The notes under the pieces: model-generated
Told to the model about the DNA's origin: nothing
What the model saw: the letters and a program-made list of their open reading frames with translations, nothing else
Databases searched by the model: none
NCBI RefSeq assembly: GCF_035285525.1
Contig: NZ_JAYKGW010000201.1
Span: forward strand, 1-12,770
Direction of reading: 5' to 3'
DNA length: 12,770 nucleotides
From: Okeania sp.
GTDB taxonomy: Bacteria; Cyanobacteriota; Cyanobacteriia; Cyanobacteriales; Microcoleaceae
In this document: positions 1 to 12,770 of the stretch, one piece after another
How the letters are laid out: the number at the start of each line of letters is the position of its first letter
Position numbering within the stretch: position 1 is the stretch's first letter
Program-made: the position numbers and the translations under genes

Positions 1-125
1 ACAGCCTCAGGCAAGTACACCATCTCAATCAAGGCCACAGCCTCAGGCAAGTACACCATCTCAATCAAGGCCACAGCCTCAGGCAAGTACACCATCTCAA
101 TCAAGGCCACAGCCTCAGGCAAGTC
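1..125 (+). repeat. Perfect 36-bp in-frame tandem repeat (3 full copies plus a diverging partial copy)
   Basis: ACAGCCTCAGGCAAGTACACCATCTCAATCAAGGCC occurs identically at 1-36, 37-72 and 73-108. A fourth copy starts at 109 and diverges after about 16 nt. Confidence 0.95.
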
Positions 126-637
126 AACAGGGATCGCCAGGAAGCGATACTCATAGCTCAGAGACAAAAGTTACAACTACTCCTCCAGGTAATAAACAAA
201 CAACATCTTCACCACCAAAACCACCAGAACCACCAAAATTACCAACTGCATCTACTCAACAAGTACCAAGTTTACCTGAATTACCAATAACAGGAAGTCC
301 ACCTTCTCAATGGAGAGGACCTGGTTTTCCACCAGCACCACCGTCGCCACCTCCACCTCCACCTCCACCTCCACCTCCACCAGATACCAATATTGCTAAT
401 GGCATAGAAGTTAGTGGAGTTGTGCAAGTGGGCACTCAAAAGCAGATTATTGTTAAAGTTCCGACCGAACCTACCAGCAGATATGTGAAAATTGGACAAA
501 GGCTAGCTAATGGCCAAGTGTTGGTAAAGCGAGTTGATTTGAAGAAAGGAGCTGAACCAGTAATTGTGTTTGAGCAAAGTGGTGTGGAAATTTCTAAAGA
601 GGTTGGAAGTAAGCCAGCAACTACTGAAGGACGATAA
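2..637 (+). CDS. Proline/Ser/Thr-rich repeat protein, 5'-truncated by the window edge; the C-terminal ~70 aa form a small beta-rich domain (PilP/GspC-like, tentative)
   Basis: Frame 2 is open from base 2 to TAA at 635-637. The ORF track reports only the part after the internal Met at 422. Translation gives QPQASTPSQSRP x3, then ...SPPKPPEPPKLP..., PPAPPSPPPPPPPPPPPPD, then IEVSGVVQVGTQKQIIVKVPTEPTSRYVKIGQRLANGQVLVKRVDLKKGAEPVIVFEQSGVEISKEVG. The functional call rests only on remembered PilP-like residue spacing. Confidence 0.6.
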   Translation, partial: QPQASTPSQSRPQPQASTPSQSRPQPQASTPSQSRPQPQASQQGSPGSDTHSSETKVTTTPPGNKQTTSSPPKPPEPPKLPTASTQQVPSLPELPITGSPPSQWRGPGFPPAPPSPPPPPPPPPPPPDTNIANGIEVSGVVQVGTQKQIIVKVPTEPTSRYVKIGQRLANGQVLVKRVDLKKGAEPVIVFEQSGVEISKEVGSKPATTEGR

Positions 638-713
638 AGAATAACTGCTTTTCAGCAAGTTTAGACATTTAATCATATAAATATAGTTTAAGAAAAGGAC
701 ATTTTCAATAATA

Positions 714-741
714 GATAATTGATAATGGATAATTGATAATT
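714..741. repeat. STRR-type heptamer tract (GATAATT x4, one mismatch)
   Basis: The sequence reads gataatt gataatg gataatt gataatt directly. Confidence 0.8.
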
Positions 742-1650
742 ACCTCTCCCTAAAAGGAAGAGGATTGAATAAAAGGAAAAAATTTATTTTTCTTGGTCGA
801 TTAGATATAGTTAGGGAACCCATCTATCTCACCCTTTCGGAAACTAGGCTTTTTATAGCGCGCAGCGTTTCATGCAGGCTCAAGCGCCTTTCGCTGCGCG
901 ACATATAAAGCGAAGCGCAAAAACGACAGCTTTTTAACCCTTGAAAGGGGAAACTTCAAGGCGCGAATTATTTAATTATTTAATTATTAATCCTTCGGTA
1001 ACCCAGGTTCCGCACGTCAATTTGTAACACTAGAGTATTATAATAATTTGGTAGTTTAGTAAGTACTTATACTGTACAAAGTATCTTTATTTAACTTGAT
1101 CCTGAGTCAAATTCTCAAGAAAATATTAAGTATTTATGCTTAATTAATTGTTGACTTTTATTGACCATTATGATTTTTTCCTGAATTATGACTCCTTACT
1201 TCCCCTCCTGGGAAGGCTTAGGGGTAAGTTGACCCCTGACTCCTAATTTAACACTACATTTTGACGTGCGAAATTTAGGTTATAACTAGGTATGCACAAA
1301 AAAAGCTTGACTACATTAAATTTTGTAAATTATACCAATGTGCGCACTTAATATTTACACATTATTTTCTGTACACCTTTTCGCTTACTGTATGCACTTT
1401 CAGCTAGACATTGTAAATACCTAGGCACTCATTGCTATAACTCAAATCAAGGGGGTGAAAGAAAATAAACTTCACTATTTCAAGCCTCTAGCAACAGCTG
1501 CGAGGTACTGATAACTGATATGATCTACTCAATAGAGATTAGGAAATTGCTGAATAAAATAAGGAATAAGGTCAATTTTTCTGAGTAAGTAAAGAGAATA
1601 ATAAAAAAGGAAATTTCAGATTTCAAGCCTTCCTATTTCAGGGAGTACTA

Positions 1651-1678
1651 ATAACTGATAACTGATAACTGATAACTG
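1651..1678. repeat. STRR-type heptamer tract (ATAACTG x4) ending 2 nt before the MORN gene start codon
   Basis: Four perfect heptamers at 1651-1678 are followed by AA and then ATG at 1681. Confidence 0.9.
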
Positions 1679-1680
1679 AA

Positions 1681-2418
1681 ATGACCATGTTGCTATTAAT
1701 AAAACAACTAACTAAAGTAATATTAACAGGTTCTTGTCTAGGATACATAATTATGATATCCTATTATCAGCCTTTAATGGCACAAGAACAAACAGAAGCA
1801 CCTTTTTGTGAAGGTAATCCCCCTACAGGCAGAGTTAAGTGTAATTATTCTAATGGAGATAATTATTCTGGAGATTTTGTCAATGGAAGACCACAAGGGA
1901 GCGGTATATATGTCTATGCTAATCGCGATCGCTATGAGGGGCAATTTCGTAATGGTCTTCCCAATGGACAAGGTACTTTTATATTTTCCAATGACGCTAG
2001 GGTTACAGGAGTATTCCAAAATGGACAAATTAGCTCTGGGACAATTATTTTCGCGAATGGTGATCGGTTTGTTGGAGATTTTAGATTAGTCCAGAATCTC
2101 TCTAGTAGTGTGATTAGCAGTCAGCCTACAGGTAAAGGTCAATTTATTTACGCTAATGGTGATCGTTATGAGGGAGAATTCTTTGCTGGAGAACCTTTTG
2201 GTCCAGGAGTTTTTACTCGCAGTGATGGAATACGATGTCAAGGAGATTTTTACAACGCAGCACTAGATGGCAAAGGAAATTGTACATATCCTAATGGAAT
2301 TCGCTATGAAGGGGAACTAAGGGGTGGAATACCCCATGGAGTGGGGATAATTATAGATTCTGAAGGAAAGCGATTTCCTGGAGTTTTCCGTAATGGTCAA
2401 AGAGAGGAAGAAACATAA
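1681..2418 (+). CDS. MORN repeat-containing protein with an N-terminal hydrophobic (signal/anchor-like) segment
   Basis: 245-aa ORF. The N-terminus is LLLIKQLTKVILTGSCLGYIIMI. It is followed by repeated Y.NGD.YEG.F..G...G.G units (YSNGDNYSGDF, YANRDRYEGQF, FANGDRFVGDF, YANGDRYEGEF, YPNGIRYEGEL), the classic MORN pattern. Confidence 0.9.
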   Translation: MTMLLLIKQLTKVILTGSCLGYIIMISYYQPLMAQEQTEAPFCEGNPPTGRVKCNYSNGDNYSGDFVNGRPQGSGIYVYANRDRYEGQFRNGLPNGQGTFIFSNDARVTGVFQNGQISSGTIIFANGDRFVGDFRLVQNLSSSVISSQPTGKGQFIYANGDRYEGEFFAGEPFGPGVFTRSDGIRCQGDFYNAALDGKGNCTYPNGIRYEGELRGGIPHGVGIIIDSEGKRFPGVFRNGQREEET

Positions 2419-2438
2419 TATTATTTTGATTAATACTA

Positions 2439-3343
2439 GGGCGTGTCATCAATTACAGAGGTTGACATTAAAGTATACTATACTGATCAACAATAACAAC
2501 CATAGGACGGCTCTAAATGACTAGACGTTATGGCTTCCGTGATGACCAATGGGAGCTACAAATTTACGACCAGGACGTAAAGGAACTGTCCTTCCGAAAG
2601 CACAGGACAATCGTCTCTTTGTGGAAGCTGTTTTATATAGATATGAAGCTGGAATTCTCTGGAGAGACTTACTATTATTGATTTGGGGACTTCCGCATTG
2701 TCCATACCAGTTTGAGTCCTTGGAGCCGTTCAGGAGTCTGGAACAGACTATTTTCAGCTCTAGCTGAAGATGCAGATAATCAATGTGCCATGATCGATGC
2801 TACTATTGTTCCTGCTCATCAACATAGTGCTGGAGCCAAGGAGAGTAGTGCAGAACAGGAAGATATTAGTCTTAGCTTTCCTAGGATTGAGTACCAACAT
2901 ACATGGGGTAGTAGATGCTCTCGGTAATCCCACCAATTTTTTTTAACTCCAGGCCAAGCCTGCGACTTAGATAGAGCAGATATTCTCTTGCCCCTTGTAG
3001 AAACTGATGCCATTTTGGCTGATAAAGCTTATGATACTCAGAAACGAGTAATTGGGCTTTTAACCCAAAGCGGAATAGAAGTAGTAATTCCACCTAAGAA
3101 AAATCGCAAAGTAAAGTCGTCACTACGATGAAATATTGTACAAAGCACCTCATCTCATAGAAAATTTCTTCGCTAAACTTAAACAGTATCGAGCCATCCC
3201 TACTAGGTATGATCAGCGTTCAGTAAACTTTCTAGGGGGAATTTATTTGGTAGCCTCAGTCATTTTATGAGCTCGCGCGATTACCATTTTCTAGAAAGCA
3301 GAGAATAACTCTAATGTCAACCTATTTAATTTATCACACACCC
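2439..3343 (+). mobile_element. Decayed IS5-family insertion sequence (IS427/IS1031-like size class, ~0.9 kb)
   Basis: The imperfect terminal inverted repeats are 2439-2473 (gggcgtgtcatcaattacagaggttgacattaaag) and the reverse complement of 3309-3343 (gggtgtgtgataaattaaataggttgacattagag), about 29/35 identical. CTAG sits at both junctions (2436-2439 and 3343-3346). An IS5-type transposase remnant lies inside. Confidence 0.8.
2517..3270 (+). pseudogene. IS5-family DDE transposase (DUF4096 N-terminus plus DDE_Tnp_1_2 type), multiply frameshifted
   Basis: Recognisable segments are scattered over three frames. MTRRYGFRDDQWE is in frame 3, from 2517. LRPGRKGTVLPKAQDNRLFVEAVLYRYEAGILWRDL is in frame 2. 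WSRSGVWNRLFSALAEDADNQCAMIDATIVPAHQHSAGAK is in frame 3. GLSTNIHGVVDALGNPTNFF is in frame 1. TPGQACDLDRADILLPLVETDAILADKAYDTQKRVIGLLTQSGIEVVIPPKKNRK is in frame 3, after a shift at the T8 run 2937-2944. YDEILYKAPHLIENFFAKLKQYRAIPTRYDQRSVNFLGGIYLVASVIL* is in frame 1, with the stop at 3268-3270. That is at least five frame changes, more than one programmed frameshift can explain. Confidence 0.85.
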
Positions 3344-3438
3344 TAGATTAATTGCAACAAAACTTAAAAAATTATTAGACTTAAAAAGGATAGGATAGAT
3401 TAACAATTTTACCATACTTAATTTAAGGGAAAAAAATC

Positions 3439-3648
3439 ATGGTTCAACGTGGTTCTAAAGTTCGGATTTTACGGAAAGAATCCTACTGGTATCAGGATAT
3501 TGGTACAGTTGCTTCTATTGACAAAAGTGGCATTAAGTATCCAGTTATTGTCCGCTTTGACAAAGTAAACTACAACGGTTTTAGTGGTAGTGCAGGCGGC
3601 GTTAATACTAATAACTTTAGTATGGATGAAGTTGTAGAGGTAAAATGA
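3439..3648 (+). CDS. psaE: Photosystem I reaction centre subunit IV (PsaE)
   Basis: The 69-aa product [68 protein letters not shown] matches the highly conserved cyanobacterial PsaE sequence as I remember it. A purine-rich stretch (aaggga) precedes the ATG. Confidence 0.95.
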
Positions 3649-3753
3649 CCGAAAGGCAGATAATTAGGTTCAAATTGTTTTGGGAATCTAAAACTATAGA
3701 AAAAGCTAAGTCTAGCAACTCTAAATTCAACAAGCAAAAGTAGCTAAAAACCA

Positions 3754-3962
3754 AGCATTCAGCTATTAGCTATTAGCTATCAGCCATTAATATCAAATCT
3801 ACCTTTAGAGAATAAAATTAATATTGACAAAAACTCCAAATCTTGCTAAGGTTTGGTTTCCAAACCTCTACAATATTGCATTGTACCAATACTACTGGAT
3901 TTGATATTATTTATTAAATTTATTCTCTAAAGCTAATAGCTCTTAGCTGACGGCTGAATGCT
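3754..3962. repeat. Composite inverted-repeat element between psaE and mutM (MITE-like or structured spacer)
   Basis: There are four perfect inverted pairs: agcattcagc 3754-3763 / gctgaatgct 3953-3962; gctattagc 3762-3770 / gctaatagc 3932-3940; atatcaaatc 3790-3799 / gatttgatat 3899-3908; ctttagagaataaa 3803-3816 / tttattctctaaag 3919-3932. A central perfect hairpin is aggtttgg-ttt-ccaaacct at 3849-3867. Confidence 0.6.
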
Positions 3963-4056
3963 GACGGCAAAAAATATCTCAGATAAATTTACTAGGAAAA
4001 AATTTTGGCAGTATCTATCTATAATAATAATAAAACTGTAGAAAATAGTTAGCATT

Positions 4057-4962
4057 GTGCCAGAACTGCCAGAAGTAGAAATAATAAAACGAGGTCTCAA
4101 TCAACTGACTCTCAATAAACAAATATTGGGTGGGGAAGTGTTGCTAGAACGCACGGTTGCTCACCCTACTTCTATTGATGATTTTTTAGATGGGTTACAG
4201 GGAAAGGCGATCGCCAGGTGGCATCGAAGAGGTAAATATTTGCTAGCCCAACTCTACAAATGGAAGAAAGAAACTTTAGAACTTAACTTGGTTAAACAAG
4301 AGGAGGATGGTTGGTTAGGAGTACATCTACGAATGACAGGGCAACTTTTATGGGTAAATCCAGAAGCAGAACTACACAAACACACCAGGGTTAGATTATT
4401 TTTTGGTCATAAATCAACAGAAGACAAAAAAAATTCTACCCATGAATTAAGGTTTGTAGACCAACGTACTTTTGGTAAAATGTGGGGAGTAAGACCAGCA
4501 ACAGAAATATCTCACATTATTACAGCTCTGAAACAACTAGGTCCAGAACCTTTTTTCCCAGCATTTTCCCCTGAGTATCTTAGCAAAAAATTACACAAAA
4601 GCCATAGACCTATCAAAACGACTCTTTTAGACCAAACTATTATTGCGGGGTTAGGTAATATTTATGCTGATGAAGCTCTATTTTTAAGTGGTATTAGACC
4701 AACAACTTTATCTAAAGATTTGACTAATCACCAATTAGAACAGTTACATTTAGCTATTATTAAGGTTTTAGCAACTTCTATAGATAAAGGTGGTACAACT
4801 TTTAGCAATTTTTTGAATGTTCAAGGAGTTAATGGTAATTATGGCGGTGTAGCTTGGGTTTATAATCGTTTTGGTCAGCCATGTCGCATTTGTGATACAT
4901 CTTTGGAAAAAATTAAGTTGGCAGGAAGAACTACCCATTTTTGTCCTCAATGTCAATCTTAG
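4057..4962 (+). CDS. mutM: Formamidopyrimidine-DNA glycosylase (Fpg/MutM)
   Basis: A GTG start gives (M)PELPEVE with the catalytic Pro2/Glu3. Other motifs are LGVHLRMTG, FVDQRTFG, the H2TH region GLGNIYADEALF, and the C-terminal zinc finger CRICDTSLEKIKLAGRTTHFCPQC. At 301 aa it carries two apparent lineage-specific insertions (YKWKKETLELNLVKQEED and KSTEDKKNST). Confidence 0.93.
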   Translation: MPELPEVEIIKRGLNQLTLNKQILGGEVLLERTVAHPTSIDDFLDGLQGKAIARWHRRGKYLLAQLYKWKKETLELNLVKQEEDGWLGVHLRMTGQLLWVNPEAELHKHTRVRLFFGHKSTEDKKNSTHELRFVDQRTFGKMWGVRPATEISHIITALKQLGPEPFFPAFSPEYLSKKLHKSHRPIKTTLLDQTIIAGLGNIYADEALFLSGIRPTTLSKDLTNHQLEQLHLAIIKVLATSIDKGGTTFSNFLNVQGVNGNYGGVAWVYNRFGQPCRICDTSLEKIKLAGRTTHFCPQCQS

Positions 4963-4993
4963 GGGATAGGCAGTAGAGAGTAGGGCGTAGGTA

Positions 4994-5016
4994 AGTTATC
5001 AGTTATCAGTTATCAG
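4994..5016. repeat. STRR-type heptamer tract (AGTTATC x3 plus a partial copy)
   Basis: The tract is agttatc agttatc agttatc ag. The same heptamer recurs at 5779-5791, 7121-7133 and 9028-9037. Confidence 0.85.
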
Positions 5017-5490
5017 CTTTTTTAGTTTTTATGTTTGAACATTAGATAAAGTTATGATTTTGAAATTTTGGCTTTAATATTTTAAATTTTACTACTTTTG
5101 CGTGACTGTTAAATGGGGAAATTTTTTTGGGTTGGTTAACGAGGTTTCAAGATTTTTAGCGCTTTTTTTTGATTTTGTGATATTATAGACATAGAGTATA
5201 ATTGGAGCCTTTTATTTCTTAATTTAGTTTTATAACTGTTATTTCTTATTATGCTGTTGTTTTGGTCTGTTTTTGTCTGAATTTGCTTTGCTTAAAATGA
5301 CTTTTTTTATCTGTCCGTTTTTTGCTGTTTTGACAAAGTGTTGATTTTGTGATAGCAAAGCAGGTTTTTTCGTTTTTTTTAATTGTATTTTGTTGAATAA
5401 TTAGTCTAGAGGATGGGCAAACAAAAACCAATAATTTTATCATATCACAGTTGGCTTGAGGATGCAACCCTAATTCTCTGATCGGCGCGA
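5005..5490 (+). other. Conserved T-rich non-coding segment, copy A (paralogous to 9027-9514); it precedes tandem array A
   Basis: It aligns colinearly by eye with 9027-9514 at roughly four fifths identity. Shared blocks are ggttaacgaggtttcaa.atttttagcgcttttttt, aaaatgacttttttt, tgttttgacaaagtgtt.gttttgtgatag, ttgaataattagtctag and aggatgcaaccctaattctct.atcggcgcga. No ORF is conserved between the copies. Confidence 0.8.
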
Positions 5491-5718
5491 TTTTTTTTGG
5501 GGAGTGCTTCAGAGAATGAAAATTTTGAGTAATTAGGGAAGGTTTGATAATCAAGCGATCGCTACTTTATTTCCAGGGGTGCTTCAGAGAATGAAAATTT
5601 TGAGTAATTAGGGAAGGTTTGATGGTAGAGGAAATTTCGACTTTTCCTGAGTGAGGGTGCTTCAAAGAATGAAAATTTTGAGTAATTAGGGAAGGTTTGA
5701 TAATCAAGCGATCGCTAC
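5491..5718 (+). repeat. Modular tandem array A (3 units of 75-77 bp)
   Basis: The units are 5491-5565, 5566-5641 and 5642-5718. Each has a T-run, then the core GG(G)TGCTTCA(G/A)AGAATGAAAATTTTGAGTAATTAGGGAAGGTTTGAT. The tail is either aatcaagcgatcgctac (HIP1 module; units 1 and 3) or ggtagaggaaatttcgac (unit 2). Confidence 0.9.
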
Positions 5719-5963
5719 CTTCTTCCTCTTTGTCAGCGATGGGTGTACCTCAAGGGCAAGGGAAAGCGCTGTCATTTCAGTTATCAGTTATTTTGATAGA
5801 CATTATATTTTAGTCTTTAATAAACCTAGTTTCTCTGCTTCAATAGAAAGAATTTAAGATCTGACATCTAACTTCTAAAAAATCTGTATAAGAAAAAATA
5901 TCTACTTAATCTAATTCCCCATTAAAATTTAATAGAGACAAGAAAAGAAAAGGAATCCATATT

Positions 5964-6182
5964 ATGGCAGATATTAAAAAAGGTAGTTTAGTTCGTGTTG
6001 TCCGAGAAAAACTGGAAAATAGTATAGAAGCTAAAGCCAGTGACAATAATTTTCCTCCTTATATTTTTGAAAGTAAAGGAGAAATTGTTGATACTAGAGG
6101 AGATTATGCTTTTGTTAAATTTGGTAAAGTTCCGACTCCGAATATCTGGTTGCGACTAGACCAATTAGAAAAATTTGAATAA
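5964..6182 (+). CDS. ndhO: NAD(P)H-quinone oxidoreductase (NDH-1) subunit O
   Basis: The 72-aa product [72 protein letters not shown] fits the remembered NdhO pattern (KKG.LVRVV.EKLENS.EAKASD..FP.Y.F.SKGEI...[12 protein letters not shown]). The small size and the neighbourhood with psaE/mutM are consistent. Confidence 0.8.
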
Positions 6183-6340
6183 AATTTTCTGTACAACCAA
6201 AACTTTATCAAAATAATGTGGTTCTAAAACCCCATCTTGATTGTACAGCATTCCCTATGGGAATCGGCGCAATATTTTTGGAGTCTTGTAAAATCCCCCT
6301 TACAAAAATCACTTCTGTGTGTAGAGCATGAGCTAGGAAC

Positions 6341-6377
6341 TTCTGACTTCTGACTTCTGACTTCTAACTTCTAACTT
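6341..6377. repeat. STRR-type heptamer tract (TTCTGAC x3, TTCTAAC x2)
   Basis: The tract reads ttctgac ttctgac ttctgac ttctaac ttctaac ttc directly. Confidence 0.9.
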
Positions 6378-6504
6378 CGTTAAAGGGAGCGAATAACTAT
6401 TCGTTCCCTATTAATCTCAAAAAGTTACTATTTTGGACAATAGTTAGACAAAAAAATTACTCTTCTATTCCCCAACTCCTGAAAATGGTTCAAAAAATTA
6501 AAAT

Positions 6505-6751
6505 CTAGTATTTGATTAAAGATGAAAGTTCATCCCACAAATTCGGGAAACTAACTCGGAAAGTATCAGGTTTTGCTAGTTCCATATCTTGGTATTCAAA
6601 ACCTGGAGCAACTGTTTCTCCTAACAAACCAACTATCACCTCCATTTCTATCAGTATTGATGCTCATTTGGGAACGGTAAGTCTCTTGAAAATAACCTCC
6701 TTCTGTATGTTTAACTAAAGATAATTTTTCAATTATATCTTGCTTATTCAT
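6505..6751 (-). pseudogene. Remnant of a DUF985 (Cupin_5) family cupin gene, with an internal deletion and frameshift
   Basis: On the minus strand, ATG at 6751 gives MNKQDIIEKLSLVKHTEGGYFQETYRSQMSINTDRNGGDS..., the family N-terminal motif (L..HPEGGYF.ETYRS). It then runs into TGA. A second frame continues VIVGLLGETVAPGFEYQDMELAKPDTFRVSFPNLWDELSSLIKY* (stop 6505-6507), the family C-terminal motif (LVGCTVAPGF.F.DFEL). The ~70-aa central cupin barrel is missing, and the 247-nt span is not a multiple of 3. Confidence 0.5.
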
Positions 6752-7325
6752 TAACAATTTTACCCCTGAAAATAATGTAAATCAAATAAAATAGAATTAC
6801 ATAAGGCTTACTGATTAAATATAAAAGCGTTGATAAATAAATATTTTAGCCTTTTGATTTATGTCGAAAGTAGTGCCTAACTTTTGGCTGTTGTTGTCTC
6901 AAAATAATAAATTTTTGACCTTAACTATCAGAAAATCTGGCCGTGACAAATAGTTTAAACTGTTCCCTCTTCCCTTCTTTTACTAACCGACTTATTCAGC
7001 AAATCCTAAGTATTTATTTAAGAGAAATATGGAGTTAGTAATATAAAAAATTTTGGTAACTTTTTGCTATTAGTAAAATCTCCTACTAGGACTTAAAATC
7101 AAACAAATTCTTTTTAAGTTATCAGTTATTTAGGAACTCCGTATCAAGCTGGTATTTTCAAACTTGAAACTTCCTTTTTTATACTATAGAAAGGAAAAAG
7201 TTGAGACCTTATTGCTACGAAAAAATTTTAGTAGTTATACAGAAGTAGTTTGGCTAACTAATATAACTTCTTACTTGGAGAAATATTTCGACTAAACCTA
7301 CTACTTGTTTATCATTACTAAAATA

Positions 7326-7904
7326 CTATGAATCAACTAATAATCCATAGGGAAGGGGATAGCTTTCTTCATCGTCACCGGTTTCAAACCAGTAGTGCAT
7401 ATGAGCTTCGACAAACTCCTCACGACTAATAGAACCTGACTTATCTGAATCAATACTATCAAAAGCTTGGTTCGCTTGTTCCGATTGCTCTACTCCAGTA
7501 TATATTGCTAGATACTTTCGGTACTCTTCACGAGATATTTCTCCAGAATGATCCGTGTCAATGATATCGAAAAAAATCTCGTTTTTATGTCTACCTGCTT
7601 GAAGTACTTCATCTGATGCTTCAGCCACAGTCTTTGCAACTTTAGTGATTAATTCTTCTTCAGTAATTTGAGTATTATCATCAACTGGTTCTCCTCCAGC
7701 TATAAAATGCTGAAACAGAGAATGACACATTTCGCGAATTTTTTCGTTCTTTGATGAATCAGTTTGCAGTCTAATTAAACGATTGGCAATTTCTTCAAAG
7801 TCGGAGAGGGTTAAAACCTCATTTTTATCGACGTCCATAAGTTTGAAGTAGGTCTTCATTTTAGCACGCCAAATACTTGATGATATAAACTTTTCAGGAG
7901 ACAT
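7326..7904 (-). CDS. EF-hand calcium-binding protein of the sarcoplasmic-calcium-binding-protein (SCP)/calerythrin type
   Basis: 192-aa ORF. The EF loops are DVDKNEVLTLSDFE (atypical, E at the Gly position), DTDHSGEISREEYRKY and DSDKSGSISREEFVEA. The N-terminal IWRAKMKTYFKLMDVDKNEVLTLSDFEEIANRL and the C-terminal WFETGDDEESYPLPYGLLV resemble, from memory, invertebrate SCP (..W.QKMKTYFNRIDFDKDG.I...DFE.MAERF ... FWGPLV). Confidence 0.85.
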   Translation of the reverse strand: MSPEKFISSSIWRAKMKTYFKLMDVDKNEVLTLSDFEEIANRLIRLQTDSSKNEKIREMCHSLFQHFIAGGEPVDDNTQITEEELITKVAKTVAEASDEVLQAGRHKNEIFFDIIDTDHSGEISREEYRKYLAIYTGVEQSEQANQAFDSIDSDKSGSISREEFVEAHMHYWFETGDDEESYPLPYGLLVDS

Positions 7905-8031
7905 TTTTATTGAAGAATAAGAAAACTACATCAACTAACTTCTTAATATCATCATAGCCTCAGAAATTTTGGATTATGTAATAAAAATTAATATTTATTG
8001 TCAGTATTCAGTAGTCAGCTATAAGCCAGGC

Positions 8032-8043
8032 TCCTCCGGAGGA
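8032..8043. promoter_or_regulatory. 12-bp perfect palindrome TCCTCCGGAGGA containing the TCCGGA (DIF1-like) hexamer, ~130 bp upstream of the EF-hand gene
   Basis: The palindrome is read directly, with TCCGGA at 8035-8040. No convincing -10 element was found at the canonical spacing, so the regulatory role is speculative. Confidence 0.2.
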
Positions 8044-8229
8044 ACTGCTTTAACAGTTATTGCTTCTAGTTTTTGATAGAAGCTTATATTATTTAGAAAT
8101 TTTATTTTAATATAAAAGCTAGTTTTCAAGTCTATATATATTAGTTTAAATATGATCTTTAAGCTTGAGGTTTCTTTTGCTAATAGCTGAGGTGCTAATA
8201 GCTGAATGCTTATAATACCTCTATAATTT

Positions 8230-9018
8230 TCACCTTGTCATAGTAGAAATAGTTTTTCCTAGTGACATTAATGTTCGTTTAAAGTTATCTGCACGACTCC
8301 GAAAATCATCACCTTTTCCTAAATCAAATGCCATTCCTTTGACTCCAGATAATAATTTTAAATAAACTTTACTTTCAGTGTCTTGAGTAGCAATAACTAA
8401 ATAAAATTGGTCTATTCCTACAGTTTGAATTTCTCTTACTACTTCCTCAATATTTTGAGTTTCTTGATCGGGAATATGTGGAGGAGCGTCTGTGATTAAA
8501 ACAATAACTTTATTACTGTCTGAATCAAAAGGTTGACGTAATGCAAACATCACTGCATCTAAACTACTTTCTGGTGCATCTCCTCCTCCATAAGCTTTTA
8601 GTTTAGATACTTCTTGACGAAAAAGATTGGGATTATTTGTAAATACTTCGCCATTAATTTTTAACACTCTATGTTCTTCATTAATTAGGCGATCACGAAA
8701 TTCTATTAAACCAACTCTAACTCTGACTCCATCTTTTTCTATAGTATCGGCAAATTCCATAATTGTTTCTTTTATGGCATTAATTTCACCCTCCATACTG
8801 CCAGTACAATCTAACACAAACATAATATCTGCTTGGCGTTTGGCTAAAATTTCTGCTGTTAGTTTTAGGGCTTCAACAAGTTCTTCTGGCGAATGACTTT
8901 TTATAGTTGGTTTTGATCTTGATGTTGTTTTTGGTTTTGTTTCTAATTCTGTACCGCATTGTTGACAGGATTTAGCGGTATCTAAATTTGAAGTTCCGCA
9001 ATTAAGGCAAGTTTTCAT
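8230..9018 (-). CDS. Zinc-ribbon plus von Willebrand factor type A (vWA) domain protein
   Basis: 262-aa ORF. The N-terminal zinc ribbon is CLNCG-x10-CQQCG. After a low-complexity linker, the vWA domain has the MIDAS motif DCTGSM (DxTGS) and a downstream VIVLITDAPPH strand. Confidence 0.88.
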   Translation of the reverse strand: MKTCLNCGTSNLDTAKSCQQCGTELETKPKTTSRSKPTIKSHSPEELVEALKLTAEILAKRQADIMFVLDCTGSMEGEINAIKETIMEFADTIEKDGVRVRVGLIEFRDRLINEEHRVLKINGEVFTNNPNLFRQEVSKLKAYGGGDAPESSLDAVMFALRQPFDSDSNKVIVLITDAPPHIPDQETQNIEEVVREIQTVGIDQFYLVIATQDTESKVYLKLLSGVKGMAFDLGKGDDFRSRADNFKRTLMSLGKTISTMTR

Positions 9019-9026
9019 TTCAGCGA

Positions 9027-9514
9027 TCAGTTATCAGCTTCTTTAGTTTTCATGTTTGAAAATTAGATAAAGTTATAGTTTTAAAATTTTGGTTTTAATA
9101 TTTTAAACTTTACCATTTTTGAGTGACTTTTCAATAGGGAAATTTTTTTGGTTTGGTTAACGAGGTTTCAATATTTTTAGCGCTTTTTTTCAATTTTGTG
9201 ATATCGTATACTTATGATATTCTTGGAGCATTTTATGTCTTGATTTAGTTTTATACCTGTTAATTCCTATTATGCCGTTATGTTGGGTTATTTTGTTCTA
9301 AATTGTCTTTGCTCAAAATGACTTTTTTTCTCTGCGCGTTTTTTTCTGTTTTGACAAAGTGTTAGTTTTGTGATAGTAGGGCATATTTTTTGTTTTTTTG
9401 GGAATTAGATTTGCATTGAATAATTAGTCTAGTTTATGAACGAGTAACACCAAGTGTTTTTATTCTACCACAGGTGCTTTCAGGATGCAACCCTAATTCT
9501 CTTATCGGCGCGAC
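9027..9514 (+). other. Conserved T-rich non-coding segment, copy B (paralogous to 5005-5490); it starts 9 bp from the vWA start codon
   Basis: It is colinear with copy A (see 5005-5490). The vWA gene (ATG at 9018, minus strand) has no upstream sequence other than this segment. Confidence 0.8.
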
Positions 9515-10032
9515 TTTTTTCAGGGGTGCTTCAGAGAATGATTGGGGGGGTAGTCAGGGAAGGTTTGATTGTCAGGCGATCGCTACTTTTTTTCAGGGGT
9601 GCTTCAGAGAATGATTGGGGGGTAGTCAGGGAAGGTTTGATTGTCAGGCGATCGCTACTTTTTTTCAGGGGTGCTTCAGAGAATGATTGGGGGGGGGTAG
9701 TCAGGGAAGGTTTGATTGTCAGGCGATCGCTACTTTTTTTCAGGGGTGCTTCAGAGAATGATTGGGGGGTAGTCAGGGAAGGTTTGATGGAAAAGGAAAT
9801 TTCGACTTTTTTCAGGGGTGCTTCAGAGAATGAAAATTTTCAGTAGTTAGGGAAGGCTTGATTGTCAGGCGATCGCTACTTTTTTTTTCAGGGGTGCTTC
9901 AGAGAATGATTGGGGGGTAGTCAAGGAAGGTTTGATGGAAAAGGAAATTTCGACTTTTTTTCAGGGGTGCTTCAGAGAATGATTTGGGGGGGGAGTAGTC
10001 AAGGAAGGTTTGATGGAAAAGGAAATTTCGAC
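9515..10032 (+). repeat. Modular tandem array B (7 units of 72-78 bp)
   Basis: Unit ends are at 9586, 9658, 9733, 9806, 9879, 9954 and 10032. The core is CAGGGGTGCTTCAGAGAATGATTGGGGGGTAGTCAGGGAAGGTTTGAT. Unit 5 keeps the array-A-like GAAAATTTTCAGTAGTTAGGG version. Tails alternate between tgtcaggcgatcgctac (units 1, 2, 3, 5) and ggaaaaggaaatttcgac (units 4, 6, 7). The G-run length differs between units (6, 7 and 9 G). Confidence 0.92.
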
Positions 10033-10191
10033 TTTTTCTTGGGGAGCAGCCAGAATCCAGAATCCAGGAGGAAGAGGAATCAGAATCACAGAAGAGCTAG
10101 CCAAAAAAATATTCCCTTAATTTTCTCCCATATCTTGCCCAAAATCCTAGAATGCATGATTTTTCGGGAACCGTACCAGAATTACCTAAAA

Positions 10192-10214
10192 GCTGGTACT
10201 CTATTAGTACCTGC
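10192..10214 (-). terminator. Candidate intrinsic terminator of the kinase-FGE gene
   Basis: The minus-strand RNA is gcaGGUACUaauagAGUACCagc followed by UUUU. The stem is 6 bp plus 2 bp with one mismatch, ~52 nt after the stop codon. The stem is AU-rich and short, so the call is weak. Confidence 0.35.
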
Positions 10215-10265
10215 AAAAGCTGAAACCAATTCTTAAACAACTGACAACTAAAAAAGACTAATTGA

Positions 10266-12368
10266 CTAGAAACGGACAGGTAAGACGACACGAAAACCCC
10301 TATTGATGCTGAACCGATCCCCACTGCTACAACTACGCCTGGCACATCGACAATCCCTAGAATAGTTGACCCAACTACCACCACGGATAACTCTGTGCAG
10401 TCTATATTTACTTTGTCCCCAAATTTCCCAAGCAGTTCCATCCGTAGGCGCTCCATTATAATTATTGTGCCAAAGATCCTGACACCATTCCCAGACATTC
10501 CCGTGCATATCATATAAACCAAAAGCATTGGGTGGAAAACGTCCCAGTGCTGTTGTTTGTTTTAGAAATTTACCTTGAGGAGCGTTACCATAAGGATAGT
10601 TACCGTCGTAGTTAACCAACTCAGGCGTTATAGTTTCTCCAAAATAAAAAGATGTAGTCGTCCCTGCACGACAAGCATATTCCCACTGACTTTCGCTAGG
10701 CAACCTGTAAATTTTCCCAGTTTTCTTGCGTAGCTTTTTACGAAAGTTTGTAGCTTCATCCCAACTCACACTTTCCACTGGGCGACTTCCTCCTTTAAAT
10801 CGAGAAGGATTATTTCCCATAATGGCTTGGTACTGGTTTTGAGTAATAGGATATTTGCTGATAAAGAAAGGTTGGAGAGTAACTTTATGTTGCAGATTTT
10901 CATCAGACTCTCTTTCAAACTCATCTTTTGGAGAGCCCATAAGAAAATTTCCCCCAGGAATATAAACCATTTCCAATACCACCTTCTCATCTAAATATTC
11001 TCTAAAAAATTCTGCTTCCTGGCGACGGCGACTAATTTCTTGTCCTTGGGAGTTGACCTTTATTACCTCAAAGCTAAATTTATCCGGTATTACTCCTTTA
11101 GGAAAGGGAGATTTTTTTTCAGAAGTCTCTTTTGGCATCCTCTCTTTAGGAGGTAAAGGTAACGGCTTTAGTGGTTTTGTGGGAAAGGGAGATGTTTCTT
11201 CTAGCTTCTCACTTCTATTTCCCAAGTCTTTCAGAAAATTTATAAATTGCGATATTTTTGTTTCTGACTCCTGAATGCTGGTTTCTGACTCCTGAATGTT
11301 GGTTTCTGACTCCTGAATGTTAGTTTCTGACTCCTGAATGTTAGTTTCTAACTCCTGAATGCTGGTTTCTAACTCCTGAATGTTGGTTTCTAACTCCTCA
11401 CTTCTGACTTTTGACTTTTGACTTTTGAATTGTATCTTCCACCATTCCTGAATATTTCCAGGACGACCTTCCTGCTCAAAAACCAAAGCCGACATTACCA
11501 ACTCTTGCCAAGGAGACTCTAAATCTTCTGGTTGCCAACCTTTTTGTTTTGATAAACGTTGCAAAGCATTAGGAGGTAACTGCCCAGTCAACATTTCATA
11601 AACCATCATCCCCACTTCAAAAATATCGCTCTCTACTCCCACTTCTCCTCCCCCAATAACTTCTGGTGCGGCATAAGCTTCCGTAAAAGTCCGAGTACTA
11701 GAAGTACTCATAGAAGTTCCGAAGGTTTGTTTTGCCGAACCAAAGTCGATCAATACTAACCGCCCTTCTGGGGTAAGTAAGATATTGTCGGGTTTTATAT
11801 CCAAGTGAAAAATTCCTTGTTGATGTACTGCGGATAATGCTAAGACGAGAGGAGAGATTATTTCTGCGATTTTCTCAGGGGAAAATTTTTTCTGAGGTTG
11901 AGAGTCTAATTCTGTTCTGAGAGTTTTTCCCGTGACTAACTCCATGACTAGATAGGCCGTATCATTTTCCTCAAATAAATCTTTTACTCTTACCACATGA
12001 GGGTGATCGAGTTTTGCTAATATTTGTCCTTCCCGGAGAAACCTTTGCAAACCCCGTTGAAATATTTCCTGTTGATTTTTGGGGATGGTAAAACCGCCAG
12101 TGGTAGGGTGGCGGAAAGCGTGGTTTTGGGGATAATATTCTTTGATGGCGACTGTTTTTTGTAATGATTTATGATACCCCTGATAAGTTACGCCAAACCC
12201 TCCTCGACCCAGGGCGTAGTTTATTTGGTACTTATTGCCATGAAGTTTCCTACCTGATGCAAGTAGATCGCGGGTGAGTGATGGTAGGTATGCGCCACAG
12301 TTGGGGCATAGTTTTGTGTTTAGTGGAAGACCGTCAGTATAGCAACCTGAGTTTAAGCAACGCATCAT
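10266..12368 (-). CDS. Multidomain protein: N-terminal zinc ribbon, Ser/Thr protein kinase, heptad-repeat/Pro-rich linker, and a C-terminal FGE/SUMF1-type (formylglycine-generating enzyme fold, C-type-lectin-like) domain
   Basis: 700-aa ORF. The zinc ribbon is C-x4-C-x11-C-x2-C at the N-terminus. Kinase motifs are GRGGFGVTY, VAIKEY, HLDIKPDNILL, DFGSAK and APE. The linker is (ETNIQEL/S)n followed by PFPTKPLKPLPLPPK. The FGE domain has YIPGGNFLMGSP, RLPSESQWEYACRAG, GLYDMHGNVWEWCQD and RGGSW...GFRVV. Confidence 0.92.
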   Translation of the reverse strand: MMRCLNSGCYTDGLPLNTKLCPNCGAYLPSLTRDLLASGRKLHGNKYQINYALGRGGFGVTYQGYHKSLQKTVAIKEYYPQNHAFRHPTTGGFTIPKNQQEIFQRGLQRFLREGQILAKLDHPHVVRVKDLFEENDTAYLVMELVTGKTLRTELDSQPQKKFSPEKIAEIISPLVLALSAVHQQGIFHLDIKPDNILLTPEGRLVLIDFGSAKQTFGTSMSTSSTRTFTEAYAAPEVIGGGEVGVESDIFEVGMMVYEMLTGQLPPNALQRLSKQKGWQPEDLESPWQELVMSALVFEQEGRPGNIQEWWKIQFKSQKSKVRSEELETNIQELETSIQELETNIQESETNIQESETNIQESETSIQESETKISQFINFLKDLGNRSEKLEETSPFPTKPLKPLPLPPKERMPKETSEKKSPFPKGVIPDKFSFEVIKVNSQGQEISRRRQEAEFFREYLDEKVVLEMVYIPGGNFLMGSPKDEFERESDENLQHKVTLQPFFISKYPITQNQYQAIMGNNPSRFKGGSRPVESVSWDEATNFRKKLRKKTGKIYRLPSESQWEYACRAGTTTSFYFGETITPELVNYDGNYPYGNAPQGKFLKQTTALGRFPPNAFGLYDMHGNVWEWCQDLWHNNYNGAPTDGTAWEIWGQSKYRLHRVIRGGSWVNYSRDCRCARRSCSSGDRFSINRGFRVVLPVRF
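11260..11400 (-). repeat. In-frame 21-bp tandem repeat (6 full plus 1 partial copy) inside the kinase-FGE gene
   Basis: GTTTCTGACTCCTGAATG(C/T)T(G/A) recurs every 21 bp from 11260, and the last three copies have GTTTCTAAC. It encodes ELETNIQ/ESETNIQ heptads. It is followed by the heptamers cttctga cttttga cttttga cttttga at 11401-11428. Confidence 0.95.
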
Positions 12369-12454
12369 TTTCAGTAAGGATGAGGGAAGAAGGAAGAAGT
12401 TAAAAGATTTTCTGCAATTATACCGTGGCTGAGTTTTCTTTCAGAAGTTAAAAG

Positions 12455-12770
12455 TTGTCTATTTACCTGAGAATTTTTCATTTTCTGAAGCACCCGAATT
12501 TAAGAAGTGGTTGCCTGAGCGATCGCCTCCTTGTCTATATTACCTGAGAATTTTTCATTTTCTGAAGCACCCGAAATTGAGAAGTAGTGTTTTGACTCGG
12601 AAAAATCCTTCTATTTACCTGAGAATTTTTCATTTTCTGAAGCACCCGAATTTAAGAAGTGGTTGCCTGAGCGATCGCCTCCTTGTCTATATTACCTGAG
12701 AATTTTTCATTCTGTGAAGCACCCGAAATTGAGAAGTAGTGTTTTGACTCGGAAAAATCCTTCTATTTAC
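12455..12770 (-). repeat. Modular tandem array C (at least 4 units; inverted relative to arrays A/B; truncated by the window end)
   Basis: The reverse complement of the core is CGGGTGCTTCAGAAAATGAAAAATTCTCAGGTAA, matching the array A/B core GGTGCTTCAGARAATGAAAA. Tails alternate between a HIP1 module (cctgagcgatcgcctcc) and ttttgactcggaaaaatcc. The 152-bp double units 12459-12610 and 12611-12762 differ at only 2 positions. Confidence 0.9.

Follow-up and report, generated by a model that had tools for sequence, protein, structure and literature searches.

What kind of element occupies the spacer between mutM and ndhO in Okeania sp., and does it act on either neighbouring gene? The window analysed here is the whole 12,770-nt stretch of contig NZ_JAYKGW010000201.1. 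In it, an initial annotation had described an inserted, unclassified element, present in two copies (A and B), each with a conserved leader followed by a modular tandem array, and had assigned the organism to Nostocales. Okeania sp. belongs to Oscillatoriales/Microcoleaceae, and the label "Nostocales/STRR" is a misnomer. Among marine nitrogen fixers, Trichodesmium and its relatives are of global importance. Roughly 40% of the Trichodesmium genome is non-coding, with abundant ncRNAs (PMC4143802). This non-coding fraction has so far been attributed to ncRNAs, IS elements and introns. The repeat family to which copy A belongs is large and clade-specific, and is relevant to this long-standing puzzle.

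Organization of the repeats in the window

Genes in the window were called by Pfam on the eight largest ORFs, and are listed with the repeat features in Table 1.

Table 1. Genes and repeat features of the window.
Feature	Position	Strand	Basis or remark
MORN-repeat protein gene	1681-2418		Pfam
PsaE gene	3439-3648		Pfam
MutM gene	4057-4962		Pfam
Heptamer tract (AGTTATC)x3.3, left edge of copy A	4994-5016		TRF; 4-way alignment
Subfamily-specific part of leader A	5005-5391		47% T on + strand, 7 runs of T6 or longer
Candidate extended -10, TGaTATTAT, in leader A	5178-5186	+	4-way alignment, inverted repeat I12; putative only
Proximal module A, conserved across genera	5392-5502
Module A extended -10 promoter signature	5439-5467	-	Predicted from alignment of 55 modules
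Array A	5503-5718	+	Three units of 75, 78 and ~63 bp
Heptamer tract (TCAGTTA)x2.1, right of copy A	5777-5791		TRF
NdhO gene	5964-6182		Pfam
EF-hand protein gene	7326-7904	-	Pfam
Zinc-ribbon + vWA gene, downstream of module B promoter	8230-9018	-	Pfam; context, outside the repeat
Leader B	9027-9414		Far end 9 bp from vWA start codon (9018)
Proximal module B	9415-9524
Module B promoter signature	9462-9490	-	Predicted from sequence
Array B	9525-10032	+	Seven units of 71-76 bp, 147-bp higher-order period
Ser/Thr kinase + FGE-sulfatase protein gene	10266-12368	-	Pfam
Array C	12455-12770	-	At least four units, continues past contig end

The segments first described as leaders, 5005-5490 (A) and 9027-9514 (B), had been judged by eye to be colinear and about four fifths identical. 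Proper alignment gave colinearity from end to end and a pairwise identity of 80.0% over 541 columns. On the + strand both leaders contain 47% T and 6-7 runs of T6 or longer, and leaders and arrays A/B share a strong T>A and G>C skew. The tandem units of ~75 bp, with a common core and two alternating tails, were recovered by TRF and by unit dissection; TRF delimited array B to 9515-10014, with a period of 72 and the higher-order period of 147 bp.

Each unit is opened by a conserved 17-nt head. A search of the window for the head 17-mer GGTGCTTCAGAGAATGA, allowing up to 3 mismatches, returned 14 matches compared with 0.03 expected: three in array A (5503, 5578 and 5656) and seven in array B (9525-9966), the other four lying on the minus strand (12478-12723) in a third array (C). 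The view of a two-copy element is superseded by the more than 100 arrays found family-wide. Together, the three arrays and two leaders account for about 16% of the 12.8-kb contig.

In array A, every unit starts with the head (A/G)GTGCTTCA(G/A)AGAATGA. The two alternating tails of the A/B units read GCGATCGC/HIP1 and GGAAATTTCGAC; unit dissection gave the order HIP1, GAAATTTCGAC, HIP1 for array A, and four HIP1 and three GAAATTTCGAC tails for array B. The middle module of these units switches between AAAATTTT and a G-run, and a T6-9 run closes every unit in both arrays, directly before the next head. Array C, which stops 87 bp short of the kinase/FGE-sulfatase gene start (12368) on its upstream side, has the same head followed by a different body, with tails alternating between HIP1 and GGATTTTTCCGAG and a higher-order period of 152 bp. 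The higher-order periods of 147 and 152 bp (TRF) correspond to dimeric repeats of ~150 bp.

As annotated, AGTTATC heptamers bracket copy A, and the last unit of the left tract, CAGTTATCAGC, lies within the similarity common to all four known leader copies. Inspection of the ends of copy A revealed direct heptamer tracts on both sides and no collinear terminal inverted repeat; neither target-site duplications nor terminal inverted repeats delimiting a mobile unit were found.

Extent of the family and architecture of the units

A genome collection was scanned with the pattern GGTGCTTCANARAATGA, which yields many chance single matches besides arrays. The arrays came from at least five Okeania assemblies and two Dapis strains, from Trichodesmium MAGs and a Microcoleaceae MAG, from T. 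erythraeum IMS101, with 8 units, and from a tar-biofilm cyanobacterium, with 35. A metagenome scan for two heads spaced 65-93 bp apart added 101 stretches, bringing the total to about 115 parsed arrays with a modal period of 76-77 bp. The head consensus over all arrays is GGTGCTTCA-N-A-R-AATGA (17 nt), a quasi-palindrome with the dyad TTCA-N5-TGAA; as the head was also the search pattern, its conservation statistics are inflated and headless arrays are missed.

The unit bodies differ. Between arrays A/B, array C, the IMS101 array and the loci L010/L040, the head is the sole shared part and the bodies are wholly different. A class I body was found in 77 of 99 arrays, which do not carry the module described below; its units are ordered as head, hairpin CTATTGC-N7-GCAATAG, GGAAAATTTCAC and a C-rich tail. 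Arrays A, B and C represent a second, module-associated body class.

The leader, initially taken as one unit, consists of two parts, since only its last ~110 bp (5392-5502) are conserved across genera. Loci of Okeania, Dapis and Trichodesmium carry this proximal module. The other ~390 bp of leader A recur only in copy B and in the metagenome contigs L169 and L128, with 77-88% identity. In arrays with periods of 200-290 bp every unit contains the whole module, and the arrays of L128 and L117 are flanked by two diverging, inverted modules.

No ORF is common to the four leader copies in a 4-way alignment, in agreement with the earlier statement that none is conserved between copies A and B. Clustering of 220 flanking ORFs gave no constant partner gene, the candidates TnpB, RT, kinase/FGE and KAP NTPase all being inconsistent between loci; TnpB occurs in a few loci, 0.7-4 kb away, and neither a Y1-transposase nor a head-binding protein was found among the flanking genes. 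A phage or plasmid origin was considered and rejected, as neither a viral contig nor a plasmid carrying the element was matched. In the literature searched, the head sequence is absent and no such Trichodesmium/Okeania arrays are described, a description elsewhere being possible; the family is apparently specific to the Okeania/Trichodesmium/Dapis clade and without prior description.

A promoter signature in the module

Read on the head strand, the module generally comprises box 2 GTTGAATAAAAAGTCATGCGTATGGGCGAAC, an A/T-rich stretch with TAnnAT-ATCA, ATGCAA, a small GC palindrome, a T-run and the first head. In module A these are represented by box 2 GTTGAATAATTAGTC.. (5392-5423), a symmetric -10 region, ATGCAA, the GC palindrome and a T8 run. 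Alignment of 55 modules on the strand opposite the heads revealed near-invariant columns at TTGC of a -35 element, TG, and T1/A2/T6 of a -10 element, with the spacer free to vary. The pattern [-35]-16..18-TAnnnT fits 54 of the 55 modules, compared with 18 of 11,000 composition-matched shuffles (0.16%). TGn is present in 51 modules, the spacer is 17 nt in 49 of the 54, and 21 different TAnnnT hexamers occur. At the level of sequence, the module carries a sigma-70-type extended -10 promoter signature directed away from the array. Conserved -35, TG and -10 columns around a variable spacer are the pattern expected from selection on an extended -10 promoter, and the candidate promoter is predicted to be active.

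In module A, the signature comprises the -35 element TTGCAT (5467-5462), a 17-nt spacer, TG (5447-5446) and the -10 element TATGAT (5444-5439), predicting a minus-strand start at ~5432, from which transcription would proceed into the leader and on to the mutM 3' end. In module B, TTGCAT (9490-9485), a 17-nt spacer, TGg and TAGAAT (9467-9462) predict a minus-strand start at ~9455, with the vWA ATG about 437 nt downstream. Copy A had been described as pointing toward ndhO; the only family-wide promoter signature lies on the opposite strand and, in copy A, points toward mutM. The candidate + strand extended -10 in leader A faces the module A promoter, 250 bp apart. Its TG, T1, A2 and T6 are kept in all four leader copies and the three middle bases vary.

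Outside the promoter columns, strong conservation is confined to the GA-TTTTTATTCAAC motif further downstream. The block downstream of the promoter reads ..CATGACTTTTTATTCAAC, and similarity between families ends directly after TTCAAC, which may be the outer boundary of the module.

The genes facing the modules vary. In L169 and L128, the leader ends beside the start of a gene encoding a product with a DGMGG motif, which by eye resembles PP2C; Pfam analysis of a 140-aa fragment of this product gave no match. The second, inverted module of L128 is directed at a weakly TerB/DUF533-like gene, and the L026 module at a gene 79 bp away. Of the first ORFs downstream of terminal modules, 11 are co-directional and 14 opposite, which rules out the module as a dedicated gene promoter as a rule. 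Two further candidates were discarded: a structured sRNA from the module, for which RNAalifold gave no consensus pairs and the proposed hairpin is only 42% Watson-Crick, and a small ORF in the module or leader, for which the frames differ between copies.

Insertion of copy A between mutM and ndhO

The gene order psaE-mutM-ndhO is kept in Okeania SIO2F4, two other Okeania assemblies, the P01_H01 MAG and Trichodesmium MAG_R01. In these five relatives the mutM-ndhO spacer measures 137, 173, 173, 540 and 623 bp, compared with 1002 bp in the window. Neither head nor module is present in the five spacers, and no head was found across their 10-17-kb loci. Because the orthologous spacers are free of the element, copy A is an insertion, as originally proposed. 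The distance from the end of array A (5718) to the ndhO ATG (5964) is 246 bp, matching the ~245 bp first reported. Within this interval, the last 40-70 bp before the ATG (from 5893-5923, depending on the relative) are 79-90% identical to the relatives, and the similarity falls within HSPs extending into ndhO. As 5893-5963 is conserved downstream of the insertion, ndhO retains its own upstream region.

The proposed insertion into an STRR tract was not confirmed. A heptamer tract of the form (CTGATAA)n-CTGAA-ATG is a normal feature directly 5' of start codons in several genes of the lineage, among them the MORN gene at 1681, uvrA in L026 and the vWA gene in copy B. In copies B, L169 and L128, the tract lies between leader and gene start; in copy A it likewise lies beyond the leader, with no gene behind it. 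This arrangement suggests that a gene-proximal cassette was duplicated without its gene, and copy A probably derives from such a gene-proximal copy.

Variation of the arrays and tests for RNA and coding capacity

Analysis of the class I hairpin stem in 289 units showed that 83% of pairs are Watson-Crick, the exceptions being G-T (105), A-C (113) and other mismatches (116). With G-T and A-C in near-equal numbers, the stem mismatches are not skewed toward either strand. Both orientations of the 7-nt loop are present, as TCTATAC (77) and GTATAGA (33), TCCATAC (10) and GTATGGA (9), and GACCTAC (7) and GTAGGTC (5). Such loop flipping fits a DNA palindrome and is unexpected for an RNA under selection.

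Orthologous loci with shared flanks contain different numbers of units, 12 in L132 vs 4 in L154, and 6 in L166 vs 11 in L218; the arrays are thus polymorphic in unit number at one locus between strains, as VNTRs or minisatellites are. The last head of an array is followed by a truncated body, and the first unit is often decayed. Genes upstream of arrays are on the same strand in 38 cases and on the opposite strand in 33, and those downstream are opposite in 39 and same-strand in 24. Arrays have no orientation preference relative to flanking genes.

The folding energies of the head strand and the opposite strand are -35.0 vs -12.5 kcal/mol for array A, and -67.6 vs -18.5 kcal/mol for array B, a head-strand preference that arises because these arrays are G+T rich; in 42 of 65 arrays it is the opposite strand that is more stable. 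Folding-energy asymmetry was rejected as a strand indicator, since the array classes contradict each other and base composition confounds it. The comparison of G-T with A-C pairs in the hairpin formed by tail and head was also set aside, being biased by the composition of the arms. The + strand skew, the + strand folding of arrays A and B, and the conserved + strand extended -10 are also compatible with a + strand RNA.

A terminator scan of 4900-6000 gave only one hit, inside mutM, and none was found in 8950-10300; arrays A and B lack terminators, as the initial annotation had noted. Its statement that the element matches no known RNA family also held: Rfam returned for the window only snoR130 (E=0.53, below gathering), and nothing at E<=0.1 for nine related loci. 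ARAGORN found no tRNA, ruling out tRNA or tRNA-like units, which the period of ~76 nt had brought into consideration. A 13-aa reverse-strand peptide of class I units, MDSEIFLLLRIEQ, is kept in only 84 of 388 units, with scattered lengths, and was rejected. The element has no coding capacity.

Comparison with known repeat systems

BOX elements of Streptococcus pneumoniae are non-coding, intergenic mosaics with the structure boxA-(boxB)n-boxC. The present family resembles them in having a conserved end module, a variable number of tandem ~45-80-bp units, and many dispersed copies in either orientation. It differs in the absence of sequence similarity, in belonging to another phylum, and in its 17-nt head and the extended -10 signature of its end module; a boxC-like second end was not found for copy A. 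With the BIME/REP sequences of enterobacteria it shares an intergenic mosaic of small palindromes and linker motifs, and a short motif presumably kept by a trans-acting protein. REPs, however, alternate in orientation, carry a 5' GTAG and are associated with a RAYT gene, whereas the units here are direct repeats of another motif with no constant partner among the 220 flanking ORFs. The MIRU-VNTR loci of Mycobacterium tuberculosis are likewise tandem intergenic units of 40-100 bp, present at many loci in strain-variable number, but MIRUs have neither promoter module nor modular tails, and there is no sequence relation. By analogy, the best-supported classification would be an interspersed mosaic or tandem intergenic repeat, BOX/BIME/MIRU-like in architecture and unrelated in sequence.

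Type III toxin-antitoxin loci contain tandem ~36-nt repeats (ToxI-like), immediately followed by a ToxN/AbiQ-type endoribonuclease gene; the present units measure 72-78 bp, and ndhO and a convergent kinase gene lie downstream. Like CRISPR loci, copies A and B have an AT-rich leader followed by an array with a period of ~72-77 bp. Unlike spacers, which are unique, the segments between heads are near-identical and built from 2-3 recurring modules, and neither Cas domains (Pfam, eight largest ORFs) nor a CRISPR-DR match in Rfam was found. Pfreundt et al. 2014 (PMC4143802) reported that four 34-nt repeats in T. erythraeum form a transcribed and processed array without cas genes; the libraries in that study omitted RNAs <300 nt. 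NsiR1 of heterocystous cyanobacteria is similarly a tandem array of short non-coding units in slightly divergent copies; it lies upstream of hetF and has a DIF1 (TCCGGA) promoter and a terminator in each copy (PMC9045159). The window contains no hetF, TCCGGA occurs once, at 8035 and outside the arrays, and the arrays have no terminators.

Discussion

In our assessment, there is about an even chance that copy A is a member of a lineage-specific mosaic intergenic repeat family, in which a satellite-like array is coupled to a portable promoter. A full element would consist of a ~110-bp module, with a sigma-70-type extended -10 promoter directed outward from the repeats, and a tandem array of 72-86-bp units, each opened by the near-invariant 17-nt head. 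Behind the head, small interchangeable modules would follow, such as hairpins, HIP1, GAAATTTC-type palindromes and homopolymer runs. Arrays would grow and shrink via slippage and unequal exchange, forming ~150-bp higher-order repeats, with hairpin loops flipping in the process, and elements would be copied to new intergenic sites in either orientation. Copy B would be the upstream region of the vWA gene, and copy A a duplicate of such a 5' cassette, with array, module, leader and heptamer tract but no gene, placed between mutM and ndhO. Any local effect of copy A would most likely be outward transcription through the leader, antisense into the mutM 3' end, rather than action as an ndhO leader. 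The original picture of an inserted, unclassified, non-coding "leader + modular tandem array" is retained in this account; the polarity toward ndhO, the uniqueness of the element and the unity of its leader are not. A purely selfish satellite would leave the strong conservation of the head unexplained. Conservation of the head across genera, without that of the unit bodies, implies a trans-acting factor (a DNA- or RNA-binding protein), by which the head is probably maintained.

The main rival explanation, which we regard as rather unlikely, is that the arrays are multi-copy small-RNA genes on the head (+) strand. Each unit could be a gene, as in NsiR1, with the -10-like NARAAT box of its head as promoter; alternatively, the leader promoter could give rise to a long precursor cut at each head, as in a cas-less CRISPR-like array. 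The head indeed holds (G/C/T)A(G/A)AAT with a purine-rich start region behind it, but the first base of this putative -10 is T in a minority of heads, with no -35 or TG alongside. The T6-9 run ending every A/B unit would fit this reading; no hairpin with a T-run terminator occurs in these arrays. An sRNA array would also be consistent with the + strand TGnTAnnnT in the leader (5178-5186), kept in four copies, and with the processing of the cas-less T. erythraeum array (PMC4143802). The far stronger + strand folding of arrays A and B is offset by the better folding of the opposite strand in most arrays. Pairing between the class I tail CACCTC and GGGGTG in the head that follows, many of the pairs being G-T, would also fit an RNA, although the arm composition biases this test. 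The hairpin mismatches without strand asymmetry, the flipping loops, and the lack of a consensus structure or Rfam match all argue against this reading. Less likely again is that the head arrays form a lineage-wide functional system, either producing head-cut ~75-nt RNAs from a leader-driven cas-less array or providing sites for a head-specific protein; the latter version, if true, would amount to a REP/RAYT-like system or a regulator system found only in the Trichodesmium clade.

The heads might instead be operator- or enhancer-like sites at which a lineage-specific DNA-binding regulator controls the adjacent outward promoter, so that the cassette would regulate signalling or conflict genes (vWA, PP2C-like, kinase/FGE-sulfatase and TerB-like). 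The head dyad TTCA-N5-TGAA lies ~30-45 bp upstream of the -35 in every module, the promoter faces a gene start in copy B, L169 and L026, as do those of both L128 modules, and the L128 and L117 arrays lie between two diverging modules. Against this, the distance from box 2 to the head ranges from 96 to 110 bp without helical phasing, and the dominant period of 76-77 bp corresponds to a non-integer number of helical turns. The 35 sites reached by arrays are atypical for operators, most arrays (class I) are without any module, and the first downstream ORFs show the mixed orientation noted above, leaving this explanation improbable. A role of copy A as 5' leader or regulatory RNA element of ndhO is highly improbable, even though its heads are directed toward that gene at a short distance. 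In relatives, ndhO lies behind 137-173-bp spacers without the element, and the insertion has left the conserved ndhO-proximal region intact on its downstream side. Across the family, the gene downstream is convergent in 39 cases and co-directional in 24, and the paralogs B, C, L169 and L128 have unrelated neighbours.

Taken as a mosaic repeat family with more than 100 arrays in the sampled sequences, a 17-nt motif and a portable promoter, the elements would contribute concretely to the non-coding space of Trichodesmium and its relatives, and could supply new promoters and antisense transcripts beside genes. A functional head-array system, if true, would explain part of the 40% non-coding fraction and of the abundant ncRNAs of Trichodesmium. 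The strain-to-strain variation in unit number makes the arrays potential markers for strain typing, and the arrays also account for assembly breaks at such loci.

Repeat-associated assembly breaks and foldback-like pairs

An independent assembly of the identical sequence of window 3913-5023, the Logan contig L121 (SRR19514071), stops 19 bp into leader A (the 5005-5490 segment of copy A), which fits the idea that these leader and array repeats make assemblies break. Among metagenome contigs with arrays, many likewise terminate within an array. Inverted pairs of the module, the ~110-bp conserved block adjoining arrays, lie face to face across arrays in the related loci L128 (reverse complement 190-1060) and L117 (4790-6662), in a foldback-like architecture. 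Arrays B (+) and C (-) of the window are likewise convergent, with the kinase gene between them.

Dispersed and MITE-like elements

Sequence comparison matched the dispersed non-coding element of the window to at least 25 fetched cyanobacterial loci at 72-97% identity, and a search of Rfam returned no match for it. Separately, a MITE-like element of ~125 bp, with terminal inverted repeats GACTGACACA..TGTGTCAGTC, recurrently adjoins arrays of class I, the main body class, and is apparently inserted at TAG inside a unit.

In relatives, a DUF6391 gene lies between the MORN gene and psaE. The window carries in its place ~900 bp (2436-3340) with short overlapping ORFs only, of which 2436-2554 matches the related locus L204 by sequence comparison. 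The DUF6391 interval may possibly have been replaced by a decayed mobile element.

Variable region of the kinase and FGE-sulfatase gene

Comparison of four homologs of the kinase and FGE-sulfatase protein revealed a strongly divergent C-terminal segment between LRGGSW and GFRVV, with conserved flanks. A variable C-terminal segment with conserved flanks is the pattern of a candidate diversity-generating retroelement (DGR) target; a multi-target DGR is known from T. erythraeum (PMC4143802, PMC10907252). A module or array lies directly downstream of the 3' end of the gene in 4/4 loci. Another related locus, L169 (70-1152), has a reverse transcriptase (RVT_1) that shows the motifs LGNLTSQ and YVDD and is convergent with an array.

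Heptamer tracts and other tandem repeats

Several unrelated genes of this lineage carry (CTGATAA)n-CTGAA heptamer tracts. Since the tracts stand directly 5' of the ATG in these genes, their position suggests that they belong to 5' UTRs rather than to random STRR-like filler. The tandem repeats at window 1-124 and 11260-11428 are likely coding repeats.

Repeats, mobile-like elements and variable gene in the window (W) and related loci (L)
Feature	Location	Strand	Details
Tandem repeat, 36 bp x 3.4	W 1-124		Perfect; contig start
Dispersed non-coding element	W 703-1001		~100-300 bp; GATAATT heptamers and CCTCTCCC..GGAAGAGG hairpin region
Heptamer tract before ATG	W 1647-1679		MORN protein
Heptamer tract before ATG	W 9019-9035		vWA
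Heptamer tract before ATG	L026 3336-3380		uvrA
Heptamer tract before ATG	L128		
Kinase + FGE-sulfatase gene	W 10266-12368	minus	Variable part especially ~10266-10400; homologs in L137, L164, L220
Tandem repeat, 21 bp x 6.6, then (ACTTTTG)x4	W 11260-11428		Within kinase gene
MITE-like element, ~125 bp	L013, L044, L189, L213, L133, L061, L171		In class I array flanks

Follow-up and report, generated by a model that had tools for sequence, protein, structure and literature searches.

Outer genes of a probable Ser/Thr phospho-signalling cassette, conserved in filamentous cyanobacteria, at an Okeania locus

Results

Gene content of the locus

The window, i.e. the whole 12,770-nt stretch of Okeania sp. 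DNA analysed here, contains two co-oriented genes encoding proteins with an N-terminal zinc ribbon (ZnR). One encodes a stand-alone vWA protein and the other a Ser/Thr kinase with an FGE tail, and both have the coordinates and strands given in a preliminary description of this DNA. The genes and repeats are as follows.

7326-7904, (-): EF-hand protein gene, co-oriented, downstream
8230-9018, (-): ZnR-vWA gene, intact, 262 aa (sequence, Pfam, family alignment)
9042-9541, no strand assigned: AT-rich 'leader' of ~500 nt, a dispersed repeat
9515-10047, no strand assigned: tandem array of a 72-nt unit, ~7 copies, with HIP1 palindrome GCGATCGC
10266-12368, (-): ZnR-Ser/Thr kinase-heptad linker-FGE gene, 700 aa
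12455-12770, no strand assigned: second tandem array, 77-nt unit, reaching the contig end

The vWA and kinase genes are separated by a repeat-filled spacer of 1247 nt (9019-10265), which makes their co-transcription doubtful. At least two copies of the leader are found within the 12.8 kb, and the second array is related to the first, in the opposite orientation. An EF-hand gene does follow the pair, as described earlier, but its membership of the unit is not supported: no counterpart was found in any of 79 related loci. The absence of a PP2C or FHA partner from the window, also reported before, was borne out by tblastn with 86 PP2C, STK-FHA (kinase with C-terminal FHA) and FHA proteins: no coding remnant was found, with no match below E 0.1 outside the kinase ORF.

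The vWA protein

Three features are distinguished in the vWA gene.

8944-9018, (-): N-terminal Cys4 zinc ribbon, MKTCLNCGTSNLDTAKSCQQCGTEL
8323-8835, (-): vWA domain
8233-8304, (-): conserved C-terminal helix and tail (...LGKTISxxTR)

Pfam assigns residues 4-25 to Zn_Ribbon_1 (E 2e-6; cysteines C4, C7, C18 and C21) and residues 64-231 to VWA/VWA_4 (E 1e-15). The family, with 46-81% identity among cyanobacteria, Chloroflexota, Abditibacteriota and Armatimonadota, has 72 invariant alignment columns, and the window protein retains all of them (72/72). No family member deviates at the MIDAS-type residues D70-x-T72-x-S74 and T176-D177, or at L253, G254, K255, T256, I257, S258 and T261 of the C-terminal tail, which may serve as phospho-acceptor and FHA-docking site. 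A generic vWA fold is predicted by the AlphaFold model (pLDDT 77), and the best 50 fold matches to this model included integrin beta-I, TFIIH p44, CMG2 vWA and the SpaC pilus adhesin.

The kinase-FGE protein

The second gene has a more complex architecture, and its true start is likely Met2 at 12365.

12276-12368, (-): N-terminal Cys4 zinc ribbon and conserved LPSL motif
11439-12230, (-): Hanks-type kinase domain
11260-11398, (-): 6.6 tandem copies of a 21-nt repeat, in frame, giving the linker its ELETNIQ-type heptads
10284-10973, (-): FGE-sulfatase/C-type-lectin-fold domain
10299-10370, (-): hypervariable segment of 24 codons (V667-R690) with the signature of a diversity-generating retroelement (DGR) variable region

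The Cys4 motif (C4, C9, C21, C24) is unchanged in 22 relatives. Pfam places Pkinase at residues 47-269 (E 7e-47) and FGE-sulfatase at residues 466-695 (E 2e-54). K76, D190, N195 and D208-F-G are invariant among cassette kinases, and H-L-D in the catalytic loop marks a non-RD type. One of the two catalytic Cys positions of FGE aligns to Asn668, so that one catalytic cysteine is missing, and the domain resembles the DGR protein TvpA (E 3e-21). The substituted cysteine and the DGR-type variable region support the view that FGE serves as a binding head without enzymatic activity.

The two proteins had been described as starting with a similar short Cys4 ribbon, and comparison of the two family profiles with HHalign indicates that the ribbons are related: 28 columns align with a probability of 95.4% (E 1.7e-8), with the four cysteines dominating the score.

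Hypervariability of the FGE head was assessed in eight sequences, with an upstream stretch as control. Within the segment, three or more bases occur at 29 of 72 sites, 25 of these 29 being at codon positions 1 and 2, and A is found at just 1 of 28 invariant sites. The control has 8 hypervariable sites out of 195, and A occupies 36 of its 135 invariant sites. The last 24 codons of FGE carry a pattern of adenine-type hypervariability, typical of DGR targets. It agrees with the T. erythraeum DGR, for which 17 codons and 26 adenines are described and which has 12 FGE-tailed target genes, mostly kinases (PMC4143802). In the window copy, three non-adenine changes are private and the 3' flank is diverged (truncated), so this copy may no longer be diversified. 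Neither a template repeat nor a reverse transcriptase was located, and the window has neither.

A four-gene cassette in related genomes

Linkage was counted at 39 orthologous vWA loci, the smaller denominators being the testable ones (34 for PP2C, 36 for STK-FHA). The ZnR-kinase gene is downstream of the vWA gene in 25/36 loci and within 5 kb on either side in 31/39, the latter from at least four phyla; this adjacency is far beyond chance. In the co-oriented cassette, STK-FHA accompanies the vWA gene in 31/36 loci and PP2C in 26/34, and these two are its most constant neighbours. Clustering of genes over 40 loci, followed by Pfam identification, yielded only five recurrent families (PP2C, Pkinase+FHA, ZnR-vWA, ZnR-kinase and FHA/FHA-PrsW), and RDD was also among the recurring neighbours. 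The core of the cassette is a ZnR-kinase with a variable head (here FGE/C-lectin), PP2C, STK-FHA and ZnR-vWA, often followed by FHA or FHA-PrsW proteins. Filamentous cyanobacteria share this conserved cassette with a few other phyla, and Oscillatoria PCC 10802 and Dulcicalothrix PCC 7102 are examples of strains that have all of it. The 37 cassette kinases compared end in FGE (11), TPR (6), WD40 (2) or other heads. The partner STK-FHA carries HRD, DFG, APE and FHA motifs, and PP2C carries DGMGGH. On these linkage counts and the ribbon similarity, the preliminary description was right to pair the two genes and to expect PP2C and FHA partners.

Gene order and the missing middle genes

A complete relative (L095) has the order kinase-FGE, PP2C, STK-FHA, ZnR-vWA, and in Symploca (L096) it is PP2C, STK-FHA, vWA, kinase-FGE. 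In Okeania sp. SIO3I5 (L081) an array is followed by kinase-FGE (84% nucleotide identity), an array, a leader with 79% identity to 9042-9541, PP2C and STK-FHA, after which the contig ends. The spacer had been taken for a 1.25-kb insertion that may have split an operon. L081 and L095 do not support this: the same array and leader lie between kinase-FGE and PP2C in L081, and what sets the window apart is that PP2C and STK-FHA are missing, not that the element is present. Judged by gene order, the window appears to have lost the two middle genes, so that the leader, which adjoins the PP2C start codon in relatives, now adjoins that of vWA, with the junction 24 nt from the start codon. Two further loci with close kinase-FGE homologues (L080, L082) have no cassette upstream, and their contigs stop ~400 nt past the gene, leaving the informative downstream side unseen. 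The Logan assembly of SRR19514071 is 100% identical to window positions 9540-6349 (3192 nt: leader, vWA, EF-hand) and confirms the leader-vWA junction, possibly from the same reads.

Discussion

The two genes probably form the ends of a conserved Ser/Thr phospho-signalling cassette of co-oriented genes, of which the middle two are absent at this locus. We infer the signalling function. In the mechanism that we propose, the cytosolic non-RD sensor kinase would bind a ligand through its FGE head, of the retroelement-diversified type, as its anatomy suggests. It would then phosphorylate a partner on Thr or Ser, most plausibly the ZnR-vWA protein, at its invariant C-terminal tail or its linker, and the RD kinase STK-FHA. 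The FHA domain may dock on phospho-threonine and the vWA MIDAS may bind an acidic residue of a partner or target, and by analogy with archaeal ArnA-ArnB a complex would be assembled or dissolved. PP2C would reset the system, given the known chemistry of its family, and the zinc ribbon present at both N termini probably directs the vWA protein and the sensor kinase to a common site.

Two known classes had been put forward for the pair. The TerY-P triad, an anti-phage or stress system, consists of a TerY vWA, PP2C and a Ser/Thr kinase whose C terminus bears a zinc ribbon or OB fold (PMC11090510, citing Anantharaman 2012 and Gao 2020). The cassette follows the same component logic, with a stand-alone vWA, PP2C and a Hanks kinase plus a zinc ribbon. 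Each of the two systems is predicted to be a phosphorylation switch, and the kinase matches PADLOC defence-kinase models, generically. A strict TerY-P triad is nevertheless unlikely. The vWA and PP2C proteins have no PADLOC match even at E 10, and among the 25 records listed, out of 30 that tblastn of vWA recovered from 72,556 plasmids at E 1e-3, none is annotated as TerY or has an enterobacterial host. The cassette kinase has its ribbon at the N terminus and the vWA protein carries another, an FHA-fused second kinase is added, and the heads of the sensor kinase are interchangeable (FGE, TPR, WD40). Neither ter genes nor restriction systems are linked to the cassette, and its flanks are housekeeping genes that vary between genomes, with no defence islands. 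By sequence it is not TerY, and it is best classed as a variant of the known vWA/PP2C/kinase triads. The vWA-based ternary conflict systems (vWA-MoxR-VMAP or iSTAND), in which FGE would be effector or sensor, are typified by FGE domains, linkage to DGRs and a preference for multicellular cyanobacteria (PMC7159879; PMC10907252). This assignment is very improbable here, as MoxR AAA+ ATPase, VMAP and iSTAND genes are absent from the window and not recurrent beside the cassette in the 40 orthologous loci, the vWA protein is short and stand-alone without effector fusions, and FGE is carried by the kinase rather than the vWA protein.

With PP2C and STK-FHA missing, the pair may instead be a decaying, non-functional remnant on its way to pseudogenisation, whose genes no longer cooperate. 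Several observations are in line with such decay: the two most constant cassette genes are gone, an STK-FHA orthologue was not traceable to the same sequencing run, the variable region shows its non-adenine drift and truncated flank, and in T. erythraeum populations the same cassette is eroding (PP2C remnant, frameshifted vWA, stop codons in kinase-FGE). Yet both ORFs are full length with all invariant catalytic, MIDAS and zinc residues intact, the missing genes may sit on another contig of this fragmented MAG, and other PP2C and FHA proteins might substitute, so that we consider decay possible but doubtful. The gap could also stem from a false join across the repeated leader, a dispersed element in a clade whose contigs break at arrays. 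Such an artefact is improbable, because the second assembly repeats the junction, although it may share reads, and the 500-nt leader, though longer than a typical short read, is contiguous with unique vWA-side sequence. That the genes are chance neighbours without a functional link is the least credible reading, despite the repeat spacer between them and the abundance of FGE-tailed kinases in these genomes (911 homologues at E<1e-30): it is contradicted by the locus survey and by the common N-terminal ribbon type.

The cassette reading also invites comparison with other phosphorylation modules. In the T6SS threonine-phosphorylation pathway PpkA-PppA-Fha1, a Hanks kinase with vWA, a PP2C and an FHA protein form a post-translational on/off switch, as in the cassette, but there the kinase is fused to a periplasmic vWA and the output is T6SS assembly. 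T6SS genes are absent here. The Sulfolobus module of ArnA (Zn-finger-FHA), ArnB (vWA), the kinases ArnC/ArnD and the phosphatase PP2A is the only experimentally studied one that unites a zinc finger, FHA, a MIDAS-intact vWA, Ser/Thr kinases and a phosphatase, and the phosphorylated C-terminal helical region of ArnB governs FHA-partner binding (PMC6509490). It differs in being archaeal, in having the zinc finger on the FHA protein and kinases and phosphatase encoded elsewhere, and in the extra beta-sandwich and four-helix domains of ArnB; no specific sequence or fold kinship between ArnB and the window vWA was found among the best 50 fold matches. The Deinococcus radiodurans operon DRA0331-DRA0334 (vWA, STPK, FHA protein, FHA-PP2C) holds the same four domain types and has been read as a self-contained phosphorylation control unit (bioRxiv 10.64898/2026.01.23.701218), but FHA is on the phosphatase or alone and not on a kinase, the kinase is transmembrane, and zinc ribbons and an FGE head are lacking. 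In Actinobacteria, a zinc ribbon is fused to an active kinase, with PP2C encoded next to it and a stand-alone vWA protein, beside GAP1-N2 GTPases (PMC7159879); no such GTPase recurs in the cassette loci, and STK-FHA and the FGE head are missing from the actinobacterial system.

The kinase itself is like the DGR-diversified kinase-CLec/FGE 'variable proteins' of cyanobacteria (PMC4143802; PMC7517822), with an N-terminal Ser/Thr kinase and a C-terminal FGE whose last ~17-24 codons vary at adenine-templated positions, and its T. erythraeum orthologue has the same scaffold. PP2C, FHA and zinc did not come up alongside DGR kinases in a term search of PMC7517822 and PMC10907252, and the cassette context of DGR-type kinase-FGE proteins is an addition to the description of these variable proteins.

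Gene content and domain architecture

The zinc-ribbon vWA protein (ZnR-vWA) and the zinc-ribbon Ser/Thr kinase with an FGE/C-type-lectin-fold head (kinase-FGE) are encoded on the same strand and their genes are separated by 1247 nt. Genes, domains and spacer agree with the preliminary description and are as follows:

7326-7904 (-), EF-hand protein, 192 aa (Pfam)
8230-9018 (-), ZnR-vWA, 262 aa, with Zn_Ribbon_1 at residues 4-25 and vWA at 64-231 (Pfam)
9042-9541, AT-rich leader of ∼500 nt
9515-10047, array of ∼7 copies of a 72-nt unit
10266-12368 (-), kinase-FGE, 700 aa, with N-terminal Cys4, Hanks kinase domain at 47-269, heptad linker and FGE-sulfatase domain at 466-695

The contig (12,770 bp) comes from Okeania sp., a filamentous marine cyanobacterium, and also carries the housekeeping genes psaE, mutM, ndhO and one for a MORN protein.

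ZnR-vWA consists of a zinc ribbon and a vWA domain only, with no fused effector or FGE domain. All 72 columns that are invariant across 25 family members are retained in the window protein, among them the MIDAS-type residues D70-x-T72-x-S74 with T176-D177, and the C-terminal tail LGKTISxxTR is strikingly conserved in the same members. An AlphaFold model (pLDDT 77) displays the ribbon, a disordered linker, a single vWA domain and a long C-terminal helix. Fold searches with this model returned generic vWA matches, headed by integrin beta-I and TFIIH p44, and did not discriminate between TerY-like and ArnB-like domains. The only sequence match in the PDB was a weak one to the vWA domain of collagen VI.

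Kinase-FGE has the hallmarks of an active Hanks-type kinase (VAIK lysine, catalytic-loop Asp/Asn, DFG and APE), and its residues K76, D190, N195, D208-F209-G210 and E236 do not vary among the 37 members compared, the window protein included. The catalytic loop reads H-L-D in 90% or more of these 37, which makes them non-RD kinases, a type typical of eukaryotic innate-immune receptor kinases. Judged by their conserved residues, both window proteins look functional. Neither has an obvious transmembrane segment when the sequences are inspected by eye, suggesting a system that is probably cytosolic. The kinase-FGE linker contains an in-frame 21-nt tandem repeat (window 11260-11398, 6.6 copies, 94% matches), which encodes ELETNIQ/ESETNIQ heptads. 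Linker length differs greatly among orthologues (proteins of 700, 617 and 538 aa), which suggests repeat-driven length variation. PADLOC and NCBIfam scans gave generic kinase and PP2C similarities only, none of them above curated cutoffs.

A conserved phospho-signalling cassette

Gene neighbourhoods were scanned in one genome per species using a vWA alignment as query. Forty of the 79 loci returned (L001-L040) contain close ZnR-vWA orthologues with 46-81% identity; their hosts are many cyanobacteria, Chloroflexota (Anaerolineae, Ca. Chloroploca), Abditibacteriota and Armatimonadota. When the ORFs of the orthologous loci were called, clustered and named by Pfam, only five families proved recurrent: a PP2C phosphatase (∼290 aa), a kinase (∼400 aa) that ends in an FHA domain (STK-FHA), ZnR-vWA itself, a zinc-ribbon kinase (ZnR-kinase) in one or two copies per locus, and FHA or FHA-PrsW-protease proteins. 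Most commonly the genes run PP2C, STK-FHA, ZnR-vWA, ZnR-kinase on a single strand, and the gaps between them are often just 0-400 nt.

Among loci with sufficient flanking DNA, STK-FHA lies upstream of the vWA gene in 31 of 36, PP2C upstream in 26 of 34, and the ZnR-kinase downstream in 25 of 36. When both sides are counted, 31 of 39 loci have a ZnR-kinase at a distance of at most 5 kb. Orthologues of the two window genes are thus neighbours in most loci, contrary to the refuting outcome named in the preliminary description, that they never are. The sampled flanking genes are unrelated housekeeping genes that differ in each genome, and neither a MoxR-type ATPase nor any other effector is recurrent beside the cassette in the orthologous loci and sampled flanks. 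The STK-FHA of relatives is an RD kinase (HRD) with intact FHA motifs (L081 12755-13951, in Okeania sp. SIO3I5), and the PP2C retains its metal-binding motifs. The C-terminal heads of 37 cassette kinases are varied (11 FGE, 6 TPR, 2 WD40, the rest other).

This conservation argues that ZnR-vWA and kinase-FGE are functionally linked partners of a predicted vWA/kinase/PP2C/FHA phospho-signalling unit. The window ZnR-vWA falls within the 46-81% identity range to the orthologues and keeps the invariant columns, and kinase-FGE belongs to the MRCLNC...CPxCG...LPSLxRDVL subfamily and is co-oriented with the vWA gene at less than 5 kb. The pair PP2C and STK-FHA is missing directly upstream of the window vWA gene. 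The PP2C and FHA partners that the preliminary description found wanting exist in the orthologous loci and are absent from the window.

ZnR-vWA is defined here as a distinct, small vWA family that marks the cassette across phyla: 98 cluster representatives were found at E<=1e-30 among 1.84 billion proteins, and ∼20 of the listed homologues align along its full length. vWA relatives at a greater distance (35-45% identity) lack the zinc ribbon and sit in other contexts. In cyanobacterial ones (L041-L045 and L054, from Microcystis, Sphaerospermopsis and others) a kinase lies 6-8 kb downstream, and in planctomycete ones (L046-L074) vWA genes are often in tandem. The EF-hand gene was considered as a further cassette member and rejected, having a homologue in 0 related loci.

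Zinc ribbons of the kinase and vWA families

Alignments of the N-terminal regions of 22 kinases and of 22 vWA proteins, all encoded in related loci, show four invariant cysteines in each family. The consensus is MRCLNC-x13-CPxCGVHLPSLxRDVL for the kinases and MKxCxxCGASNxDxAKFCxECG for the vWA proteins. Profile-profile comparison matched the two over 28 columns (probability 95%, E 1.7e-8), which argues against the refuting case that the ribbons come from unrelated families. By this comparison they are of the same kind; common descent is beyond what so short a motif can prove.

A further match of the vWA ribbon (8944-9018), at E 9e-4, is to positions 1-40 of the 642-aa NCBIfam model PRK14559 (‘serine/threonine phosphatase’), and therefore PP2C proteins, too, appear to start with this ribbon type. 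Taken with the ZnR-FHA protein FraH, the match hints at an N-terminal ribbon tag shared across cyanobacterial phospho-signalling proteins.

Probable loss of two middle genes in the window

The preliminary description had explained the wide spacer by an insertion of the leader and array into an ancestral operon. The closest informative relative, Okeania sp. SIO3I5 (L081), speaks against this. Its locus reads, in a single orientation, array, kinase-FGE, second array, 500-nt segment, PP2C, STK-FHA, contig end. The kinase-FGE gene has 84% nucleotide identity to the window orthologue, the second array is homologous to 9515-10047, and the 500-nt segment is 79% identical to 9042-9541. Array and leader thus occupy the same position in both and are no recent insertion between once-adjacent genes. 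In L081 PP2C comes directly after the leader-like segment; in the window the leader ends 24 nt from the vWA start codon. A complete kinase-first order (kinase-FGE, PP2C, STK-FHA, ZnR-vWA) is present in a JGI metagenome contig (L095), and Symploca (L096) has the commoner order with the kinase last. A tblastn search with 86 proteins as queries found no remnants of PP2C, STK-FHA or FHA in the window, including the spacer. From these comparisons, in which the relatives indicate the ancestral arrangement, what sets the window apart appears to be the loss of two middle genes, PP2C and STK-FHA, for which recombination between leader-type repeats is a plausible cause. An assembly mis-join at the leader-vWA junction would give the same picture; the Logan assembly of run SRR19514071, which is 100% identical to window 9540-6349 and may share the same reads, argues against it. 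Homologues of the Okeania STK-FHA were found in other samples, SRR21856589, SRR20596267 and Tara ERZ908270, and none came from SRR19514071.

In the sister genus Trichodesmium the cassette is in visible decay. The locus of T. erythraeum IMS101 (L003, NC_008312 1594276-1615049) has a vWA gene split by a frameshift, a PP2C shrunk to an 80-aa ORF remnant, in-frame stops in the kinase-FGE gene and an intact STK-FHA. Similarly fragmented vWA genes occur in Tara Oceans, Logan and GenBank metagenome contigs (L092, L093, L094). The window copy is a trimmed, possibly decaying cassette and as such a useful natural deletion variant; it also warns that repeat elements of Okeania and Trichodesmium genomes remodel loci of this kind.

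The L095 and L082 loci show further peculiarities. The genes tig-clpP-clpX immediately precede both the L095 cassette and the L082 kinase, and in L095 (16499-18963) the vWA gene is followed by a small UPF0175/DUF3368 pair and then by two stand-alone FGE-sulfatase proteins (373 and 403 aa).

A hypervariable FGE head

The C-terminus of kinase-FGE matches Pfam FGE-sulfatase at E 2e-54, and PDB sequence matches of the domain include PvdO, FGE and the Treponema protein TvpA, which is diversified by a diversity-generating retroelement (DGR). When the domain is aligned with T. curvata FGE (6s07), Asn668, a hypervariable codon, takes the place of the first copper-binding catalytic cysteine; the second of the two is retained. 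The head is predicted to be a hypervariable binding domain and not an enzyme.

Orthologues compared at their 3' ends have one block that varies at the first two positions of its codons and is fixed at the third, a 72-nt variable region at window 10299-10370 (residues V667-R690). A degenerate-pattern scan of metagenomes recovered five further copies of its scaffold and one chance match. In eight homologous sequences, compared between genomes and not within one population, 29 of the 72 sites carry at least three bases, and 25 of these 29 are at codon positions 1 or 2. Adenine occupies 1 of 28 invariant sites. The control, 195 nt upstream, has 8 hypervariable sites, and adenine at 36 of 135 invariant sites. 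The codon-position test was marginal with three sequences (Fisher p 0.06) and clear with eight. In this indirect test, the pattern is a signature of adenine-directed mutagenic homing by a DGR.

The DGR of T. erythraeum is described as having 12 targets, most of which are kinases and which carry a DUF323/FGE domain at the C-terminus, with 17 codons and 26 adenines (PMC4143802); the kinase-FGE variable region fits this description. The same codon bias is seen between two paralogous cassette kinases of Oscillatoria princeps, whose last 27 codons have 10, 8 and 5 differences at positions 1, 2 and 3. Neither a template repeat nor a reverse transcriptase is present in the 12.8-kb contig, and the metagenome pattern scan yielded no template. 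The window copy has three private non-A changes, and its 3' flank (the IMH position), conserved in seven relatives, is shortened and diverged; on these grounds the window variable region may be a relic.

Comparison with known systems

The preliminary description placed the two genes near the TerY-type phosphorylation triads and the vWA-based ternary conflict systems, and the cassette is neither. It would work much like TerY-P, for which we use the definition restated in PMC11090510, in combining a vWA protein, a PP2C and a kinase with a zinc ribbon, and the adjacent PP2C of TerY-P, absent from the window, is present in the orthologous loci. However, the TerY-P kinase carries a C-terminal zinc ribbon or OB fold, whereas the ribbon of kinase-FGE is N-terminal and its C-terminus is an FGE domain; the cassette also has a ribbon on the vWA protein and an additional STK-FHA gene. 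The vWA protein is not TerY-like: PADLOC had no match at E<=10, no NCBIfam model scored above its cutoff, and plasmid tblastn with the vWA query (E 1e-3) gave no TerY or enterobacterial record among the matches listed. TerY-P proper was rejected on these differences. The vWA-MoxR-VMAP/iSTAND ternary conflict system (Kaur 2020) requires a MoxR AAA+ ATPase together with VMAP or an iSTAND NTPase. None of these was found in the window, in the recurrent clusters or in the sampled flanking genes of orthologous loci, and this assignment is therefore excluded. In that system the vWA domain is moreover fused to an effector or FGE, and the 262-aa ZnR-vWA has neither.

The nearest comparative-genomics precedent is an actinobacterial theme in which a ZnR-kinase, a PP2C and a stand-alone vWA protein lie beside GAP1-N2 GTPases (Kaur et al. 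2020, PMC7159879). The same four domain types occur together in a Deinococcus operon that was recently the subject of biochemical work (bioRxiv 10.64898/2026.01.23.701218). For the cassette logic proposed here, the best experimental precedent, by analogy, is archaeal ArnA (Zn-finger-FHA) and ArnB (vWA), a pair under the control of two kinases, ArnC and ArnD, and of the phosphatase PP2A (PMC6509490). Models suggest that the resemblance is functional only and not one of homology: ArnB comprises vWA, a beta-sandwich and a four-helix bundle, whereas the ZnR-vWA model has a single vWA domain and one C-terminal helix. Kinase-FGE shares with DGR variable proteins a C-terminal domain of the C-type-lectin/FGE fold. 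In PMC7517822 and PMC10907252, a term search found no mention of PP2C, FHA or zinc alongside DGR-target kinases.

Proposed mechanism and significance

The cassette comprises a sensor-type kinase whose heads are interchangeable and in some cases hypervariable, another kinase that carries a phospho-threonine reader as a fusion, a phosphatase and a metal-dependent adhesion-type adaptor. Its components are inherited together, and the zinc ribbon is common to the sensor kinase and the vWA adaptor. We suggest that ligand binding at the head would activate the non-RD kinase, which could then phosphorylate the vWA protein (at its tail or linker), the RD kinase-FHA, or both. Contacts of FHA with phosphothreonine and of MIDAS with acidic residues would build or dissolve a complex, and PP2C would reset it. 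FHA-PrsW protease and RDD genes are frequent neighbours, which is a hint that the output concerns regulated proteolysis or the cell envelope.

In cyanobacteria, DGRs are known to alter many kinases at their FGE tips, and signalling partners of these kinases were not found described in the literature searched. What is new is a compact, strongly conserved partner set (PP2C, kinase-FHA and zinc-ribbon vWA) physically linked to such kinases. It turns into a concrete hypothesis the question of who their partners are, and supplies testable candidates for the substrate, adaptor and reset enzyme of DGR-diversified kinases. A bolder idea, which we consider rather unlikely, is that sensor kinases diversified by retroelements have in the cassette their missing downstream pathway, forming a bacterial receptor-kinase immune or recognition pathway. 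The hypervariable, antibody-like FGE tip of the non-RD kinase would sense ligands that change, for instance molecules of phage or of foreign cells, or markers of self within filaments, and the signal would pass via the RD kinase-FHA and the zinc-ribbon vWA adaptor, with reset by PP2C. If true, this would be an analogue of plant and animal non-RD pattern-recognition kinases shared by filamentous cyanobacteria, Chloroflexota and allied phyla.

Repeats of the spacer and contig

The leader is a dispersed repeat family of Okeania and Trichodesmium. Between mutM and ndhO the window has a second copy (5020-5523), with array-like sequence continuing to 5724, and others are found in related loci (L002 212-693 and 1138-1480, L003 6146-6623, L081 10988-11483). 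In three relatives, two Trichodesmium loci among them, a leader copy directly precedes the start codon of PP2C. In the window, each of the two copies has (CTGATAA)n heptamers at its end, and a Trichodesmium MAG has a similar heptamer tract ahead of its vWA gene. Two related arrays in inverted orientation flank the kinase-FGE gene (9515-10047, and 12455-12770 with a 77-nt unit). Both contain the core GGGTGCTTCAGARAATGA and the HIP1 palindrome GCGATCGC, and kinase-FGE is flanked in the same way in Okeania sp. SIO3I5 (L081 6360-7298 and 10136-10627). An Rfam search of the whole window at a permissive threshold gave one sub-threshold chance match and nothing in the spacer and arrays, and sigma-70 promoter and terminator counts in 7200-12770 were no higher than shuffled expectation.

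Two short overlapping ORFs at 2549-2927 are an apparent remnant of an IS4/IS5-family transposase, with a Pfam DUF4096 match (E 6e-5) below the curated cutoff. Simple repeats abound on the contig (1-124, 336-381, 1647-1679, 4994-5016, 6339-6378), including a (CCACCT)n tract and, between genes, several STRR-like tracts of heptamers. The contig starts with a perfect 36-nt tandem repeat, and both of its ends lie in repeats, which is probably why the assembly broke there.

Follow-up and report, generated by a model that had tools for sequence, protein, structure and literature searches.

A conserved leader followed by seven head-to-tail units of 72–76 nt (9514–10041, plus strand), here called array B, lies between a vWA gene and a kinase gene of Okeania sp. 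Our best explanation, to which we give a probability of about 40%, is that array B is a leader-driven non-coding RNA locus whose units have been tandemly amplified. The anatomy of this leader (~490 nt) and array, the distribution of their family across genomes, their synteny, their polarity, and the conservation of their promoter-like sites were observed directly. The window analyzed is the entire 12,770-bp contig of an Okeania sp. MAG, and its ORFs encode MORN, psaE, mutM, ndhO, EF-hand, vWA, and kinase-FGE products.

Anatomy of array B

The window contains the following genes and repeat elements.

4999–5735, plus strand: copy A, with a leader (4999–5492) and three units (core starts 5503, 5578, 5656), between mutM/fpg and ndhO
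8230–9018, minus strand: zinc-ribbon vWA gene (Pfam), whose start codon (ATG 9018) adjoins the leader edge
9020–9513, plus strand: leader of copy B, 80–84% identical to leader A
9020–9040, plus strand: generic CAGTTAT heptamers at the leader start (first ~20–35 nt)
about 9415–9524, plus strand: proximal leader module (PLM) of ~135 nt (PLM HMM match 9415–9553, E 2e-32)
9514–10041, plus strand: array B, seven units behind the leader
9525, 9598, 9670, 9745, 9817, 9893, 9966, plus strand: core starts of array B (unit lengths 73, 72, 75, 72, 76, 73, 76)
9544–9550, 9617–9622, 9689–9697, 9764–9769, 9912–9917, 9986–9993, plus strand: G-runs of array B
9817–9892, plus strand: unit 5 of array B, with the ancestral A-rich middle GAAAATTTTCAGTAGTTAGGG, matching the units of the Dapis outgroup L018
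10266–12368, minus strand: Ser/Thr kinase with a C-terminal FGE-sulfatase (C-type-lectin-like) domain (Pfam), stop at 10266
about 10283–10387, minus strand: DGR-type variable region of kinase-FGE (VR/TR similarity)
12455–12770, minus strand: array C, at least four units of 75–77 nt that share the 16-nt core GGTGCTTCAGARAATG and alternate between two types

The original prediction of a seven-unit repeat was correct. A unit HMM detects exactly seven units in array B (E 1e-14 to 1e-22), a number that, like the unit order and homopolymer lengths, may be assembly-limited, because an independent short-read assembly breaks at the first array B unit and at the start of leader A, and the array orthologous to B in Okeania SIO3I5 includes a scaffold gap. 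The same model counts three units in copy A and four in array C. Tandem Repeats Finder calls array B at 9515–10014, with period 72, 6.8 copies, 84% matches, and a score of 676. Each unit runs from a T-run through the core GGTGCTTCAGAGAATGA, a variable middle, GGGAAGGTTTGAT, and a tail to another T-run; the tails come in two types only, GCGATCGCTAC and GGAAATTTCGAC. Downstream, the 225 nt that separate the array from the kinase-FGE stop are unconserved relative to the Okeania SIO3I5 locus L118.

The G-runs of array B are the sole G or C runs of at least 6 nt anywhere in the window. Their lengths, given earlier as 6, 7, and 9, are in unit order 7, 6, 9, 6, none, 6, and 8, so that the first list was incomplete. 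Slippage is a plausible origin of these differences, with assembly or homopolymer error as the alternative. Unit 5 does carry the copy-A version of the sequence, as had been noticed, and the proposed direction of divergence agrees with the outgroups: the core is followed by GAATGAAAAT in Dapis L018, Okeania SIO3I5 L118, and Trichodesmium L138 alike, and a likely intermediate toward the G-run, GAATGAATTGGTTGAGTAGT, is present in L118. The best reading of these comparisons is that the G-run arose recently and is specific to this lineage, at the place where the unit is under least constraint. We rejected a G-quadruplex array, since the G-quadruplex option of RNAfold never places such a structure in the minimum-free-energy fold; the G-run instead pairs with the U-run by G-U pairs.

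A polar family of leaders and tandem units

The core GGTGCTTCAGARAATG defines a family of 54 arrays and 545 units in 13 genomes, found in one pattern scan that demanded two exact cores, for which reason the apparent conservation of the core is partly a matter of ascertainment. All of these genomes are cyanobacteria of the Okeania/Dapis/Trichodesmium group, and T. erythraeum IMS101 is among those that carry an array, in its case one of eight units (L007, NC_008312 5,774,600–5,775,300). Matches of the scan in Streptococcus, Carnobacterium, and other non-cyanobacterial genomes were set aside as unrelated, being single, of a different span, and not arranged in arrays. Judged by its core, array C is a member of the same family as A and B. 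It reads toward the start of the kinase gene and is cut off by the end of the contig, and its ortholog in L118 has 11.7 units (2362–3235). Both array C and the wider family had escaped the original prediction. This multi-locus family of leaders with tandem ~75-base units is apparently undescribed: our literature searches found no description of it, and the array coordinates are unmentioned in the text of the T. erythraeum transcriptome paper.

Within the unit, information content is highest in the core. The periods, mostly 75–76 nt with a family mode of 76, cannot be divided by 3, and the units are therefore non-coding. A protein-coding repeat was also discarded on the grounds that the units change frame within the only ORF, Pfam returned nothing, and the tiny ORFs are unconserved. 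With respect to the core strand, the window-type leader and the PLM are in every case on the 5′ side. Canonical arrays carry a leader of a separate kind, ~170 nt long, in which a hairpin is followed by T6–7 and then by TATAAT or TATAGT. This leader is present at full length at seven loci, always on the core strand, and its hairpin shows a compensatory change from CACAG/CTGTG to CAAAG/CTTTG; the same hairpin closes three arrays on their 3′ side.

Other properties of the family would suit a selfish or neutral satellite, that is, a palindromic intergenic repeat of REP/MITE-like type that grows in tandem by slippage or unequal crossing-over and has no host function, its core being kept by trans-acting recognition (transposase- or RAYT-like) or by concerted evolution. 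We regard this as possible but rather unlikely. The canonical unit is a long imperfect palindrome whose hairpin has decayed in many arrays and is missing from the window units, and some hairpin loops are inverted, a sign of events at the DNA level. At L108, copies of the flanking hairpin element stand in inverted orientation on either side of another simple repeat, an arrangement with a MITE-like look. Turnover is fast, with orthologous arrays differing in copy number (for example, 18, 3, and 7 units, or at least 4 vs. 11.7), and the host genomes are rich in repeats. Nor is there a conserved partner gene: at about 50 loci we found no recurrent neighbor family, transposases and tyrosine-transposases included. 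The largest neighbor cluster, 18 ORFs at 12 loci (TPR-repeat-like by eye), was judged not to be a specific partner, and kinases near other arrays are without FGE domains. Several facts nevertheless speak against a satellite. From genus to genus, the leaders keep their promoter-like sites and a fixed polarity; solitary copies are rare (five cores and five hairpins in 405 kb, most at array edges); the transposase that such a repeat might use does not recur beside the arrays; and no tandem cores were found in viral contigs. A leader 20-mer had no match in metagenome contigs.

The core also holds a dyad, TTCA-N5-TGAA, that is kept in all subtypes, and the core positions that vary recurrently within arrays (10 and 12) belong to its 5-nt spacer. 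The arrays might accordingly be rows of protein-binding sites at the DNA level, whether a multi-site operator, an enhancer, a nucleoid-organizing platform, or an extended PP2C/vWA upstream region. Tandem centromere-like arrays such as sopC of the F plasmid offer a precedent, and the want of RNA structure and of a strand signal would fit. We consider such a role very improbable, because the dyad is merely 4+4 nt and leaves the invariant GGTGC outside, the arrays lie 0.5–1 kb or more from start codons, their polarity relative to the leaders is strict, and no candidate binding protein is linked to them.

The leader and its candidate promoters

Copies A and B share a leader, as had been stated, with 84% identity over 300 nt and 80% over 459 nt. 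Relatives of leader B are 78–83% identical in Dapis L018 and Okeania L118 and 73–77% identical in Trichodesmium L109 and L138. The leader had been placed 9 bp from the vWA ATG; the A/B similarity does run from about 9020, beside the ATG at 9018, but its first ~20–35 nt are generic and the family-specific leader begins at about 9041/9055, with outgroup homology from about 9055. Three candidate promoter elements lie within it.

9196–9223, plus strand: candidate promoter P1, with −35 TTGTGA (9196–9201), a 16-nt spacer, and a TG-extended −10 TATTCT (9218–9223)
9214–9241, minus strand: candidate opposite-strand promoter AAGACA-16 nt-TATCAT from the promoter scan, pointing at vWA and overlapping P1
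9351–9356, plus strand: candidate P2 −35, TTGACA, with a poor downstream −10 (−10 candidates without T6)

Going by its match to the consensus, P1 would fire toward array B. Across seven leader copies from three genera, its −10 reads TATAAT, TATTCT, TATACT, TAAAAT, or TATGAT. Within TTGTGA-16 nt-TAnnnT, T1, A2, T6, and the 16-nt spacing are invariant, while positions 3–5 are free. The TTGACA of P2 is invariant in the leaders of copies A and B, L018, L118, and L138 and is deleted in L109. Between the window and L118, the leader as a whole is 78% identical, compared with 70% for the neighboring kinase orthologs when 163 four-fold degenerate sites are counted, and the intergenic DNA 3′ of kinase-FGE cannot be aligned between the two.

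On the opposite strand, a TAnnnT (TATCAT or TATACT) is kept in all seven leader copies, and in four genomes the edge of the leader adjoins a PP2C or vWA start codon. The proposal of a vWA promoter inside this element is thus plausible, and read-through from the kinase gene is an alternative, hypothetical source of vWA transcription.

We infer transcription of the arrays, the transcribed strand, and any RNA function from these arrangements. In the leader-driven reading, a family member would be a conserved leader with a sigma-70-type promoter followed by one to about 34 same-strand units sharing the core. From the leader promoter, a non-coding RNA would most likely be transcribed on the plus strand across the proximal leader and the array units; these units would be tandem amplifications, by slippage or unequal recombination, of the single unit seen in Trichodesmium. 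Indeed, L109 and L138 have a single core, and Okeania has at least seven mosaic units. The repeated invariant linear motif could make the RNA (or DNA) a multivalent platform or a multi-copy seed. The leader probably also holds the divergent promoter of a PP2C/kinase-FHA/vWA operon, which in the window would serve vWA alone.

A number of results weigh against a non-coding RNA locus. Generic promoter scans gave no excess over shuffles. Searches for intrinsic terminators within the arrays and behind them found none, with 0 terminator-like sites in 8900–10400 vs. 1.7 expected; a terminator cluster was rejected because the T-runs follow 8-nt palindromes incapable of stable hairpins. The proximal leader has no consensus RNA structure on either strand. 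Units fold weakly, with z-scores near −0.8 on one strand and −1.0 on the other, and close to 0 for the units of the window. Stem mismatches, 57 of G-U type vs. 75 of A-C type, do not favor either strand, and inverted loops are unfavorable as well. Finally, conservation of the leader here could stem solely from a PP2C/vWA promoter on the other strand.

The Trichodesmium genome is about 40% non-coding, and the greater part of this non-coding DNA is transcribed, for reasons not understood (PMC4143802, PMC4649490). A conserved polar leader-plus-array family in Trichodesmium, Okeania, and Dapis offers a concrete class of such DNA that is testable with existing dRNA-seq.

Conserved position beside a DGR system

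The B locus is syntenic across genera and lies beside a DGR system. In Trichodesmium, the leader has a DGR cassette (kinase-FGE VR, avd, RT, TR) on one side and a PP2C/kinase-FHA/vWA operon on the other, and is directed at the TR. At the B locus of Okeania SIO3I5, avd-RT-TR is absent, and it is missing from the window too, as are PP2C and kinase-FHA; because the latter two are gone, vWA directly abuts the leader in the window. The leader edge abuts the PP2C start codon in L118, L109, and L138. Kinase-FGE and vWA did not form a pair ancestrally, a point that had escaped the original prediction; in relatives, vWA sits behind kinase-FHA, at a distance of 7–14 nt in the four contigs that encode closely related vWA proteins.

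The kinase-FGE gene is bracketed by arrays C and B, both pointing inward. It is 82–84% identical in nucleotide sequence to its L118 ortholog, with the last 68 nt unalignable. Its C terminus had been taken for the putative variable region, and it is indeed of DGR type, being 73% identical to a Trichodesmium template repeat; most differences fall at TR adenines (by eye), with some non-adenine differences between species. Used as queries, the TR and VR matched nothing but true TRs and the 3′ ends of kinase genes, and in no case a leader or a unit. Array B was thus rejected as a DGR component (TR, VR, or IMH), its relation to the system being one of adjacency without TR/VR similarity.

Leader and units converge on a TR or VR in the window and at L118, L109, L138, L018, and L120, an orientation conserved in three genera, and the kinase 3′ end is a true VR homolog. 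An antisense link of array B to the DGR region is suggestive only. Such a link could make the element a cis-antisense unit or insulator of the DGR locus: transcription from the leader would cross the units and enter the TR (Trichodesmium, Dapis) or VR (Okeania) at its 3′ end, and its effect would be on TR-RNA or kinase mRNA, or else to shield the PP2C operon from a highly expressed DGR. TR-RNA is among the most abundant RNAs of T. erythraeum (PMC4143802), where the template repeat has a TSS at 2,632,789r, and cis elements lying 3′ of remote VRs have been suggested to be important (PMC7517822); the RNA abundance and the cis elements would both favor such a role. We nevertheless hold it to be improbable. 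All of these cases may go back to a single ancestral locus preserved through synteny, and so to one event; the 225-nt stretch that leads from array B to the kinase stop lacks conservation with L118; and copy A and about 50 other arrays are not adjacent to a TR or VR. The DGR of another cyanobacterium (L137), serving as a negative control, has neither leader nor array.

A broader scheme, equally doubtful in our judgment, would have the leader-plus-unit element be a conserved, convergent non-coding RNA gene of cyanobacterial DGR loci, reading antisense into the TR/VR and controlling mutagenic retrohoming or kinase expression, with the other arrays as dispersed paralogs that supply the 16-nt motif in trans. 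A DGR-adjacent member that points at a TR or VR in three genera is in any event a lead on the regulation of DGR activity or of remote targets.

Comparison with known systems

It is useful to contrast the family with known repeat systems. Rfam 15, applied to the window and eight canonical loci, has no family for any array or leader at E ≤ 1. Two weak hits below the gathering score, snoR130 at 5508–5627 in the copy A units and snoR125 off-array in L049, were taken as chance, and ARAGORN found no tRNA or tmRNA in the units.

The nearest likeness is NsiR1, which forms an array of 12 copies upstream of hetF in Nostoc PCC 7120 and occurs in heterocystous cyanobacteria (PMC9045159). Both are cyanobacterial intergenic tandem arrays of short (~60–80 nt) non-coding units, with near-identical central and diverged peripheral copies, next to and partly antisense to a regulatory gene. 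However, NsiR1 copies are each driven by a separate DIF1-motif promoter and give rise to a discrete sRNA of ~60 nt (PMC9045159), whereas the promoter-like sites here lie in a shared leader, and the family occupies dozens of loci per genome rather than one. Scans detected no per-unit sigma-70-like site or terminator in the array units, although GAGAAT/GAAAAT inside the core could pass for a weak −10 by its sequence, and the NsiR1 covariance model of Rfam matched no array or leader. If the arrays are transcribed, they would be the second cyanobacterial example of a tandem non-coding RNA array after NsiR1, and one that is multi-locus and driven by shared leaders.

Like REP/BIME, ERIC, and MITE elements, the family is multi-copy, intergenic, fast-evolving, and imperfectly palindromic, and it often lies at the 3′ ends of convergent genes (downstream neighbors have facing 3′ ends in 32 of 47 cases). 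Unlike them, it forms direct head-to-tail arrays with leaders rather than dispersed single or inverted copies, and no target-site duplications or associated transposase were found for the arrays. An interspersed repeat of REP/MITE type was rejected, given the rarity of solitary copies and the lack of any recurring transposase.

Type III toxin–antitoxin systems of the ToxI kind also have a promoter-driven tandem RNA repeat array, with units of about 36 nt in 2–6 copies, and to our knowledge that array always precedes the toxin endoribonuclease gene. An RNA antitoxin was rejected because no conserved gene lies downstream of the arrays.

CRISPR arrays share with the family an AT-rich, promoter-bearing leader on one side of a unidirectional array and a short palindrome in the repeats. 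Here, in contrast, whole units of 72–86 nt, longer than CRISPR repeats, recur at 84–96% identity with no unique spacers, and a CRISPR array was rejected on this basis. No cas genes occur in the window or among the ORFs flanking arrays, and the T. erythraeum IMS101 genome is without them (PMC4143802). Both kinds of array break short-read assemblies, which for the present family explains contig ends in Okeania-group MAGs, and array copy number could serve as a strain marker.

Array B and Its Surroundings

From the vWA start codon at 9018 to the kinase-FGE stop codon at 10266, both on the minus strand, the DNA contains a T-rich leader of ∼490 nt and then a tandem array. As originally predicted, this array B has seven units: Tandem Repeats Finder places it at 9515–10014 (period 72, 6.8 copies, 84% matches, score 676), and a unit HMM counts exactly 7, with 3 in copy A and 4 in array C. 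The claim of variable G-runs also stands, although the lengths first listed (6, 7, and 9) were incomplete. The unit said to retain an A-like middle is the fifth, which reads GAAAATTTTCAGTAGTTAGGG.

Units of array B: core start, unit length, G-run
9525, 73 nt, 7 nt
9598, 72 nt, 6 nt
9670, 75 nt, 9 nt
9745, 72 nt, 6 nt
9817, 76 nt, none
9893, 73 nt, 6 nt
9966, 76 nt, 8 nt

The number and order of units and the homopolymer lengths are provisional, because the window is a whole MAG contig whose end truncates array C, an independent short-read assembly (SRR19514071) breaks at B's first unit and 25 nt into leader A, and the orthologous array of Okeania sp. SIO3I5 contains a scaffold gap. Elsewhere in the window, neither G nor C forms a run of 6 nt or more. 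The G-runs occupy the least conserved portion of the unit across the family, the place of the hairpin in canonical units. Since the core (the 16-nt motif common to all units) is followed by GAATGAAAAT in every outgroup copy, the G-run is derived and specific to the window lineage and array B, the direction originally proposed; the SIO3I5 locus (L118) holds GAATGAATTGGTTGAGTAGTTAAGG, a plausible precursor of GAATGATTGGGGGGTAGTCAGGG. That near-identical units differ in G-run length is compatible with slippage, with assembly error as an alternative.

Leader B matches leader A (4999–5492) at 80–84%, which agrees with the shared leader first described. The first 20–35 nt past the vWA ATG are generic CAGTTAT heptamers, and family-specific leader begins at about 9041–9055. 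Array C runs from 12770 to 12455 (minus strand), has at least 4 units of 75–77 nt in two alternating types, and stops ∼85 nt before the kinase ATG. The sequence GGTGCTTCAGARAATG is common to A, B, and C; with C on the minus strand, C and B thus face inwards at both ends of the kinase-FGE gene.

Three further features surround or interrupt this gene.

12420–12430, minus: GGTATAATTGC, with a perfect TATAAT, ∼55 nt upstream of the kinase ATG and a little past the end of array C; a candidate promoter of the kinase gene itself
11260–11398: 21-nt × 6.6 in-frame repeat (ETNIQES repeats) between the kinase and FGE domains, unalignable with the SIO3I5 ortholog
10173–10199: 7-bp hairpin GTACCAG-N13-CTGGTAC with CTAAAAGCTGG, between array B and the kinase stop; reminiscent of an array-flanking hairpin element, it could be a bidirectional terminator

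A Cyanobacterial Array Family

The larger result is the family to which array B belongs, together with its conserved position next to a DGR. Our scan of one genome per species, requiring two cores 48–78 nt apart, yielded about 50 cyanobacterial loci, parsed into 54 arrays with 545 units in 13 genomes.

Distribution of arrays
Okeania sp. SIO3I5: 18
Okeania sp. SIO2F4: 11
Other Okeania genomes (n = 4): 5
Dapis genomes (n = 3): 12
T. erythraeum IMS101: 1 (8 units, NC_008312, about 5,774,714–5,775,300)
Trichodesmium MAG (n = 1): 2
Related MAGs (n = 2): 5

Noncyanobacterial matches were single and chance-like and were rejected. Arrays occur on 17 more metagenome contigs, the majority of which terminate inside one. 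A canonical unit comprises the core, a short linker, a 7- to 8-bp hairpin (ACTATTGC-TCTATAC-GCAATAG), AAGAAAAATTTCAC-TACTCATCTCC, and about 8 variable nt. The core is the most informative part, to some extent by ascertainment, as the scan required cores. Conservation of the hairpin is imperfect, with an inverted loop in certain arrays or units. Arrays contain 2–34 units with a modal period of 76; units are 90–96% alike within an array and far less so between arrays, and copy number differs among orthologous arrays (e.g., 18, 3, and 7 units). A neutral or selfish satellite is a possible though rather unlikely reading of such arrays.

Family arrays showed no unique spacers, cas genes, or recurrent neighbor family and no tRNA-like genes; Rfam has no family for arrays or leaders, and the viral contigs searched contained no arrays. 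The family lacks the defining features that we tested for CRISPR, REP/MITE, ToxI-type antitoxins, and DGR parts. Among known systems, the NsiR1 tandem sRNA array (PMC9045159) comes closest; the NsiR1 Rfam model has no match in the family. Each NsiR1 copy has its own promoter, and in the units here no σ70-like site was detected; GAGAAT/GAAAAT within the core may be a weak −10. Our literature searches found no description of these arrays, and the repeats described in the T. erythraeum transcriptome are others (PMC4143802). One SIO3I5 locus (L074, 6640–7600) holds four repeats (period about 275 nt) of a module made up of proximal leader, one long unit, and one partial unit.

Leaders and Promoter-Like Sites

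The best-supported reading, to which we assign a probability of roughly 40%, is a leader-driven noncoding transcription unit on the core strand with amplified units, plus a divergent PP2C/vWA promoter. The leader would drive noncoding transcription along the core strand, tandem amplification would let each unit redisplay the 16-nt motif, and the same leader would supply a divergent promoter for PP2C or vWA.

Homologues of the window-type leader
Dapis sp. BLCC M172 (L018): 82%
Okeania SIO3I5 (L118): 78%
Trichodesmium MAG_R01 (L109): 76%
Trichodesmium metagenome contig (L138): 73–77%, two copies

The proximal leader module (PLM, ∼135 nt) is more widespread than the full leader (L074, with four copies, L088, L062, L120, L122, and other loci) and lies 5′ of the core, on the core strand, in every case. 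Seven window-type leader copies keep TTGTGA (once TTGTTA)–16 nt–TAnnnT, at 9196–9223 in B. Within TAnnnT, T1, A2, and T6 are invariant and positions 3–5 are free (TATAAT, TATTCT, TATACT, TAAAAT, TATGAT), the pattern expected of a working −10 box. An opposite-strand TATCAT or TATACT overlaps this site and is equally well conserved; thus, the leader may be a back-to-back divergent promoter region, and the predicted opposite-strand vWA promoter inside the element holds up as a conserved candidate. Generic consensus promoter scans gave no more matches than in shuffles, and no terminators were found.

Canonical arrays have a leader of ∼170 nt that differs from the window type yet is partly related. 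It opens with a hairpin (GACTGACACAGCTAAAACTGTGC), T6–7, and TATAAT or TATAGT, and continues GTTATGGCAAG...GAGGATTTTTTTCTAATGCAAC...AAGGTGTGTCAGTC to the first unit. Full-length copies of this leader are present at 7 loci. A compensatory CAAAG/CTTTG variant of its hairpin occurs in L033, and 3 arrays carry the hairpin again at their 3′ end, in each case on the core strand. A 23- to 28-nt hairpin element, TAGTAGACTGACACAGCTAAAACTGTGC, precedes the canonical leader and also closes some arrays (loci L009, L024, L028, L033, L041, L062, L102, L103, L064, and L061; L108 at 6044 and 6190). In L108, two inverted copies surround a TGGGAAGTG 9-mer array, with a MITE-like look.

Structure and Constraint

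No consensus structure was found for the PLM on either strand. Mean unit folding z-scores were −0.8 (core strand) and −1.0 (opposite strand), with about 0 to +1 for window units, and stem mismatches showed no strand bias (57 G-U type vs. 75 A-C type). A G-quadruplex was not favored: with quadruplexes allowed, none enters the minimum-free-energy fold, in which the G-run pairs with the unit's U-run. Thus, the conserved feature is the linear 16-nt motif, not a fold. That the arrays are DNA-level protein-binding arrays we consider very unlikely.

Between the window and L118, identity is 78% in the leader, where T-rich composition inflates the chance level, vs. 70% at adjacent kinase four-fold degenerate sites (n = 163); the kinase 3′ intergenic DNA is unalignable. 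Together with invariant 10- to 25-nt blocks throughout the seven leader copies, this suggests modest purifying selection on the leader, part of which may be due to the PP2C/vWA promoter.

A Conserved Seat Beside a DGR

The kinase 3′ end (10283–10387, minus strand) is 73% identical to the template repeat (TR) beside the reverse transcriptase (RT) gene of L109 (871–1035, Trichodesmium sp. MAG_R01), and by eye the differences fall mostly at TR adenines, which bears out its prediction as a variable region (VR), here of the DGR type. Its last 68 nt are unalignable with the SIO3I5 ortholog, a kinase-FGE that shares 82–84% nucleotide and 74% amino acid identity. Proteins that combine a kinase with a C-type-lectin-like part are frequent targets of cyanobacterial DGRs (PMC7517822).

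The comparison proposed for relatives, whether kinase-FGE and vWA adjoin, gave another neighbor: on four contigs with closely related vWA (L109, L113, L116, and L117), vWA lies 7–14 nt past kinase-FHA. In one Trichodesmium MAG, a heptamer-rich spacer of 1 kb, without an array, lies at vWA. The Trichodesmium contig L138 shows a fuller arrangement of the B locus, and L109 has the same layout.

L118 (SIO3I5)
2362–3235: sense array, 11.7 × 74 nt, three PLMs ahead
4001–5617: kinase-FGE
About 6136–6990: inverted mosaic array
6988–7483: leader
7504: PP2C; 8755: kinase-FHA

L138 (Trichodesmium)
645–2135: kinase-FGE with VR, then bAvd
3094–4215: RT; 4219–4382: TR
5109 to 4600, other strand: leader, PLM, and single core, facing TR
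Then: duplicated PP2C 5′ fragment plus leader, PP2C, kinase-FHA, vWA

In L018 (6069–7160, minus strand), a degraded RT, a TR truncated after its first 39 nt by heptamer repeats, and an avd-like ORF (four-helix bundle) are all convergent with the leader and array; in L120, VR and avd converge with PLM and array. From these layouts we infer that the element has long sat between the DGR and the PP2C operon, that avd–RT–TR was lost in Okeania (relative to Trichodesmium), that PP2C and kinase-FHA were also lost in the window lineage (relative to SIO3I5), leaving vWA at the leader edge, and that Trichodesmium's single unit was amplified in Okeania and Dapis. A DGR-linked antisense or insulator role appears quite unlikely. 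At L138 5110–5896, the PP2C 5′ fragment and distal leader are duplicated in tandem, which suggests that leader edge and PP2C start behave as a single unit.

Copy A has STRR-like heptamer repeats, e.g., AGTTATC or ACTTCTG, on either side, and copy B has them on its left (window 1647–1679, 4994–5016, 5777–5791, 6339–6378, 9020–9040, and 11400–11428); as the Dapis and Trichodesmium copies are flanked by such repeats too, the heptamers may be recombination substrates.

Other Features of the Window

2436–3346: 39-nt inverted repeats (85% complementary) around overlapping three-frame ORFs (2517–2927), which look like a frameshifted IS transposase remnant
1–124: perfect 36-nt × 3.4 tandem repeat at the very start of the contig, probably from a gene for a repeat protein that the contig end truncates
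336–381: CCACCT/CCACCACCG repeats shortly downstream

What the first reader, a model, noticed from the sequence alone, without database searches (positions are those of the whole stretch)
10299..10370. C-terminal tract of the FGE domain looks like a DGR variable region (no TR or RT in the window)
Between the conserved GGSW and GFRVV motifs the protein reads VNYSRDCRCARRSCSSGDRFSINR. As I remember it, related non-diversified cyanobacterial FGE-domain proteins are Asn-rich here (roughly NNNPRNCRSA.RNRNNPDNRNNNI). At those positions this gene uses mostly NNY codons reachable from AAY by changing only adenines: gtc, aac, tat, tct, gat, tgt, agt, tgt, agc, agt, ttc, agc, atc, aat. FGE/C-type-lectin-fold C-termini, including kinase fusions, are established DGR targets in cyanobacteria, and targets can lie far from the reverse transcriptase. 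I searched this window by eye for an A-rich near-copy (template repeat) and found none.
Basis: partly seen in the sequence, partly recalled or inferred. Interest (0 to 1): 0.6.

Follow-up and report, generated by a model that had tools for sequence, protein, structure and literature searches.

The report
Orphaned DGR variable region in kinase gene
The end of this cyanobacterial kinase gene was once rewritten by a diversity-generating retroelement, a well-known system in this group, but its template and reverse transcriptase are not on this contig and the site is probably no longer targeted.

Summary
Gene 10266-12368 (-) encodes a zinc-ribbon/Ser-Thr kinase/FGE-sulfatase protein ending GGSWVNYSRDCRCARRSCSSGDRFSINRGFRVVLPVRF*.

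The window is a whole 12.77-kb contig of an Okeania sp. MAG. It holds no template repeat (TR), Avd or reverse transcriptase.

Five real TRs from related genomes (Okeania SIO2C9, two TRs; Okeania SIO3B3; Dapis; a Microcoleaceae MAG) align to window 10275-10387 without gaps, codon for codon. They encode GGSWNNNSRNCR(C/S)ARRNNNNADN(F/L)NNNRGFR. The window differs at 12 of 28 always-adenine columns against 7 of 80 never-adenine columns. At AAY codons, positions 1-2 are scrambled while the third base is kept. So a DGR wrote this tract.

Whether it is still diversified is not shown, and several results suggest it is not:
- No cognate TR was found.
- No RT or TR-ORF from this MAG is among the database clusters examined.
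- The 3' tail that is identical between cognate VR/TR pairs carries substitutions and a 3-nt deletion here.
- The conserved downstream flank is missing.
- The closest homologue (Okeania SIO3I5) has a dead DGR cassette immediately downstream, where this contig has only 215 nt and a repeat array.

Kinase-FGE DGR targets, including decayed ones, are already described in Trichodesmium. Interest is low.

The parts
10266..12368 (-). Intact 700-aa gene: N-terminal zinc ribbon, Hanks-type Ser/Thr kinase, heptad-repeat linker, C-terminal FGE-sulfatase (C-type-lectin-fold) domain. GenBank MEB3342814.1 / WP_324238244.1, Okeania sp. MAG.
11562..12230 (-). Protein kinase domain (residues 47-269)
   Evidence: Pfam PF00069, E=7.3e-47
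11260..11398 (-). 21-nt x 6.6 in-frame tandem repeat encoding ETNIQE(L/S) heptads (linker). The closest homologue, in Okeania SIO3I5, lacks it.
10284..10973 (-). FGE-sulfatase domain (residues 466-695). Related to PvdO, FGEs and the DGR variable protein TvpA (PDB 2Y3C).
   Evidence: Pfam PF03781, E=2.2e-54; PDB sequence search: 5hha 5e-40, 2y3c 2.4e-21
10266..10387 (-). Variable-region homologue: the stretch that aligns ungapped to the TRs of Okeania SIO2C9 and SIO3B3, Dapis and a Microcoleaceae MAG (76% identity over 113 nt to the best three of the five TRs).
10299..10370 (-). It holds the 11-12 codons that are AAY in the TRs (here V N Y D S C S S R S I N), interleaved with TR-templated scaffold codons (S, R, C-R-C-A-R-R, G-D, F, R).
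   Evidence: codon table; position statistics
10266..10298 (-). 3' tail GFRVVLPVRF* of the short, TR1-type class. Against the TR tails it has 3-5 substitutions and a 3-nt deletion. In cognate VR/TR pairs this stretch is identical up to the stop codon.
10051..10265 (-). 215-nt spacer after the stop codon. It has no GATTCTTCC motif and no CT-rich tract (conserved after six of seven related VRs), no TR stub and no RT remnant. Only a weak 9-nt inverted repeat lies at 10192-10214.
9515..10014 (.). 72-nt x 6.8 tandem-repeat array containing HIP1 (GCGATCGC). The same repeat family directly follows the RT or RT remnant in L018 and L001, where TR2 lies in SIO2C9.
9028..9614 (.). Copy of a dispersed element of about 500-700 nt, in the same order and orientation relative to the kinase-FGE gene as in Okeania SIO3I5 (L001 12988-13483). 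A second copy lies at window 4996-5702.

Best explanation
The C-terminal tract is a genuine DGR variable region. At some point it was overwritten by cDNA copied, with adenine-specific errors, from an AAY-rich template repeat of the DGR lineage shared by Okeania, Trichodesmium and Dapis. This scrambled the ligand-binding face of the FGE/C-type-lectin domain of a Ser/Thr kinase. On this contig the VR is orphaned: there is no TR, Avd or RT. The 3' homing stretch and its downstream flank have drifted, and the place where related strains carry the cassette holds only 215 nt followed by a repeat array. The most likely state is therefore a frozen, formerly diversified allele in an intact and presumably functional kinase gene, not an active target. 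Shown: homology to real TRs, the adenine-biased pattern, absence of the cassette from the contig, and the mutated tail. Inferred: the VR is no longer targeted.
For: 1. Real cassettes exist in relatives. Okeania sp. SIO2C9 carries VR end - TR1 - bAvd (PF22296, E=9e-21) - RT (PF00078, E=1e-22) - TR2. Dapis and Okeania SIO3B3 have adjacent VR/TR pairs with 15/0 and 15/1 mismatches at adenine/non-adenine template positions.
2. Window 10275-10387 aligns ungapped to five TRs. It differs from every TR at 12 of 28 columns that are A in all TRs, against 7 of 80 columns that are never A (p=1.7e-4).
3. At the 11 AAY codons, positions 1-2 changed at 11 of 22 sites and position 3 at 2 of 11. At scaffold codons the figures are 6 of 52 and 8 of 26, the reverse of ordinary drift.
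4. Against the closest homologue (SIO3I5, 82-84% DNA identity), identity per 90-column window is 0.78-0.96 across the FGE domain and drops to 0.69 and 0.39 over the last ~150 nt. Within the VR block, 19 of 28 adenine columns differ against 18 of 85 others (p=1e-5).
5. Signs of orphaning:
- There is no TR, RT or Avd in the window.
- A VR-derived pattern found no TR or sibling VR in the genome or JGI metagenome collections.
- The four RT clusters at 87-95% identity to the SIO2C9 RT, and the TR-ORF search, contain nothing from this MAG.
- The tail has substitutions plus a 3-nt deletion seen in none of the TR tails or related VR tails compared.
- The conserved GATTCTTCC plus CT-rich flank is missing.
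- SIO3I5 has a dead cassette right after its copy of the gene: a TR stub, then RT residues 233-345 only. This is followed by the same repeat array and dispersed element that here begin 215 nt after the stop codon.
6. Pfreundt et al. 2014 (PMC4143802) describe the same situation in Trichodesmium: 12 mostly kinase-DUF323/FGE targets, some judged no longer targeted because of point mutations in the 35-bp 3' conserved stretch, and an RT pseudogene.
Against: The rest of the MAG could not be searched, and DGR cassettes are often lost from fragmented MAGs. TRs of different strains differ from one another at 6-17 of 113 positions. The 7-13 non-adenine differences seen here would therefore also be expected if the genome had its own, unsampled TR carrying the same silent variants and tail deletion. 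Remote targets are common in cyanobacteria: 76 remote variable proteins in 21 genomes (PMC7517822). Orthology with the SIO3I5 gene rests on only slightly higher identity than to paralogues (82-84% vs 79-80%) and on downstream elements that are themselves dispersed repeats. The gene is intact, so nothing shows decay of the protein.
Confidence: 0.6

Rival explanations
1. Active remote target. The genome carries an intact DGR cassette on another, unbinned or unsampled contig. Its TR matches this VR at all non-adenine positions, and the tract is still being rewritten in trans.
For: Remote kinase-CLec targets are common in cyanobacteria (PMC7517822; 12 targets in Trichodesmium, PMC4143802). Okeania SIO3I5 has at least three such genes with no RT within 10 kb. 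The number of non-adenine differences from foreign TRs (7-13) lies within TR-to-TR divergence between strains (6-17 per 113 nt). Ten of the 12 AAY-position codons are non-Asn, and the gene is intact.
Against: No cognate TR, RT or TR-ORF was found. The tail deletion and substitutions fall in the stretch that is invariant between cognate pairs, and the conserved downstream flank is absent. Two differences are non-synonymous and cannot arise by adenine changes from any known TR: GCC to GGG, and AAC to CGG. The closest homologue's locus shows cassette decay.
Confidence: 0.33
2. Not DGR-related. The tract is simply the fast-evolving C-terminal loop of an FGE-family domain, and the NNY codon bias is coincidental.
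For: Only the lack of a TR or RT on the contig. The background NNY frequency is already 47%.
Against: There is 76% ungapped DNA identity over 113 nt to non-coding TRs that sit next to Avd and RT. Changes are enriched at template adenines. The codon-position pattern is inverted: positions 1-2 changed far more than position 3 only at the AAY codons. The short-tail class is shared with TR1 of SIO2C9.
Confidence: 0.04

Closest known systems
Trichodesmium erythraeum IMS101 DGR and its 12 DUF323/FGE-domain targets, mostly kinase fusions (Pfreundt et al. 2014, PMC4143802)
   Same: Same RT lineage: the Trichodesmium RT clusters are 87-90% identical to the Okeania SIO2C9 RT. Same target architecture (Ser/Thr kinase plus C-terminal FGE domain), VR in the last ~40 codons, and many dispersed targets. 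Some VRs there were judged no longer targeted because of mutations in the 3' conserved stretch, and the RT is a pseudogene in the cultured strain.
   Different: This is a different genus, and only one contig is available. Here the cassette is absent rather than point-inactivated. The tail belongs to the short (TR1-type) class and has a private 3-nt deletion.
Cyanobacterial DGR-internal and remote variable proteins (Vallota-Eastman et al. 2020, PMC7517822)
   Same: STK-CLec fusions are the commonest targets, with the VR at the 3' terminus. Genomes hold many CLec paralogues with graded VR/TR homology, and transposable elements are often found nearby.
   Different: That survey did not include Okeania (0 mentions). 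Here, classing the gene as a 'remote VP' or a 'VP homologue' cannot be done without the genome's own TR.
Okeania sp. SIO2C9 DGR cassette (NZ_JAAHGO010000010.1; RT NEQ73315.1)
   Same: This is among the closest available templates. TR1 encodes GGSWNNNSRNCRCARRNNNNADNFNNNRGFRIVLPVSRS*. It shares the CRCA motif, the TTC codon and the short LPV..R tail with the window gene.
   Different: It is not cognate: 13 non-adenine mismatches in 113 nt, and it belongs to another genome.
Treponema denticola TvpA (PDB 2Y3C) and Bordetella phage Mtd, the structural paradigms of DGR variable proteins
   Same: FGE-type C-type-lectin fold with the variable residues in the C-terminal segment. Sequence match to 2Y3C, E=2.4e-21.
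   Different: Those are surface or receptor-binding proteins. This one is an apparently cytoplasmic kinase fusion.

Membership tests
DGR variable region / target gene | VR lies at the 3' end of a gene encoding a C-type-lectin/FGE-fold domain | tested here: met
   PF03781 covers residues 466-695 (E=2e-54). PDB matches include the DGR protein TvpA, 2Y3C. The tract occupies codons 659-682 of 700.
DGR variable region / target gene | DNA-level homology to a template repeat, with substitutions concentrated at template adenines (AAY codons: positions 1-2 changed, third base kept) | tested here: met
   Five TRs align ungapped. 12/28 all-A columns differ against 7/80 never-A columns (p=1.7e-4). AAY codons: positions 1-2 changed 11/22, position 3 changed 2/11; scaffold codons 6/52 and 8/26. 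The TRs are from other genomes.
DGR variable region / target gene | A cognate TR in the same genome that differs from the VR only at adenines | not testable with these tools
   There is none in the window. The MAG's other contigs are not in the searchable collections: the VR-derived pattern did not even recover the window itself, and exact-protein look-ups fail. Controls show what a cognate pair looks like: 15/0 and 15/1. The best foreign TRs give 14/13.
DGR variable region / target gene | DGR-type reverse transcriptase (with or without Avd) in the same genome | tested here: inconclusive
   None in the window (tblastn). Among the four RT clusters at 87-95% identity to the SIO2C9 RT, no named member comes from this MAG. 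No TR-ORF from it either. The MAG is fragmented, so absence is not proven.
DGR variable region / target gene | Conserved 3' stretch (IMH-like) identical to the TR end, with the lineage's conserved downstream flank | tested here: not met
   Cognate pairs are identical from GGGGTTTTCG to the stop codon, and their VRs continue with GATTCTTCC and a CT-rich tract. The window has 3-5 substitutions plus a 3-nt deletion in that stretch and lacks the flank. Caveat: the comparison is with foreign TRs.
DGR variable region / target gene | Variation among orthologues or strains confined to the VR | tested here: inconclusive
   No relative closer than about 83% DNA identity exists in the databases. Against that relative, identity falls from 0.78-0.96 to 0.69 and 0.39 in the last ~150 nt, and differences are enriched at adenine columns (p=1e-5). 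Background divergence is too high to show recent activity.
Hanks-type Ser/Thr protein kinase | Protein kinase catalytic domain | tested here: met
   PF00069, residues 47-269, E=7e-47.
Catalytic formylglycine-generating enzyme (SUMF1) | Catalytic Cys pair / copper site and sulfatase-maturing activity | not tested
   Only domain-level homology was shown. The region that carries the catalytic cysteines in FGEs is the variable tract here, so an enzymatic role is not assumed.

The most novel reading that the evidence does not exclude
The loss of the DGR cassette may not be random. A HIP1-bearing 72-77-nt tandem-repeat array, with its associated 500-700-nt dispersed element, follows the RT or RT remnant in two other Okeania-like loci (L018, L001), where TR2 lies in SIO2C9. 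Here it sits 215 nt after the VR and again upstream of the gene. A piece of the element also lies inside intact cassettes, between TR1 and avd. The element might recurrently invade and erode DGR cassettes, or be derived from them, leaving orphaned VRs such as this one.
Probability: 0.15. Interest if true: 0.4.

Novelty: new member of a known kind. Interest (0 to 1): 0.2.

Why it matters
This adds an Okeania example to the known set of cyanobacterial kinase-FGE proteins whose sensor face is written by a DGR. Together with the related loci, it illustrates stages of DGR decay: an intact two-TR cassette, a cassette lacking TR2, a truncated RT, a dead stub, and no cassette at all. Practically, an Asn-poor, NNY-rich tail between GGSW and GFRV in cyanobacterial FGE domains reliably marks past DGR action. 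It does not by itself show current hypermutation. It does not change understanding of DGRs.

Tried and rejected
- **TR inside the window:** an exhaustive mismatch scan found none.
- **Exact-protein look-up of the gene to reach the source assembly:** not on record.
- **VR-derived degenerate pattern** (N at variable positions, A-or-VR-base elsewhere): 0 hits in genome contigs and in metagenome contigs, so the MAG is not in those collections and no consistent TR or sibling VR exists there.
- **Generic Asn-codon TR pattern:**
  - Viral contigs gave 0 hits.
  - JGI metagenomes gave 16 hits, none from the Okeania lineage.
  - Genome contigs gave the useful Okeania SIO2C9, Dapis and Moorena loci.
- **RT of the same MAG:** searched through RT homologues and cluster listings, not found.
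- **TR of the same MAG:** searched through the spurious 'MGLTNQSS...' ORF that GenBank annotates over TRs. This found SIO3B3 and two others, but not this MAG.
- **RT contigs L018 and L019:** they carry no TR downstream.
- **Rfam:** no match in the window.
- **Cruciform after the VR:** only a weak 9-nt inverted repeat about 50 nt downstream.
- **Structure prediction:** judged unnecessary, because domain identity is clear from Pfam and PDB sequence matches.
- **Downstream repeat and element as proof of synteny:** rejected as proof, because the element is dispersed (two copies in the window alone). I use it only as supporting evidence.
Full report
**1. What is in the window**

ORF 10266-12368 on the minus strand encodes a 700-aa protein. 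Its parts are:
- an N-terminal zinc ribbon;
- a protein kinase domain (PF00069, residues 47-269, E=7e-47);
- a run of ETNIQE(L/S) heptads, encoded by a 21-nt tandem repeat at 11260-11398;
- a C-terminal FGE-sulfatase domain (PF03781, residues 466-695, E=2e-54).

The protein ends ...RGGSWVNYSRDCRCARRSCSSGDRFSINRGFRVVLPVRF*.

The window is the complete 12,770-bp contig of an Okeania sp. MAG (MEB3342814.1 / WP_324238244.1, taxid 3100323). The other genes on the contig are a MORN-repeat protein, Fpg, an EF-hand protein and a zinc-ribbon/VWA protein. No Avd or RT is present (tblastn). No TR-like copy is present either: the best non-self match has 28-33 mismatches per 60 nt.

**2. Finding real templates**

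The MAG's other contigs could not be reached. Exact-protein look-ups failed. A degenerate pattern derived from the VR gave no hit in the genome or JGI metagenome collections. That pattern would match the VR itself, any TR consistent with it, and sibling VRs.

A generic Asn-codon pattern (TGG AAY AAY AAY TCN ARR AAY TGY CG) found 13 loci among species-representative genomes. Among them:
- **Okeania sp. SIO2C9 (L014).** The layout is the end of a VR, TR1, bAvd (PF22296, E=9e-21), RT (PF00078, E=1e-22) and TR2.
- **Dapis sp. BLCC-M126 (L006).** It has an adjacent VR/TR pair.

Further TRs came from a Microcoleaceae MAG (L020) and from Okeania sp. SIO3B3 (L038). The SIO3B3 one was found through the spurious 56-61-aa ORF 'MGLTNQSS...' that GenBank annotates across TRs.

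In the VR reading frame these TRs encode GGSWNNNSRNCR(C/S)ARRN(N/Y)NNADN(F/L/H)NNNRGFR(I/V)V...

**3. Is the tract DGR-written?**

Window 10275-10387 aligns without gaps, codon for codon, to all five TRs. Identity to the best three is 76% over 113 nt.

| Comparison | Mismatches at TR adenines | Mismatches at non-adenines | p |
|---|---|---|---|
| Dapis VR vs its own TR (control) | 15 | 0 | 9e-11 |
| SIO3B3 VR vs its own TR (control) | 15 | 1 | 1e-9 |
| Window VR vs best foreign TRs | 14 of 30 | 13 of 83 | 1e-3 |
| Window VR vs all five TRs jointly | 12 of 28 (columns always A) | 7 of 80 (columns never A) | 1.7e-4 |

The codon-position pattern is the more telling result:

| Codon class | Positions 1-2 changed | Position 3 changed |
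|---|---|---|
| 11 codons that are AAY in most TRs | 11 of 22 | 2 of 11 |
| 26 scaffold codons | 6 of 52 | 8 of 26 |

The AAY codons show the inverse of ordinary drift, which is what adenine-specific mutagenesis of AAY codons produces.

At the AAY positions (plus codon 19, which is AAT, AAC or TAT in the TRs) the window reads V N Y D S C S S R S I N. The scaffold residues S, R, C-R-C-A-R-R, D, F, R and GFRV are those templated by the TRs.

The tail LPVRF* belongs to the short class of SIO2C9 TR1 (LPVSRS*), not the long class of TR2 (SSSPVVSAFRS*).

Across more than 100 cyanobacterial kinase-FGE homologues, the same positions vary inside a fixed frame GGSW...CR(S/C)A.R...GFR.

I conclude, with about 95% confidence, that a DGR wrote this tract.

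**4. Is it still being diversified?**

This could not be decided, because the genome's own TR is unavailable. TRs of different strains differ from each other at 6-17 of 113 positions. Differing from foreign TRs at 7-13 non-adenine positions is therefore not informative on its own.

Several observations point to an orphaned site:

- **(a) Mutated 3' stretch.** In every cognate pair, and in the SIO2C9 VR end, VR and TR are identical from GGGGTTTTCG to the stop codon (about 38 nt). The window has 3-5 substitutions there, plus a 3-nt deletion seen in none of the TR tails or related VR tails compared.
- **(b) Missing downstream flank.** Six of seven related VRs continue after the stop with GATTCTTCC and a 60-80-nt CT-rich tract. 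These include cassette-adjacent ones and the two remote ones in SIO3I5. The window does not have this flank.
- **(d) Dead cassette at the closest homologue's locus.**
  - The closest homologue at DNA level is the P0005 gene of Okeania sp. SIO3I5, at 82-84% identity against 79-80% for paralogues.
  - Immediately downstream, that gene has a dead cassette. It consists of the CT-rich tract, a 40-nt TR stub, and only RT residues 233-345. A 72-75-nt tandem-repeat array and a ~500-nt dispersed element follow.
  - In the window the same array (9515-10014) and element (9028-9614) follow the gene in the same order and orientation. Only 215 nt of unrelated sequence lie between the stop codon and the array.
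  - The SIO3I5 gene is also frameshifted.
- **(e) Nothing from this MAG in the protein database.** Among the four RT clusters at 87-95% identity to the SIO2C9 RT, no named member comes from this MAG. The same holds for the TR-ORF hits.

Arguments on the other side:
- The MAG is fragmented.
- Repeated DGR parts assemble badly.
- Remote targets are frequent in cyanobacteria (PMC7517822).
- The gene itself is intact.

I put the orphan or frozen reading at about 0.6 and an active remote target at about 0.33.

**5. Comparison with what is known**

- Pfreundt et al. 2014 (PMC4143802) described a DGR in the sister genus Trichodesmium with 12 targets carrying a C-terminal DUF323/FGE domain, mostly kinase fusions. 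[quoted passage not shown] The RT is a pseudogene in the cultured strain.
- Vallota-Eastman et al. 2020 (PMC7517822) showed that STK-CLec fusions are the commonest cyanobacterial DGR targets. They found many remote targets and non-diversified paralogues.
- Doré et al. 2024 (PMC10907252) place these DGRs in a clade of multicellular cyanobacteria.
- The FGE domain matches the DGR variable protein TvpA, PDB 2Y3C (E=2.4e-21).

The finding is therefore a new member of a well-described kind. The probable mechanism is also the known one:
1. A TR RNA is reverse-transcribed by the RT-Avd complex, with misincorporation opposite adenines.
2. The cDNA replaces the VR.
3. This changes the ligand-binding surface of the CLec/FGE domain, which presumably gates or directs the kinase.

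**6. Verdict**

DGR origin is well supported, and current activity is unproven and somewhat disfavoured.
- Novelty is low, and interest is about 0.2.
- The side observations may merit a brief look: a two-TR Okeania cassette, apparent stepwise decay of the cassette, and a repeat element associated with it.

Noticed in passing
window 9515-10014 and 12455-12770: Two tandem-repeat arrays (72-nt x 6.8 and 77-nt x 3.7) share the core TTCTCTGAAGCACCC and the HIP1 palindrome GCGATCGC. They flank the kinase-FGE gene in opposite orientations. The same repeat family directly follows the RT in L018 (1116-1325) and the RT remnant in L001 (12136-12627), where TR2 lies in SIO2C9.
   Followed up: partly
window 4996-5702 and 9028-9614: Two copies of a dispersed non-coding element of about 500-700 nt, ~79% identical to L018:1116-1816 and L001:12984-13483. 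A 120-150-nt piece of it also lies inside DGR cassettes between TR1 and avd (L014:743-900, L020:673-800, L006:7874-8000). No Rfam match.
   Followed up: partly
L014 1-2640 (Okeania sp. SIO2C9, NZ_JAAHGO010000010.1): An intact DGR cassette with two template repeats flanking avd-RT. TR1 has the short tail LPVSRS*, and TR2 has the long tail SSSPVVSAFRS*. The two tail classes recur among Okeania VRs.
   Followed up: partly
L001 9630-12133 (Okeania sp. SIO3I5, JAAHHT010000066.1): A dead DGR cassette: a 40-nt TR stub joined directly to RT residues 233-345, with avd and two thirds of the RT deleted. The adjacent kinase-FGE gene is frameshifted near codon 107, so its annotation (P0005, 538 aa) starts late.
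   Followed up: yes
L014 2457-2633, L038 424-594, L006 7046-7216: GenBank annotates a spurious 56-61-aa 'hypothetical protein' (MGLT(N/K)QSSV.VAGTTILGI...) across the TRs, in the +1 frame. This ORF is a convenient protein-level handle for finding TRs of this DGR lineage.
   Followed up: yes
L038 163-275 vs 445-557 (Okeania sp. SIO3B3): A cognate VR/TR pair with 15 adenine mismatches and one non-adenine mismatch (TGT to TTT, the conserved Cys of the CR motif replaced by Phe). The TR is followed by an RRXRR-domain gene instead of avd.
   Followed up: no
window 11260-11398: An in-frame 21-nt x 6.6 tandem repeat (94% matches) encodes ETNIQE(L/S) heptads between the kinase and FGE domains. It is absent from the closest homologue: the alignment has a gap over window ~11238-11417.
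   Followed up: partly
window 1-124: A perfect 36-nt x 3.4 tandem repeat at the very start of the contig. It may be part of a gene that runs off the end, or an assembly boundary.
   Followed up: no
window 7326-9018: A zinc-ribbon/VWA protein (8230-9018, -) and an EF-hand protein (7326-7904, -) lie just downstream of the kinase-FGE gene. VWA partners are common around cyanobacterial DGR targets according to PMC10907252, but no link was tested here.
   Followed up: no
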